A stretch of 64,000 nucleotides of DNA from an uncultured Desulfospira sp. (GCA_963663165.1 OY760175.1:1408001-1472000), one strand, 5' to 3'; counted from the stretch's first letter, positions 1 through 64,000 are shown. The notes: generated by a model not told the origin, from the sequence alone. Made by a program: numbers and translations.

Positions 1-219
1 CCCTCCGTTATTGCTGTTTCGTTCTCCTTTTGCGCCGGAGACCCATGTATCCCTTGTAACTTTATACTGTTCACTTTTGCCTTCGGGCGGCCAGAAACGC
101 TCCTTTCTCAAATTTTCAGCAAAAGAAATAGATTGTGTCAAAAATAAAAAAAGCCCACACAGGGCTAAAAATAAAAACAATTTGTTTCGGTAAACAACCA
201 TGACCCTATTATAAATTGA

Positions 220-1749
220 CTATTTTACCTTGTCAGCCCCCGAAGAAGAACCATTTGCAGGGCCAATATATTTTCGTGCGATGACCACGTTATCAATGTA
301 CATATGCTGATCATATGGAGAAACGGCTTTCCCGCCATGATATAATGAAAGAACAACCTCCTCAATTCTTAGATCGAAGGTCTTCCGAAACAATATATCA
401 TTCTTCTCAAATACTTGGTATCCATCTACCCAAGCCTTTAAAATCCCGTTTTTAATTCCAGGAGAGTTCAGTTGCACATATTGCTCAATACAATACCACC
501 TGTTTGTAACCGGAAACCCTGATTCTCCAGGAGACCAAACCCAATCACCCCCATATTGCTCCGGCTGGTCTGCATAATAACAATAAGAACCTATAGGGGT
601 CATCCCGAATAACGGATTGCTCTTTTCCTGAACCGTTGGTAAAAATAGTCCCCTGGCAGACCACCCGTCATAACCATTCGGTTTTCTCCCCCCCCAACCG
701 GCTCTATTATATGTACCCAAAAAACCTGAAAGTTTTCCTACTGAAACGGTCTGATTCCAATCATCTCCCAACCGAAGATAATACCTGAAAAATACTTTTC
801 CCGGCTCACTACCCATTTTTTCCATGAACTTGAATCTTAACCCACCTCCTAAATTTTTTCCTTTTTCTAACCAGATACTCAAAGCCTTTCCTGAAAATGG
901 AACAAACTTTCGCGTCGTATCAGACTCCACAATCCTCACAAAATGTTCGGCTGTAGACCATTCTTCTATAGCCTTTTTCTTTTCAAAATCAGAAAAGAAT
1001 ATTACGTCTTTATGACTTTCTATCCCTTTGTCATTCACGTAGTTTTTTGCTATTCCGTTTTGTTCCTTTTTTAATTTAGTTTCACCGGGTCCGCATAGGA
1101 AAGCACCAACCAAAATATGTGACCCAGATTGAGCAAATGAGGTCATTTTTAAATATGCACTTTTTATCGTTTGACCTGATAAACCGTTGAGTGGAAAGCG
1201 AATTAAAATATTTTTCCCATCAGGCCCGGAGCCTACGACTAAGGTCTTGCTCCTACCACCAACGCTCTTATAAGTTGATTTGTCCAGGTAGGTATCCGCC
1301 TCCGGTTCGATTGTTATTTTTTCGCCGTTATCCAAAGTGATATTTAGAAACGGCCTTTGATTGCTATATTCGCTACACTCGCGACTTCTAAAACTATAAT
1401 CGCCATTCCCTGCTATTGCGTGTAAAAATATTCCATTGTTCTGAACTGTTCCCTGTAACCACTGTTTTACAAGATCTGTAATGTCCCATTCAACATTTTG
1501 TATCGAATCCGTGTCTTTTATATATGCTTGAGAATAAGGAGACAGTCCCTGGGGAAGTCCTTCTGCATCAATCCAATCACCCTGAAAATGCTTCCATTTC
1601 AAGTGGGCAGCTTGGTTATAATAGTCTCTGCTGGCACCGTCTTTTTGAGCTGCCCCCCCCTCCACCCAGAGGCAGTAATTCCCAAATGCTAATTTACAAA
1701 AATAAAAGAAGGATAAAAAAGTAACAAGTATAATCGAATTCAATCTCAT
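220..1749 (-). CDS. Secreted protein with DNRLRE-like domain(s) and a C-terminal polysaccharide-lyase (PL14-like) domain
   Basis: True start is probably MRLNSIILVTF (ATG 1749), which looks like a signal peptide. Has EADTYLD and 'WDITDLVKQWL..NNGIFL' DNRLRE-like motifs and C-terminal 'GKLSG..WSARG..RWYCIEQYVQLN..NGILKAWVDG'. The longer 609-aa ORF is read-through from the upstream pseudogene. Confidence 0.65.
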   Translation of the reverse strand: MRLNSIILVTFLSFFYFCKLAFGNYCLWVEGGAAQKDGASRDYYNQAAHLKWKHFQGDWIDAEGLPQGLSPYSQAYIKDTDSIQNVEWDITDLVKQWLQGTVQNNGIFLHAIAGNGDYSFRSRECSEYSNQRPFLNITLDNGEKITIEPEADTYLDKSTYKSVGGRSKTLVVGSGPDGKNILIRFPLNGLSGQTIKSAYLKMTSFAQSGSHILVGAFLCGPGETKLKKEQNGIAKNYVNDKGIESHKDVIFFSDFEKKKAIEEWSTAEHFVRIVESDTTRKFVPFSGKALSIWLEKGKNLGGGLRFKFMEKMGSEPGKVFFRYYLRLGDDWNQTVSVGKLSGFLGTYNRAGWGGRKPNGYDGWSARGLFLPTVQEKSNPLFGMTPIGSYCYYADQPEQYGGDWVWSPGESGFPVTNRWYCIEQYVQLNSPGIKNGILKAWVDGYQVFEKNDILFRKTFDLRIEEVVLSLYHGGKAVSPYDQHMYIDNVVIARKYIGPANGSSSGADKVK

Positions 1750-1759
1750 TTCCACACCA

Positions 1760-2459
1760 TATAATATCGTTGATCGATATCTTCTTTTTTTTTTAAAATG
1801 CATAATAATTGAGGGGGCCATTGAATTAAAACTTTTGATTATCCTTTTTCTTAAAAAATATACAATTGGTGAATAATGGGGCCTTGGCGGTTGAACTGTA
1901 AAAATTAACTTCACAGGTTTCAGATTGAATCTATCACAAAGCGTTGATAGCGTTTTAGGAGAAAAATAAAAGGTATGGTCCTTATGAACCAACTCTTCTT
2001 TACCCAAAAACCAAGTTTTTAAGTTATTAAAGTTGAGAGCGCCTGGCACGCCGATGATTATTTCTCCGCCTGGTAAAAGAAACGATTTTGCCTCTCAATA
2101 AACAAGCCAGGATAATTGAGAGGCTCAATAACATCACCTGCCAAAACAACTTCAACTTTTTTATTCAGTTCCATCTTTTCAGCATCCATGACAAAAACAT
2201 TATCGAATCCGTTTTCTTTTAGAGTTTGAATCCCCTCCCTGGACAAATCAATTCCGATAATTTCCTTGGCACTTTGCTGGAGATTTAAGTGAAATAGATT
2301 TCCTTCAGTAATTCGTTGTTGTGTTATTGAAAAATCTGAACATCCCACATGCAACAGCACCTTGTTATTAACCTGTGAACAAGAATACTTGTTTCTATCA
2401 AATTCAAGATGACATTTTTCCCCAGAATCATAAATCTATGAAGGTTTATAAATTGACAT
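1760..2459 (-). pseudogene. Class I SAM-dependent methyltransferase, disrupted
   Basis: ATG 2459, in-frame TAG at codon 8 (2436-2438), 'LLHVGC' motif I and 'AGDVIEPL'. Frameshift near 2075 into the frame encoding 'PGALNF..HKDHTFYFSPKTL'. No stop before the next gene; the left boundary is approximate. Confidence 0.7.
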
Positions 2460-2478
2460 ATCAACACCGTTGCTAAAT

Positions 2479-3654
2479 TTATTTATTATTTAAAATTTGT
2501 TGAAAAAGCAACTCAAGCTTTTCCGAAGCGTCTAAAGCATCAAAGCGCTTTTTTGCGATGGGGATAAATGACTTAAACGTCTGGTTATATTTATTTTGGT
2601 TTTGGCAATAGCTTTTTACTGAATTTACCATCTGTCCAATATCTCCTGTTTCAACCATAATAGCAGGAGTGTCTCTTAAGACCTCTCTTAATCCTATACA
2701 ATTATAGGCGATGACAGGTGTTCCTGCGATTAAAGATTCTGCCGGCAATAATGGACACGCTTCCCAATAGGAAGGAACTATCAGCAAATCAATACCTTTA
2801 AGTATTCCATAAATATTGGGCTGAAAATCCATATGCTTAAAATAATTATTTATTTTATTGTCATTAATAGCGCTTGTAAATTTACCAAAGAAGCGCCCAC
2901 TTCCAACAGTAAGCACCTGTATTTCGTCTTCTTTAATCCCATCCGAACGTAACTCTTTGATTAACTCAATCAGATCCTGAAAGCCTTTTCTTGGCATAAA
3001 CCTTCCCATAAACGATAGTAAAACAACATTCTGAGCAACACCCAACTGAGCCCTTAATTCAGGGAAACTATTTCTTTGTGTAAAATTATTGATATCTATG
3101 CCATTTTTTATCACAGCTATACTTTTTTCAATAGAAGCCAATCCAGGTAGATACTCCAATAAATTCTCTTTGGCATCCTCACTAACCATGTTTATAACAT
3201 CAATTTTTTTCAGCATTACAGTCATAAAGAATCTTTTAACAGGCCCGAATGCTCCAGAAAAGTCCTCCTCCCCCTCATATCCCAAAATGCTGTGAGAAGT
3301 CATTATATGCGGTTTGCCGGATATTAAATTGACGACTGATGTAATAATCCCGGCTGTAAAACCATGCGTGTGCAACAGGCTTATCTGTGAACGTAATAAG
3401 CACAAAATTAAATTTTTAACCATTGAAAGCGAAGTGTATTTTGATGAACACTTGATGATATTAACTTCAAAAGCACTTAAATCTGAACGTAATACCTCTA
3501 TTTCGTCGGTAGGTGCGGTTAAAATGGTAAATGAATATCTATCTGGGTCTAAATTCCCGTACATAAACTTCAAGTAGGTTCTTATTCCCCCGACTAACCA
3601 TCGAGCCACACAAAGAACATGAATTTTTCCTGATCTATCTTTATTAATCGTCAT
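2479..3654 (-). CDS. Glycosyltransferase family 4
   Basis: HTHG, GRFMPRKG and PSYWEACPLLPAESL (EX7E) motifs. Confidence 0.9.
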   Translation of the reverse strand: MTINKDRSGKIHVLCVARWLVGGIRTYLKFMYGNLDPDRYSFTILTAPTDEIEVLRSDLSAFEVNIIKCSSKYTSLSMVKNLILCLLRSQISLLHTHGFTAGIITSVVNLISGKPHIMTSHSILGYEGEEDFSGAFGPVKRFFMTVMLKKIDVINMVSEDAKENLLEYLPGLASIEKSIAVIKNGIDINNFTQRNSFPELRAQLGVAQNVVLLSFMGRFMPRKGFQDLIELIKELRSDGIKEDEIQVLTVGSGRFFGKFTSAINDNKINNYFKHMDFQPNIYGILKGIDLLIVPSYWEACPLLPAESLIAGTPVIAYNCIGLREVLRDTPAIMVETGDIGQMVNSVKSYCQNQNKYNQTFKSFIPIAKKRFDALDASEKLELLFQQILNNK

Positions 3655-3700
3655 CGCTATTCCACCGGACTTAATGAGAAGTTAAACTAAATATTTTCTG

Positions 3701-4981
3701 CTATGATGATTTTATAATTTTTAACACGGTCAAAAGATTTTTTTTTCGAAAAACATAAGTTCGCATAAACGTGAATAAAAGAGAGAGAAAGGGTTTTGGA
3801 TCATCCCAAGCCAGATAAGCATACTCTCTTCTTCCTTTCACAGATCGTATAACCTCACCCAAAGATACTTTTTTTTTCATCAAGTACCCATCAAAAGAAA
3901 AAACAGCTAATATCTCCCTAATAATATCAACCCAGATTACTTTTATTTTTGGGGGCTTGATCCATTTAATTTTCTCACCTAAAATTTCTTTATATGCCAT
4001 ATATTCCATATTCATTCCGCAACGTGCTGACAGTCGGTTCTGTGTTGTGGACCTTGCATTAATCTCGACAAGTTTCAGCTTTCCGTCACTGTGATCTCTT
4101 TGAATTTCCGCTTCTGCAAACCCGGTATAACCGATTGATTTAAGGCATTGCACCGCCAAATCCACGGCACCCGGTTCCCACACCGTAAAACAGGAACTGG
4201 CATTCCCGAAGTCAATTGGCTGGATCCGAAGTTTTTGATAACAACATGCAGCTTTTAGATTTGAATCCCGGTCAAAATACATATTAACGAGATACCGTTC
4301 CGTCCCTATGAGCTCTTTTTGAACAATAATATCGTCTTCTTCGCAGGACACTTTCCGGTACACTTCAACAAGTTCTTCTGCTGAGCTGGCTTTAAGGCAT
4401 TTGTTGCCAAACTTAGCCACAAACGATGTAGACTGAACTGGCTTTAAAATGCAGGGATAGTCGAGTTTCTGACTGATTTTCCTGACTTCGGCCATGTTCT
4501 CCGGGACATCGGTTTTTGCATGGGGGATACCAAACTTGCGGAGGGTATCATAAAATCGAATTTTATCTACCAGGATCTCAACAACCTTGATAGGGGCCAT
4601 TGGAAGGTGAAAATACGCCTCAAGTTTTTTCCTGTGGCGAAGAACACACATGAGCTGGAGATCCCCGGATACAAACATTACCGGTTTTAATTTACACTCC
4701 CTGCCTACAGCCGCCAGAAAAGATATAAATTGTTCTTCAAAATCTTTATAATCAGGGCAAATCATTCTTTTTGCATATCGTGACAGAAAGGTAATATTTT
4801 GCCGTTTACTGTCTATGGATAGAACAGGAACATTTTCTCTGCCCAGATTAAGAACAATACCATAGCCATTGGAATCCCCGGAGTTTAAAACAACGGCACC
4901 GGATCTGTTCCTTTTACAGGCCAAGTGATTAAAAGAGGAGAGGGTTTTCAAATCATTCATATTGAACACGTTGGTTTTCAT
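3701..4981 (-). CDS. ATP-grasp carboxylate-amine ligase (D-aspartate ligase-like)
   Basis: DKIRFY, YPCILKP and LVEINARS ATP-grasp motifs. Confidence 0.8.
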   Translation of the reverse strand: MKTNVFNMNDLKTLSSFNHLACKRNRSGAVVLNSGDSNGYGIVLNLGRENVPVLSIDSKRQNITFLSRYAKRMICPDYKDFEEQFISFLAAVGRECKLKPVMFVSGDLQLMCVLRHRKKLEAYFHLPMAPIKVVEILVDKIRFYDTLRKFGIPHAKTDVPENMAEVRKISQKLDYPCILKPVQSTSFVAKFGNKCLKASSAEELVEVYRKVSCEEDDIIVQKELIGTERYLVNMYFDRDSNLKAACCYQKLRIQPIDFGNASSCFTVWEPGAVDLAVQCLKSIGYTGFAEAEIQRDHSDGKLKLVEINARSTTQNRLSARCGMNMEYMAYKEILGEKIKWIKPPKIKVIWVDIIREILAVFSFDGYLMKKKVSLGEVIRSVKGRREYAYLAWDDPKPFLSLLFTFMRTYVFRKKNLLTVLKIIKSS

Positions 4982-5109
4982 TAAGGCGCCCTATCAAAAG
5001 TATAATTATCAGCAAGCTGTTTTATTCTAAAGCATCGGTGATTCGCAATAATTTTTTCATGCTTTGTTGTGGATCGTTTTTAATTTATAATCCTGGTAGG
5101 TTGTGGTCG

Positions 5110-6027
5110 TTATTTAATTGGTATGATCGCAACAAACCTTGCAATACTGTAAATGGTAAATAAAAAAAATATGGGAAAAATTTTAAATGAGATCCCTATG
5201 CGTTTAATAACTTTAAGGGTCTGAAGTATTGGCGGCAAAAAAAATAACGATAAAGACAAGATCATTATTTTAAAGGAGAATAGTCCCGTTCCGATCAAAA
5301 ACAATATGATGCTTGCTCCGGTTACTAAAGGAAAAGCCAGGCTGGGAATCTCCTGGAGTTTTAACCCATGATTGAAAAGCCCTTTGAAATTATCAGCACC
5401 ATGCCATTTTTCTTTATTGAAAAACTCTTTTATTGTTTTGGGTTCTCTTAAATGAAAAATTTTTACATCAGGGTCATTAACCATTTTCCATGACCGTGAA
5501 ATTCGATATCCGATATCCGCATCTTCACAGGTTATAAGAGCAGGATCAAACCCGTTTACCTGATCAAAAGCCTCCTTTTTTACGATAAAGTTGCTTGACG
5601 AAAGCCAGTTGGTATACCCTTTTTGGGGAATCTGCTTCATCAATGACCATGTCTTCTCAACCCATGAGGTATCTGTTTCAGGAATTTCCGGTTTTGATCC
5701 TACAGCCGCTACCGTTTTATCCTTCAACACTTTTACAGCATTGATAAGCCAATCCTTATCCGGAACACAGTCTGCATCAATAAAAGCAAAAATCTCACCA
5801 TTGGCTGCTTGTGCTCCTTTGTTGCGTAATTCACCTATGTTACCCTGTTTAACCTCAAGAACAACAGAACCCTTTTGCTGGGCAATGTTTTTTGTTTGGT
5901 CAATAGAATCATTGTCGACAACAATAACTTCAATTTGAGACTGATCATAATTCAAGGAGTAAATACCATCCAAGCATTGTCGAATGTAATCTTCTTCGTT
6001 TTTAGCAGGTATAATAATTGATAGCAT
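5110..6027 (-). CDS. Glycosyltransferase family 2
   Basis: SIIIPAKNEE, VVDNDS, FIDADC, CEDAD; C-terminal TM helices. Confidence 0.9.
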   Translation of the reverse strand: MLSIIIPAKNEEDYIRQCLDGIYSLNYDQSQIEVIVVDNDSIDQTKNIAQQKGSVVLEVKQGNIGELRNKGAQAANGEIFAFIDADCVPDKDWLINAVKVLKDKTVAAVGSKPEIPETDTSWVEKTWSLMKQIPQKGYTNWLSSSNFIVKKEAFDQVNGFDPALITCEDADIGYRISRSWKMVNDPDVKIFHLREPKTIKEFFNKEKWHGADNFKGLFNHGLKLQEIPSLAFPLVTGASIILFLIGTGLFSFKIMILSLSLFFLPPILQTLKVIKRIGISFKIFPIFFLFTIYSIARFVAIIPIK

Positions 6028-6670
6028 AAGGATGTATCTCTATCCAATATATATGTTGGCTACTTTTTTGAGTAAAGACCAGACTGTAACCCGGCAACCT
6101 TGTGACACAATTTTACAATTAAAGCCGAAAGCATTGTAAAGAAGGGGGACAGCGCACATGTAATTATCAAAACAACACAGAGCTTTATTACCCCGTATAG
6201 TATTGTTTTTTTATCCGGCTCAACTAATCCAAAAACCACTTCGGATAAATAAATACCAAATGTATGCAATAAAAAAATGGAAAACACATGCTTATGAAAA
6301 AAATTGAACCCCTTCTGAACATAAATATTTTTTTGTATCAGCCGTACAATCTCATTTTTAAAAATCAGGAGAAGCCCTATCATGGAAAAACTTCCGGAAA
6401 CAAAATACAAATCCGGTGGTAAATTGTGGAACCCAAAATCAAAGTTTAATTGCAGGCCATATACCAAGGCAACAGCAAATAAAATGCAAATAACGAACAA
6501 TTGTATACCAAAACGTCTAAGGTTTTGGATATTGTTCTGATCGAACAGAACAAAGCCCGAAATATAGAAACTGCTGAAAACAACCGGCTTATACATATCA
6601 TTGCCGATTATTGTAAAAACGGACCGTGCATCACAAAAAAGTCCAATTGAACTGAAAGCAACAAAGCTTA

Positions 6671-8051
6671 GGGATGTGGTAAAATTAAAACCCACAATTC
6701 ATTCCTCATAGCATGGAATATCAACAGCCCATTTTTCAATCCCTGGAATCCGAATAATTTTGTTTTCTATATTATTCACGGCGGACTTGACCAAACGTAC
6801 CCCTGTCGGGTAAACACCTTTGATTAATTTGACGACAGGATTTTCTCCTTTCCATGTCATTGTTCGACATAGACCGAGAACCTTTTCAATTTTGTTCAGC
6901 AATTCGCCTTTCCAATGATTTTCCAAAACACCCCAAACTCGCTCTATTGGGTTGTATTTACTGTGGTACGGGGGATAGTACACCAAACTAATATTTACAA
7001 ATGCTGATTTGGCAAAGTCCACGAGGCGACTAATGAATTGGCTCCTTCGGCTACTATTTTCCGGCCCATTATCAAGATTGATCACCAGTGTATGTGGGGC
7101 GAATCTTGCGTTCAAAGAAGGCCAGAGTGATTCCAGCGCATCAATCATGAAATCAGAGGTGATGTTGCTTTCAGTGAAGTACATATAATTTTCATCCAGA
7201 GCAGGTATGTTGATACCGAAAAGTTTCAAAAGGGAATCGGGTTTAAAATCATGGTCCGCCGCTTTAAGATTGCAACGACTATATCCGCCTCGGGAATAAG
7301 GCCCTATTTTAATAGTGGCTTTTGCGTCCATTGAGATACGTAAAACGCCATCTGTTTCATCGGCTAGTTGGTTTGTCCTATGCACATATTCAAAAATGAT
7401 GTCTGTTTCAGGAATTTTTTTTTTACCTTGGCTTTGGCGACCTTCTTCAGTTTAAAACCCAATTTATTCATTATGGTGGATAGAGTCCGTACTGTTGGCA
7501 TATTCTCAGGGTCATATCCCATGTCGTCAACTAATCGACGGAATACTTCATTCGCAGATATTGGGGAATATAAATTCTGGGTACGGAATGTAGGATCAGT
7601 CTGACATATAGGGTTTACAATACGAGTTATGTCCTCTTTTAAATTCGGAAAATGTTCTAAACACGATTTCCGGCCTCGTCCGGAAAAATTATCAACACAG
7701 GTAACTCCGCTTTCTATTTCCCGTCGCCCTTTGATTATTGTTTTCCGATCCCAACCCAGTTCTCTTTCAGCCTTTAGTTGTCCGCCGTGCCCCATAAGGG
7801 AGACAACGCGTGCCATGAATTGGCGCCGTTCATGGCCTTTTAATTTGCTTCGAGTGGTATTCAGAAAATCCTTTAGTGGTGGCGTTAATTCCGATATAGT
7901 TTTGGGTAAATTGTGCTTAGAATGATCAAACATGGTCCTCCTGTATTTTTTATGTAATCTTCCATGTTGACCATAAACTATCGATTCCATGTTGTCTATA
8001 GAAATCAGAATTCAGACTATGGAATTGTGGATATTAATTTTTCTGAGGCCC
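6671..8051 (-). mobile_element. ISAzo13-family insertion sequence, copy 1 (1381 bp)
   Basis: Imperfect 30-bp terminal IRs (GGGATGTGGTAAAATTAAAACCCACAATTC / GGGCCTCAGAAAAATTAATATCCACAATTC, 22/30). 3-bp TTA duplication at 6668-6670 and 8052-8054. Near-identical to copies at 8677 and 38062. Confidence 0.93.
6699..7933 (-). CDS. ISAzo13 transposase, split in two frames at an A10 tract (probable -1 frameshift)
   Basis: orfA starts MFDHSKH after AGGAGG. orfB has ISMDAK, LDNGPEN and YYPPYHSKYNPIER. Confidence 0.85.
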
Positions 8052-8676
8052 TTATCATTACAAGCAGTAATAAATATTTATTTCCTTTATAAAGCCTGAA
8101 ATACAGTGGAGAAAACAAAAAGATAATAAATAAGGTGTTTAGGAACCATACCTGGCCAATTGGGAACGGCATTTGAGTCGGGCGTATCTGGAGCCAACAT
8201 AGAATATTTCCAAAATTTGGGGACGGCAGATGCCCCTGGGTTATTATGAACACGATCAAAGAAAGAATGCATAACAGATAATAGGGAACCATTAAATTAA
8301 TCCCAAAACAAGCGTGAGATAAGTAATAAAAATGAGATAAAATCCTCGAAACGCCTATCAATAAAAGGTATAATAAGTTTACCACAACGAAATATACCAA
8401 ATTGAAAGGACGTTTCGAGTGAATAAAAATATCAACAAAAATTTGGCAAAACGCAAGAAAAAAATAAGCAAAAAGCTCAACAAAAGAGATTGGGATGAAC
8501 AGCCAGCCCCCATGTTTAAAGCATCCAACATTCAATACGAGATTGACGGTCGCCTCCAAGGGGTTGCTCCCGGCGGCATAGGGTTAATTCATATGCTTGC
8601 CAAAAAGACCGGCCTTCTGAAAGAAATTGATAAGGAGCTCGAACTGCTTAAACGCCATTTGCCCTATCATGAATCA

Positions 8677-10055
8677 GGGATGTGGTAAAATTAAAACCCA
8701 CAATTCATTCCTCATAGCATGGAATATCAACAGCCCATTTTTCAATCCCTGGAATCCGAATAATTTTGTTTTCTATATTATTCACGACGGACTTGACCAA
8801 ACGTACCCCTGTCGGGTAAACACCTTTGATTAATTTGACGACAGGATTTTCTCCTTTCCATGTCATTGTTCGACATAGACCGAGAACCTTTTCAATTTTG
8901 TTCAGCAATTCGCCTTTCCAATGATTTTCCAAAACACCCCAAACTCGCTCTATTGGGTTGTATTTACTGTGGTACGGGGGATAGTACACCAAACTAATAT
9001 TTACAAATGCTGATTTGGCAAAGTCCACGAGGCGACTAATGAATTGGCTCCTTCGGCTACTATTTTCCGGCCCATTATCAAGATTGATCACCAGTGTATG
9101 TGGGGCGAATCTTGCGTTCAAAGAAGGCCAGAGTGATTCCAGCGCATCAATCATGAAATCAGAGGTGATGTTGCTTTCAGTGAAGTACATATAATTTTCA
9201 TCCAGAGCAGGTATGTTGATACCGAAAAGTTTCAAAAGGGAATCGGGTTTAAAATCATGGTCCGCCGCTTTAAGATTGCAACGACTATATCCGCCTCGGG
9301 AATAAGGCCCTATTTTAATAGTGGCTTTTGCGTCCATTGAGATACGTAAAACGCCATCTGTTTCATCGGCTAGTTGGTTTGTCCTATGCACATATTCAAA
9401 AATGATGTCTGTTTCAGGAATTTTTTTTTACCTTGGCTTTGGCGACCTTCTTCAGTTTAAAACCCAATTTATTCATTATGGTGGATAGAGTCCGTACTGT
9501 TGGCATATTCTCAGGGTCATATCCCATGTCGTCAACTAATCGACGGAATACTTCATTCGCAGATATTGGGGAATATAAATTCTGGGTACGGAATGTAGGA
9601 TCAGTCTGACATATAGGGTTTACAATACGAGTTATGTCCTCTTTTAAATTCGGAAAATGTTCTAAACACGATTTCCGGCCTCGTCCGGAAAAATTATCAA
9701 CACAGGTAACTCCGCTTTCTATTTCCCGTCGCCCTTTGATTATTGTTTTCCGATCCCAACCCAGTTCTCTTTCAGCCTTTAGTTGTCCGCCGTGCCCCAT
9801 AAGGGAGACAACGCGTGCCATGAATTGGCGCCGTTCATGGCCTTTTAATTTGCTTCGAGTGGTATTCAGAAAATCCTTTAGTGGTGGCGTTAATTCCGAT
9901 ATAGTTTTGGGTAAATTGTGCTTAGAATGATCAAACATGGTCCTCCTGTATTTTTATGTAATCTTCCATGTTGACCATAAACTATCGATTCCATGTTGTC
10001 TATAGAAATCAGAATTCAGACTATGGAATTGTGGATATTAATTTTTCTGAGGCCC
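8677..10055 (-). mobile_element. ISAzo13-family insertion sequence, copy 2 (1379 bp), nested in IS1380
   Basis: Same ends as copy 1. TCA duplication at 8674-8676 and 10056-10058. Two 1-bp homopolymer contractions and one SNP relative to copies 1 and 3. Confidence 0.93.
8705..9938 (-). CDS. ISAzo13 transposase, copy 2 (split at an A9 tract)
   Basis: Same protein as copy 1; orfA ends KVKKNS*. Confidence 0.8.
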
Positions 10056-11794
10056 TCAGATCATGTCGTCAACATGGCATATAATATTCTTGCCGGTGGC
10101 ACCTGCCTTCAGGATATTGAGCTGCTCAGAAACAATGAAGCCTGGTTGAATGCTCTGGATGCAGAAATTATCCCCGATCCCACTACAGCCGGAGACTTTT
10201 TGCGCCGGTTTTCCAAGGAAGATATCATAACTCTGCAGGACGTCAAAAATACCATCCGGAAAAAGGTATGGGAAAAGCAGCCGCAAAACTTCAAGAAAGA
10301 AGCCATCATCAATATCGACGGCACTATCAGTGAAACAACCGGCGAGTGCAAACAGGGTATGGACATCTCTTATAATGGTAAGTGGGGATATGCCCCTCTG
10401 ATAGTCTCTCTGGAAAAAACAAGGGAGCCTCTTTATATAATCAATCGATCCGGCAATGCTCCGTCCCACCTCAACTCTGCGGGTTGGGTGGATAAGTCCC
10501 TTGATCTGCTGGAAGGCACTTTTAAAAAATTATACGTTCGGGGTGATACTGATTTCAGCCTTACTTCCAATTTTGACAAATGGGATCAACGCTGTACCTT
10601 TGTCTTTGGCATGGATGCCAGATCAAACCTGATAAAACTGGCCGGTGGCCTTTCAGATTCCGAATGGGAGATATTTGAAAAACAGCCGCAAGCAATCAAA
10701 ACAATCCCCAGAAAACGTCCTGAAAATATCAAACTTCAAGTGGTCAAAAAACGCAATTTCAAACGTCTTGAGACCGCCTGTGAACATATAGCCGAATTTG
10801 AATATAAACCTGGTAAATGTCGGCAACCCTACCGGATGATCGTGCTGCGCAAAACAATAAATGAGTATAAAGGCGAACGTCTATTGTTTGACGATATCCG
10901 TTACTTTTTTTACATCACAAACGATTGGAAAAAATCAGCCAGGCACCTGGTGGATTTTTACCGGAAACGGGCGGATCACGAAAATGACATTGATCAGTTG
11001 AAACATGGCGTGCATGCAATGGCTAATCCTTCTGATTCCCTAAATGCCAACTGGGCCTATATGGTTGTTGCATCTTTGGCATGGGATCTGAAAGCCTGGT
11101 ATGGAATGATGATGCCGTATCGAGCTTTAGGTCTTTCCATCGTCCGTATGGAATTCAAACGCTTTATCCAGACATTTATAAATATCCCTTGCTTGATCAT
11201 ACGTTCCGGCAGGGCCATTAAATATCGAATCATTGGTTATAACAACAGGCTCACAAGCGTGTTCAAGTTTTTTAACTCTTTGAAGACTGCCTGGGTTACA
11301 TGATGCCTTTGCTCCGGACAGTTATTGCAAACGGGCTGCAATGGCGAGTCTAAAACCTGTAGATTTCAAAAGGGAATTTAAGCAATGAACCACAACACAA
11401 TCGGCAGTATTCCAAAAAACATCAGGACTCGTGCGTCTGTTTGATGGAAATTGGAGACACAAAATAATAGCTCGGGGCGCCGATTGCTTATGAGAAATTC
11501 ATTTTTTATAACACGCTTGTTTTGGGATTAATACATCTTTTTAAGTAATACCTGGATATACTATATTCCCTCTCAAAACTAAAAAAAGACACTGCCCCAG
11601 AAATAAAAAAGAATATCGGAACAAAAACGTGCAGAAACTCTGAGTAAGGCCGATAGTGAGAATGGTCACAAAAAATCATGGAAAAATTGAAGATAATTTG
11701 CAAGATATGTCAGGTTTGAGGCAGAAGTTCCCCTGTTTATCTCGCAAATAATCGTGAAACTCCTGCCTCCCCACCCAATAACAGGGCAGGAGAT

Positions 11795-12382
11795 ATGCTA
11801 TCAGAAGTTCTGAAAAACGAAAGTTTTTTTTGGGATCTATACAAAATAGATCTGGCAACAGCCGAACGTTATAGACAGATGAAGTGCCCCCACTGCCAGG
11901 GACCGTTGTATTATGCCAATTATCCGCGCAAACCCAGGGGGGAGCCTGAAGGGTTGTCTGAAGAATGTTTTTTACAATTCAGTTTATGTTGCGGAAGGGA
12001 AGGCTGTCGACGTCGTTTGATCCCGCCAACCTGCCGTTTCCTTGGTAAAAACATTTACTGGTATGCGGCCATTCTGACGATTGTGTCCGACTGGCAGAAC
12101 CAATCTGTAGGTATCACGATGTCCAGGTTTGCTGAAACAATCGGTATCTCCCGCAACACCCTTAGCCGCTGGGTCAGCTTATTCAAAGAAATATTTCCAA
12201 CAAGCTCTCAATGGAAGAAAATCCGGGGCCGAGTACCTGCAAGCGTAAAAAATGATCGTCTTCCAGCAAGTTTGGTCAACTTCTATCTGCATCAACAGGC
12301 GTCCATCAAAAAAACGTTGATCTCCTGTTTGTCATTCTTGTCTCAAGGCAGTGAAATATCACAAAAAATAAGGGCCGGGTAA
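11795..12382 (+). CDS. Transposon accessory protein, Zn-finger plus HTH-like
   Basis: CPHC...CCGREGC cysteine cluster; 'GISRNTLSRWV' HTH-like segment; GGAG RBS. Confidence 0.75.
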   Translation: MLSEVLKNESFFWDLYKIDLATAERYRQMKCPHCQGPLYYANYPRKPRGEPEGLSEECFLQFSLCCGREGCRRRLIPPTCRFLGKNIYWYAAILTIVSDWQNQSVGITMSRFAETIGISRNTLSRWVSLFKEIFPTSSQWKKIRGRVPASVKNDRLPASLVNFYLHQQASIKKTLISCLSFLSQGSEISQKIRAG

Positions 12383-12497
12383 TCTCACGCAGAAGATGGG
12401 CGTGGCCTTGGGCGCTCAACTGTTCTATCAAAGGGGCCGGGATTTTTATCAGCATTTCGCTGAAAATTTTAACTCAAAATTGAAAGGACCCCGGCCT

Positions 12498-13943
12498 ATG
12501 AACAGTAAAAACCAAAGTCCGGTTGATAACTGGGCTTTGTTTCGCTTCTCAGTCGTTGGCGGTTTGCTGGCAAATCCGCCGGCCAAAGGTGAGCTGCGCA
12601 AGGAACTGGAAAAGCTTTCCTATCAGATTTACACCCATCCCATCACGAACGAATCAACGGTATTTCATTTTTCAACTATTGAAAGCTGGTATTACAAGGC
12701 AAAAAATGCCCAGGACCCCATTATTGCTTTAGGGCGGAAAGTTCGTTCTGACTATGGCGGTTCAATTGTATTCACACCTGAACTGATCCGGATGCTGGGC
12801 AGACAATACCGGACTTATCCGAACTGGAGCTACAAACTGCACGCAGATAATTTCGCAGCAGAACTCCAGGAAAAGGAGGCTTCAGTATCGGTACCATCCT
12901 ATGCCAGTGTCCGGCGGCGGATGATCGAAAGGGGGTGGACCAGGAAGCCCTCAGCAAAGAAAAAACAGACAGCGGGTATGAAAATTGCCGCAAAGCGGTT
13001 CGAAAGCCATGAAATCCGAGGATACGAAGCAGAATATGTTCACAGCCTGTGGCATCTGGATTTTCATGAAGGCAGTCTGCGGGTGGTGGATAACAACGGT
13101 AACTGGTATACGCCCAAAGCCTTATGTATTCTTGACGACCATTCCCGCCTGTGCTGCCACATCCAATGGTATTCAGGAGAAACCACCCAGGATTTGATTC
13201 ATGGATTGACCCAGGCATTTTTCAAAAGGGGGCTTCCCAGGGCACTGATGACGGACAACGGATCTGCCATGACCTCCCATGAGTTTTGCAACGGTCTTAA
13301 AAAAACAGGGATACTTCATGAAACGACACTGCCCTACAGCCCTTATCAAAACGGTAAGCAGGAAGCCTTTTGGGGAACCCTTGAAGGCAGATTGATGGCC
13401 ATGCTGACCCGGGTGGACCCTCTGACACTGGAATATCTCAATCACAGCAGTCAGGCCTGGGTCGAGATGGAATATAACAAAACCAGGCATAGTGACATCG
13501 GCACATCTCCTGTTCAACGCATGCTTGAAGGCAAAGATGTTTCCCGGCCGGCACCGGATGAAGAGCAACTGAGGTTCGCCTTTACAGTCTGCGAATCCAG
13601 AAATCAGCGAAAATCTGACGGTACCGTGTCCATCAACGGGGTAAGATTTGAGATCCCTTCCCGGTTTCACCATATCCCTCGGTTACATGTCTGCTTTGCC
13701 AATTGGGATAAATCCATGGCCTGGCTCATGGACCAGAGAACCGGCAAACAGATTGCGCAGATCTACCCCCAGGACAAAATCAAAAATGCTTCAGGAAAAC
13801 GAAAGATCAAGTCGAGACCTGAGCATACCATTCTACCGGATGAAACATTGAAAGAATCCGAGCCTGCATTATTAAGAAAACTGATGGCCGAGTATGCCCA
13901 AAGCGGCATGCCTCCAGCCTATCTTCCCAAAGGAGAATCATGA
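12498..13943 (+). CDS. DDE transposase/integrase (rve core, IS481/Mu-like C-terminus)
   Basis: LWHLDFH, LMTDNGS and NGKQEAFW catalytic D-D-E; 'DGTVSINGVRFEIP' Mu-like C-terminal motif. Likely start MNSKNQ after GAAAGGA. Confidence 0.9.
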   Translation: MNSKNQSPVDNWALFRFSVVGGLLANPPAKGELRKELEKLSYQIYTHPITNESTVFHFSTIESWYYKAKNAQDPIIALGRKVRSDYGGSIVFTPELIRMLGRQYRTYPNWSYKLHADNFAAELQEKEASVSVPSYASVRRRMIERGWTRKPSAKKKQTAGMKIAAKRFESHEIRGYEAEYVHSLWHLDFHEGSLRVVDNNGNWYTPKALCILDDHSRLCCHIQWYSGETTQDLIHGLTQAFFKRGLPRALMTDNGSAMTSHEFCNGLKKTGILHETTLPYSPYQNGKQEAFWGTLEGRLMAMLTRVDPLTLEYLNHSSQAWVEMEYNKTRHSDIGTSPVQRMLEGKDVSRPAPDEEQLRFAFTVCESRNQRKSDGTVSINGVRFEIPSRFHHIPRLHVCFANWDKSMAWLMDQRTGKQIAQIYPQDKIKNASGKRKIKSRPEHTILPDETLKESEPALLRKLMAEYAQSGMPPAYLPKGES

Positions 13944-14767
13944 ACAACAAACAGCTTCTGGCTTATTACGGCCTTAAATGGAACCCTTTTTTTCCTAATA
14001 TCCCCGTGGAAGCCTTATGGCATCCGCCATTGATGAACAGTTTTATTTTTCGTCTTGAGAATATGACCCTGAACGGGGGCTTTGCTTTGATCAGCGGGGA
14101 CCCCGGCCTTGGCAAATCCAAGGCGTTGCAGATGATTGCCCAAAAGTTCGGTAAACTTGACGAGGTAGTTGTCGGGGTAATGGAACGTCCCCAAAGCAGT
14201 GTCGGAGACTTTTACCGGGAAATGGGAGTTTTGTTTGGTGTCAATTTGAGCCCTGCCAACCGGTACGGCGGGTTCAAGGATCTTCGGGAGCGCTGGAAAA
14301 GTCATGTAAAAACCACCTTGTTCCGGCCCATCCTGCTCATAGATGAGGCCCAGGAGATGCTGACCGGATGCTTAAATGAACTGCGTTTGTTGAACAGCGC
14401 GGACTTTGACTCCCAAAACCTGTTGACCACCGTGATTTGCGGCGATGACCGGCTCCCGGAACGGTTCAGATCAAGATCCCTGGTATCGCTGGGAAGCCGG
14501 ATGCAGTTCCGGCTGACGCTGCTTCCCTATGTCCGGGATGACCTGCTGGATTACATGGATCACAGCCTGAACCAGGCCGGCGCCCCGCACTTAATGACGA
14601 AAACTCTGATCAGGACCCTTGCAGACCATTGCGCCGGCAACCTGCGGGTTCTTAACAATATGGCCGCAGACCTGCTGACTGCGGGGATTGAAAAAGAACT
14701 CAATCAATTGGACGAAAAGCTTTTTATGGAAGTCTATTCCAGACAGCCGCCCAATAAAAAATCATAG
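13940..14767 (+). CDS. ExeA-like AAA+ ATPase (transposition helper)
   Basis: Walker A GDPGLGKS and Walker B LLIDEAQ; ATGA overlap with the transposase. Confidence 0.9.
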   Translation: MNNKQLLAYYGLKWNPFFPNIPVEALWHPPLMNSFIFRLENMTLNGGFALISGDPGLGKSKALQMIAQKFGKLDEVVVGVMERPQSSVGDFYREMGVLFGVNLSPANRYGGFKDLRERWKSHVKTTLFRPILLIDEAQEMLTGCLNELRLLNSADFDSQNLLTTVICGDDRLPERFRSRSLVSLGSRMQFRLTLLPYVRDDLLDYMDHSLNQAGAPHLMTKTLIRTLADHCAGNLRVLNNMAADLLTAGIEKELNQLDEKLFMEVYSRQPPNKKS

Positions 14768-14776
14768 GAGAACAAT

Positions 14777-14959
14777 ATGGGTATTTATGATGATCCGGAC
14801 ATGAAACTGGAAGAAATCACACAGGAATTGGAACATTTTATCCTGGATATGGTCCTTGCCGGACTTGAAAGCTTGAATATGGAATATCGGGCCTTCAGGC
14901 GATTCCAGAAACAAAGGCTCACGGAAAAGAACCGTCATAAAGAACACGAGCCGTTTTGA
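14777..14959 (+). CDS. Small hypothetical protein (60 aa) in the transposon operon
   Basis: AGGAG RBS; co-directional and tightly spaced between the ATPase and the primase. Confidence 0.6.
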   Translation: MGIYDDPDMKLEEITQELEHFILDMVLAGLESLNMEYRAFRRFQKQRLTEKNRHKEHEPF

Positions 14960-14996
14960 ACGTACGCCCGGACTCCAAAGGTCCGGGCCTGCCTCA

Positions 14997-15785
14997 ATGG
15001 AAAAAATACTTTGGAAAATCGGCAATTATTTTAAGCACCGCTTCAGCCTGGCAGTTCTTGATGAAATTAAGGGCCGGTGGCCCGTTCTCCCCTCTTGTAA
15101 AAACATCCCTTATCTTAAAGCTGAAAATGCCGGAGGAAGGCACATCCTGATCAGACCTGATCCTGTTATTCAGCCTTATTATTTTCTTGCCGACGATTTA
15201 AACATTGACCTGCTTATCCGGCATCATCAATCCATATCAAACCGCTTTAAACCAGGCAGGATGGTTATAGAAACATCTCCCGGCAATTATCAAATTTGGA
15301 TTCACAGTGACCGTCCGTTAAGCCTTCCCGAAAAAAAGTATTGGTTGGAAAACATGCACAGTGATCCCGGCGCCGACCCGAAAAACAGGTGGGGCAGATG
15401 CCCCGGGTTCAGGAACAGAAAAGCAAAACACAGAACGCCTTCAGGACAATACCCTTTGGCAAAGCTATTATGGGTGGACTGGAAATGCCAGGCTATTGTC
15501 CCTGAAATAGAATTATCCTCCCAACCTCAAGAAGTCTTTTCCCATCAACCCCGGGGGGGAGTGTGCCATAACGGTAATATTTCCCGCTCCCTCTATGATA
15601 AGGGTGACGAATCTGCCACTGATTTTGCATATGCTCTGGCCCTCTATAGAAGAGGTTTCTCACGAATGGAAATTTACAATCGCATTATCAATGAAAGGCA
15701 GGATTGGATTAATCATGCGGGTGAACGAAAAAAAACACAGTATCTGATCAGGACATTACAGAAAGCTGAAAAAATTATCAGTTAA
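14997..15785 (+). CDS. RepB'-like DNA primase (archaeo-eukaryotic primase superfamily, RSF1010 RepB type)
   Basis: FLADDL, VIETSPGNYQIW and DPGAD..WGRCPGFRNRK motifs, plus C-terminal DESATDFAYALAL helix-bundle motif. Confidence 0.85.
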   Translation: MEKILWKIGNYFKHRFSLAVLDEIKGRWPVLPSCKNIPYLKAENAGGRHILIRPDPVIQPYYFLADDLNIDLLIRHHQSISNRFKPGRMVIETSPGNYQIWIHSDRPLSLPEKKYWLENMHSDPGADPKNRWGRCPGFRNRKAKHRTPSGQYPLAKLLWVDWKCQAIVPEIELSSQPQEVFSHQPRGGVCHNGNISRSLYDKGDESATDFAYALALYRRGFSRMEIYNRIINERQDWINHAGERKKTQYLIRTLQKAEKIIS

Positions 15786-15949
15786 AATCGGGCTCTCTTG
15801 GCCTCCGGGAAAGCCCTTATTTACCATGAAACGTTGTCCATGAATTATCGTGATTGCTCTCACGATAGAACCAAAACCCCCCTACATGTCCGAAAACAAT
15901 TGCAAAAATTGCAATCGTCCTCACATAAGATAGGAAATCGCTGTCTGTC

Positions 15950-17860
15950 TTAGAAAGAGTAGCTGCCATCGCCATCGAAAAAAATTCTATGAAACAACTC
16001 CAAGGTGATCAATGAAATAATAGTGGCAGAAGACCCTGAAGCATAATCTGTTTTTTGATCTAAAAAATTGTTCACCAGTTGTTCTAAAAATTGCTTATCA
16101 AAATAGCCCCGGCTTGTTGTCCGAGAATCCAGTAGTAACTCTTTAACATATTTTGGATTTCTTTGGATTAGCCATTGATCAATCGGCATATCAAATCCTT
16201 TTTTTTTCTTTCTCAACGTTTGTTCAGGAAGAATATTGCCCATGATTTTCTTAAGAATGTATTTACCCTCTCTGCCCTTTATTTTCATTGAAACAGGTAA
16301 GGAAGCCACAAATTCTACCAACTCTCTATCATGAAAGGGGCTTATTGCAACCAACCCGTGAGCCATTGTCATTCGATCCACCTTCACCATCAGGTCATCA
16401 GGTGCATATGAATGGGTATCAAAATAAAGCATTCTATCAATCATCTCGAAACCGGACACTTCCCCGTATAACGACTCCGCATAGGAGAGCGGGTTGTTTT
16501 TTTTGTTTATTTCCATCATATCTGATGAATAAAGGCAGGGTTTCATAAGCTCGGGAACAGGCATATTGCAAATAATTCGCTGCATCTCAATGGGAAATGT
16601 TTCTCTGTACAATTTTCTTTTTATTTTATCATTCAAAGAAGATGTGCCGGAAGATATGGGAAGCCTTTTAATAATTCTATTTACAAATTTGTTCCGAAAA
16701 AGAAAGTTTAAACGAGAATCATTCTCCCTATGGTCCAAGGCTTTCATATAATGGCCTGATCCCCCTAAAATCTGATCCGGCAAATCTCCTGTCAAGACAA
16801 CATCAACTTCACTTTTGGCTAATTTTGAAGCAAAATATGAAGGTATGGCAGAGGTGTCGCTAAAAGGTCCATCATGGAACCAGACCAATTTTTCAACGAG
16901 ATCTGAAAAATCACTTCCGAACTCAATGATTGTTGAGTAGTGTAATAGCCCTAAATGATCTGCGACTATTTTTGCATCATCAATTTCGTTATATTCTTTT
17001 TCCCTGAATCCACCTGAAAACACTTTAAAAGGTGAGGGGCGAATCTTGCTCATTGCAGCCACAACACTGCTTGAATCCATCCCGCCACTAAGAAATGCTC
17101 CTGCATCCGGATATTTGTCTAAGCATCTTGAAACCGCTTTCAGGAATATGTCGTAAAATTGAGCACAATAGAATTCTTCACTTTGTTCTTCAGCCTCGTG
17201 ATGGTATTCAAACTGCCAGTATCGTTTTTCTTCAACACTTGATTCTTTAAAAACCACCATATGCCCGGGGCGTACCTGGAAAACGGATTGAAGCATGGTG
17301 TTAGGACTTGGAACATACCAATAAGATAAAAAATCATCTATTGCGCCAAGGTTAACCCTTTTTTCAATAAGCCCGGTTCCAATTATCGCCTTTATCTCAG
17401 AAGCGAATAGAATGGTACCGTCATTCTTTTTTGTATAAAATATTGGTTTCGCGCCCATTCGGTCACGTATCAGAATCAACTCTCTTCTTTTACCGTCCCA
17501 AATAGATATACTGTAAGATCCGTCGATCTTATCAACACAATCCTTCCCATAATTTTTATACAGTTGCAAGACAAGTTGGGCATCTCCCAAACTTTCGCAT
17601 AGAGCCGATTTATCACCAGTCTGACAAAGAATATCTCCATCCATGGCCACCATGATATCTTCTTTTGTATCTATGGCATGGACTTTAGAATCCCTTCCCC
17701 CATAAGTGTGGTATCGTACCCCTGCTGAAAACGGCATAGAAGAGTCGTTCACCCATGCGTATTTCCCCCGATGACAGATAGCACCAAGCATTGTTGTGAT
17801 TAACCCGTGTTTTTCATTTTGATCAATTTTGCGACTATGGATTCCTGCAATTCCACCCAT
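15950..17860 (-). CDS. Asparagine synthetase-like amidoligase lacking the N-terminal catalytic Cys
   Basis: RDRMGAKP, FASEIK, FLSGGMDSS and KVDRMTMAHG motifs, but starts MGGIAG. Confidence 0.85.
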   Translation of the reverse strand: MGGIAGIHSRKIDQNEKHGLITTMLGAICHRGKYAWVNDSSMPFSAGVRYHTYGGRDSKVHAIDTKEDIMVAMDGDILCQTGDKSALCESLGDAQLVLQLYKNYGKDCVDKIDGSYSISIWDGKRRELILIRDRMGAKPIFYTKKNDGTILFASEIKAIIGTGLIEKRVNLGAIDDFLSYWYVPSPNTMLQSVFQVRPGHMVVFKESSVEEKRYWQFEYHHEAEEQSEEFYCAQFYDIFLKAVSRCLDKYPDAGAFLSGGMDSSSVVAAMSKIRPSPFKVFSGGFREKEYNEIDDAKIVADHLGLLHYSTIIEFGSDFSDLVEKLVWFHDGPFSDTSAIPSYFASKLAKSEVDVVLTGDLPDQILGGSGHYMKALDHRENDSRLNFLFRNKFVNRIIKRLPISSGTSSLNDKIKRKLYRETFPIEMQRIICNMPVPELMKPCLYSSDMMEINKKNNPLSYAESLYGEVSGFEMIDRMLYFDTHSYAPDDLMVKVDRMTMAHGLVAISPFHDRELVEFVASLPVSMKIKGREGKYILKKIMGNILPEQTLRKKKKGFDMPIDQWLIQRNPKYVKELLLDSRTTSRGYFDKQFLEQLVNNFLDQKTDYASGSSATIISLITLELFHRIFFDGDGSYSF

Positions 17861-17885
17861 AAGTTCCCCCTGAAACGGTAATTGC

Positions 17886-19181
17886 TTATGGTTTCAATTT
17901 TTCAGACAAAATCTGATTTTTCAGCGCTGTCTCAAGACAGGTTGACAATGATAATAATATCCAGAGGATCTCGGTGTACAAAATACTGTGAGTCATCATA
18001 CTGCCTAAGCCATAGGTTATATATATTACACTTAAGGAAATGGCCGTAAGATGAATAGTATTCTCAAACGGTACCATTTGGGATAATTTATGAATATTTT
18101 TTATTTCAAAAACCGTTTTCAGAATGATGTACAAAAACAACAAGATCCCAATGGTGCCAATTTCACTATAACAAAGGACATAGGTGTTATGAGGGTCCAT
18201 TCCCGGATTCCTGGGATCATAGTCCGGTACGATATTCGCAAAATTATTCACACCGACACCCATGGGGTGGTCTTTAAAAATAGCAATTGATGCAATCCAA
18301 AAATCGAGTCTGTCAGGCCTTTCCTGTATAAACAACGAATCCTTTTCAACCCAACCACCCACAGAGTCGTCCACCGTACCCATTCTCTCGATAAATGAGC
18401 TGCTTGCTAACATGAAAAACATAACAAAAGCTAACAAATAGTATAGCGCAAATTGTTTTCTATAAACTTTAGGAATTTTAAAAACCGGAACAAATTGCCC
18501 AAAAAAAACACCCAAAAAAACAGCTCTGGATTGCGTCAATATAAATGCATTAAACATTATTGCAATACTTAAAACTATCGGAACTTTCTTCCATAAAGAA
18601 GATTGAAACATCTTGAAACCGATAAAAACGATACTGGCCATTAAGAAAGCCCCTAGTTGATTGGCTTCGGAAAAATCATTACCGCCAATGCTTTCTAACC
18701 TTCCACTGTTAATGTCACCACTGACATGTCCCTGATATGCCAAGAATAACCCGCATAAAATTATTGTCCATATTACTATATTTACACTCTTCGAGGTATA
18801 AACAACTCGAAAAAAAAAGAAAAGAAACACAAACATTTTTATAATTTTCGTTAAAAACTTGGTGGTCCCGTCATCTATCAACACTCCGAAGTAATTGGTT
18901 ACAACCCAAGCCGTCGCAGCAAAAAAATAAAATGCCACTTCCTTTTTAGAAAAACTCCAGTTTAACTTGCGACAATGAATAATACACCCCAGAATAAGAA
19001 CGACCATTGAAAATAAAGATGGCCGACTAATGATTTCCATAATTGGACGACACCACCATGCCCAGGGATTAACTAAGAGATAAACACAGAGATACCCTAT
19101 AATTCCCAGAAGAGGGTTTATAAGGGCACCGAAAAACAGAGAAGAAAAGACACAGAGTGCTATTAGTGATGTAAGAGACAC
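17886..19181 (-). CDS. O-antigen ligase/polymerase family membrane protein
   Basis: Many TM segments; LTQSRAVF, HPMGVG and HNTYVL motifs. Confidence 0.85.
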   Translation of the reverse strand: MSLTSLIALCVFSSLFFGALINPLLGIIGYLCVYLLVNPWAWWCRPIMEIISRPSLFSMVVLILGCIIHCRKLNWSFSKKEVAFYFFAATAWVVTNYFGVLIDDGTTKFLTKIIKMFVFLFFFFRVVYTSKSVNIVIWTIILCGLFLAYQGHVSGDINSGRLESIGGNDFSEANQLGAFLMASIVFIGFKMFQSSLWKKVPIVLSIAIMFNAFILTQSRAVFLGVFFGQFVPVFKIPKVYRKQFALYYLLAFVMFFMLASSSFIERMGTVDDSVGGWVEKDSLFIQERPDRLDFWIASIAIFKDHPMGVGVNNFANIVPDYDPRNPGMDPHNTYVLCYSEIGTIGILLFLYIILKTVFEIKNIHKLSQMVPFENTIHLTAISLSVIYITYGLGSMMTHSILYTEILWILLSLSTCLETALKNQILSEKLKP

Positions 19182-19213
19182 AAATACCGGTTATCGTAAG
19201 TAAGGTTTTTTCT

Positions 19214-20371
19214 TTATAAGCACGCGTCTATGATATTAACCATTTGGCGCATGTCTGTTTTTGTAAGGGACTGGTGAACGGGAAGCTGGATACAATGTTT
19301 TGAATAGTAAGAGGATACCTCGCATATATTTATGTCGATCCCATCCCAGGAGATGTTTCCAAACCTTGAAATATTAACACTCTTTTTTCTAAGCTTTTTG
19401 ACAATTTCATCTGAATTTTCGATAATAACAGGGTAATTATAGGGAACAACATTTGTGAGAGGGGCTTTGAAAAGAGATTTTATTCCGTTAAATTGACTTA
19501 CAGCCTGCTCAAGAATCTTAAAATTTGAAACTCTTTGCTCAATTATCTTCTTTTGATCAGATATTTGATAAATTAGGTTAGAAAACCAGGGGGCTTTCCA
19601 ATTTGTATATGTATCTTTCACCTTATCTAATGAATATGGATTTTCTTTTTTTTCATGAATAATTGAATGCATCTCAGACGGCTCTTCATTTTTTGACTTT
19701 ACTTTTAACCAAACTTTGTCCTTTATTCGAAGGCATTTATTTACTAAGTAGGGCAAATCTCCCATCTCTAATGTATTGATCCCAGATTTAATCTGAAAAG
19801 GAAGGGGCGCATGCTTAAAATGAACCCTGTTTGCAATTTTTTTATTGTTTATAATCAAAAATCCGCCATGGCAAACCGGTAAAAATTTCCATAGACTCAT
19901 AATCGCCATATCTCCAAAAGAGCCAATTGGAAATTTTCCAATCTTTCCGAAAAAGGTGTGGGCACAATCTTCAATTAAACAAAGATTATTTTCCCGGCAG
20001 TATTTCTGCACAGGAACAATATCATTGGGAAATCCAAAATAATGAACTAAAATAAGTGCTTTTGTTTTTGATGTTGTTTTAGCTTTTATATCAGATATAT
20101 CGGTAGTACAGTTGGGTTCTATTTTATAAAAGACCGGAACAAGGCCTGATTCTAAAATAGGATAAACCATTACAGGGCAGTGATAAGCCGGGAGAAGGAT
20201 TTCGTCCCCCTCTTTTAATCCCAGGCATTCGATTCCAATTTTCAGGGCGCTTCTCGCATTTATCGTCGAATAGCAATCACTATGATTCACTGCCCGCAAT
20301 GAATCATCCTTTTTGAAAAATGGCCAGCCTAACATATTCTTTGTGATGAATGGGTATTGTGCAATATACAT
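19214..20371 (-). CDS. DegT/DnrJ-like PLP-dependent aminotransferase
   Basis: LVHYFG, IEDCAH, SLWKFLP and LPVHQ motifs. Confidence 0.85.
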   Translation of the reverse strand: MYIAQYPFITKNMLGWPFFKKDDSLRAVNHSDCYSTINARSALKIGIECLGLKEGDEILLPAYHCPVMVYPILESGLVPVFYKIEPNCTTDISDIKAKTTSKTKALILVHYFGFPNDIVPVQKYCRENNLCLIEDCAHTFFGKIGKFPIGSFGDMAIMSLWKFLPVCHGGFLIINNKKIANRVHFKHAPLPFQIKSGINTLEMGDLPYLVNKCLRIKDKVWLKVKSKNEEPSEMHSIIHEKKENPYSLDKVKDTYTNWKAPWFSNLIYQISDQKKIIEQRVSNFKILEQAVSQFNGIKSLFKAPLTNVVPYNYPVIIENSDEIVKKLRKKSVNISRFGNISWDGIDINICEVSSYYSKHCIQLPVHQSLTKTDMRQMVNIIDACL

Positions 20372-20407
20372 AGTGAAATAAATCTCTTTGCTAATAAAAA
20401 AGGAGGA

Positions 20408-21853
20408 TCATGATTTTAAACTCAACCAAATCCTTTTGATATCGGAATAAGTTTTTCTTGAAAAAAAATAAAAATACCCAGTGTAAATAAATATGCCTGT
20501 TGATATATGAACAATTAGAGCCATTAAGGTACTATTGTTTTGAAAAACCGTCCATTTGACAAGGCCGATCACCATCACCATCAAGCAAGAGGCGATCAGT
20601 GCATGACGAATTCTTTTTACGGATTCAAAAAGACTAGCCTGAATATCTTTAAGTACATGATAACAAAGATAAGAAAAAAGAAAGGGATAAACCGATATCC
20701 AACTGACTGCCATCCCGGTCAAACCGAACCGGGATAGAATCCAGAAGCTTAACGGCATAAAAATGGCGGAATAAACGGAAAACATAAATACAGCTTTTGT
20801 ATTCCCCCTTGCTTTAAGCATTACCAGAAGTATTCCTTTAAAAGACAATAAAATACCCAAAAAACAAAATATTTTGAATGCAAAGAGGCTAGGGAGCCAT
20901 TTAGAAGAAAGAACAACAATGATAATATCTTCTGAAATGGCAAACATTCCCAGAAAAACAGGAAAACAGAACAAAGAAATTAAATAAATAACCATATAGT
21001 AATACTTAAGAAAATCTTCTCGATTGTCCTGTAATTTTGAAAAAAGGGGGAAAACGACTCCCTGGATAATAAATACGCCTTTGTCAACCGGCATCCGGGA
21101 AAGACTGAGTGCTACCGAATAATACCCAAGAATTGTCTGTCCCAGAAGTCTTCCGATCAAAATAACATCCATTCTGCTGCTGAAATAATCCAGCACATAA
21201 TGAGCCGTCACGGGAAGGCCGTATTTCAGCATTTGTCCAGCGCTGGAAAATGAGAATTCAAACCTGGGCAGCCATCTTTTATAAACAAGGATTAATAGCA
21301 TCAAAGTAAAGTCTTTGGCGACCTCTCCAATTATCAAACTCCATACCCCCCATCCCCTCAAGGCCAGGACAAGGCTGATCAATATATTCGTTACTCCTGA
21401 AGCCATTTCGCAAAAAGATCTTTTTTTGAATTCAAAATCCCTGGCCATCAGCCGGTTAGGGATTTCTTTTATGCTCAGAAACAGCAGGCTGACACCGATA
21501 ACCCTTACAGCAGGAATAAGTTCCGGGGCAGAGAAAAAATCAGCCCAGGCAATCGCCGCAAACCAGGTAATAGCATATAAAGCGACAGCAAAAGAAGTGC
21601 AAATCCAAAATGCAGTATAAATATCGGCTTCACTAAGGTTTTTTTTCTGAAGCACGGCTTCACCAATACTCATATCGAAAAAAATCGTGACGAAAAATTT
21701 ATACGCCAGGACCATCCCCATTAAACCGTAATCATCCGGAGACAGTATCCTGATCAGTACTAGGGTGACGCTCCAAGCCAAAATCTGTCCGGCAGTCCTG
21801 GCCAGGCCAACCCAAAAAACACTTTTTACCGCCTGTTGTTCTAAATTCATCAA
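20408..21853 (-). CDS. Wzx-type polysaccharide flippase
   Basis: RILSPDDYGL motif; ~12-14 TM helices; LGYYSVA. Confidence 0.9.
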   Translation of the reverse strand: MMNLEQQAVKSVFWVGLARTAGQILAWSVTLVLIRILSPDDYGLMGMVLAYKFFVTIFFDMSIGEAVLQKKNLSEADIYTAFWICTSFAVALYAITWFAAIAWADFFSAPELIPAVRVIGVSLLFLSIKEIPNRLMARDFEFKKRSFCEMASGVTNILISLVLALRGWGVWSLIIGEVAKDFTLMLLILVYKRWLPRFEFSFSSAGQMLKYGLPVTAHYVLDYFSSRMDVILIGRLLGQTILGYYSVALSLSRMPVDKGVFIIQGVVFPLFSKLQDNREDFLKYYYMVIYLISLFCFPVFLGMFAISEDIIIVVLSSKWLPSLFAFKIFCFLGILLSFKGILLVMLKARGNTKAVFMFSVYSAIFMPLSFWILSRFGLTGMAVSWISVYPFLFSYLCYHVLKDIQASLFESVKRIRHALIASCLMVMVIGLVKWTVFQNNSTLMALIVHISTGIFIYTGYFYFFSRKTYSDIKRIWLSLKS

Positions 21854-22902
21854 TGCAATTCCTGTAATGTGCGCAGCTTTCTCAAACCGGTAATCGCCTG
21901 TTTAAAAATTGGGGCCCGGTAATAATTCAAATGATAAATTTCCCGGATGTCCACAGCCCACTGCTGCATACGCTGGGTGGCTTTTCCATAGTACTCAATG
22001 GACGAGACCCCTGGGGTATTGAAAAGATGTTTATGCACTTCATAATACATCAGCATTCCAGGTGAATAGTCTTTTTCTGTTTCATCATAAGCGATTTTCA
22101 GTATGACGACCATTCCATCACCCTGTATGGTCAAAGCAGACGCTACCACTTTTTCACCAAATCTTAGTTGATAAATCCGGGCGCACTTTCGGATAGCAAA
22201 CCGGCTCAACATGTCTACATAAAACCGTCCTCTGTGATTGTTTTTATTAACCGCAGTTCCGGCTTTTCCTTTCCATCCGGTGGACTCCAACTTCCCATAA
22301 TCCTCAACACCGGCCTGCATCTCTTCCGGATCAGTTAGCACATGAAATGACCAGTTAATATTGTTCGTGCTTAACCGGTTCTTTTTTTTTGTGATATTCC
22401 GCTTTAAATTTTTACTTCTATCCTGCCAGTAATCTTCAAAGGACCTGTCAATAGGAATCCTTATGGTATCAATAAATTTAATTTTTTCCTGGACCTTCCC
22501 TCTATGATTTGTTGCAACTGTTAGATAATCAGTATCCAGCTTATAGAATGCGAAAAGGCAGACATAGCCGGGAAGAGATCTCATTAAAGATAAAATAGAA
22601 GAATCGGCTGTCCCCTGCTCTGTGTTTTTAATCAATGCGAATGTAAATGGGCCTGTTTTTGGAAAAAAGGTTTCCCAAACCCCAACCCGTTTTTGCTTTA
22701 ATAAGACCATCCCATCACAGCCTTCTTCCCCTTTTAACGCCAGATGCAACCCAGATGGAGCAAAATATTTTATTATCTGCCCTACATAATCAACGTGCAT
22801 TAACGGGTGTTCACAACATAGAATATCTTTCCCTAATTGTTGCCAGTTGGTATTGTAAGTATCAAAAGCAGTGGCATCTTTTATAATCCATTTATCAGTC
22901 AT
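21850..22902 (-). CDS. GNAT-fold acyltransferase (BcsL/FemAB-like)
   Basis: FEDYWQDRSKNLKRN and AYDETEKDYSPG motifs. Confidence 0.8.
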   Translation of the reverse strand: MTDKWIIKDATAFDTYNTNWQQLGKDILCCEHPLMHVDYVGQIIKYFAPSGLHLALKGEEGCDGMVLLKQKRVGVWETFFPKTGPFTFALIKNTEQGTADSSILSLMRSLPGYVCLFAFYKLDTDYLTVATNHRGKVQEKIKFIDTIRIPIDRSFEDYWQDRSKNLKRNITKKKNRLSTNNINWSFHVLTDPEEMQAGVEDYGKLESTGWKGKAGTAVNKNNHRGRFYVDMLSRFAIRKCARIYQLRFGEKVVASALTIQGDGMVVILKIAYDETEKDYSPGMLMYYEVHKHLFNTPGVSSIEYYGKATQRMQQWAVDIREIYHLNYYRAPIFKQAITGLRKLRTLQELH

Positions 22903-22919
22903 ATTACTCCAGAATATAA

Positions 22920-23438
22920 TCAGTGCTTTTTTCCAAGGCTATCGACGTAATGAACTTTCCCATCACTGCCCATGTATTGAAATCCCACATCTCTCATCAC
23001 CGAGTAACCTGTATATATGGCCTTAACATTTTTTACTCCGGCCTTTATCCACTCGAGGGCAACCTGCCCACTTTTCTCTTCAGCACCTCAACCGCAAAAA
23101 ACGAGAATGTGTTTATTTTTAACCGCTTTTAATTTTTTTAAAAGCTTGGGATTCATTTCCTGTCCCATAGGAACTGTAACCGATCCGATAACCTTATATC
23201 TCTTATTCATATCCTCCCCCACACCAAAAAGAATGGCCTGCCCTGCGGAAAACAAGCCAAAGGCCTCTTGGGCCGCCACTCTTGGTACGGTGGGGTATAG
23301 AATTTCTGCATCTCTAGGCTCCATTTGCAGCAACCGTAGAAATGAGGGATGAATTTTACCCGTCTTTTTGCTATTTCCTGAGGCTCCTATTGGTAAAAAC
23401 AATACCATTAAGGCCATAAATATAATTATTTTTTTCAT
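22920..23438 (-). CDS. Secreted rhodanese-like selenoprotein (C-G-U motif, Sec at UGA 23088-23090)
   Basis: Signal peptide MKKIIIF. The frame continues past UGA with the rhodanese C-half GAEEKSGQVALEWIKAGVKNVKAIYTG to a stop at 22920. SECIS-like hairpin downstream of the UGA. Confidence 0.8.
23057..23069 (-). promoter_or_regulatory. Putative bacterial SECIS hairpin
   Basis: GGGCA-GGU-UGCCC stem-loop starting 19 nt after the in-frame UGA, with a G-initiated apical loop. Confidence 0.7.
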
Positions 23439-23470
23439 ATCCCCCCCCTCCATGTGGGCAGAAAATTGTT

Positions 23471-24466
23471 TCAATAAGACCCAACGGATAGACTATACGG
23501 TTCCCAATAAAAATCCTGTAACCGGACAACGCCCTGGAAGCATCTTGGAATTTGGAAAAGATTGGATGTATGGTCGGAAGGGCCTATTTCTGTGGTGACC
23601 GAACATTCGAATGAAAGCTTTTTTAAAATTTCAATTGTATCTTTGTTATACATATCCTTTTTGCCGAAAGGGTATGCAAACGTGGTCATTTTTCTGCCGA
23701 TTTTATCTTCAATCAACGTTTTTGAGGCTGCTATTTCTTCTTGGGCCTTTGAATAAGGCAGTCGGCTTAAAACCGGATGACTAATTGTATGGGCACCAAA
23801 TTCAATATTATTATCGGCCATCTCTTTGATTTCATCCCAGGTCATCATGATATTATCAAGGCCGCTGAAATCATCAATTTCAAGACAATCTTCCAGTTTT
23901 GATATGTACTCAAGCCGCTCATTATTCTCGGCGTTTTGCAGATGATTCATTATTATTGAAGAACCTGTTTTTCTCTCATCTCTGGAATGCAATGACAAAT
24001 GAAATGATTGCTCTCCCAATTTGATATCCAGTATCTCTTTTTTAGTCATCATGAACATATACCGGAATTTGATAAACCAGGGAGGAAGGCCATCTTCAAT
24101 ACGGCCGGCCAAAAGAAAAATGGTTGCCGGGACATTATACTTTTTCAGTACAGGGTAAGCATTGACATAATTATCCTTAAACCCGTCATCAAAAGTAATT
24201 ACCACACACCCCTTCAATGATTCGTTGTTTTTAATCCTTCTGACATACTCTGTCAGCGAAATGATATTATAATTTGCAGCCAAATGAGCGATGTGAATTT
24301 CAAAATCAGTTTTCGAAACCTCGGCGTAAAAGCCGGTTGGCGTATCAGGGATCATGTGATACATCAAAATGTAACAGCGATTTTTTAAAGCATTCAAGCG
24401 ATAAAATTTCAGCTGGAACAACCCTTTTTTTATGACTTCCTTTGAGTTTGTTTTAAAATTTGGCAT
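23471..24466 (-). CDS. Polysaccharide deacetylase (NodB/CE4)
   Basis: ILMYH, ITFDDG, GAHTISHP and FAYPFG motifs. Confidence 0.92.
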   Translation of the reverse strand: MPNFKTNSKEVIKKGLFQLKFYRLNALKNRCYILMYHMIPDTPTGFYAEVSKTDFEIHIAHLAANYNIISLTEYVRRIKNNESLKGCVVITFDDGFKDNYVNAYPVLKKYNVPATIFLLAGRIEDGLPPWFIKFRYMFMMTKKEILDIKLGEQSFHLSLHSRDERKTGSSIIMNHLQNAENNERLEYISKLEDCLEIDDFSGLDNIMMTWDEIKEMADNNIEFGAHTISHPVLSRLPYSKAQEEIAASKTLIEDKIGRKMTTFAYPFGKKDMYNKDTIEILKKLSFECSVTTEIGPSDHTSNLFQIPRCFQGVVRLQDFYWEPYSLSVGSY

Positions 24467-24484
24467 GTATGGTTCCCCAAAAGA

Positions 24485-27148
24485 TTAAAAAGAGAAAAAT
24501 CTCAATAACAGTCTTAAGTTATCTTTAACAAGCCACCTTAAAGATGTTTTATCCACGGGTTTTCCATAGCGCTTTGGTGTGGTTGCTTTGGAAGTGATAA
24601 CTGCTTCATTGTTTTTCAGGCAATAAAATGAAACAAACATATTTTGCATCAAAATTGCCAATGGCCTTGTAAGGCATCCGGATTCATGCATTAATAATCC
24701 TTTGCAGGCCTCTGAAAAGAAAAATTCGGCCTTCTCTTTAAATATGGGCTGTAAATTCTCCGGTGCGTACCCGGCCGCAATAAATAAAACATTTGATTTT
24801 CTGATATCATTTGCAGCTCTTGTGGCTGGATTGGGGTAATCAAAGGATTCTGAAAGCGTAAGAATCGGGACTTCATTATCCACCATCCATTTGGCATAAT
24901 GGATAAGGGTTTCTTTTGCATAACAAAACATAACGTCATATTCTGCCCATTCTGCTTTCAGGCGAAGATACTTACAGACGCCTTGCAGGAATATGGTGTA
25001 AGACCACCTGATATTTATTTTTAACAAATCCCTGGCCGCCAGGTCGTCTTCAGGATGGACACATTCTCGAATCAACGATTCAGCCTGAAAAAGATATTGC
25101 CGGTCTTTTGATATCATAAAGGCATCGAGCAGTACACTGAGCATGTTTCCTGACCCCCGATCCGGCCCTTCTGCATGGCCGTATGGTTCCATGGGTTTTT
25201 TGCCGGACAGATGCTTTGCCCAGTTAATTGTATTGCGGGCCATCTTTTTAAGTATTGCTACAGGATGGCGGGGGCCTTGAATAAGCCCGGATACGAATTC
25301 GGCAAGTTCAAGGGTCCCGCTTTTTATATTCTCATCACCAGTCAAAAAATAATAATTAACCAGCCCTCCGGTGTAGACATGCTGAGAGGACGGCCCTCCG
25401 CCGTGATGTTTGTATGAAGCTGCCGGCCCGTCTTCAAGACTGTATTGATTATCTTCTTTGAGAACCAGCTTTGAAAAACTTCGATGGGTAGATGTCCCTG
25501 CTGTTGCGAAATGATCCGTATGCCAGAACATGCCGTGATTGTAAGCACAGGCGTCTTTACTGGTATGGTATATATCAATGTCTGTTACATGAAGGGCCAG
25601 CTCTTTGGCAAGCTGAAACCATTTTTCCGCCCCGCTGCTTATATATTGGAAAACAAAACTGTTAATGAGATCATACTGGTTGTTATAATGAGAAATTATT
25701 GGTTTTTCCCCAAGATAAAGCCGGTTTTCATGGTCGGCATATAAATCTCCAAAATTTCTCCATCCATACTCATCAATAATTTCTCTTCTCTTTTCAAATG
25801 AATTTTCTCCTTGAATGGCTGAACGAACCAGATCAAATATTTTTTTATAGGGTTCTTCTTTAGGAAGTTCACTCTCCGGCAAGAGGTATGGGATAGCGTT
25901 TGAAGCAACATACCACTTAGCATTCGGCTTCACGCCTACCGGATCATGGACCCAGTCTAAGGAATCATCATACTTGGCCTGACTGGAAAAATTAAAGCAC
26001 ATTTGATGGGTTTTCTGCTCTCCGCCCTGAAGTTCAAAGATATCATTAAACTGATCAGGAAATAATGATATCGTTAATGCTTCCCCGTCAGACTCGAGGG
26101 CAGTAGGGAAATTCTGCCAGAAATTCTGAACCGTTACCGTCATTGTACAATTATTATTGGATAGGGATAAAACCGGTGATGCACGCAGTCCCTGATCAAG
26201 AATATTATCGCCGAATGACACCTTGTATCCTTTGAAAGACACGGGCACATTCTTAAACCGGTTAAAATGGTTTTTGGACTGCCAGTTGTCTCCGCCGCTT
26301 GAATCCTGATAAATAAGTACGGGTTCCCCATGGGATGAAATCTTAGCGCCGGGCTTTATTTTCCAGAAATTTGAATATGATCCGTCAGAGCCCGTCTCAA
26401 GTCTAATCCCCAGGTTTTTAAAAAAGAAAGAGCCTTCTTTCCCAAGATCCCAAAAGCCCTCCGGATGGACTGCAGGGTTTGGATTTAAAATCGTAAAGTC
26501 ACAAAAACAATAGCTGCAGTCTCTAAAGAAGGAAAGACGGGATTTAAATTTCAGGTCCGGATTGCTGTTTTGCTCAGAAAAGCAACCCTCAAAACATAAA
26601 ATAAGTTTTACAGCGTTGCTTCTCTCAACTTTGCAACATTCAATCTCAGGCGTATATAATTCATCATTTTCCCCTTTAAGAAAGGTCAGGGACCGGTCCA
26701 GGGAGACGCGCTTCCCATTTACCACAACAGCATTAAATGGTTTAAACTGATTTTTGTCTATGTAAAATTCCGAACACCCGGTTTGAATCACAAATTCTTG
26801 AGCATCTTCTTTAAAAGCCAATCCATTTTGTTTCTCGCCTGAATCTTTAGTGTCTTTGACATCTAAAATAAATCGTTTACATCCGAATGGCGGCATGGAT
26901 ATCAACAGGTCAAACAATACCCATTTAAGGCTTTGATCCGGCCACCGGTCCAGCACTGTTGCCCCGGATGGTACACCATCACCATTTTCATCCACTAATC
27001 CAATAGATGAAGAATTTAAAAATTTCCCCTGAGGGAATGGGACTCCCAGTGATACGGGTTCAAAATAGCGGTGCTTTCCTGATTTATCTTCCAACTCAAA
27101 AAGGATTGGGCTGTCTTTGTCTGTTTTATGACTTTGCATAAGACTCAT
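24485..27148 (-). CDS. Large EPS-locus protein, possibly exo-rhamnogalacturonan-lyase (PL26)/RIFT-barrel-like
   Basis: N-terminal GVPFPQG..WPDQSLKW motif; YGWRNFGD..YNNQYD. Start approximate (27148 or 27139). Confidence 0.55.
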   Translation of the reverse strand: MSLMQSHKTDKDSPILFELEDKSGKHRYFEPVSLGVPFPQGKFLNSSSIGLVDENGDGVPSGATVLDRWPDQSLKWVLFDLLISMPPFGCKRFILDVKDTKDSGEKQNGLAFKEDAQEFVIQTGCSEFYIDKNQFKPFNAVVVNGKRVSLDRSLTFLKGENDELYTPEIECCKVERSNAVKLILCFEGCFSEQNSNPDLKFKSRLSFFRDCSYCFCDFTILNPNPAVHPEGFWDLGKEGSFFFKNLGIRLETGSDGSYSNFWKIKPGAKISSHGEPVLIYQDSSGGDNWQSKNHFNRFKNVPVSFKGYKVSFGDNILDQGLRASPVLSLSNNNCTMTVTVQNFWQNFPTALESDGEALTISLFPDQFNDIFELQGGEQKTHQMCFNFSSQAKYDDSLDWVHDPVGVKPNAKWYVASNAIPYLLPESELPKEEPYKKIFDLVRSAIQGENSFEKRREIIDEYGWRNFGDLYADHENRLYLGEKPIISHYNNQYDLINSFVFQYISSGAEKWFQLAKELALHVTDIDIYHTSKDACAYNHGMFWHTDHFATAGTSTHRSFSKLVLKEDNQYSLEDGPAASYKHHGGGPSSQHVYTGGLVNYYFLTGDENIKSGTLELAEFVSGLIQGPRHPVAILKKMARNTINWAKHLSGKKPMEPYGHAEGPDRGSGNMLSVLLDAFMISKDRQYLFQAESLIRECVHPEDDLAARDLLKINIRWSYTIFLQGVCKYLRLKAEWAEYDVMFCYAKETLIHYAKWMVDNEVPILTLSESFDYPNPATRAANDIRKSNVLFIAAGYAPENLQPIFKEKAEFFFSEACKGLLMHESGCLTRPLAILMQNMFVSFYCLKNNEAVITSKATTPKRYGKPVDKTSLRWLVKDNLRLLLRFFSF

Positions 27149-28313
27149 ACATGGTTTCCAGTTTTTTAACACGCTCAGAAAAAGAAAAGTGATTTTCAAT
27201 CCGTTTTCTGCTTTGAACAGCAAAATTCACTCTTAACGATCCATTTTCCAGAAGGTTGATCACTTTTTCAGCAAGGCTTTTATAATCGCCCAGATCACAA
27301 AGATATCCGGTCTTCCCGTTGGAAACCAATTCAGGTACACCGGACACTGAAGTTGAGACCACAGGTATTTCCATAGCCATGGCCTCCAGAACCGTATTTG
27401 GAAGCCCCTCAACAATAGATGTCATTAAAAACAGATCAAAAGATGAATAAACATTAAAGAGATCATTTCTATGGCCGGTGAAATGGATTGATTTTTCCAA
27501 CCCCAAATTTCTAACATCCTGCCTTAGCTCTTCAAGTTCATCAGCCCTTCCATCTCCTACAATTACAAATTGTGTGCCCGGTAATTGATCGGTTACTATC
27601 TTGGCAACTTTGATAAATGTTGGAAAATCTTTTTGATAGCTGATTCTTGCGACAGTCCCAACCAGGGAATCTGTGTCTTTTACACATAATTCATGTCTTA
27701 AAACGGGTGAATGGCCGTTGTTTTTTTTCCATATTTCAGTATCAATACCATTATAAAGGACTATAATATCCGTTTCCTTGAACCCTCTATCGATAAGTTG
27801 TTGTTTTGTCGCACCAGATACAGCCATGGCCGGTTTAGAAAACATTTTCATTAGAAATGCAGCCACCTTATCCCTTACAAGATAGTTCAAATACGCTTTT
27901 AATGAATGAAAATCATTCCGGTCATAGTCCAGAAGAAGGTGGCAGGTAAAAACAATAACAAGCTTGGGATTCAGTATCTTCAGCAGCCACCCGTACAGCA
28001 ATGTTTTATCATCATGGGCGTGAATCATCTCTATTTGATGCTTTTTTAGCAGGCGATGAAGTACAAATAAGCATCTTAAATCCAGAAGCCTTCTGTCATG
28101 GACTTCAACATAGGGAATTCCCATCTTTTTTGCCCGGTCTGTGATCTGAAACTCTTTGTTTTTAGGATCTCTAAGGTATGCTACCAGGACAAAAACCTTT
28201 TTTTTATCATGCATTTTCGCTGAATTTAATATGGTTTTATCCGGTCCGCCGCCGCCTTTATAGGTGCCTCTGAAATCCATTATTCGCACTATACTGCTTG
28301 TTTTCCGGCCCAT
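27126..28313 (-). CDS. Glycosyltransferase family 4
   Basis: GGGGPDK, IHAHD and EGLPNTVLEAMA motifs. Confidence 0.92.
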   Translation of the reverse strand: MGRKTSSIVRIMDFRGTYKGGGGPDKTILNSAKMHDKKKVFVLVAYLRDPKNKEFQITDRAKKMGIPYVEVHDRRLLDLRCLFVLHRLLKKHQIEMIHAHDDKTLLYGWLLKILNPKLVIVFTCHLLLDYDRNDFHSLKAYLNYLVRDKVAAFLMKMFSKPAMAVSGATKQQLIDRGFKETDIIVLYNGIDTEIWKKNNGHSPVLRHELCVKDTDSLVGTVARISYQKDFPTFIKVAKIVTDQLPGTQFVIVGDGRADELEELRQDVRNLGLEKSIHFTGHRNDLFNVYSSFDLFLMTSIVEGLPNTVLEAMAMEIPVVSTSVSGVPELVSNGKTGYLCDLGDYKSLAEKVINLLENGSLRVNFAVQSRKRIENHFSFSERVKKLETMYESYAKS

Positions 28314-28317
28314 CAGG

Positions 28318-28839
28318 TTATTGACCTCTCAACTTATAATTTGCAGGATTCCCGAATGCCGTTGTCTTATTCGGCATGTCTTTATCCACCACCGCATTTG
28401 CCCCAATTTTGCAATCGTGGCCAATAGAGATTTCTCCAATTATCTTAGCACCCGCACCAATCAACACACGATCGCCTATTATGGCAGCCTTGCCATATCC
28501 TCCCCTGTCGCCGACAGTTACCTGGTGATAAAGGGTACAATAGTCGCCCATTTTAACCGAAGGGTGGAAGATAATCCCCCCAAAATGATGGATTCTCAAT
28601 CCTTTGCCAATGGTGCATTGTGCCGGGATGGAAATACCTGTAGTGATTTCAATAAATCTTTCGATAACGTATCTGAACGGCTGGGTGGGAATTTTTTTTA
28701 AGTGGCACCAATGAAAAAAACGGTAAGTTGCCAGGGCCTGAAACCCGGGAGAAAAAATTCCCCTTAAAAATATCCGTATGGAGGATTCCCCGGTATGGGT
28801 GGAAAACCGTTTTAAATCTTCTTTTATATTGTCAAACAT
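28318..28839 (-). CDS. Serine O-acetyltransferase-like hexapeptide acetyltransferase
   Basis: Left-handed beta-helix repeats; IGAGAKI, IGANAVV, GNPA. Confidence 0.88.
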   Translation of the reverse strand: MFDNIKEDLKRFSTHTGESSIRIFLRGIFSPGFQALATYRFFHWCHLKKIPTQPFRYVIERFIEITTGISIPAQCTIGKGLRIHHFGGIIFHPSVKMGDYCTLYHQVTVGDRGGYGKAAIIGDRVLIGAGAKIIGEISIGHDCKIGANAVVDKDMPNKTTAFGNPANYKLRGQ

Positions 28840-29981
28840 TAGTGTTTTGACAGGATTTGCCGGTATATCGTTTCATAATCTAAGACCATTTTTTCAATGG
28901 AAAAAAAGTCCGTTACATGTCTTCTTGCCTGCTCACCCATTGTCTTTCTTTGTTTCACATCGTTTATCAGGAAATCAAGGGCTTCAGTCATACTTTGATG
29001 GTTTCCCAATTCAACGATCAACCCGCTTTTATTATGGTCAAGAATTTCTTGAATCCCGCCGACATGGGTCGATATTACCGGCAATCCGGCTGCCATGGCT
29101 TCAAGAACGGAATTGGAAATATTTTCAAAAAGCGACGGCTGTACATAGATATCCATCAATCTCAAGCAGTCAGGGATATCTTTTCGCATTCCCGTAAGAA
29201 TGACTTGGTCCTGAATGCCGAGTTGAGACGACATCTTTTGGATGCTTTCTTTTTCAGCCCCGTCTCCCACAAGCAGCAGTTTGCAGTTTTCCCTGACACC
29301 GGGCGAAAGCATTGAAAAGGCTTTAACCAGATTTTTAATTCCCTTAACCGGATCAAACCTGGCCACAGACCCGATTATAGTATCTGTTTTCCTGATTCCG
29401 AACCGGGTTCTTGCGTCGCCTGAGTTGCCATCCTGGCAGGGTTTGAACACATGGGTGTCAACGCCGTTGTAAATGACATTGATTTTTTGAGGGACTATGC
29501 CGATATCTGAGGCATATTCTTTTTTGGATACACCGGAATTGGTTAGAATTCCATCACAAAAATACGAAAAAAACCGCTGGGCAAGAATTCTTCTCTTTGG
29601 AATCTGGATGGTGTCTTCCATTGTTTTGCCGCGATAGGAATAAATAAATTTTTGTTTTCTTCCAATGGCTTTTGCGGCTATCAATCCTTCGGCGTAGGTA
29701 GACCACCCCATGGAATGAATAATGTCAACACGATTTTTTTTACAAAAGGATGCGATCTTACATGGAATGGAAAAATCGTTTCCGTCATGTTTATCCAGGG
29801 AAAATACCTTTTTTTTCGAAACATCTACGTCTTTCAAAAAGGCATTTTCATACGGATAAAAACTACATACATGGTTGGTGATGTTTTGGCTCGAATGATT
29901 CAGGATATTGGCAACGACACGCTCTGTACCGCCAAATGAAAATCGATGCAAAAGATAAAGAACTGAAACCGGCACGCCCAT
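28839..29981 (-). CDS. Glycosyltransferase family 4
   Basis: GGTER, ARFDPVKG and ENISNSVLEAMA motifs; likely start MGVPVSV. Confidence 0.9.
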   Translation of the reverse strand: MGVPVSVLYLLHRFSFGGTERVVANILNHSSQNITNHVCSFYPYENAFLKDVDVSKKKVFSLDKHDGNDFSIPCKIASFCKKNRVDIIHSMGWSTYAEGLIAAKAIGRKQKFIYSYRGKTMEDTIQIPKRRILAQRFFSYFCDGILTNSGVSKKEYASDIGIVPQKINVIYNGVDTHVFKPCQDGNSGDARTRFGIRKTDTIIGSVARFDPVKGIKNLVKAFSMLSPGVRENCKLLLVGDGAEKESIQKMSSQLGIQDQVILTGMRKDIPDCLRLMDIYVQPSLFENISNSVLEAMAAGLPVISTHVGGIQEILDHNKSGLIVELGNHQSMTEALDFLINDVKQRKTMGEQARRHVTDFFSIEKMVLDYETIYRQILSKH

Positions 29982-29983
29982 CC

Positions 29984-31042
29984 CTATACTTTTTTCTGGG
30001 TCCAGACGGTATATTCTTTTCCGGACAATGCGATTAAACCGCCAACACAAAGGGCAACAGACTCAATGACAAACCGTGTAAAATGGGGCACCAAAAAAAC
30101 TGCCAGCAGCCAGGGGGAAACACGGACAAGACTAATAATAAAAAGCGGTAACGCCATTACAAAGGTGATGATAAACAGATAACGAATCAGCTTATGCAGG
30201 GTGAAGTGAAACAAAACAGACGCGGGCAGTCGGTGAATATATTTAAATATTCTGTAATAGCTCCAGAATACCCTGTTTGATGCCCTCATCCTGGCTTTGA
30301 ACGAGTCTCTTATTTTTCTTTTTTCCAGTTCGGTAGCGGTGGCGTTCGGATTAAAGACGCATTGTTTTTTTTGTTCAAAAATTAAAAAAGCAGTCTCAAA
30401 ATCGCTTAATTCATTTTCACGTTTGAGGTTGTAATTTTCCCTTCTCACACAGTAAAATCCGCCATCAAATCCAATGATGGCGCCTTGTCTTGATTGAAAC
30501 CGTTTAATGATGGTTTCCAGTTTCCAGTATTTTCCGGACAGATCCTGGTGTTTCATATCGGTTGTTATGGTTACATCTCCACAGGTACCGGCAATCTTGT
30601 CGTTTTCAAACACCTGAATTAATTTTTCTATGGAATCTTTATCAAGGAATACGTTGGCATCGGTAAACAGCAGCAAATCAGATTCAGATTGATTGACCGC
30701 ACAAATCTGAGACTGATTCTTCCCTTTGTTTTCCTTGTTGTTGACGACTGTGTCTTCATCTTTTGCATACTTTTCAAGCAGTTCAAGGGTATTGTCTGTG
30801 GAGTTATCGTTCACAAAAGTATGATGAATATGGGGGTACTGGATTGAATAGCAGTTAATGAGTTTTTCAAGGATAAACCGGGACTCATTTTTAAAACAGA
30901 TGATGTGTTCTATGGAAAGTTTTTGTTTAAGGGGATTATTTGATCGCTTAACTGTTTTTGTTTTGTAATAATATAAAATGGTTATCAGAATATATACAAA
31001 ATGGATGACTCCTAAAACGGCTGGAACCAGTAACAATCTCAT
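29984..31042 (-). CDS. Glycosyltransferase family 2
   Basis: NDNSTD, FTDAN and SDFET motifs; TM ends. Confidence 0.85.
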   Translation of the reverse strand: MRLLLVPAVLGVIHFVYILITILYYYKTKTVKRSNNPLKQKLSIEHIICFKNESRFILEKLINCYSIQYPHIHHTFVNDNSTDNTLELLEKYAKDEDTVVNNKENKGKNQSQICAVNQSESDLLLFTDANVFLDKDSIEKLIQVFENDKIAGTCGDVTITTDMKHQDLSGKYWKLETIIKRFQSRQGAIIGFDGGFYCVRRENYNLKRENELSDFETAFLIFEQKKQCVFNPNATATELEKRKIRDSFKARMRASNRVFWSYYRIFKYIHRLPASVLFHFTLHKLIRYLFIITFVMALPLFIISLVRVSPWLLAVFLVPHFTRFVIESVALCVGGLIALSGKEYTVWTQKKV

Positions 31043-31059
31043 CTAATTCAGATTCCTAT

Positions 31060-31980
31060 TCAAATTGTCTTTTTAAAAACAGCTACTGTCCTGGCAGCAA
31101 AATAGATCTGGAGCAGTAGGAACAAATTACACATCAAACGGATATTCAGCGCGTTTTTTTTCTTATAAAGAACAACAAGGCTGGGAAGAAAAATTAAAAA
31201 AACCGCACTGATAAGAATGTACGGATTATTCAGCAGACCGCCGGAAAGGATCAACAGCGGGATAACCATGCTAAAATAAACGGGAACCATCAAACTTGGC
31301 AGCTCCTGCTTACGAATTCCATGGCTCCATAGCCCTTGCAAATTGCTTTGTCCTCTCCACAGTTCCTTGGTAAAAAAAGCGGCTGCCGTATGGGCTTCAC
31401 CTAAATGGACCACTTTTAAATTTGTGTCGGAAAGAATTTTGCCATATCGGCTTATCCTGTAGCAAAAATCCACATCCTCGCAGGTTACCAGCGATTCGTT
31501 GAACCCGCCAATTTTCATAAAGTGGTTCTTACGGACAAAAAGATTCATGGACTCCAGCCAATCCACATATTCAAGTTCGGATTCTTTTTTTCGGATCACA
31601 AACCAGGCTTCCTGAACCCATGTGGGATTTTTTGGTATTTCGGGCGGCGCGCCCCATGCGGCAAGACGGTTATCCCGGATATGAAAAGATACCCTTTTAA
31701 GCCATTGGGGGCTCACAATACAGTCAGCATCAACAAAAGCAAGGATTTCCCCTTTTGAATGTTCAGCCCCAAAATTTCTAAGCCCGGATACGTTTTTACC
31801 AGGCTCAGTAAAAATTTTCACATCAAACTGTGCTGCAATCTGTTTTGTTCTGTCTGTAGACCCGTTATCCACCAAAATGGTTTCATAATCCGTTTTTGGA
31901 AATTCAATATTTGAAATGGCCCCCAGGCAGGACGCGATAACCTTTTCTTCGTTATATGCCGGAATGATAATTGAGATCAT
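31060..31980 (-). CDS. Glycosyltransferase family 2 (paralog of 5110-6027)
   Basis: SIIIPAYNEE, VDNGSTD, FVDADC and CEDVD motifs. Confidence 0.9.
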   Translation of the reverse strand: MISIIIPAYNEEKVIASCLGAISNIEFPKTDYETILVDNGSTDRTKQIAAQFDVKIFTEPGKNVSGLRNFGAEHSKGEILAFVDADCIVSPQWLKRVSFHIRDNRLAAWGAPPEIPKNPTWVQEAWFVIRKKESELEYVDWLESMNLFVRKNHFMKIGGFNESLVTCEDVDFCYRISRYGKILSDTNLKVVHLGEAHTAAAFFTKELWRGQSNLQGLWSHGIRKQELPSLMVPVYFSMVIPLLILSGGLLNNPYILISAVFLIFLPSLVVLYKKKNALNIRLMCNLFLLLQIYFAARTVAVFKKTI

Positions 31981-31992
31981 TGGAGATAATTA

Positions 31993-33876
31993 TTAAGCCA
32001 TGAATTCCTGATACCACAACTCAAACATCAGAAAACTCCACAACACAGCCGCATAGCTCCTTTTTTTAGACTGGTGGGTTTCCCATATTTTTTTTACCTC
32101 GCCCATGTTGAAAAAATGGCCCAGGCCGGATTCAGCAGAAAACAGGGTTGAAGAGGCCAGTTCTTTTAGCTCGCCTGTGAACCAGTCATCCAAGGGAACG
32201 GAAAATCCCATCTTCTTTCGATAAAGTATGCTGTCAGGCAGCACCCCGGAAAGGCCCTGCTTCATGATATATTTTTTCTCTCCCTGCCGGTACTTCAGCC
32301 GGGCGGGAAGGGATGCGGCAAACTCTATGACTTTTTTATCCAGAATAGGCGCCCTGACTTCCAGAGAATGGGCCATGCTCATTCGATCAACTTTGACCAG
32401 AATATCACCGGGCAGATAAGATTTTAAATCCGCATACAAAATTTTGGAAAGGTGATTGTCGGTATCGGCTTTATTGTAGTAGGCCCGGGTAACGGAAAAC
32501 GGATCGTAGTCTCCGATCTTCTGACGGGTTCCTTCCGTGACAACCCGGTCCCAGAGGCTTTGTTCAAATTGGGTGTTTGTCAGATAGAATCCGTAATCGG
32601 AATCGAAGCTTAACGAATTCAACAGGGTATGGCCCCGTCTGGCCATGCTCATATTCCAGGGGGCCAGTACTTTTGCAAGCAACGGAATAATTGATTTCCT
32701 CGTCCATGCCGGGAATTTGTTCCTGATCCGATTTTCGATATCATCAATATAGTATTTTTCATAACCTGCAAAATTTTCATCCCCTCCGTCTCCGGAAAGG
32801 GCAACGGTTACCTTTTCCCTTGCAAGCTTGCAGACGTAATAGGTTGGCACCGCCGAAGAGTCGGCAAAGGGTTCGTCAAAATGAAAGGCAAGGTCTTTTA
32901 AAATATGTTCGGCCCTGTTTTTGACGGTAAACTCGTTGTGGTCCGTATGATACAAATCGGCAACAATGCGGGCAAACCGGATCTCATCGTAAATTTTTGA
33001 GTCAAAGCCGATGGAACAGGTGGTGACCGGCTGATCCTGCTGTCCGGCCATGAGTGCGACAATCCCGCTGGAATCAATACCGCCGCTTAAGAATGCGCCT
33101 AAGGGGACATCGCTGATCATCCTGTACTTAACGCTTTGGGTTAGTATTTCAAAAAATTGCTCTTTGGCACTTTCAATTGAATACCCGGAATTTTCCTTAA
33201 ATGAGATGTCCCAGTATTCCTTTTCTTCCAACCCGTTTTTTGTGCAGGTCAGGTAATGCCCCGGTTTTAGTTTGAAAATATTTTTATAAATGGTTTTAGG
33301 GTCCGGCACGTACTGATATTTAAAATAATCGTAAAACGCCTCATAATTCATCTGTCGCTCTACGCCAGGATCTTCCAGAATGGATTTAATTTCCGATGCA
33401 AAAACCAGACTTTTTCCATTGGTATAATAAAATAACGGTTTTTTTCCGATAGGGTCCCTTGCAAGAAAAAGGGTGGACGCATCCGCATCCCAAAGGGCAA
33501 AAGAAAACATACCTCTCAAATATTGCAGGCATTTTTCTTTGTATTCCCTGTAAAGGTATAAAATCACCTCTGTATCCGTGTCACTCTTAAACGAATACCC
33601 TTTTTTAATTAAATCTTTTCGGAGTTCAATAAAATTGTAAATTTCACCGTTAAATACAATCCATAACCCGGCATCGGCGGTTGCCATGGGCTGATGCCCT
33701 TTTTCGGACAAGTCAATGATACTCAGCCGCCGGTGCCCAAACCCCACTGGTCCCTGGGCATATACCCCCTGATCATCCGGTCCCCTGTAGGCAATCTTGT
33801 CACACATTTGTTTTATCAGATCGCAAGAGACGGATTCATGGCCGGCATAATTAAATTTTCCTGCTATTCCACACAT
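31993..33876 (-). CDS. asnB: Asparagine synthase (glutamine-hydrolysing), exosortase-system amidotransferase
   Basis: MCGIAG, HRRLSIID, FNGEIYN, LSGGIDSS and SGDGGDE motifs. Confidence 0.93.
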   Translation of the reverse strand: MCGIAGKFNYAGHESVSCDLIKQMCDKIAYRGPDDQGVYAQGPVGFGHRRLSIIDLSEKGHQPMATADAGLWIVFNGEIYNFIELRKDLIKKGYSFKSDTDTEVILYLYREYKEKCLQYLRGMFSFALWDADASTLFLARDPIGKKPLFYYTNGKSLVFASEIKSILEDPGVERQMNYEAFYDYFKYQYVPDPKTIYKNIFKLKPGHYLTCTKNGLEEKEYWDISFKENSGYSIESAKEQFFEILTQSVKYRMISDVPLGAFLSGGIDSSGIVALMAGQQDQPVTTCSIGFDSKIYDEIRFARIVADLYHTDHNEFTVKNRAEHILKDLAFHFDEPFADSSAVPTYYVCKLAREKVTVALSGDGGDENFAGYEKYYIDDIENRIRNKFPAWTRKSIIPLLAKVLAPWNMSMARRGHTLLNSLSFDSDYGFYLTNTQFEQSLWDRVVTEGTRQKIGDYDPFSVTRAYYNKADTDNHLSKILYADLKSYLPGDILVKVDRMSMAHSLEVRAPILDKKVIEFAASLPARLKYRQGEKKYIMKQGLSGVLPDSILYRKKMGFSVPLDDWFTGELKELASSTLFSAESGLGHFFNMGEVKKIWETHQSKKRSYAAVLWSFLMFELWYQEFMA

Positions 33877-33948
33877 TTTATGGTAACAGTACCGTTCCTG
33901 GACTTACAGACAGCTGATTCATTCTTGTGCCTTAATATCCAAGCCTTT

Positions 33949-35010
33949 TTATAATGGGATATATTTTCTGGTTGAACTGCCAAATGCTGTCGACAGTGAT
34001 ACCGGCAGTTTCTTTATTATGGATTCGGCACGTTCTCTTGTCTTAAATTTAGAATCGCCCGAGCAGTTAAACTTTATTTTTATCTGGTTATCACCATTAT
34101 CATTGACTAATTCAGCCCAATGGAGGGATTCCGGCTGTGCCCCCCATTGTTTCTTAAAATTATACGTGCCTTCACCAATAGTCGAACGTCCAAAATCAAA
34201 AGACTTGAAGCCGTTATCGGCTGCAAATTTTAAAAAGGTCCAATATAGCATCATGTTGGGGTTGAGTTTATTGAACCTTCGCAGGGAAGAGGCCCAGGGA
34301 ATGGACACCACATTAGGGTGGCACAGAATGACCCCGGCGGCCGCAGGGTCACCTGAAGGCGTATAAACAATGCCTAAATGGGCCCGGTTCCCATAAAATT
34401 TTAAAATGGAATGTATCCATTTTCTGCTGTGGACCGGTGATCCAAGATCCCGCATGTTTTCAGAAAAAACTGAATAAAAATCGTTTAATAACCCCAAGGA
34501 CCCAATGACCGATGCCAGGCCGTTTTTATATGCTTTTTTTACCTGGCTGCGAACCTTGGCTTTTAATCCGGATAGCACTTTGTCAGCACCTGAAGACAGA
34601 TTAAGCACCATTCTAACTTTCTGTTTATTTACAGTGTTTTCTGAAACGAATCCTGCAAAAGGCCTGGTAGACCGTATGCTTAATTGGCCGCTCTGTGACA
34701 GCTTTAATGCCTGTTGCAACATTTTTTTTTCGATTGACTCATTATCTGCTAAAGGCCCGCCTGCATCACAATACGGAAGGGATATGAGATTTCTTTTTAT
34801 AAAAAAGGGCTTAAAGTTGACCAGTGGCAAAACGCCTTTGATCTGATTGCTATCCTCTGCCATAAGATAGCAGCATTCAAATTTATAGGCTTTTTCAACC
34901 GCCTGCTTCCAGGAAAAAAGCTGGTAACCGGTCCCTTGAGGATGCGAAAGAACATACTTGTCCCAAGCTTCTTTATCTGAATTCCCGGCTATTTTTATTA
35001 TTTGATTCGT
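33949..35010 (-). CDS. FemAB-related PEP-CTERM system protein
   Basis: SLPYCDAGG, MRDLGSP and FDFGRS..FKKQWG. The conserved N-terminus WDKYVLSHPQGTGY lies upstream of the first ATG (34863); the frame is open back to ACG at 35010. Confidence 0.85.
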   Translation of the reverse strand, partial: TNQIIKIAGNSDKEAWDKYVLSHPQGTGYQLFSWKQAVEKAYKFECCYLMAEDSNQIKGVLPLVNFKPFFIKRNLISLPYCDAGGPLADNESIEKKMLQQALKLSQSGQLSIRSTRPFAGFVSENTVNKQKVRMVLNLSSGADKVLSGLKAKVRSQVKKAYKNGLASVIGSLGLLNDFYSVFSENMRDLGSPVHSRKWIHSILKFYGNRAHLGIVYTPSGDPAAAGVILCHPNVVSIPWASSLRRFNKLNPNMMLYWTFLKFAADNGFKSFDFGRSTIGEGTYNFKKQWGAQPESLHWAELVNDNGDNQIKIKFNCSGDSKFKTRERAESIIKKLPVSLSTAFGSSTRKYIPL

Positions 35011-35042
35011 AGCCTGTTATCCTAAATTTACAATAAGGTTTT

Positions 35043-35255
35043 CTATCGTCTTGAGGCATTCCGGGAGTTTTGAGTGGATTTGCTCAAAGTTTTCCATATT
35101 AAGTCTACCACGACCTCAAACTTCTTGACCTGCCCTGATTTGATGGTATCTATGATTTCCGGGGACATGCCGTCCGTTTTAATGGACATGGAAACCTGAA
35201 AGCCCCTGATCGCCCGTTTGAACTGATCTGTTTTATATGTTAACCGGTCTTCCAT
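35043..35255 (-). pseudogene. Truncated HI0074-type nucleotidyltransferase substrate-binding (HEPN) protein
   Basis: 'IKSGQVKKFEVVVDLIWKTL' N-terminal motif, then a premature end at 70 aa; no RxxxxH motif. Confidence 0.65.
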
Positions 35256-35554
35256 ACTTTAGTATATTTTGATGCCTGGTTTTTAAAATCAGAGTTAACT
35301 GTATCAAAATTGATGAGATCGACTTCATAAGGGACAATACTCTCATCCAAGAATGCATAAAATTTTATTGAAACAGCCTCAAACTCCCTCTCATCTATGC
35401 CCTGTATACCGATATCAAAATCTGAGCCTTTTTTTATATTATCCATTGCTCTGGAACCAAACAGAATCTTGCACGATTTTCCCCGGCACAGGCGGGTCAG
35501 CTCCTCACGGAGGATCCGTTCGTACTTTTCTTCGTATTTTTTGTCGAGTTCCAC
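35240..35554 (-). CDS. Minimal nucleotidyltransferase (MNT, antitoxin-like)
   Basis: LFGSRA..GSDFDI and VDLI motifs; overlaps the HEPN-like ORF. Confidence 0.85.
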   Translation of the reverse strand: MELDKKYEEKYERILREELTRLCRGKSCKILFGSRAMDNIKKGSDFDIGIQGIDEREFEAVSIKFYAFLDESIVPYEVDLINFDTVNSDFKNQASKYTKVWKTG

Positions 35555-35563
35555 TATATTCTT

Positions 35564-35653
35564 CTTCGCGCCTCTGCGGCTTTGCGTGATTATTGAAAAG
35601 ACTCAATGCGGCTTTGCCGCATTTTGGTTTTGGACTCTCGCAAAGGCGCAAAG
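35564..35653. repeat. 8-nt-period palindromic repeat arms with a central GCGGC-TTT-GCCGC hairpin
   Basis: CTTCGCGCCTCTGCGGCTTTGCGTGA ... TCTCGCAAAGGCGCAAAG; same family as 54918 and 62103. Confidence 0.7.
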
Positions 35654-35674
35654 GTTTTTAATTGAGTTCACTTG

Positions 35675-36538
35675 TTACATGGGCAACGCCTTGATGTTTT
35701 CGATATATTTTGCGCAGGTGATAAACTGATGATCTTGAAATGAGTTTATCAAATTTTTTAATTTGGTTTCGGTTTTATCCAAATTAATGTAATGCCTGAA
35801 TTTAAACCCGGTAGAGGCCTGTTCCACCCTTGGCTGCTCTGGATCAAATTCCCATGGGTGGGCGTAAAAAACAAAAGCGCTGTCCTTTTTTAAAACCAAT
35901 TTCATACCAAGCTTAAAAAAGGGAAAGGGATATAACCTGAAATATCCGCCTCCCCCCAAAGGAAATATCTTTCTCATAAGCTTGAGATTGCTCAACGGCA
36001 GTTCATAAAACCGATCCGAAATTTTAAACAGACCGTCTTTTTTTGGGGCAGCTGACAGATCAATTGTTCCGTACCGGCCATGTGCTGAAAAAGAATTATA
36101 GCTTGAATCATATGTATATCCAGCCTGCTCGATGGAACATAATACCGTATCATTGACGGCAAAACTGGGTGCCCGGTATCCAAAAACCGGACTTCCGGTC
36201 ATATCCTCTAAAAGAAATTTACTTGTTTTGAGATCTTCAAGCAGGTCTTGTGGGGTCAGATTGGCACACAGGTGATGGTTAAATCCATGGGATGCGATTT
36301 CATGGCCCCGGCTTTGAATTTCCCTGACCAGATTGGGACATTTTTGGGCAATCCATCCCAGGACGAAAAAGGTTGCTTTGGGTTTGAATGGAAAACTGTC
36401 GAGAAAATCAAGGATGTTATGGGTATTTTTTTCTACCCGTAACTCAAAAGAATTCCAGGTTGAGAATTCGATATAACTTTTGAAATTCTCAACCTGGAAC
36501 CAGTCTTCTACGTCAAAGGTTAATAGGATGGGCCCCAT
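35675..36538 (-). CDS. XrtA-system polysaccharide deacetylase (DUF3473-containing)
   Basis: TFDVEDWFQ, GYRAPSF, GGGYFRLYP and HPWEFDP motifs. Confidence 0.92.
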   Translation of the reverse strand: MGPILLTFDVEDWFQVENFKSYIEFSTWNSFELRVEKNTHNILDFLDSFPFKPKATFFVLGWIAQKCPNLVREIQSRGHEIASHGFNHHLCANLTPQDLLEDLKTSKFLLEDMTGSPVFGYRAPSFAVNDTVLCSIEQAGYTYDSSYNSFSAHGRYGTIDLSAAPKKDGLFKISDRFYELPLSNLKLMRKIFPLGGGGYFRLYPFPFFKLGMKLVLKKDSAFVFYAHPWEFDPEQPRVEQASTGFKFRHYINLDKTETKLKNLINSFQDHQFITCAKYIENIKALPM

Positions 36539-37884
36539 TATTGTTGATTAAATTCCCGACCGATGCCGTGATACTCAAATCCGGCTTCCCGGACCTCTTC
36601 AGGATCATATTGATTCCGGCCGTCAAAGATGACCGGTTCTTTCATCAGCTCCTTCATTTTCTTGAAATCCGGCTGCCGGAAGGCCTTCCATTCCGTGACC
36701 AGGAGCAGGGCATCTGCATCTTTTATGGCCTCATACTGGGTATCGGCCATGCAGATCTTTTGATCGTCAATATATGCTTTGGGCAGCTCTTTTTTGGCCT
36801 GTTCCATGGCCACCGGATCATAGGCGTTTATTATGCCGCCTGCCTGGATTAATGCATTGATCAGAACAATGGAGGAGGCTTCCCTCATATCGTCTGTTCC
36901 CGGCTTAAAGGAAAGACCCCATAGACAGAAAGTTTTTCCTGAAAGGTCCCGGCCGAAGCGGTTGATGATTTTTTCGGGCAGGATCATTTTCTGGGCGTTG
37001 TTTCTGTTTTCAACCGCATCCAGGACCAGGGGATCAAATCCGTTGTCTTTGCTGGTTTTAATAAGGGCTTTTACATCTTTGGGAAAGCAGGAACCGCCAT
37101 AGCCGCAGCCCGGATAAATAAAAGAATATCCGATCCGGCTGTCTGATCCGATTCCTTTTCTGACATTTTCCACATCCACCCCCAGCCGTTCACAGAGATT
37201 TGAGATTTCATTCATAAAAGAAATCTTGGTGGCCAGCATGGAATTGGCGGCATATTTGGTCATTTCAGCGTCCCGGACATTCATCAAAATAACCTTTTCC
37301 CTATTTCTGGAAAAGGGCGCATAAAGCCGTTTCATAATCTTGGCCGCCCGGTCTGAATTGGCACCGACCACAATCCGGTCTGGTTTTAAAAAATCATTGA
37401 CCGCAGCCCCCTCTTTTAAAAATTCCGGGTTGGAGACCACATCGAATTCAACCGTTACCCCTCTTTCTTCAAGGGCTTCATTAATGGTTGCCCGAACCTT
37501 GTCCGCCGTTCCCACAGGTACAGTTGATTTGTCCACAACAACTGAATACTTGGTGATGTGCTGACCGATCTCCCGGGCTACCTGAAGGACGTACTGCAGA
37601 TCGGCAGACCCGTCTTCCCCGGGCGGGGTTCCCACGGCAATGAAAAAAATGTTTGAATTGGCCGCAGCCTGTTCCAGGCTGGTGGTAAATTCCAATGTGC
37701 CCTCTTTGTAATTATTGATTACCAAAGATTCAAGACCTGGCTCGTAGATAGGAAGAATTCCGCTCTTAAGCCCGTTGATTTTGCCTTCATCCACATCTAC
37801 ACAGGTGACTCGTGATCCCATTTCAGCAAAACAGGCGCCTGTGACCAGGCCAACGTATCCGGTTCCAATAATTGTAATATTCAT
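36538..37884 (-). CDS. ugd: UDP-glucose 6-dehydrogenase
   Basis: GTGYVG, KSTVPVG, SNPEFL and GGSCFPKD motifs. Confidence 0.95.
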   Translation of the reverse strand: MNITIIGTGYVGLVTGACFAEMGSRVTCVDVDEGKINGLKSGILPIYEPGLESLVINNYKEGTLEFTTSLEQAAANSNIFFIAVGTPPGEDGSADLQYVLQVAREIGQHITKYSVVVDKSTVPVGTADKVRATINEALEERGVTVEFDVVSNPEFLKEGAAVNDFLKPDRIVVGANSDRAAKIMKRLYAPFSRNREKVILMNVRDAEMTKYAANSMLATKISFMNEISNLCERLGVDVENVRKGIGSDSRIGYSFIYPGCGYGGSCFPKDVKALIKTSKDNGFDPLVLDAVENRNNAQKMILPEKIINRFGRDLSGKTFCLWGLSFKPGTDDMREASSIVLINALIQAGGIINAYDPVAMEQAKKELPKAYIDDQKICMADTQYEAIKDADALLLVTEWKAFRQPDFKKMKELMKEPVIFDGRNQYDPEEVREAGFEYHGIGREFNQQ

Positions 37885-37954
37885 TTTTTTTTATTTACCT
37901 TTTTAATTTGTAACTATTCCGCGAATGCTAAAAACTAAGCAGAAATCAGGGTCC

Positions 37955-38061
37955 GTAACTGTTCATCAGTGCTTCATATTTGTTTAGTCAGGACTTCGTA
38001 GCATACTTTTGCTATGTGAGAAGGCCTGAATGAGCGAAGATGGGGCACTGCTGAACAGTTA
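37955..38061. repeat. ~108-bp palindromic MITE/REP-like element
   Basis: GTAACTGTTCATCAGTGCTTCAT ... ATGGGGCACTGCTGAACAGTTA(C) inverted ends; the right end is split by ISAzo13 copy 3. Confidence 0.65.
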
Positions 38062-39442
38062 GGGATGTGGTAAAATTAAAACCCACAATTCATTCCTCAT
38101 AGCATGGAATATCAACAGCCCATTTTTCAATCCCTGGAATCCGAATAATTTTGTTTTCTATATTATTCACGGCGGACTTGACCAAACGTACCCCTGTCGG
38201 GTAAACACCTTTGATTAATTTGACGACAGGATTTTCTCCTTTCCATGTCATTGTTCGACATAGACCGAGAACCTTTTCAATTTTGTTCAGCAATTCGCCT
38301 TTCCAATGATTTTCCAAAACACCCCAAACTCGCTCTATTGGGTTGTATTTACTGTGGTACGGGGGATAGTACACCAAACTAATATTTACAAATGCTGATT
38401 TGGCAAAGTCCACGAGGCGACTAATGAATTGGCTCCTTCGGCTACTATTTTCCGGCCCATTATCAAGATTGATCACCAGTGTATGTGGGGCGAATCTTGC
38501 GTTCAAAGAAGGCCAGAGTGATTCCAGCGCATCAATCATGAAATCAGAGGTGATGTTGCTTTCAGTGAAGTACATATAATTTTCATCCAGAGCAGGTATG
38601 TTGATACCGAAAAGTTTCAAAAGGGAATCGGGTTTAAAATCATGGTCCGCCGCTTTAAGATTGCAACGACTATATCCGCCTCGGGAATAAGGCCCTATTT
38701 TAATAGTGGCTTTTGCGTCCATTGAGATACGTAAAACGCCATCTGTTTCATCGGCTAGTTGGTTTGTCCTATGCACATATTCAAAAATGATGTCTGTTTC
38801 AGGAATTTTTTTTTTACCTTGGCTTTGGCGACCTTCTTCAGTTTAAAACCCAATTTATTCATTATGGTGGATAGAGTCCGTACTGTTGGCATATTCTCAG
38901 GGTCATATCCCATGTCGTCAACTAATCGACGGAATACTTCATTCGCAGATATTGGGGAATATAAATTCTGGGTACGGAATGTAGGATCAGTCTGACATAT
39001 AGGGTTTACAATACGAGTTATGTCCTCTTTTAAATTCGGAAAATGTTCTAAACACGATTTCCGGCCTCGTCCGGAAAAATTATCAACACAGGTAACTCCG
39101 CTTTCTATTTCCCGTCGCCCTTTGATTATTGTTTTCCGATCCCAACCCAGTTCTCTTTCAGCCTTTAGTTGTCCGCCGTGCCCCATAAGGGAGACAACGC
39201 GTGCCATGAATTGGCGCCGTTCATGGCCTTTTAATTTGCTTCGAGTGGTATTCAGAAAATCCTTTAGTGGTGGCGTTAATTCCGATATAGTTTTGGGTAA
39301 ATTGTGCTTAGAATGATCAAACATGGTCCTCCTGTATTTTTTATGTAATCTTCCATGTTGACCATAAACTATCGATTCCATGTTGTCTATAGAAATCAGA
39401 ATTCAGACTATGGAATTGTGGATATTAATTTTTCTGAGGCCC
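38062..39442 (-). mobile_element. ISAzo13-family insertion sequence, copy 3 (1381 bp)
   Basis: Same ends as copy 1. TTA duplication at 38059-38061 and 39443-39445, the latter being the exosortase stop codon. Confidence 0.93.
38090..39324 (-). CDS. ISAzo13 transposase, copy 3 (split at an A10 tract)
   Basis: Translations identical to copy 1. Confidence 0.85.
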
Positions 39443-40279
39443 TTACTTTAATTTTTCAATTTTTATTTCAATAAGAAACACCAGGTACACCAAGACAAGC
39501 GCCGTGCCAAAAATAATCAGCCCGGACATGTCATGGAGAAACCCATGGGCGGTTTCAGGGCCCACCCAGGCAGCCAATCCGCCGGTGATGGTCAGCCGGA
39601 CCACATTAACGGCTACGGCAATGGGAATGGCCGATAAAAATAAGATCCACTTTTTTAATGTTGTTAAAGGTGCCAGGAAAGAAAATGCGCCGGTCAACGC
39701 CAGCAAAGACGTCAGGGACCGTATCCCGGAACAGGCATCCACTACCTCAAGGGAAGTGTTGGACAGGTGAAGAATATTTCCTTCCCGGAATACCGGAATC
39801 CCCAGCATGCCGATGGTCTCGCTGGAAATGCCGGCCGCAAACATTTGCAGGGGAAAGGCGATTTTATTCCATATAATGGCAGGGATGGGGATCATCATGA
39901 TCAAATAAAGGACCGGAACCATAACCACTCTATACATCGTGAATCCATAACAATAAACAATGATGCCGGAAATGGTAATGATCATGGAAAACCGCATTAA
40001 AAACAACTCTGATCCCACATTGCCTGCAATATGGATCAACATGCCCAGGATAATGATATATAGCCCTGTGTTTGATGGATCTTTAGGGGTCCGGCGAATT
40101 TCATGCTGCCGGTACCAGACCATATATAAAGAAACAAAGGGGATCAAAAACCCATGGGAAAAATTGGCATCCGTGGACCAGTCTGAGATGAGTTTCAGGA
40201 TGGCATGGTGATACAGGAAGCCGAAAGCTATAACGAGGAAGGCGAGTTGGTATATGTTTTTTTTCATTTGGACTTTCAT
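39443..40279 (-). CDS. epsH: Exosortase (EpsH family)
   Basis: FSHGFLIP; Cys-Arg-His triad in ACSGIRS, NVVR and LHD; ~8 TM helices. Confidence 0.92.
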   Translation of the reverse strand: MKVQMKKNIYQLAFLVIAFGFLYHHAILKLISDWSTDANFSHGFLIPFVSLYMVWYRQHEIRRTPKDPSNTGLYIIILGMLIHIAGNVGSELFLMRFSMIITISGIIVYCYGFTMYRVVMVPVLYLIMMIPIPAIIWNKIAFPLQMFAAGISSETIGMLGIPVFREGNILHLSNTSLEVVDACSGIRSLTSLLALTGAFSFLAPLTTLKKWILFLSAIPIAVAVNVVRLTITGGLAAWVGPETAHGFLHDMSGLIIFGTALVLVYLVFLIEIKIEKLK

Positions 40280-40701
40280 TGGGACTTGGGACTTGGGACT
40301 TGGGACTTGGGGGGAGTTTCCCTTAATTGATCCCGAAGCTTGAAGTTTTTAAATCCTGTCAGCAACCTGCTAACTCTATCGATGAGCGCAAGGACCGTTT
40401 CCTTTGATTCTGAGTTAATATATCCCAACTTGCTTGAAATTTCTATCTGGGTATCTAATTCATAAAGCGAACCTTTTGCAATATCAAGGAAACGGGTGAG
40501 TTCTTTAATGGTATATCTTCCGTGTCCTTCTGCTATATTCGATGGGATTGAAACGGCACATCTCCTCATTTGTGCGATCAAGCCGTATTGTTCATGACTT
40601 AGGAATCTTTTAGTTATTGTATAAACCAATAAAACCAAATCCATAGATCGTTGCCAGACCGCTAACGTCTTGAAACTATATTTATTTTTCTCATGCCCCA
40701 T
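40276..40701 (-). CDS. Four-helix-bundle protein (23S rRNA IVS protein family)
   Basis: VWQRSM, EQYGLIAQMRRCAVSIPSNIAEG and IAKGSLYELDTQ motifs; both termini are encoded by heptamer repeats. Confidence 0.92.
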   Translation of the reverse strand: MGHEKNKYSFKTLAVWQRSMDLVLLVYTITKRFLSHEQYGLIAQMRRCAVSIPSNIAEGHGRYTIKELTRFLDIAKGSLYELDTQIEISSKLGYINSESKETVLALIDRVSRLLTGFKNFKLRDQLRETPPKSQVPSPKSQ

Positions 40702-40731
40702 ACCCCAAGTCCCATATCTCAAGCCCCAAGT
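40279..40731. repeat. Inverted heptamer tandem-repeat arms flanking the four-helix-bundle gene
   Basis: (TTGGGAC)x4 at 40279-40306; complementary CCCAAGT/CCCATAT-type units at 40694-40731. Confidence 0.85.
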
Positions 40732-41367
40732 CTAATTAGGAATATGCACTTTCAAAGCTGGATAAACTGCTTTTGCGTAATCTTTCAGAATATTAAGGCT
40801 GTCCTCTTCGGTGGTTATGACAGGGGAAATCAATCGGACAAAGGACCCGTCAGTCCGGTTTTTCGTGATGGAGTCGATCACCAGCCAGATTTTTTGCATA
40901 TACTCTGAAGCGATGATCCTGCCCCGGGACTGAAACCAGTAAAGAACCACCATTTTTTCAGGTCCTTTGGCCAGCAGGAGTTTGATTACCTTTCCCGGCT
41001 GTCCGGTATCGTCCAGGACGACGGGGATCGCTGAGCTTTCAATGATATTCCATCCGGCACCCGGCATGCAGTTTTTGGGGGAATGGATAAGGTCCCCTTC
41101 CTTCTGGCTCTGGTAAAATCCCACATAAAGGTTGACCTGTTCACCCGATGTCTTCCGGTAATCGGCCATGATATAATCTTCAACCCCGAGAATGTTATAG
41201 ACTTTTTGATCCATCTGGCCTCTCGTCCCCTGCCAGGGGCCTATTGTCAGGGGGAATTCACTAAAAGGCTTATTGGGGGCAATCCGTTCGGAGTGGCTTG
41301 CCAATGCCGTCAGGCCTGCGGTGATCAGCAGGATGGCGACAATGATTATGGTTCGTTTAATGGTCAT
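40732..41367 (-). CDS. epsI: EpsI exosortase-associated protein
   Basis: FPLTIGPWQG, IHSPKNCMPGAGW and YWFQSRGR motifs. Confidence 0.9.
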   Translation of the reverse strand: MTIKRTIIIVAILLITAGLTALASHSERIAPNKPFSEFPLTIGPWQGTRGQMDQKVYNILGVEDYIMADYRKTSGEQVNLYVGFYQSQKEGDLIHSPKNCMPGAGWNIIESSAIPVVLDDTGQPGKVIKLLLAKGPEKMVVLYWFQSRGRIIASEYMQKIWLVIDSITKNRTDGSFVRLISPVITTEEDSLNILKDYAKAVYPALKVHIPN

Positions 41368-41377
41368 TATTTTTATA

Positions 41378-41459
41378 TGAGGGTACGGGATATGGGACCT
41401 GGGATTTGGGGTTACCTATCGGCACTCTCCGCAGGTCCCACGTCCCATATCCCATATCC
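41378..41459. repeat. Empty inverted heptamer-repeat hairpin
   Basis: GGGATAT GGGACCT GGGATTT ... GGTCCCA CGTCCCA TATCCCA TATCC. Confidence 0.8.
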
Positions 41460-41461
41460 GT

Positions 41462-42874
41462 TTAATCAAACAATTCTTTTTCCAAAGCCTTGCGTGACGG
41501 CATTTTATCCGGCCGAATCGGCTTTTCGGGAATCAGCCGGACAAAAAAGGTGATCACATTTTCTTCGTAGTCTTCGCGTCTGTCATCATCTGATCTGAAA
41601 TTGGTGTGGGTGGCTCTGAGGCTCAGCTGCATCCATTTAAAAGGACTCCAGGTCAGGCCGCCTCCAACTTCCAGGGTTTGATCCCTTCTGTCTACATCAT
41701 CTTCACTGAAATCCTGGAGTTTGTAGGAGCCATAAAGGCTTGAAGACATTCTCTTCATGAGCTGGTAATCCAGACTGAACCCGGCCTGGTAGTAAATATT
41801 ATATCCCAGGCTGCCGGCGTCTTCATCCCCCTCGTCATACCCGCTTGAGCCGGTGAGGGCTAATGAACCCCTTCTGCTGAAGTTAAAAATTTTATAGACA
41901 TCTATGTCTATAAAAGGATTCGTTGAATCATCATTTTCATTGTCCCATTCATGGAACTGAACACCAAACCCTATGGATATACCCGAGTCCTCATCAATGT
42001 CCCAGTCAAAGCCCACAGACGGGTGATAGATTTCGTGATTTCCATCGGATCTGTCTGACAGATAATGCCGGTATTTGATATACCCGTCAAAATGCCTGGA
42101 AAACCTCCTGATATACCGAATGTCTCCGCTGATGGTCTCGTAATCCCTGTCTGAAAAAGATTCGAACTCCTTATTTTCATACTCAAGGTTGGATTCGATA
42201 CCGTCCAGCCGGGTGAACCAGTATTTTACAAAGGCCGAGGGTTCCCAGCTGGCATACTCATCTTGATCTGAATTCTTGTATTCATCAAATTCATAGGTAA
42301 GATCCATTCCTATTGAATTTTTTCCCCCGAACTTCTTGGTGATCCTTGCCAGGGTAGTGTTGGTCTGGTGTTCTTTATAGTCACCGGTCCTGACCTGCTC
42401 ATCAAAACTGTTTGAATAGTCCTGTGAAAGATAAATCCCAACAGTTTCAGTCAACTGGCTGTCCAAAGTTACCGATGCTGTATGTTCCCAGGAGTCCCCG
42501 TCATTATTGCCGTCATGGCCGTCATACTCCAAGTCCGCCCCTATACTGGTGTGTTTTGTGGGCTGGAAATCGGCGTTCAAACTTAAATTATGGTCCAGGC
42601 TGTCCCTGTCATCCATGGAGTCATAATCTTCGTAAGCCGGATTATAGCCAAAGTAAACCCTGCTTTTTTTATTCAAAAACCCCACGGAAAACCCAAGTTC
42701 ATAGGTAGTGGTCCACTCTTCTTTTTTATTTGAATCTGTGTTGAAATAATTATCATTAAACTCTTCGGTTATGGTCAGCGTTGGTGTGATCTGGGTAATC
42801 ATCCTGGCCTGAACCGGAACAGCCGGCAATAGACAGACCAAAACAATCCATACATGTTGTTTTTTGAATTTCAT
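41462..42874 (-). CDS. Outer-membrane beta-barrel protein of the PEP-CTERM EPS export system
   Basis: Signal peptide, alternating beta-strand pattern and locus context; start MKFKKQH. Confidence 0.75.
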   Translation of the reverse strand: MKFKKQHVWIVLVCLLPAVPVQARMITQITPTLTITEEFNDNYFNTDSNKKEEWTTTYELGFSVGFLNKKSRVYFGYNPAYEDYDSMDDRDSLDHNLSLNADFQPTKHTSIGADLEYDGHDGNNDGDSWEHTASVTLDSQLTETVGIYLSQDYSNSFDEQVRTGDYKEHQTNTTLARITKKFGGKNSIGMDLTYEFDEYKNSDQDEYASWEPSAFVKYWFTRLDGIESNLEYENKEFESFSDRDYETISGDIRYIRRFSRHFDGYIKYRHYLSDRSDGNHEIYHPSVGFDWDIDEDSGISIGFGVQFHEWDNENDDSTNPFIDIDVYKIFNFSRRGSLALTGSSGYDEGDEDAGSLGYNIYYQAGFSLDYQLMKRMSSSLYGSYKLQDFSEDDVDRRDQTLEVGGGLTWSPFKWMQLSLRATHTNFRSDDDRREDYEENVITFFVRLIPEKPIRPDKMPSRKALEKELFD

Positions 42875-43003
42875 CAGCACATCTCCCCCCAAATATGATT
42901 CAAAAGGCCTGGATGGCGCCATATTTCGCGGTCCTAAAAAGCCTGAGCACACACACCTTCTCCACCCTCAAATCCCACATCCCACGTCCCATATCTCTAC
43001 CTA

Positions 43004-43591
43004 TCAAGGCACAATAATAATATCATCCGCCTTTAACTGGATATCTTTTTCAAGTTTTCCTTTAGTGATATCATCATAATCTATTTTAATCATCTGTTCT
43101 TTTCCGCCACTTCTGCGAAACAGGATAATTTCGTCCTTGGATGCCCACTCCGTAAACCCCTTGGCAAGGGCAAAGGCCTGGACAACGGTCAGTTTTTTAA
43201 TCAATGGATATTCCCCAACCCCCTGAACCTCGCCCAGAATATAATATTTCTGGCTTATGGGGTTTGCCAGGGTAACTGTAACGGTTGGCGCTTCAACAAA
43301 CTCCACCAGTTTCTCCTGGATGGCCTCTTTAAGTTCCATGGTGGTTTTTCCCTGAGCCTGAAGGTCGTCCAGAAGCGGAAAGGTAATTTTCCCATCGTTT
43401 CGTACCATGAGACCCTCAAACGAAAGATCCTCTTCTTTCCAGGTGCTAATTTTGAGTACATCCCCAATCCCGATTTTATAGTCAGGAGAAGATGGGGCAT
43501 CCTGGGAAAATCCGGTTTCAACCATAAATGAAAACAAAAAAGCCAAGGACAAAAACACCGGAAATATTCTAACCCGCCTAATCTTAAACAT
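43004..43591 (-). CDS. Polysaccharide export protein (Wza-like, poly-export/SLBB)
   Basis: YKIGIGDVL, DGKITFPLL and ADDIIIVP motifs; likely start MFKIRR. Confidence 0.9.
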   Translation of the reverse strand: MFKIRRVRIFPVFLSLAFLFSFMVETGFSQDAPSSPDYKIGIGDVLKISTWKEEDLSFEGLMVRNDGKITFPLLDDLQAQGKTTMELKEAIQEKLVEFVEAPTVTVTLANPISQKYYILGEVQGVGEYPLIKKLTVVQAFALAKGFTEWASKDEIILFRRSGGKEQMIKIDYDDITKGKLEKDIQLKADDIIIVP

Positions 43592-43709
43592 AGCTCCGCC
43601 CTTTCGATTACATCGAATATCTTTGTTATAGAAATCTTGATTTGAAATTTGGATTTTACAAGGGAGTTTCACTCCCCCATCTCCCAAATCCCATACCCCA
43701 AGTCCCTTG

Positions 43710-45104
43710 TTATCTTGCCCCTCTCCCAAAAAGCACGGTTTTAACCGTCTTCATGATAATGACGATATCAAGCATCAGGGACATGTTTTTAATATAAAAA
43801 AGTTCGTAATTTAATTTTTCAACTGCATCTTCAATGGTCGCCCCGTAGTCATAGCAGACCTGGGCCCAGCCGGTAAGCCCGGGTTTTACGTTAAACCTCT
43901 GACTGTAAAAGGGAATCTGCTGTTCAAGCTGGTCTGTAAAATGTTTTCGCTCAGGCCTTGGGCCCACCATACTCATTTTACCGCAAAGGACCTCCCAAAG
44001 CTGGGGCAGTTCATCAATCCGGTATTTTCGGATAACCCGGCCCACCCGGGTGATCCGGGTGTCATTCTCCCCGGCCCAGACCGGCCCGGTCTTTTTCTCG
44101 GCATCGGCCACCATGGAACGGAATTTATGCATCATATACTCTTTTTTCCCTTTGCCTACCCGGTCTTGAGAAAACAATATTGGCCCTTTGGAATCAAGTT
44201 TGATCAAAATCGCTGTTATGATAAGAAGGGGGGACAAAAGGAGCAACATGATTGTTGACAAAATAATGTCTTCAATTCTTTTAAAAGTGGATTTTAATCT
44301 GGATTTTTGAAATCCCTCCGAAAAAATTAACCAGGAAGGATTGATATTTTTAACCAGAACCTTTCCGGCCAGCATTTCATAAAAAGAAGAGCCTTCCAGC
44401 ACTTCAATGCCTGCTGTTCTGCATTGCACCAGCTCGTCAACAGGGAAATACCCTCTTTTTTCTTTGAGTGCGACAACAATTTTATCAACATTGTTTTTGA
44501 TTGCAAGAGAATAAAGGGTGTTATCTCCCATTGGGGTAATCAAATTTTCAGGGACGTCCAGCGCATCAACATCTGTATTGGGACCTGGAATAATGCCCGT
44601 TACTTCATATCCGCAATCTATGGCCCCTGATACTCTGGTGTATATTTTTCGGGCAAGGTCACTTGCCCCTAAGATAATGATTTTTTTATTAAACATGCCG
44701 CGGTTGAGCAAATGGATATATCCTACCCGCCACAGGATAATAAACACCATTAGCAACAGAATACTTAGCATATAAATGCGCTGATCCAGAATCACCAGGG
44801 GAAAAATATAATAAATCAGAGCCAATGCAATGGAAGCAATCCCAAGGGCCTGGAGCAGCCGGACGGAAATTTCAGGCACACTGGAGATAATATCAAAATC
44901 ATACAGGTCATTATAATACAGACAGGTCTGGCAAATAATCGTAATCAGGGCAATTCTAAATAAAAGTAAAAAATCAAACCAATAAGAGCTTGAAAACGTC
45001 AGCAGGACCGATGAAACAAGAAAGGTGCCAAAGATAATAAGGCCTTCAAGCACAAGAAAAATCATGTTCCTGATGGGGAAATATTGTCTTAAAATTCTTA
45101 ACAC
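43710..45104 (-). CDS. Undecaprenyl-phosphate sugar phosphotransferase (PEP-CTERM-associated)
   Basis: KFRSM, DTRITRVG, DELPQL, VGPRPE and KPGLTGWAQ motifs. Confidence 0.93.
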   Translation of the reverse strand: MLRILRQYFPIRNMIFLVLEGLIIFGTFLVSSVLLTFSSSYWFDFLLLFRIALITIICQTCLYYNDLYDFDIISSVPEISVRLLQALGIASIALALIYYIFPLVILDQRIYMLSILLLMVFIILWRVGYIHLLNRGMFNKKIIILGASDLARKIYTRVSGAIDCGYEVTGIIPGPNTDVDALDVPENLITPMGDNTLYSLAIKNNVDKIVVALKEKRGYFPVDELVQCRTAGIEVLEGSSFYEMLAGKVLVKNINPSWLIFSEGFQKSRLKSTFKRIEDIILSTIMLLLLSPLLIITAILIKLDSKGPILFSQDRVGKGKKEYMMHKFRSMVADAEKKTGPVWAGENDTRITRVGRVIRKYRIDELPQLWEVLCGKMSMVGPRPERKHFTDQLEQQIPFYSQRFNVKPGLTGWAQVCYDYGATIEDAVEKLNYELFYIKNMSLMLDIVIIMKTVKTVLFGRGAR

Positions 45105-45125
45105 CGGCTTAACCTCATCGCTTTT

Positions 45126-46040
45126 TTACTGGGTATAGCCATATCCGTATTTTTTATACCCATACCCGTACCCTATGGTTTTTTTGGAAAAGTTAGTGAT
45201 AACCCCCAGAATCTTTTCTCTTCCGTATATGTCCACAATATCCTGAACTTCTTTGATCCTGGTTTTACCGTGCCTGACCACTATCACGATACCATCAACG
45301 TATCTGGCAATGGCATTGGTCTCCGAAGTAATATAAGGCGGCGGGGTGTCAATGATGATGTATCTGTCGCTGTACCTGAGCTTGACCTCATGGAGCATTC
45401 GCCTCATCTGCTCAGATGACAACAGCTCTGACGGGTTTGAAGGAACAGGCCCCCCGGGCAGAATAGTCAGCTTACTGACAAATGTTTTATGCATAACCGA
45501 AGACAAGGGTGCCCCGGCAGACAGATAATCACTTAACCCCTTAATCTTCCTGCCCTCCAACCCAAACAGGGAATGAACGGTCGGGGACCTGAGGTCACAA
45601 TCCATTAAAAGAACATATTCGTCAATGCTTTGGGCCATGCTGATGGCCAGATTGGCGGAAACAAAGGACTTTCCTTCATGGGGAGAGGGGCTGGTAATCA
45701 TTATGGTCCGGGCCGGTTCCCCGTGTTCAGGAAAAAGAATATTGGTTTTTAACAGCCTGAACTGTTCCGCTGCCGGGGAATATGGTTTTAAAAGGGTGAT
45801 CAGTGCCGGATTTAAATCGACTGGGATTGATTCAATCTCCCGAATTTGATGGTCAGTTGTCTCATTTGCCTCATGGTCACCGTCCGTTTCAACTTCGTCA
45901 ACCAGCCCGTTTGCTGAAACGCTTTCAGTCACATCCGGTTCTTCGTGAGAACTGCCGATCACCGGTTCCTCACCGTCATGGATATGTTGTTCGGATTTTT
46001 CCAGCGCCTTGAATATTTTCCCCAAAATGCGTTCCCCCAA
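45126..46040 (-). CDS. BY-kinase (polysaccharide tyrosine autokinase)
   Basis: EGKS Walker A, DCDLR, IDTPP; C-terminal Tyr cluster YGYGYKKYGYGY. Confidence 0.93.
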   Translation of the reverse strand: MGERILGKIFKALEKSEQHIHDGEEPVIGSSHEEPDVTESVSANGLVDEVETDGDHEANETTDHQIREIESIPVDLNPALITLLKPYSPAAEQFRLLKTNILFPEHGEPARTIMITSPSPHEGKSFVSANLAISMAQSIDEYVLLMDCDLRSPTVHSLFGLEGRKIKGLSDYLSAGAPLSSVMHKTFVSKLTILPGGPVPSNPSELLSSEQMRRMLHEVKLRYSDRYIIIDTPPPYITSETNAIARYVDGIVIVVRHGKTRIKEVQDIVDIYGREKILGVITNFSKKTIGYGYGYKKYGYGYTQ

Positions 46041-46042
46041 AG

Positions 46043-47707
46043 TTAAGACATAATGTGCATTTTAATAAAGTTGAGGGTCCTGTCCAAACCCTTTTGGTTT
46101 AAAATAATAAAAAACCCTAAGAACACAGCCGCATAGATACAGCATCCAGTAAAAACAAATGCTTTTATCCGGGTTCTGGCCCTGTCCGACGGTTTTTCCA
46201 AGGGAGGAATTACCGCCAGGATATGAAGCCCCAGGGTCTTTTCAATCTGCTCATCCCGTCTGATTACCGAGATGTTCAACATTTCCAGTAAAAAGACAAT
46301 GCCGCCGCCAATACCTGCCCCGCCGGCAATTGAAAGCAGGAAAAACAGCTTCACATTGGGGGAAATGGGTTTTTCAGGAAGGCGGGCATAATCAAGAATT
46401 CTAAACTGCTCCCCTTTCTGCTTTTTTTCCATATTTACCGAAAGCTCGGCTTCCAGCTTCCGGTCTAAAAGAGAGTTGTATATCTCCTGTATATTGGAAT
46501 AGTCCCGCTTCAGGGACTGGAGTTCCAGCTCTCGTTTAGGCGTATCTTCCACCCGCTGCTGGTAGATTTTCATCTTGTTTTCAATATCGGCAATGTCGGA
46601 CTCAAGTTTCTGAATCTCATTTTTCATTTGCGTTAACTGAGTCTCTTGCTGCATGGCTGCAAAATTGGGCATTGCCCCAAAATCTTTTTCAATGCTCTCC
46701 TCTTCCGGAATTGTTTCCTCTCCTGCCAGTGCCTTTTCTTCTTCAAGGGCTTTTTGCTGTTCTGCAATGGATTTTTCCAGATTTTCCATGATTTTTTTTA
46801 ATTTAGCCACATCCGGATGCTTTTCCGTGTATCGTAACAGAAGATTTTCATATTGTTCTTTAACTGAGGCCAGTTTCTTTTCATCTTCCGATTCCATCCT
46901 GGTATCATCTTCAAAATCAAAACTGCTGAAGGAATCATCAAAAGACTGGGATGCCATTTGCCTGGACTGGGCGATCTGGGTTTGCAGCATTTTCAACGAA
47001 TTATTGGCATCCCTTAACAGGGTGCCTTTTTCTGTGAGCTGCTGCTGAAGCCGGTCCAGGGTTCTTAAATTGGTTTCAAGCTCGTCGGGCAGGCCGCCCA
47101 GATACTTTGCCCGGTACGCCGCCAATTTTTGTTCACGTTCTTCCAGACGTTTCTTGGTTTTTTCCAGCTCTGAATCTAAAAACTCACTGGTGCCGATGGC
47201 CTGGGCCTCACGCACTTTAAGGTTTTCATCCATAAAATAGCTGGCCAGGGTATTGGCGATGCGCATCACCCGCTGAGGCTCCTGCCCTGTAAAGGATATG
47301 GAAAAAGCTTCTGCCCCGTCCCTGGCCCGTTCGATTTTAACGTTTATTTTTTTGCGCATGGATGCAATCTTGTCTTCTAAGTACATGCTCTCTTCATCGG
47401 CGAACAGGCCGAACTGATCAATAATTTTTTCCAGATTGCTCCGGCTTAGGATCTGCTGGGAAATGGTGCTGATCCGCTGACTGATAGTAGAAGTAACAAC
47501 GGATTGAACATAGTTGGTAGGGACCCGCTGGGGCTGAACCAGGATCAGGGTAGAGGCCTCATAGACCTTGTCCGCGGTCAGAGTCATAAAAAGACCTGCG
47601 GTTAAGGATATGCAAAGGGGGATGATGATGATCCATTTACCGCGGATGATGGTGTCCAGGATTTGATCCGGCTTGATCTGGGCCGGTGCTTGAAAGGGTT
47701 CTGCCAT
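46043..47707 (-). CDS. Polysaccharide chain-length determinant (GumC/Wzc N-terminal part)
   Basis: Two TM helices, long coiled coil, ARLPEKPISP motif. Confidence 0.9.
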   Translation of the reverse strand: MAEPFQAPAQIKPDQILDTIIRGKWIIIIPLCISLTAGLFMTLTADKVYEASTLILVQPQRVPTNYVQSVVTSTISQRISTISQQILSRSNLEKIIDQFGLFADEESMYLEDKIASMRKKINVKIERARDGAEAFSISFTGQEPQRVMRIANTLASYFMDENLKVREAQAIGTSEFLDSELEKTKKRLEEREQKLAAYRAKYLGGLPDELETNLRTLDRLQQQLTEKGTLLRDANNSLKMLQTQIAQSRQMASQSFDDSFSSFDFEDDTRMESEDEKKLASVKEQYENLLLRYTEKHPDVAKLKKIMENLEKSIAEQQKALEEEKALAGEETIPEEESIEKDFGAMPNFAAMQQETQLTQMKNEIQKLESDIADIENKMKIYQQRVEDTPKRELELQSLKRDYSNIQEIYNSLLDRKLEAELSVNMEKKQKGEQFRILDYARLPEKPISPNVKLFFLLSIAGGAGIGGGIVFLLEMLNISVIRRDEQIEKTLGLHILAVIPPLEKPSDRARTRIKAFVFTGCCIYAAVFLGFFIILNQKGLDRTLNFIKMHIMS

Positions 47708-48235
47708 CTTAATCCTAAATTATAAGTTAATCCTGTTAAAATGTTTTAGGCACGACCGCCTGTCGATGTATAACAGGTTCTTCCTCAGGTGTATGTTTCC
47801 CGGTTTCAACACCCAAAACCGGACACCCCGGAACTTCCAACAGCCATAACCTAAACAGAATCTTCATTCTTCTATCAAGTTTGGGGCTTTTGTCAACGGT
47901 TTAGTCGCTGAAATCCCTATTAATCATGTTTTTCTAACGTTTCTTTAAATCTTAAGGGCGGCGTGGAACCCAAACCGGGATCCCATGCCTGGGCATTTTA
48001 TTCCGCTGCTTTCTATTTTACACACCTAAAGGAAGCAATGCTTGATCTAACTTTACTGAACCATCCTGCGTTATTGACACAATCGATATTCGTAATTAAA
48101 GCAATTTTCATACCAATACACTCAAACCGATATAAAACGATGATTCCCCGGTGGAAGGCTTGTTTCAGGTCCCGATTCTCCGATTAAAAAAGCGGGCACC
48201 GGGCAAGAAAGGACTTTTTTTGGCAATACCGTGAC

Positions 48236-48273
48236 AAAAAAAAACAGGCTGTAGCGTTATTTCCTACAGCCTG
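48236..48273 (-). terminator. Intrinsic terminator after the PEP-CTERM gene
   Basis: CAGGCTGTAG/CTACAGCCTG stem followed by a T9 run on the minus strand. Confidence 0.8.
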
Positions 48274-48353
48274 CCTTCTTCAAATTAATGGGATGGATAA
48301 TGAGGGTTGTCTTTTAAAGTATGCCCAGGATCGGATTGATCGGATTTAAAACC

Positions 48354-49259
48354 CTAAGCTTGAAACCGCTTTCTGCCAAAAATGCTGGCACCGATAAGAC
48401 CGAAACCGAACAGAAGCAGGGTTTCGGGTTCAGGTACGGGAGATTCAGGGTCATTGCTTGACGTTGAGGGGATATCAGACCTGGCTGCAAGAAAGTCATT
48501 ACCGCATGACGGCTGCCAGTACATGGTGACGGAATCATAATCTGAAATCGTTATACCGGCCATAGTGGATAATATATTTGACAACTCAGTGAAGCTGATG
48601 GCTGCTTCCAATGTATACCGCCCGTTATAAGTTTCATGATTCCAATAATTTTCATCATACCCCAGGCTGAGTTTCCCTACATCTTCAAATGTATGAAGCA
48701 CAGTCCCGGTTTTTTCCCAATCCTTACCAAAATTGTCATAGTCGCTTGTTGTAGATCCCGTCATACCGCTGCCGGCGAGTAAACGCAAATCAACGTTGCC
48801 ATCTCCATCAATTGTAAAATCAAATGCAAAGTCATCGCTATCTACATTATCGGCAAAGGTTGCATCAAAAGATCCATTAGATGATTGATCGAAGTTGAAT
48901 ATAAAATCACCGGCAAGTACGCCTGTGGCATTCGATCCCGTTGTTTTATTAAGGTTAAACTCCGTCTGCAAACCGATATACAAGGTGTCGGTGCTTATAT
49001 ACAGGCCTAATTCTTCCACATCGTAGTCGTTATTCCCCGCCGCATATTGCTCTTCAACGCTCACATTGGTCAGGTTCGTTGATTTATTGAACCCGTTGGT
49101 GAAATTGGTTATTTTGTCGGATCCAAGAGTCCCCCAGTCCAGAGAAGAGTTGCTATACGACATATAACCGTCAGAAACATTAGGCGCTGCAAACGCCCCG
49201 GAAGAAAAAATAAAGACTGCTGTCAAGCTGAACATCAAAATTCTCATTAATTGTTTCAT
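48354..49259 (-). CDS. PEP-CTERM sorting-domain surface protein
   Basis: Signal peptide; C-terminal VPEPETLLLFGFGLIGASIFGRKR; Ser/Thr/Asp-rich. Confidence 0.95.
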   Translation of the reverse strand: MKQLMRILMFSLTAVFIFSSGAFAAPNVSDGYMSYSNSSLDWGTLGSDKITNFTNGFNKSTNLTNVSVEEQYAAGNNDYDVEELGLYISTDTLYIGLQTEFNLNKTTGSNATGVLAGDFIFNFDQSSNGSFDATFADNVDSDDFAFDFTIDGDGNVDLRLLAGSGMTGSTTSDYDNFGKDWEKTGTVLHTFEDVGKLSLGYDENYWNHETYNGRYTLEAAISFTELSNILSTMAGITISDYDSVTMYWQPSCGNDFLAARSDIPSTSSNDPESPVPEPETLLLFGFGLIGASIFGRKRFQA

Positions 49260-49330
49260 TATCCTATACCTTTAATTAATAGTGACACTGTTTATAAATA
49301 ATTTATTAATTCAAATGTAAAAATCTATAT

Positions 49331-49346
49331 TGCAACCTTAGTGCCA
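49331..49346 (-). promoter_or_regulatory. Sigma54 (-24/-12) promoter
   Basis: TGGCAC-TAAGG-TTGCA about 70 bp upstream of the PEP-CTERM ATG. Confidence 0.9.
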
Positions 49347-49483
49347 TTAAACACATAAAAATAAAATAAAAAACAAAATGATTAAAAAACACCTATATTT
49401 CAATTGGTTATATTTATCTTTTTTTTCGTCCTATAAAAAAAACTTGGCCCAAAAGTCTCTGGATGTTTCGAAAATCGGCCATA

Positions 49484-49546
49484 TGAGAAAAATTTTTCAC
49501 AATCATGAGAAAAAATTTTCACAATTTCTAGGAGAAATTTTTCACA
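49484..49546. promoter_or_regulatory. Three tandem palindromic enhancer-like boxes
   Basis: TGAGAAAAATTTTTCACA-like 18-mers at 49484, 49506 and 49529. Confidence 0.7.
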
Positions 49547-49574
49547 CCTGGAGAAAACCACAGAGATAATAGGG

Positions 49575-51932
49575 TTAATTTAACATTTTTCTGGCTTTTT
49601 CTGCATCTCTGAAGTCCGGGTCCAGGTCCAGGGCCTTTTTAAAAAACTGTCTGGCCTTTTCAAACTCCTGGTTCCGGTACAGGGTCATGCCGTAATGGTA
49701 ACAGGTAAGGGGGTTCTCAGGATTAAGCTTAAGGCTTTCCTGGAGTTCCGACCTGGCGTTAAGGTAATTTCCTTTCTGATAATACAGCCATCCCATGGTA
49801 TCCAGCACATTGGGATCTTTGGGTTTTTGCTGCCGGGCGATTTTTGCAAGGTCAAAGGCCTCGTCAACGGATTTTTCATCTTCTGATAAAATATAGGCCA
49901 GGTTGTTGGCGGCATCCGGATGTTTTGGGCTCAGGTTGAGAACCTTCCGGTAATACATAACTGCCATGGCATAATTTTCCAGCCGGTCATACAGAACCGC
50001 CATGGCCATAAGAGCCGGCAGGTAAGAAGGTTGGCTTTCTTCAACCACCTGATACTCTGCCAGGGCTTTATGAAACCGCCCTTTTTGCTTGTAATATGCG
50101 GCAATGTGCATTCGGGGACTGATAAACTCAGGCATTTTCTCTACTGCCCGGTTAAAATGTTCCAGCGCAGTGGAATGCTCCCCGGACTTTAGATATATCT
50201 CCCCTTTCAGATTCTCATAAAATGGGGTCGAATCCCTTTCTAACGCCTCTGGTCCGGCTGACATGTAGCCATTTACCAGGTCAATGGCTTCTTTAAACTT
50301 TTTTTCAGCCATGAGGATCTCGGTCATCATCTGGACCAATCCTGTTTGATCCGGCTGAAGCTTATGGGCCGTCTTGATGCATTCCAGGGCCTGGTCGGGC
50401 CTGCCCATGGACCGGTACAGCATCCCTAAACGGATATGGGCCGGGATGTATTCCGGCCTTTCTTTAAGGATTGTCTTTAAAATCTTTTCCGCCTCCTTTA
50501 CATCCCCCTCTAACAGGCTTATCCCGGACAGTAAGGTCATCACACGGATGCCCGGCTGTGAAATTTTAAACACCTCTTCAAGCTGTTCTTTGGCTTTGAC
50601 CAGATTCTTTTCAAGAATATAAATTTCAGCCAGATCAAGCCTGGCATCCACCAGCCCGGGGTCCACAGCAATCGCGGCCAGAAGATTTCCCTTGATCTGG
50701 TCTCTTTCAAATTCTTCAGGATTGTTCAGCATGCCGGCAGCTGCCCTGAAAATCTTTTGTTCCGGACGGTCTGTGGCCCCACGTTGTTCAATGCAAAGGG
50801 CCCGGTAGTAATAAGCCTTGGCATGGATCCGGTTAATGGCCAGGACTTGATCAAACTTGTCCAAAGCTTTTTTAAAGTCTTGTTTCAACATTAGAATCCG
50901 GCCCTGCTGGAAAAGGGCATCAATATAATTTTCATCAATGCTCAATGCCTTGTTAACGGCCTCTTCTGCCTCAGGTATCATATTAAAATGAGTGTAAACC
51001 TGGGCTAGCGCTGAATAAAGCAGCGGGCTTCGTTTTTGCTTGGCCAAAGCATTTTTTACCATTAAAACCGCCTTATCCAAATCTTTCTGCCGGGTATAGA
51101 ACTGGGCCAGGTTGAGCAGGGGCTCAATTCTGTCCGGTCCTTCCATCATGGCGTTCTGATAGCTTTCCTCTGCCAGATCAAATTTGCCCCGGTTCTCGTA
51201 AAACTTGGCCAGATCGGTATATTTTAACAGTTTGTTGCCCCCGGCCTCCAGGGTCCCTTTTAACAGACTTTCAACTTTATCCCACTCACGATCATAAGCA
51301 TATATCCGGGCAAGCCCCATATAGGCATCCCTGGCGGATGGATCAGCTGAAAGTGCCGCCAAATAGGCATTGGCCGCCTTATCAACCGCTCCGGTTTTAA
51401 TATAAAGTTGGGCCAGTGAGGTATAGGTCCGGGTATTTTTGGAATCAATGGATGCGGCTTTGTTTAACGTCTCAATGGCCGCCCCAAGGTCTCTTTCTTT
51501 AACCATGATCCCGGCAAGGATATGGTGGGCGGCAACAGACAATGGGGCTATGTCCAAGACTTTTGAAACATACTCCCGGGCCTCAAGAAGCTGTCCGGTC
51601 TGCATATAGATCTGGGCCAGCCGCAAATGGGGCATGATATTCTGGGGATTTGCCTTGGCCGCCAGGTTGTAATACCGGGTGGCCTTGTTGACTTGGCGGG
51701 TAAGCACATAGGCTTCGGCCAGTTCAAACAGGGCCACATCATTGTTGGGGTCCAGCTGCACCGCATTCCGAAACTCCACGACCGCCATTTCCGGTTTGTT
51801 CTGGGCCATATAATCCCTGGCCTTTTTAATATGGCCTTGGGCCTCTTTTTTATCGGAATTTGAACATCCTGCCATGCAAAGGCAGCATATAAGAATGGCA
51901 CTGATCAGATGTTTTGCACAAAGCTTCTTCAT
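49575..51932 (-). CDS. TPR-repeat lipoprotein (PrsT-like)
   Basis: Lipobox-like MAGC; many TPR repeats; NNLAY..DTMGW motif. Confidence 0.88.
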   Translation of the reverse strand: MKKLCAKHLISAILICCLCMAGCSNSDKKEAQGHIKKARDYMAQNKPEMAVVEFRNAVQLDPNNDVALFELAEAYVLTRQVNKATRYYNLAAKANPQNIMPHLRLAQIYMQTGQLLEAREYVSKVLDIAPLSVAAHHILAGIMVKERDLGAAIETLNKAASIDSKNTRTYTSLAQLYIKTGAVDKAANAYLAALSADPSARDAYMGLARIYAYDREWDKVESLLKGTLEAGGNKLLKYTDLAKFYENRGKFDLAEESYQNAMMEGPDRIEPLLNLAQFYTRQKDLDKAVLMVKNALAKQKRSPLLYSALAQVYTHFNMIPEAEEAVNKALSIDENYIDALFQQGRILMLKQDFKKALDKFDQVLAINRIHAKAYYYRALCIEQRGATDRPEQKIFRAAAGMLNNPEEFERDQIKGNLLAAIAVDPGLVDARLDLAEIYILEKNLVKAKEQLEEVFKISQPGIRVMTLLSGISLLEGDVKEAEKILKTILKERPEYIPAHIRLGMLYRSMGRPDQALECIKTAHKLQPDQTGLVQMMTEILMAEKKFKEAIDLVNGYMSAGPEALERDSTPFYENLKGEIYLKSGEHSTALEHFNRAVEKMPEFISPRMHIAAYYKQKGRFHKALAEYQVVEESQPSYLPALMAMAVLYDRLENYAMAVMYYRKVLNLSPKHPDAANNLAYILSEDEKSVDEAFDLAKIARQQKPKDPNVLDTMGWLYYQKGNYLNARSELQESLKLNPENPLTCYHYGMTLYRNQEFEKARQFFKKALDLDPDFRDAEKARKMLN

Positions 51933-51949
51933 TGGCAGTATCCTTTATT

Positions 51950-52214
51950 ATAAGGGGACTTGGGATATGGGACTTGGGACTTGGGACTTGGGACTTGGGG
52001 TTTTATATTGTCTGTGTTCCTTAAAAACTTAATATTTTAAACCGCATATAAGGGGACTTGGGATATGGGACTTGGGACTTGGGGTTTTATATTGTCTGTG
52101 TTCTTTAAAAATTTTATATCTGATAAGACCGCTTTAAAATCTAAAATCTGAGACTAATTCACGGATGGCATCCCCAAGTCCCACATCCCAAGTCCCAAAT
52201 CCCATAACCCATAT
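51950..52214. repeat. Duplicated ~100-bp unit containing GGGACTT heptamer arrays, plus a complementary arm
   Basis: TAAGGGGACTTGGGATAT(GGGACTT)n GGGGTTTTATATTGTCTGTGTT twice (n=4 and n=2); CCCAAGT arm at 52169-52214. Confidence 0.85.
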
Positions 52215-52239
52215 CGGATTAATAAACAAAAATCAAGAA

Positions 52240-52268
52240 TTGACAAGAGGGGACCGGGGTTTTATTGT
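52240..52268 (+). promoter_or_regulatory. Sigma70-type promoter of pepN (probably leaderless)
   Basis: TTGACA-17 bp-TATTGT, 7 nt before ATG 52276. Confidence 0.6.
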
Positions 52269-52275
52269 TTTCCTC

Positions 52276-54888
52276 ATGAATGAGCCTGAGACCATATACC
52301 TGAAAAATTATACCGCGCCGGATTTTTTTGTTGATACTGTAGACCTGAAGTTTGAACTTGACCGGACCCGCACCCGGGTGACGGCAAGTCTCAAAATCCG
52401 GAAAAACTTAACCACCGCCGATGAAACCACGCCCCTTGTGCTGGACAAGGCCGATTTTAAAATCGAATCCGTTGTGGCCGGCGGCATGATCCTCATGCCC
52501 CATGAATATGAGGTCACCAAAGAGACTTTTAGACTTGCCAAAACGCCGGACTGCTTTGATTTAGAGATCGTATCCATCCTTAATCCCGCGGCCAACACCA
52601 GCCTGGAAGGGCTTTACTGTTCCGGTGAGTTTATCTGCACCCAGTGCGAAGCCCAGGGGTTCCGGAAAATCACCCCTTTTCCGGACAGGCCCGATGTGAT
52701 GGCGGTTTACTCCACCACCATTATTGCGGATAAGGACCTTTACCCGGTTTTGCTGTCCAATGGAAACCGGGTGGATTCAGGGGACCTTGAAAATAATCGC
52801 CATTATGTCCGATGGGAGGATCCTTTCAAAAAGCCGTGTTATCTGTTTGCCCTGGTGGCAGGGGACTTAGGCTGCTTAAGCGACACCTTTACCACCCGGT
52901 CCGGCCGGACGGTGGATTTAAAAATTTATTCGGAAAAAGAGAATATTGACCGGTGTTGCCATGCCATGACCAGCCTGAAACAGTCCATGGCATGGGATGA
53001 AGACCGGTTCGGCCTTGAGTACGACCTTGACCTGTACCAGATTGTGGCCATCAATGATTTTAATGCCGGGGCCATGGAAAACAAGGGGCTGAATGTGTTT
53101 AACGCCAAGTATGTCCTGGCAAGCCCTGAAACCGCCACAGATGATGATTACATGAACATCCAGGGGGTGATCGGCCACGAGTATTTCCATAACTGGACCG
53201 GAAACCGCGTGACCTTGAAAAACTGGTTCCAGCTCAGCCTGAAAGAGGGGTTGACCGTGTTCCGGGACCAGGAGTTTTCATCCGATCTCAATGCCCGGTC
53301 GGTGAAGCGCATCTCAAGTGTTAATGCCTTAAGATCCCTTCAGTTCCCGGAGGATGCCGGCCCCATGACCCACCCGGTAAGGCCCGAGTCCTATATCAAG
53401 ATGGACAACTTTTACACCATGACCGTGTATGAAAAAGGGGCTGAGCTGATCCGGATGATTCATACCCTTCTGGGGGAAGAAAACTTCCAGAACGCCATGG
53501 CCCTTTATGTTGAACGCTTTGACGGCATGGCCGTTACCATAGAAGATTTTTTAACGGCCATGGCCGATGCCTCGGGCAAGGATCTGTCCCAGTTCAAGCT
53601 GTGGTATTCCCAGTCCGGAACGCCCCGGGTGACCCTGAAACGCGCTTACGATGAAGGGGCTGATGAACTTACCCTTGAATTTGAGCAGCAGACCCCGCCG
53701 GACCGGAACCAGGAAATCAAGCAGCCCCTGCATATCCCGGTCAAATTTGCCCTTTTTGACCACCGGGGAAAGGACATTACCCCGGAAGGCCAGTCCCTGC
53801 TGGAGCTCACATCACCGCAGCAGGTCTTCAAATTCAAAAGAACCGGACCTGGCGCAGTCCCTTCGGTGTTCCGGGAATTTTCCGCGCCTATTTATCTTGA
53901 AACCGACCTGTCCCAGGAAGACCTCTCCTTTCTCATGTCAAAGGACAGCGATGAATTCAACCGGTGGGACGCAGCCCAGACCCTGTTTCTAAGGCAGATT
54001 AAAACCCTTGTTCGATCCATTCAGAACCAGGAACCCCTCACGGTTTCCAAAGATCTGATCAAGGCCTTTGAGGCATCATTGACAGACACCAAAGCAGACC
54101 GGGCCTTTCTGGCCAAAGCCCTTGCCCTGCCCTCGGAAGTTCAGATCAAGGACCACTATGAGTGCATTGATGTGTGCGCCATCCACCAGGCCAGACACTT
54201 TCTAAAACAAACCCTGGCCCAAAGCCTTAAAGACCAGTTCATGCAGGTGATTCAGACATGCTCTTCAGCGGACCCGGCATCCCTTGCCCACAGTGCCATG
54301 GCCGACAGGAGCCTTAACAACCTGGCCCTGTCCTATTTGGGATCATTGGGGGACTCGGAAAGCAGCGGCCTGGTTCTTGAGCGGTTTGAAACGGCCCGCA
54401 ACATGACCGATGAATATGCCGCGTTCAGGATATTGAGCCATATTTCCCCGGCTCTGCGGCAAAAAGCAGCGGACGGATTTTACGCCAAATGGGGCCACGA
54501 CACACTGGTTCTGGATAAATGGTTTGCGGTTCAGGCAGGCTCCACCCTTGACGATACTTTAGACCTGGTAACCGCCCTTGCCGGCCATGGGGGTTTTTCC
54601 ATGGCCAATCCCAATAAGGTGCGGTCCCTGCTCTTTGTGCTTGCCATGCAAAATCCGGTTGGGTTTCACCGGCCCGACGGGAAAGGGTATGAATATATAG
54701 CCGACCGGATTATAGAGCTGAACGGTATCAACCCCCAGATCGCGGCCAGGCTGTCCGCATGCTTTAATCTCTGGAAACGGTATGATGATAAGTTAAAGCC
54801 CATGATGAAGGCACAGCTTGAACGGATTCTGGCCGTCAAAGATCTTTCCGGGAATGTTTATGAGATTGTGTCCAGCGCGTTGAGCTGA
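52276..54888 (+). CDS. pepN: Aminopeptidase N
   Basis: GAMENKG, HEYFH..LKEG and NFYTMTVYEKG; likely start MNEPETIYL. Confidence 0.96.
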   Translation: MNEPETIYLKNYTAPDFFVDTVDLKFELDRTRTRVTASLKIRKNLTTADETTPLVLDKADFKIESVVAGGMILMPHEYEVTKETFRLAKTPDCFDLEIVSILNPAANTSLEGLYCSGEFICTQCEAQGFRKITPFPDRPDVMAVYSTTIIADKDLYPVLLSNGNRVDSGDLENNRHYVRWEDPFKKPCYLFALVAGDLGCLSDTFTTRSGRTVDLKIYSEKENIDRCCHAMTSLKQSMAWDEDRFGLEYDLDLYQIVAINDFNAGAMENKGLNVFNAKYVLASPETATDDDYMNIQGVIGHEYFHNWTGNRVTLKNWFQLSLKEGLTVFRDQEFSSDLNARSVKRISSVNALRSLQFPEDAGPMTHPVRPESYIKMDNFYTMTVYEKGAELIRMIHTLLGEENFQNAMALYVERFDGMAVTIEDFLTAMADASGKDLSQFKLWYSQSGTPRVTLKRAYDEGADELTLEFEQQTPPDRNQEIKQPLHIPVKFALFDHRGKDITPEGQSLLELTSPQQVFKFKRTGPGAVPSVFREFSAPIYLETDLSQEDLSFLMSKDSDEFNRWDAAQTLFLRQIKTLVRSIQNQEPLTVSKDLIKAFEASLTDTKADRAFLAKALALPSEVQIKDHYECIDVCAIHQARHFLKQTLAQSLKDQFMQVIQTCSSADPASLAHSAMADRSLNNLALSYLGSLGDSESSGLVLERFETARNMTDEYAAFRILSHISPALRQKAADGFYAKWGHDTLVLDKWFAVQAGSTLDDTLDLVTALAGHGGFSMANPNKVRSLLFVLAMQNPVGFHRPDGKGYEYIADRIIELNGINPQIAARLSACFNLWKRYDDKLKPMMKAQLERILAVKDLSGNVYEIVSSALS

Positions 54889-54917
54889 AGCCAACGGCTG
54901 AAAGCCGTTTGTATATT

Positions 54918-54996
54918 CTCACACAAAGGCACTAAGGCACAAAGAAAGAAACTTCCCAAGGGAATACAGCTTCGTGTCTTTGTGCCTTTGTGTGAG
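54918..54996. repeat. 8-nt-period inverted repeat between convergent genes
   Basis: CTCACACAAAGGCACTAAGGCACAAAG / CTTCGTGTCTTTGTGCCTTTGTGTGAG (24/27). Confidence 0.8.
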
Positions 54997-55081
54997 TTTT
55001 TTAAAAGAAGCCGGCAAAGCGGAAGATTGCGAAAATCAAAAATTGGGGGAACTGGTTTAGAAATCAGGCCATAAACAAAAC

Positions 55082-55113
55082 AAAGGCGCGGAACCCATTT
55101 TATCCGCGCCTTT
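55082..55113 (-). terminator. Intrinsic terminator of the cold-shock gene
   Basis: AAAGGCGCGGA...TCCGCGCCTTT hairpin. Confidence 0.7.
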
Positions 55114-55136
55114 ATTCTTTGATGCGTTACAAGAAA

Positions 55137-55337
55137 TTACTCAACGGTGACGTTGACGGCAGCCGGCCCTTTCTGTCCGTCTTCTACTTCAAAGGTCACC
55201 TTGTCTCCTTCATTCAGAGACCTGAAACCGGTTGAGTTTATGCCGGAATGATGGACAAATACGTCCGGTCCGTTTTCCTGCTCGATAAACCCATACCCTT
55301 TTGCATCGTTAAACCATTTTACAATCCCATTTGCCAT
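55137..55337 (-). CDS. cspA: Cold-shock protein
   Basis: [32 protein letters not shown]. Confidence 0.93.
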
Positions 55338-55675
55338 TGCGACTCTCTCCTTAAAAAAAATGAATAAATACAGTTTCAACCCTCAGGTCCTGCCACTAAA
55401 CAAATGGGTCTTGCCTGTAGAACGAAACTTGCGAAGCCCTCCGTTTTCGCTTCGGATGTATAATATTAAAGTTATATTAAAAATCAAGGATTATTTTAAA
55501 AAATTTTATTTTTCCTGATCACGGGCGTTATCACGCGCTGTTCCTTTATCCACAGGCGTCCTGTGGACATCCCCCGGCCAATTTTATAAAAAGCTGAGGG
55601 ACTCATGAAGAAACAAGCCTCAAAAAATAAAAAAATATTCATATTTTCAAAAGCTTAAAAAATATGGTCAAGTCA

Positions 55676-56692
55676 TCAGGGCTGGTGATAAAGATGGCAT
55701 GCCGTGCCATGATCCCCTTTAATCCAGGTCATTTCCGGTATTTTTTCCCGGCAGATGTCCATGGCCCGGGGACACCGTGTCACAAACCGGCAACCTGAGG
55801 GAAGCGCCAAAAGGGAGGGGACCGATCCCTCAATTGTGGGCAACATAGTTTTCGCTTTTTTCGCAAGGCTGGGGATGGAATCCAACAGTCCCCGGGTATA
55901 CGGGTGAAGGGGATTTTTAAACAGGGTTTTCACATCGGCGATTTCTGCTATCCGCCCGGCGTACATGATCACCACCCGGTCACAGTTTTCAGCGATTACT
56001 CCCAAATCGTGGGTAATCAAAAGAACGGACATGGCCAGGTCTTTCTGAAACTGCCTGATCAGATCCAGAATCTGGGCCTGTACCGTCACATCCAGGGCCG
56101 TGGTCGGTTCATCGGCAATCAGGATATCCGGTTTACAGGCCAGGGCCATGGCGATCATTACCCGCTGCCGCATGCCGCCGGACAGCTGGTGGGGATATTT
56201 GTCCATGATCTTGTCAGGGTCGGCAATCCCAACCTTTTCGAGCATGTCCTGCGCGGATGATCTCATCCGTTCCATGCCCATTTCCGGGAAATGAAGGCGA
56301 TAAACTTCAACCAGCTGCCGGCCCACTGACTGGACCGGATTCAGGGCGGTCATGGGTTCCTGAAAAATCATGGAGATCTTTTTTCCCCGGATGCGATGCA
56401 TCTTTTCCACGGGAAGGGACAGCAGATCCCGGGACTTGAACAGGATACGGCCGCCACATATTTTCGACACAGGCTTTGGCAAAAGGCGCATGATGCCCAG
56501 AGCCGTGACGCTTTTACCGCACCCCGACTCCCCGGCAAGGCCTAAAACAGACCCCGCCTCAAGGTCAAATCCCACCTTGTCCACGGCCCTGATCCGGCCC
56601 TGTTCGGTTTCGAATTCCACGGCCAGGTCTTGGATTTGAAGAAGGGGCGGCCGGAGACCGGAGACCGGAAGGCGGCGATTGTCAATTTCCAT
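55676..56692 (-). CDS. Oligopeptide/dipeptide ABC transporter ATP-binding protein
   Basis: [24 protein letters not shown] and HPYTRGL motifs; C-terminal Cys cluster. Confidence 0.93.
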
Positions 56693-56860
56693 TGCATTTA
56701 GTCCTAAAATTCATACTCACGCTCCTTTTATGGCCGGCAAATTCATAGCTGACAGTCCCATCCCCTTCTTTCCATACTTCAAATTTTCCAAACCAGCCCT
56801 TCATCTACTGTCTTCCGTCTTTGTTTCTGGCGGTCTCCGGTTCCCGGTTTCCGGTCTCCC
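56648..56860. repeat. Second-family inverted heptamer arms (CCGGAGA type)
   Basis: CCGGAGACCGGAGACCGGAAG (~56651-56671) vs GGTCTCCGGTTCCCGGTTTCCGGTCTCC (~56832-56859). Confidence 0.65.
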
Positions 56861-58724
56861 CTACCCTATATTGCGTATCCATTATGGTGACCGGTGCGGC
56901 CGCCCGGCCCTGCTTCAAATCTTTCATGGTCTGGAGCCGTTCTTGATCATCAATCCAGAACAGTCCGCCTGTGGCCGAAGAAAAAGGATCAAACAGACTG
57001 TCCGACATCCGGGTCCCGTGAAATTTCGGCAGTTTCATCCATCGCCAGTAGGCAGCCCTGACATAAGGGACCATATAGGTCGGCACATAGGCACAGATCT
57101 CATGGATTTTGTTCTGGATCTTCTTTGACAGAATGATCCGCTCTTGAGTATCCAGACTTGCCCGGTACTGGTCAATCATTTTGTCCAGGTCCGGGTCATC
57201 GGTATTGGTGATGTTGTTGGTCTGGGCTTTATGGGCATTGTCCGAATGCCACCCCTGCCAGTAGGAAGGCCTTAAGTTGGTGGTCCAGCCCATCCAGGCC
57301 ACGTCATGTTTTTTTTCAAGAAATTTTTTAAACATGGCCGATGGGTCCAGTTTTTCCAGTTCCAGTTCAATCCCGGCTTTAAGGGCCTCTTCTTTTAATA
57401 CGGCCAGTCTTGGCATGTGGTCCTCATGCCCGTAAGTAACCTTTACCGAATACCGGCTGCCCCCTTTTTTCCAGATACCGTCCCCTCCTCTGGCCCAGCC
57501 CGCAGATGTCATCAGTTCTTTAACCCGGTCGATATCATAGAGCCGGGGCGTGATCGTATAATCGGTATAATCGCCATACCCGTAAAACGGCTGGGCCAGC
57601 CGGAAATAGTCCCCCCTGAGGACCTGGGACAGCACCTTGTCCACGTTCATGGCATGGGCAAAGGCCTCTCGCAGCCGGACATCCTTAAAAATGTCCTTAT
57701 CCTGGTTGAGCCACATGCCGTAGCTGGGCCGCTCGCGGTCGTTAAAAAACCAGATCCGGTGGACAAACCCGTCCTGAAACACCCGGGTTTTTGACTTGTC
57801 ATGCCAGTATTTGGGCTGAACAAGCCCAAACGTATCCAGGCGCCCTTTTTTAAAATATTCCCATTGCAGGTTCATATCCCGGATCACTGTAAACTGAACC
57901 GTATCCACGTTAAACCGGTTCTTAAAATACCGCCGGTCAGCCGCCCACCAGTTTTCCTTTCTTTTGAACCGGACAAACCGGCCTTTTTTATAGTCTGAAA
58001 TCTGGTAAGCCCCTGTGTTGGGGACCACGGCCCAGTTGGTGTCCTGGACAAACCGCTCATTCAACGGATGAAAAAAATGTTCCGGAACCGGGCTGATGCC
58101 AAGGGTTAAGTAAAGGTCCGGCACGGCCTTGGTGCTTTTAACGCCGATGGTATAATCGTCAAACACCATGACCTTTTCAATTTCTTTTGAATAATAATCG
58201 TTGTACCAGGGCGCCACAATATGCTTGGAGCGCATAAAGGTTAAGGTGTAAACATAATCCCATGCCGTGACCGGCTCTCCGTCAGACCACCGGGCCTGCC
58301 GGTCCAGCTTGAAATACATGGTTTTTTTATCTCCCCCAAAGGCCCAGTGGGTGGCCAGCTCCGGGATGATGTTCATGGTGTTGGGATGGATATTGATCAA
58401 CGACAGCTGGTTATCCAGAATGGCCGACCGGAACCCCCCGTTGGAATCCGGCCCCACGGTCCTGAAGGTCATGGGAAAACTGAGCAGCCCCGATCTTAAG
58501 GTTCCCCCTTTTTGGGCGTCAGGACTTGCAAACACCGGGTCTTCATCATTGGTCAGCCAGGTGATCTGTTCGGGCAAAGGCTCATAATCCCTTTTTAAAG
58601 GTTGCGCTTCTTTTTTTTCTATACCCTTTTGTCCGGAATCTGAATGGTCATCGGACGGCCCGCACCCGGTAAAGCAGGTTAAAAAAACAATCAGAAAAAA
58701 CAGCCATGATTTTGCAGGGGTCAT
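56805..58724 (-). CDS. ABC transporter peptide-binding lipoprotein (family 5, YejA-like)
   Basis: Lipobox FTGC; AQKGGTL, PELATHW and ARWSDGEPVTA motifs. Confidence 0.9.
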   Translation of the reverse strand: MTPAKSWLFFLIVFLTCFTGCGPSDDHSDSGQKGIEKKEAQPLKRDYEPLPEQITWLTNDEDPVFASPDAQKGGTLRSGLLSFPMTFRTVGPDSNGGFRSAILDNQLSLINIHPNTMNIIPELATHWAFGGDKKTMYFKLDRQARWSDGEPVTAWDYVYTLTFMRSKHIVAPWYNDYYSKEIEKVMVFDDYTIGVKSTKAVPDLYLTLGISPVPEHFFHPLNERFVQDTNWAVVPNTGAYQISDYKKGRFVRFKRKENWWAADRRYFKNRFNVDTVQFTVIRDMNLQWEYFKKGRLDTFGLVQPKYWHDKSKTRVFQDGFVHRIWFFNDRERPSYGMWLNQDKDIFKDVRLREAFAHAMNVDKVLSQVLRGDYFRLAQPFYGYGDYTDYTITPRLYDIDRVKELMTSAGWARGGDGIWKKGGSRYSVKVTYGHEDHMPRLAVLKEEALKAGIELELEKLDPSAMFKKFLEKKHDVAWMGWTTNLRPSYWQGWHSDNAHKAQTNNITNTDDPDLDKMIDQYRASLDTQERIILSKKIQNKIHEICAYVPTYMVPYVRAAYWRWMKLPKFHGTRMSDSLFDPFSSATGGLFWIDDQERLQTMKDLKQGRAAAPVTIMDTQYRVGETGNREPETARNKDGRQ

Positions 58725-58840
58725 TTATTTTTCCAAAAATATGTTCCTTTTTAAAGGATCATCCATACCAGATACCGGCCTTGAAATCCAATACTTGTTT
58801 CTTTCTTGACCGTTATGATCCGATATAATACAACATGAAA

Positions 58841-58982
58841 GCAATTAGCAGTTAGCCGTTAGCTATTAGCTGTCAGCGGTGGGCGGTCAAAACAGATATG
58901 GGGACTTGGGATATGAAACTTGGGATATGGGTTAAAGAACTGAAAGCCTGCCCCAAATCCCACGTCCCATGTCCCAAGTCCC
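58841..58982. repeat. Heptamer arrays upstream of motA
   Basis: AGCNRTT-type units (~58841-58877), then inverted GGGACTT/GTCCCA arms (58896-58931, 58949-58982). Confidence 0.75.
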
Positions 58983-58992
58983 TTTTAAAACT

Positions 58993-59787
58993 ATGGACAT
59001 AGCATCTTTTATCGGCATCATTTCTGGTATTTCCTTAATTGTTTCGGCCATATTTCTGGGCGGCGACATTCATAATTTTATCAATATCCAGGGCATAATG
59101 ATTGTTTTCGGCGGCACCATAGCCACCACCTTGATCACCTTTCAGTTCCATGATGTGGCCGCGGCATTTAAAGCCGCCTACTTTGTATTTTCCAAAGATA
59201 AAGAAGACCCCAATGACGCAGTGGCCACCATGATCCGGTTAAGCCATATCAGTCGGCGCCAGGGGCTGCTCCAGCTGTCCCGGGTTGAAACCAACTCCCA
59301 GTTTCTGAAAAAAGCCTGCGGCCTGATGGCGGACGGATCATCTGAGGAGATTATCCGGACTGCCCTGACCACGGAGATGAAATCCCTTCAGATGCGCCAC
59401 TTCATTGTCCAGGACGTGTTCCGGAAGATGGGCATGTATGCCCCGGCATTCGGCATGTTAGGGACCTTGATCGGCCTGGTCCAGATGTTAAGCAAGCTCC
59501 AGGACCCCAGCACCATTGGCCCGTCTTTATCCGTTGCCCTGCTCACCACATTTTACGGTTCTTTGATTTCCACTGTTTTTTTTCTGCCCATTGCCGGCAA
59601 GCTCCGGTCCCGGACCGTGGTTGAACTGATTACCCTTGAAATCATCCTGGAAGGGGCCGCATCCATTACCAACAACAACAATCCCATTGTTATTTATGAA
59701 AAACTGTCCAGTTTTATTTCTTCGAGACTGCGCAAATCTTTTAACGAAATTAATATAGTGCCTGGGAAAAGAAATCATAGAGCTTGA
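58993..59787 (+). CDS. motA: Flagellar stator MotA/PomA
   Basis: IVFGGT, APAFGMLGTLIGLV and ALLTTFYG motifs. Confidence 0.9.
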   Translation: MDIASFIGIISGISLIVSAIFLGGDIHNFINIQGIMIVFGGTIATTLITFQFHDVAAAFKAAYFVFSKDKEDPNDAVATMIRLSHISRRQGLLQLSRVETNSQFLKKACGLMADGSSEEIIRTALTTEMKSLQMRHFIVQDVFRKMGMYAPAFGMLGTLIGLVQMLSKLQDPSTIGPSLSVALLTTFYGSLISTVFFLPIAGKLRSRTVVELITLEIILEGAASITNNNNPIVIYEKLSSFISSRLRKSFNEINIVPGKRNHRA

Positions 59788-59799
59788 GCTTTTTTTAAG

Positions 59800-60528
59800 A
59801 TGAAAACCCCAACCTTTGAAAACGACTTTATCATCGAAGACGACGAATCCACATTTCTGGTCACCTACTCGGATCTCGTCACCCTGCTCCTTGTTTTTTT
59901 TATTTTTCTTTACACCATGGGCTCCAGCCAGCTTGAACGGGCAAAAAACTCTTTAAAGGAAATTCAGGACCAGGCAGACCCGGCAGGAAAAACAGCGAAA
60001 CTCCAGGAAATGGCGGATATGCTCCATCCCGGCAAATTCACCATCGAAGACGTTACGGGGCTTAAATCAAGGGATACCAGACTGTTGGAAGCCGTCAAAT
60101 ATATGGTCCGGCAGACCGGACAGGAGGAAAACATCACCTCGGAATTTAAAGACGGCAAAACCATTATCAACATATCCGGACAAACCCTGTTTTCATCGGG
60201 GTCGGCCACCATCAATGCCAAAGCTGTCTGGATTTTTGATGAAATGGCTGCTATCTTTAAAACATATCCGGATTACACCATCAACATCAAAGGCCACACA
60301 GACGACAACCCTATTTCAACAGATAAATTTCCGTCCAACTGGGAGCTGTCTGCCATCAGGGCCACCAATGTTCTAAGACGGATGGTTGCAATGGGGATCG
60401 ACCCCCACCGGCTGACCGCCACCGGTTACGGGAAGATCATGCCCCGGGTCCCCAATATCAGCGACAGGAACAGGGCCATGAACAGGAGGGTTGAATTTGT
60501 TCTCGAAAAAAAAGAACGCAACAATTAA
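59800..60528 (+). CDS. motB: Flagellar stator MotB/PomB
   Basis: TYSDLVTLLLVFF; OmpA-like domain GHTDD..SNWELSAIRA..NRRVE. Confidence 0.92.
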   Translation: MKTPTFENDFIIEDDESTFLVTYSDLVTLLLVFFIFLYTMGSSQLERAKNSLKEIQDQADPAGKTAKLQEMADMLHPGKFTIEDVTGLKSRDTRLLEAVKYMVRQTGQEENITSEFKDGKTIINISGQTLFSSGSATINAKAVWIFDEMAAIFKTYPDYTINIKGHTDDNPISTDKFPSNWELSAIRATNVLRRMVAMGIDPHRLTATGYGKIMPRVPNISDRNRAMNRRVEFVLEKKERNN

Positions 60529-60889
60529 GGTCATTGACCCGGGAGAGGCGGATAACCGGCGGCAGGCCTACCGGTATACCTTCTCACAGCAGATGCCGCC
60601 TGAAATAACGTTTAAGCAAAGAACCGTCACCCTGATGAACATCAGCGCCGGCGGCCTGGCATTTAAGGCGGATGGATTTGCCGTCAACGATGGCGATGAG
60701 GTTTCCTTGACCCTTATGGTCCCGGGATCAGGCAAACAGTTTAATATCAATGTAAGGCTTCATATTTTTGAAATCAAATCCCCGGACATCTGCCACTGCA
60801 CTTTTGAAAACCTTGACCCGGACCAGGAAGAACTCATCCACCGGTATGTCCTTGAAATGCAAAAACAGGATTTGGGAAAACCCATCTAA
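60491..60889 (+). CDS. PilZ-domain protein
   Basis: RRQAYR and NISAGG c-di-GMP-binding motifs. Confidence 0.85.
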   Translation: MNLFSKKKNATIKVIDPGEADNRRQAYRYTFSQQMPPEITFKQRTVTLMNISAGGLAFKADGFAVNDGDEVSLTLMVPGSGKQFNINVRLHIFEIKSPDICHCTFENLDPDQEELIHRYVLEMQKQDLGKPI

Positions 60890-62071
60890 GTGATCCTTCA
60901 CATTGACATGGATGCCTTTTTTGCCGCGGTTGAGCAACGGGACCACCCCGAACTTCAAAACCGCCCCATTGTGGTGTCCGGCAGGTCCCAAAGAAGCGTG
61001 GTCTCAACGGCCAGCTACGAGGCCAGAAAATTTGGCATCCATTCGGCCATGCCGGTATTCAAGGCCCTGCAGTTATGCCCTGAACTGATCATTGTCCCGG
61101 GGGATAAAAAAAAATACGCGGCTGAATCAAAGGCCATCATGGATATTCTTTCGGCGTTTTCCCCCCTGGTGGAGCCGGTCTCCATTGATGAGGCCTATGT
61201 GGATGTTAAAGGATGCGTCAAACTGTTCGGCTCCCCCCGGACCATTGCCGAAACCATCAAAAGCCAAATCAAAGAACGGCGGAACCTGACCTGTTCCATT
61301 GGGATCGCCCCGTTAAAATTCTTAGCAAAAATCGCCTCAGACATGAATAAACCCGCCGGACTGACCCTTATTTCACCGGACAAGGCCCATGAATTTATTC
61401 GACACCTGCCCATTGAAAAGGTCCCGGGGGTGGGAAAACAGGCCATGAACCGGATGAGACAACTCAACATTAACACCTTAGGGGATGTCTACAGGTTTGA
61501 TGAAGCCCTGTTGAAAAATCATTTCGGCATCTTTGGGTCCAGGCTGTTTTCATTGTCCAGGGGAATTGATGACAATCCGGTCACGGCAGGCCATGAACGA
61601 AAATCCATTTCCAGTGAAACCACCCTGTCACAGGATATCCATGATTTCAAGGATGCCAGGAATATCTTGCTTTCCCATTCCCAGAGAGTCGGCATGGATC
61701 TGCGGCAAAAAAACATGGTCTGCCACGCTGTTTCCATTAAGGTAAAGTTTTCCGACTTTACCCAGATCACCCGAAGCCAGAAGACCCCAAGCCCCATATG
61801 CTCGTCCAAGGCCATTTTCGACCATGCCTTAGCCCTGTATTCAAAGGTGAAACCGGCCAAAAAAATAAGGCTTTTAGGGGTGGGGGTCTCCCATTTGAGG
61901 GACAAAGGCCTGCCGGTTCAAATGGACCTTTTCAATCCCCCGGGACAGGTATCCGGCCGGCAGTGGGAAAAGGTGGATTCAGCGGCCGATGCCGTGGCCA
62001 AAAAATTCGGTGCTGATTTGATTAAGAAAGCCTCTTTAACACCGGGCCATTCAAAAAAAGAGACGGGATGA
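60890..62071 (+). CDS. dinB: DNA polymerase IV
   Basis: HIDMDAFFA, SYEARKFG, SIDEAY and LAKIASD motifs. Confidence 0.95.
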   Translation: MILHIDMDAFFAAVEQRDHPELQNRPIVVSGRSQRSVVSTASYEARKFGIHSAMPVFKALQLCPELIIVPGDKKKYAAESKAIMDILSAFSPLVEPVSIDEAYVDVKGCVKLFGSPRTIAETIKSQIKERRNLTCSIGIAPLKFLAKIASDMNKPAGLTLISPDKAHEFIRHLPIEKVPGVGKQAMNRMRQLNINTLGDVYRFDEALLKNHFGIFGSRLFSLSRGIDDNPVTAGHERKSISSETTLSQDIHDFKDARNILLSHSQRVGMDLRQKNMVCHAVSIKVKFSDFTQITRSQKTPSPICSSKAIFDHALALYSKVKPAKKIRLLGVGVSHLRDKGLPVQMDLFNPPGQVSGRQWEKVDSAADAVAKKFGADLIKKASLTPGHSKKETG

Positions 62072-62102
62072 GCCAGGCCGGAGGGTTAAATTATAAAAAA
62101 AC

Positions 62103-62179
62103 TCACGCTAAGGCGCAAAGGCGCAAAGCTTAATTTTTCTGGGCAATGGTATTCTTTGCGCCTTAGCGCCTTTGCGTGA
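62103..62179. repeat. 8-nt-period inverted repeat between convergent genes
   Basis: TCACGCTAAGGCGCAAAGGCGCAAAG / CTTTGCGCCTTAGCGCCTTTGCGTGA (24/26). Confidence 0.8.
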
Positions 62180-62213
62180 AAATATAAAAAAGAGGGCGAA
62201 GCCGTCAACTGCG

Positions 62214-62320
62214 CCAAATCCCAGATCCCAATCCCCAAGTCTCAGATCCCAATCCCCAAGTCTCAAATCCCAAGTCCCAAGTCCCAAGTCTCAAATCCCA
62301 AGTCCCAAGTCCCAAGTCCC
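62214..62320. repeat. Long heptamer tandem array (~15 CCCAAGT-type units)
   Basis: Direct reading; abuts the stop codon of the lutC-like gene. Confidence 0.88.
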
Positions 62321-62321
62321 G

Positions 62322-62975
62322 CTAAAACCCCAAATCCTGATTAACAAAAATAATTTTGATTCGCTTTTTCACAAAGCTTTTCTCAATGATGGTCCAGTAG
62401 TTACAGATCCGGTCCGGGCTCGAGCAGTCATGGCAGACCCCGGTTTTCACACAGGGGGTTTTCTTGCCAAGCTTCATGGTGTTCACCGGGGCGGCATAAT
62501 GTTTGACCCGTTCCATGGCACTTTCAAGATCAGGGCAGATCTTATTGCGGCCGATGATCAAAAGAACGTTCTTAGGCCCCCACATCATGGCGGCCACCCG
62601 GTTGCCGATCATATCTAAATTGACCAGCTGGCCGTCCTCGGTAACCGCATTGGTTCCGGTGATAAACAGATCCACCATCAAGGCCTGGCGGCGGCGCTCA
62701 AACATATCTTCAGCGGAAATGCTCTGGTCAAAGGTATTGATGACCGTTAAGTCCTTTTGGTCCATTACCCCATGATAAAGCCCGGTTTCCACAAAAGAGA
62801 CCGATCCCCCGAAAGACACGGTTTCAGGGGACAGAACCGGGATAATGTCATTTAAAGCGATATCCTTGGCCGCCTGGGCCGTATCGGCAATAAACACCTC
62901 AAAATTGTTTTTCTCAAGGTTCTCTTTTACGGCCTCAAGTTTGAGTTTCCAGTAGTTGTCGATGGGGTTCTTCAT
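62322..62975 (-). CDS. Lactate utilization protein C / LUD-domain protein
   Basis: GTNAVTEDGQLVNLDMIGNRVA; C-terminal CVKTGVCHDCSSPDRIC. Confidence 0.85.
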   Translation of the reverse strand: MKNPIDNYWKLKLEAVKENLEKNNFEVFIADTAQAAKDIALNDIIPVLSPETVSFGGSVSFVETGLYHGVMDQKDLTVINTFDQSISAEDMFERRRQALMVDLFITGTNAVTEDGQLVNLDMIGNRVAAMMWGPKNVLLIIGRNKICPDLESAMERVKHYAAPVNTMKLGKKTPCVKTGVCHDCSSPDRICNYWTIIEKSFVKKRIKIIFVNQDLGF

Positions 62976-63439
62976 TGAAAAAACTCCTTTTTTCTGGGGT
63001 TACAGGTCACCGGTAAAATATACCTTCCGGCACAAGGGCATGCAACGATTATTTTGCCGTTAACATTCCGATCCGACGACAGAAAAAAGCAGAAAAATCT
63101 TTTTTTTATTGACTTAATCTGAAGTTCTTAATATGTGTTGTATTATAAATAAATCAGATTCAGTAAATAATTTTGATTCTTCTTTCCTGCTTGAGCACCG
63201 GTGCCGCCTGATTCTCTTTTATGCAACAGCCCCACCCACCTCCCCTTAACCTGCCGCTGAATTGATACTGAAATTTACACCATATGTGCCACCCTTTTTG
63301 ACCTGAAACCATGTTTTACTAACCGTTTTTTTGACAACTTTAGTTTTTCATCGCGAAAGAAAAGGAGGTGATGCCGTTTTTTCCCTGTTTTAACCATAAC
63401 CGATTTTTTGACAACCCAAAGAATCCAAAGGAGATGCCG

Positions 63440-64000
63440 ATGAGCAAAAAAGATGTTGTCGAAACCACTGAAGCCCAGATAGCCGTTCACTGGAAAGAAG
63501 AAGACTACTATTACCCTTCAGCAAAATTTATCGGCCAGGCCAACCTCACTGATCCCGATATTTTTAACCGGTTCAGCCTGGATAATTTCCCTGATTATTT
63601 CACGGAATATGCAGAGCTTCTCACCTGGTACAAGTACTGGGACGAGGTTCTCGACACCAGCGACGCCCCCTGCTACAAATGGTTCAGAGGCGGCCTGATC
63701 AATGCCAGTTACAACTGCATTGACCGCCACCTGAAAACCAACAAAAACAAAACCGCCATTCATTTTGTTCCGGAACCGGAAAACGAAAAAGTAGACCACA
63801 TCACCTACCAGGAACTCTATGTCAAGGTCAATGAAATGGCGGCCCTGCTCAAGGGGACGGCCAAACTCAAAAGAGGGGATAGGGTGACCATTCACATGCC
63901 CATGTCGGCTGAACTTCCCATTACCATGCTGGCCTGCGCAAGGCTCGGGGTGGTTCATTCCGTTGTTTTCGGCGGGTTCTCCGCCAGCGCCAGTGCCGAC
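63440..64000 (+). CDS. acs: Acetate--CoA ligase (5' part, runs off the window)
   Basis: MSKKDVVETTEAQIAVHWKEE..KWFRGGLINASYNCIDRH..MLACARLGVVHSVVFGGFS; AAGGAG RBS. Confidence 0.92.
   Translation, partial: MSKKDVVETTEAQIAVHWKEEDYYYPSAKFIGQANLTDPDIFNRFSLDNFPDYFTEYAELLTWYKYWDEVLDTSDAPCYKWFRGGLINASYNCIDRHLKTNKNKTAIHFVPEPENEKVDHITYQELYVKVNEMAALLKGTAKLKRGDRVTIHMPMSAELPITMLACARLGVVHSVVFGGFSASASAD

Follow-up and report, generated by a model that had tools for sequence, protein, structure and literature searches.

The window analysed here, a stretch of 64,000 nucleotides from an uncultured Desulfospira sp. (GCA_963663165.1 OY760175.1:1408001-1472000), contains a transposon of 4206 bp at positions 11657-15862, with TG..CA ends as read directly from the sequence (Table 1). 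The left terminal 29 nt agreed with the reverse complement of the right terminal 29 nt at 21 positions, and this terminal pair was the first-listed repeat in an inverted-repeat search of the sequence. Direct reading confirmed the ends, the imperfect terminal repeat and the CGATAG duplication that an earlier note on this DNA had described, and its five co-directional genes were likewise recovered when the ORFs were mapped. In-silico excision of the element together with one CGATAG gave a single open frame with 96 codons running across the joint, and the two flanking host fragments matched consecutive parts of the Acyl_transf_3 profile, both with scores below the gathering score, as expected at such short length. 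A stop at 11506 nevertheless remains in the rejoined frame, so that what is left of the acyltransferase gene is a remnant. The remnant adjoins another transposase gene (9993-11303, DDE_Tnp_1_4).

Table 1. Features of the transposon and of the host gene that it interrupts (positions in the window)
Feature	Positions	Strand	Remarks
Host acyltransferase-3, downstream fragment	11506..11656	-	Acyl_transf_3 profile 42-77, E 0.00015
Target-site duplication CGATAG, left copy	11651..11656	.	recurs at right end
Left terminal inverted repeat	11657..11685	+	begins TGAGA
ORF1, 195 aa, Cys-cluster (Zn-ribbon-like) and helix-turn-helix DNA-binding protein	11795..12382	+	weak HTH matches
DDE transposase, 481 aa	12498..13943	+	rve 5.8e-13 (Pfam); alternative upstream ATG at 12396
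AAA+ ATPase, 275 aa	13940..14767	+	AAA_22 4.6e-16 (Pfam); 4-base overlap with transposase stop
Small ORF, 60 aa	14777..14959	+	occurs in primase-bearing A-type relatives
RepB'-type DNA primase, 262 aa, catalytic and helix-bundle domains	14997..15785	+	PF16793, PF22448
Right terminal inverted repeat	15834..15862	-	terminates TCTCA
Target-site duplication CGATAG, right copy	15863..15868	.	direct reading
Host acyltransferase-3, upstream fragment (start)	15869..15975	-	Acyl_transf_3 profile 3-29, E 0.001

We found 11 copies of the transposon with exactly the same ends in its own genome, nine of them contiguous, one spanning the start and end of a contig and one split by two other elements, and the primase was present in all 11. 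Five copies were identical across the full 4206 bp by direct comparison, and two further ones were 100% identical by BLAST. The element is a precisely bounded, recently active transposon that moves together with its primase, in agreement with the earlier suggestion that the whole had moved as one unit. Target duplications varied from copy to copy in sequence and in length: two were of 3 bp, one of 4 bp, five of 5 bp and three of 6 bp, the duplication of the window copy being one value within a range centred on 5. A non-autonomous 373-bp derivative with the same termini was present in three copies in this genome, so that nothing in cis beyond the ends is required.

Matches to rve, AAA_22, RepB_primase and RepB_primase_C were all above the Pfam gathering scores. 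In the ORF1 protein, C65, C66 and C71 were invariant in 16 of 16 homologues; its AF2 model had a mean pLDDT of 76, a Foldseek search returned nothing at E<=0.001, and structural comparison gave just winged-HTH regulators at Z<=4.5. The transposase residues D188, D253 and E289 were invariant in 16 of 16 sequences, and the upstream ATG is probably not its start, since the homologues have 478-502 aa. Its N-terminal region matched TnsB weakly (E 9e-4), and its nearest NCBIfam model was that of IS481 (NF033577), at 104.6 bits against a cut-off of 224. This score and the presence of five genes in 4.2 kb led us to reject the IS481 family, whose members are single-gene insertion sequences of about 1 kb. 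The best PHROGs families were phrog_310 for the transposase (transposable-phage transposase, 3.4e-33) and phrog_296 for the ATPase (DNA transposition protein, 6.4e-14), which upholds the earlier likening of this pair to Mu A/B. In the ATPase, Walker A (G56-S60) and D135/E136 were invariant in 15 of 15 sequences; there was no sequence-level match to any solved structure. For the small ORF, tblastn matched 10 of the 18 loci of the window's own type (type A, see below) at 32-100% identity, and also three further loci (L109, L021 and L027); searches assigned it to no family, gave no atlas match and showed no resemblance to the 71-aa ORF encoded by the transposon Tn6049. As had been claimed before, ORF calls, Pfam and NCBIfam revealed no resolvase, relaxase or recognisable TniQ among the five ORFs, and Pfam found no DNA polymerase domain in any of them.

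The profile and structure searches that had been suggested for the last gene confirmed a RepB'-type primase. RepB_primase (PF16793) matched with 58.0 bits (gathering score 24.3, E 1.5e-15) and RepB_primase_C (PF22448) with 34.6 bits (gathering score 26.1, E 1.7e-08), and the primase profile matched RSF1010 RepB' (3H20) with both domains covered (E 8.8e-19). Residues D66, D67, D123 and R134, invariant in 16 of 16 sequences, align to D77, D78, D134 and R145 of RepB', which are catalytic, and the equivalent of R285 in its helix bundle was nearly invariant (residue roles from the cited part of PMC8567376). The dN/dS ratio was computed for 12 pairs, and the 10 of them that had a dS below 1.2 gave values of 0.11-0.24, indicating that the primase is under strong purifying selection in these multi-copy elements; with both domains, the catalytic residues and a low dN/dS, the enzyme looks functional. 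An ssi-like priming site was not identified in the element: the right end folds like shuffled sequences (z -0.23 and 0.08), a conserved right-end block is common to primase-less relatives too, and structured stretches near the left end resemble, by eye, ones in such relatives.

Gene order and sequence place this active element in the Tn6049 family, although as a variant with extra genes and not as a typical member. Its transposase shared 46.9% identity with that of Tn6049 from Cupriavidus metallidurans CH34 (96% coverage, E 4e-133), and in the transposase tree Tn6049 (L121) was the earliest-branching row inside type A, which was separated from type B with a support of 100. Tn6049 likewise carries a small ORF at the position of ORF1, annotated 'transposase', a 479-aa DDE transposase (annotated IS481 family), an AAA ATPase ('gspA') and a short ORF, but it is 3.5 kb long and has no primase, whereas the 4.2-kb window element has the 60-aa ORF and the 262-aa primase. 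Both are present in many copies per genome, Tn6049 reaching 12 in CH34 with no primase (cited part of PMC2864759). According to the cited part of PMC4739549, where Tn6049 is also described, it has a 12-bp inverted repeat beginning with TG and a 4-bp direct repeat; the window termini begin with TG as well but otherwise differ in sequence, and the window duplications are of 3-6 bp. The window termini are shared with 3.4-kb relatives that are closer than Tn6049. Tn6049 also occurs on the P. aeruginosa plasmid pHS87a. Our literature search, in which the Tn6049-related transposon table of PMC3414803 was not covered, found no report on primases in such transposons.

We classified the surroundings of related primases into type A, with the DDE transposase and ATPase of the window's type, type B, with a related DDE transposase and ATPase, and type C, which is IS21-like. 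In species-representative genomes, 60 of 77 primase loci adjoined a DDE transposase module (18 of type A, 40 of type B and two of type C), and in one further locus the primase followed a tyrosine-recombinase trio. Of 269 metagenome loci, the best 80 comprised 35 of type A, 27 of type B and 11 with recombinase trios. These primases grouped in a single clade (SH-aLRT 96), separate from relatives that occur in ICE-like or relaxase contexts, indicating that this clade is almost confined to small mobile elements of types A and B, IS21-like elements and tyrosine-recombinase trios, and that the primase belongs to a transposon-specialised lineage. The nearest primases outside transposons sit among SSB, DUF932, RadC, ParB and integrase genes, a neighbourhood that we take to be typical of the leading regions of conjugative elements. 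The association with any one transposase clade, which the earlier note had wanted checked, is recurrent in A-type loci but not constant: on the transposase tree, in which every primase-bearing clade was well supported, the presence of the primase needs at least seven changes. Two type-A elements bear a primase from a type-B primase clade (support 99), and within this genome the two subfamilies differ less in their primase part (pS 0.024) than in their transposase (pS 0.118), a sign that modules have been exchanged. As judged from these trees and distances, the primase is repeatedly gained, lost or exchanged among small mobile elements.

The gene slot between the ATPase gene and the right end was compared among relatives. 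Many are 3.4-kb three-gene elements without a primase and with the same order of core genes; relatives with 47-57% transposase identity and homologous inverted repeats also lack it, and the 26-nt terminus type of the window element is common to relatives with and without primase. The slot is empty in five A-type relatives whose right ends are complete (L110, L111, L113, L116 and L117) and likewise without an enzyme gene in Tn6049, and type-B loci sampled from the transposase side gave no primase in 20, six of which had enough sequence to be sure. Two other A-type relatives carry a different enzyme, L119 a CHC2 and Toprim DnaG-like primase within the inverted repeats and L120 an AAA_25 helicase with a DnaG-type primase. 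Slot content in the relatives examined is not random, being nothing, a RepB'-type primase, a DnaG-type primase, or a helicase and a DnaG-type primase. Of the observations that the earlier note had named as speaking against its idea, the lack of the primase in close relatives was found, and random cargo at its position was not. Since the slot holds replication genes or nothing, a possible role of the primase in replication of the element is, if anything, strengthened.

We therefore favour, with a probability of roughly 0.55, an explanation in which DNA synthesis on an intermediate of transposition is primed by the element itself. A core of a Zn-ribbon/HTH protein, a MuA/TnsB-like DDE transposase and a MuB/TniB-like AAA+ ATPase has acquired the small ORF and an intact RepB'-type primase between the ATPase gene and the right end, and the primase would supply the primer or primers for the synthesis that duplicates the element. 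It may prime synthesis of the lagging or complementary strand during replication of a strand-transfer (Shapiro) or copy-out intermediate, a form that we put forward tentatively; it is also conceivable, though unlikely, that it serves replication of an excised circle. Either way, dependence on the host restart primosome would be reduced. The IEE PrimPol and the primase-helicase of SCCmec, cited below as precedents, support self-priming, and several points count against it or limit it. Members without the enzyme (Tn6049, of which CH34 has 12 copies, the five A-type relatives and the sampled type-B loci) show that the family does not need a primase; the 373-bp derivative needs nothing in cis but the ends; no ssi-like priming site was identified; a Shapiro intermediate offers a 3'-OH at both ends, so that a primase is not strictly needed; and tyrosine-recombinase trios make no forks, so that the occurrence of the same primase clade with them argues against a fork-specific role.

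That the family works without the enzyme, type B included, would also fit a passenger primase, which aids the host or the element apart from transposition, for example by repriming after DNA damage, by converting incoming ssDNA into dsDNA or in conflicts with other mobile elements, and is simply carried along in the single position that tolerates it in small transposons. Insertion beside the right end would presumably disturb the operon least, and the neighbourhood of the nearest primases outside transposons is consistent with this reading. We regard this as rather unlikely, because the slot in the loci examined holds replication genes or nothing, the same primase clade turns up beside four mutually unrelated recombinase modules, purifying selection is strong in multi-copy elements, and in type B the primase gene follows the ATPase gene closely, in most loci starting 3 to about 90 bp past the end of the ATPase match. 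A plasmid-like phase, in which the excised circle replicates autonomously for some rounds with its own primase and host helicase and polymerase, is a narrower form of the self-priming explanation. The primase also accompanies recombinase trios and IS21-like transposases, whose elements are generally regarded as having circular or junction forms as intermediates. In addition, the helicase and primase of L120 represent two of the three replication functions of RSF1010 (cited part of PMC8567376), and SCCmec is a precedent (cited part of PMC7581432). A phase of this kind nevertheless seems improbable, as ORF calls, Pfam and a repeat search found no initiator protein, iterons or origin-like repeat within the 4.2 kb, and RepB' needs exposed single-stranded hairpins, of which none stands out. 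Nor did the contigs contain a circle junction, though they could not have shown one. The proposal of the earlier note, which recognised no described family, would make the element an entirely new class characterised by its primase. It could draw on a transposase that scores under the cut-off of each NCBIfam IS-family model and on the generic source names in the homologue lists, but it is contradicted by a core that matches Tn6049 in gene order and sequence, by termini shared with primase-less three-gene relatives and by a primase that is an add-on gained or lost repeatedly, making it highly improbable.

What is known here is the Tn6049-type core, and what is added, by sequence comparison, is the small ORF and the RepB'-type primase of the 4.2-kb variant. 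An element of a known but little-studied transposon family that carries its own primase hints that some bacterial transposons carry part of their copying machinery. It is possible, at somewhat less than even odds, that capture of a primase has happened again and again in small bacterial transposons whose recombinases belong to several unrelated types. The captured primases would be of two unrelated folds, RepB'/AEP-like and DnaG/Toprim, in some cases together with a helicase, and the reason would be that such transposons build a minimal primosome of their own on the intermediate of transposition. If so, these self-primed replicative transposons would be a bacterial counterpart of self-synthesizing transposons, and the RepB'-type clade would be a line of primases adapted to residence in transposons.

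Among known systems, Mu A/B, Tn552 and Tn5053/Tn7 resemble the window element in having a gene for an rve-fold DDE transposase followed by one for an AAA+ ATPase, and their TG..CA ends and modal 5-bp duplication match as well. The element differs in lacking the resolvase of Tn552 and Tn5053, TnsA of Tn7 and a recognisable TniQ; Pfam gave no match in it to a TniQ/TnsD-type selector, and ORF1, with its Zn-ribbon and winged HTH, had no clear structural match. To our knowledge, none of Mu, Tn552, Tn5053 and Tn7 encodes a primase, and Mu relies on the host PriA-DnaB-DnaG pathway. RSF1010 RepB' (PDB 3H20, 3H25) is similar to the window primase in its two-domain build and catalytic residues, but has 323 aa compared with 262 aa and belongs to a plasmid origin region with RepA, RepC and ssiA/ssiB, whereas the window primase lies in a transposon that has no such site identified and neither a RepA helicase nor a RepC initiator gene among its ORFs. 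RepB' synthesises DNA primers at specific hairpins, and its replicon can dispense with host priming (cited part of PMC8567376). Casposons and Polintons, the self-synthesizing transposons, encode an enzyme that serves their own replication (cited part of PMC4046053), in their case a family-B DNA polymerase combined with Cas1 or a retroviral-type integrase, whereas the window element lacks a polymerase and has just the primase. The IEE (insertion sequence excision enhancer) PrimPol works on insertion sequences that form circles (cited part of bioRxiv 10.1101/2023.06.07.543989), but IEE is a PrimPol-helicase fusion encoded outside the insertion sequence, unlike the RepB'-type primase, which lies within a DDE transposon of 4 kb. 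SCCmec has a primase and a helicase of its own (cited part of PMC7581432) and is a large island moved by serine recombinases, not a 4-kb DDE transposon with a RepB'-type enzyme. What IEE and SCCmec have in common with the window element is that primase-type enzymes are tied to the movement of integrated elements.

The element that interrupts the acyltransferase-3 gene of the window was found to be a Tn6049-type transposon which, as we show here, moves together with an intact and conserved primase. When the plasmid collection was searched by tblastn, a transposase 46.9% identical to that of the element (96% query cover) was found in 18 records from Cupriavidus and on P. aeruginosa pHS87a, and the annotated order on pMOL30, 'transposase' (181 aa), 'IS481 family transposase' (479 aa), 'AAA family ATPase' (277 aa) and a 71-aa ORF, is that of the element's core, so that the view taken in the earlier note, that this was not a described insertion sequence family, has to be given up. 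The pMOL30 element is Tn6049, for which PMC2864759 gives a length of 3.5 kb, 12 copies in CH34 and an ATPase named 'gspA', and PMC4739549 gives, for the pHS87a copy, 12-bp inverted repeats and a 4-bp direct repeat. By sequence and gene order the element is classed as a member of the Tn6049 family; its transposition core thus belongs to a known family, the mechanism of which is unstudied. The best NCBIfam model for the transposase, IS481, scored only 104.6 bits against a cut-off of 224, and the element is therefore not an IS481 member. Among the transposable phages in PHROGs, the transposase matched a transposase family (3.4e-33) and the ATPase a 'DNA transposition protein' (6.4e-14). Residues D188, D253 and E289 were invariant in 16/16 transposases and the Walker motifs in 15/15 ATPases; solved structures gave no match to the ATPase at the sequence level.

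The five ORFs of the element are co-directional and tightly spaced, and its two ends agree in inverted orientation at 21 of 29 positions. In fold searches with the predicted structure of ORF1, Foldseek gave nothing at E<=0.001 and the remaining matches were generic winged-HTH ones with Z<=4.5, which neither supports nor excludes a TniQ-like role. ORF4 had no family and no atlas match, and was unlike the short ORF of Tn6049.

Positions of the transposon, its genes and related features (G000:C1, contig of the window's own genome; L-numbers, loci fetched for comparison)
Feature	Position	Length	Description
Transposon	window 11657-15862	4206 bp	starts TGAGA, ends TCTCA
Target duplication	both sides of the element		CGATAG
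ORF1		195 aa	conserved Cys cluster, weak helix-turn-helix signal
ORF2	ATG at window 12498	481 aa, counted from this ATG	DDE transposase
ORF3		275 aa	AAA+ ATPase
ORF4		60 aa	no family matched
ORF5		262 aa	RepB_primase and RepB_primase_C domains
Neighbouring transposase gene	window 9993-11303 (+)	436 aa	DDE_Tnp_1_4; adjoins truncated end of acyltransferase remnant
Element copies	G000:C1 at 6740860/1, 1253997, 1419657, 1531838, 1904028, 2584991, 3867756, 4276670, 4929062, 5560455, 5603621		11 copies
Mosaic copy (L006)	G000:C1:3867756-3871961		
Twice-interrupted copy (L142)	G000:C1:4928900-4939400		
Non-coding derivative	G000:C1:5266572-5266944; others start at 4409221, end at 2727359	373 bp	three identical copies
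DnaG-like primase (L119)	L119, 6941-7873	310 aa	CHC2 zinc ribbon and Toprim, inside inverted repeats
Helicase and DnaG-like primase (L120)	L120, 299-2367		AAA_25, then CHC2 and Toprim

Within its own genome, a single 6.74-Mb contig, the element was present as nine contiguous full-length copies, one copy running across the start and end of the contig, and one interrupted by two other elements. Every copy had its own duplication (3, 3, 4, 5, 5, 5, 5, 5, 6, 6 and 6 bp), which upholds the proposal that the element moves as one precisely bounded unit; the copies with differing duplications expected in the earlier note were found, but the length is 3-6 bp and not fixed at 6. Direct comparison showed five copies to be identical across all 4206 bases, BLAST found two more at 100% identity, three had 112 differing positions, and one had 38, every one within the transposase and ATPase genes. 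The last, L006, is a mosaic that agrees with the window copy at every base of ORF1, the small ORF, the primase and the non-coding parts, suggesting, from this pattern of differences, gene conversion between the genome's two subfamilies. Another copy, 100% identical, was found in a same-genus genome, and junctions of the window copy and of other copies were seen in contigs from four sequencing runs; two 'skip' joints in these contigs, each in a single contig with short sides, were disregarded. All but one of the 11 copies are on the contig's + strand (two-sided binomial, about 0.012), a bias that is not in step with the replichores (cumulative GC skew minimum near 4.0-4.2 Mb, maximum near 0.75 Mb) and may be due to chance.

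In addition, a non-coding derivative with the same kind of termini occurs with 5-bp duplications of its own (TCTGA, CAGAT and CTTGT), indicating that the ends suffice in cis; it is MITE-like and presumably moved in trans by the element's transposase. In the twice-interrupted copy, L142, the insertion after element position 220 is a 4063-bp element that carries a 179-aa ORF and a tandem of three overlapping tyrosine-recombinase genes, and that after position 3991 is a 1901-bp DUF4277 and DDE_Tnp_1 insertion sequence, with six element bases repeated at each insertion joint. Recombinase-trio elements inside Tn6049-like transposons are noted for Acidithiobacillus in PMC3414803.

On the Pfam profile the two acyltransferase-3 fragments cover successive stretches, and in-silico excision joined them into a single open frame, as had been claimed; the host gene is nonetheless a remnant. 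A further transposase gene adjoins its truncated end, and the acyltransferase gene may have been struck twice by mobile elements. An empty site was sought in two same-genus genomes and not obtained: in one (G001) the match began only at right-flank base 112, with 79% identity, and the other (G002) gave no match.

The identification of ORF5 as a RepB'-like primase was borne out, both domains being present and a 16-sequence profile matching RepB' of plasmid RSF1010 (structure 3H20) with an E value of 8.8e-19 across the catalytic and helix-bundle domains. Residues D66, D67, D123 and R134 align to RepB' D77, D78, D134 and R145 and were all invariant, and R252, aligned to RepB' R285, was nearly so; the roles of these RepB' residues are treated in PMC8567376. 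By its domains and catalytic residues, the predicted protein is a member of the RepB' family. The ratio dN/dS of the primase was 0.11-0.24 in 10 pairs with dS <1.2, a further pair near saturation giving 0.09 and one being saturated, and these comparisons show a primase that is, as predicted from its gene, intact and conserved.

The composition of the slot, the position between the ATPase gene and the right end of the element, was examined in an even sample of 301 genomes of the window's order, among them the genome that contains the window. Transposases of the window's Tn6049-like module (type A) were found at E<=1e-40 in 16 of these, and 12 loci were fetched. A RepB'-type primase occupied the slot in one locus (72% transposase identity), and five (47-57% identity) had complete right ends and a slot without a gene, the homologous terminal repeat lying about 280-350 bp past the ATPase gene. 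L119 and L120 carried DnaG-like primases in the slot, in L120 preceded by a helicase, and the other four loci were cut by contig ends. Primase-less type-A relatives with both ends located were 3.4-3.5 kb long. The related type-B module, which combines a DUF6431-like Cys protein and an AAA_22 ATPase with an rve transposase of 436 aa bearing a Mu-transposase C-terminal signal, was commoner (51/301 genomes vs 16/301), and the primase was absent from all 20 best type-B loci, with sequence long enough for certainty in six. The primase is therefore an accessory and not a core gene. Relatives lacking it, which the earlier note had named among the findings that would refute its reading, exist; random cargo, also named there, was not seen in the loci examined, the occupied slots holding replication genes.

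With the primase as the starting point, 77 loci were collected from species-representative genomes, of which 60 lay in DDE modules: 18 of type A, 40 of type B and two of the IS21-like type C, with the primase, a ParB_N-like gene and an rve and Mu-transpos_C_2 transposase. Of the others, one lay behind three tandem tyrosine recombinases (L052), eight were ICE-like, amid SSB, DUF932, RadC, MoxR-like AAA_5 ATPase, ParB and integrase genes, one was beside a MobA relaxase, three were at a contig start and four, including three broken copies from a single genome, were partnerless. The 60 loci came from 44 assemblies, mostly of Thermodesulfobacteriota; the few Bacteroidota, Chloroflexota and archaeal labels, mostly on short contigs of binned genomes, were not relied on. 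In metagenomes, the best 80 of 269 loci comprised 35 of type A, 27 of type B, 11 with a recombinase trio and primase, three weakly C-like and four partnerless. Many of these contigs were about 4 kb, the length of one element, as assemblies give for repeats. Primase-bearing elements of type B are likewise genuine transposons: in one genome, three copies had common ends (TGTT..AACA) and three different 5-bp duplications.

The trio with primase recurs as a unit of about 4 kb (L052, L179, L185, L188, L193, L201-L203, L205, L209, L211 and L219), in which a primase of the same clade starts 66-199 bp past the third recombinase gene and the recombinase proteins are 57-97% identical among loci. That these are trios inserted into A or B transposons was rejected, since no remnants of either were found in the 11 metagenome loci and L052, and since the spacing is kept across that range of identity; to our knowledge, a primase has not been described in such recombinase-trio elements. 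The contigs L059 (= L025) and L078, about 4.4-4.6 kb, carry the primase, the ParB_N-like gene and the IS21-like transposase (rve and Mu-transpos_C_2) and share 49-56% protein identity; no IstB-type ATPase was seen on them. The nearest non-transposon primases (43-46% identity; L088-L093, L101 and L102) are located in islands of the Desulfosarcina type, with an SSB gene on one side and DUF932, RadC, MoxR-like AAA_5 ATPase, ParA/ParB and integrase genes on the other, and such islands are a likely source context of the transposon-borne lineage.

The transposon-borne primases formed one clade (SH-aLRT 96, in a tree from a quick search with no bootstrap), apart from the ICE-like and relaxase-linked primases. 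On the transposase tree (67 rows), primase presence requires at least seven changes, a minimum that does not depend on scoring loci of insufficient sequence as absent. Two type-A elements with transposases in a type-A clade had primases nested in a type-B primase clade (support 99), and the sister pair of these two on the transposase tree had primases from the window's primase clade. Furthermore, the synonymous-site difference between the own-genome subfamilies was 0.118 for the transposase vs 0.024 for the primase. The number of changes, the cross-type nesting and this disparity point to a primase module that would have been repeatedly gained and exchanged, and then retained.

We infer, with a probability of about 0.55, that the element uses the primase to initiate DNA synthesis on its transposition intermediate. 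A nick-and-join pathway is suggested by the Mu-like transposase and ATPase pair and by the absence of a second nuclease of the TnsA type; its product would have to be replicated, and the complementary or lagging strand would then need a primer. Alternatively, the primed molecule may be a circular intermediate copied after excision, as the association of the primase with recombinase trios and IS21-like transposases would indicate; a precedent for circle copying is SCCmec, which encodes both a primase and a helicase (PMC7581432). An essential role is disfavoured, because sister elements, Tn6049 and the 373-bp derivative manage without a primase of their own, and because no priming site was found, with folding of the element ends and the ORF1-transposase spacer, and right-end alignments, giving nothing specific to primase-bearing elements. 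That the primase is a passenger, with a role unrelated to transposition, we consider unlikely, and other or unknown primase roles take up the rest. Priming of the element's intermediate is supported by the recruitment of two unrelated primase folds, once with a helicase, to the same slot, by the recruitment of one primase clade by four kinds of recombinase module, and by the position of the type-B primase gene close behind the ATPase gene; the primase is not random cargo.

Among the articles searched, no primase was reported in Tn6049-like, IS481-like or Tn552-like elements. Whether transposition needs priming, and if so at which step, could be addressed in a compact system: a widespread set of 4-kb elements with a primase in a fixed slot, and with natural sisters that have none or one of another fold. 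The set may also be a source of small, site-specific DNA primases. In annotation, genes of this kind labelled 'RepB family DNA primase' on 4-kb contigs mark transposons and not plasmids. How a replicative or copy-out transposon acquires a replisome is not known in detail except for phage Mu, which relies on the restart primosome of its host. The core of the present element would work like those of Mu, Tn552 and Tn5053; the element differs from Tn6049 by two extra genes, and its primase, unlike RepB' of RSF1010, is accompanied by neither RepA nor RepC nor a recognisable ssi site.
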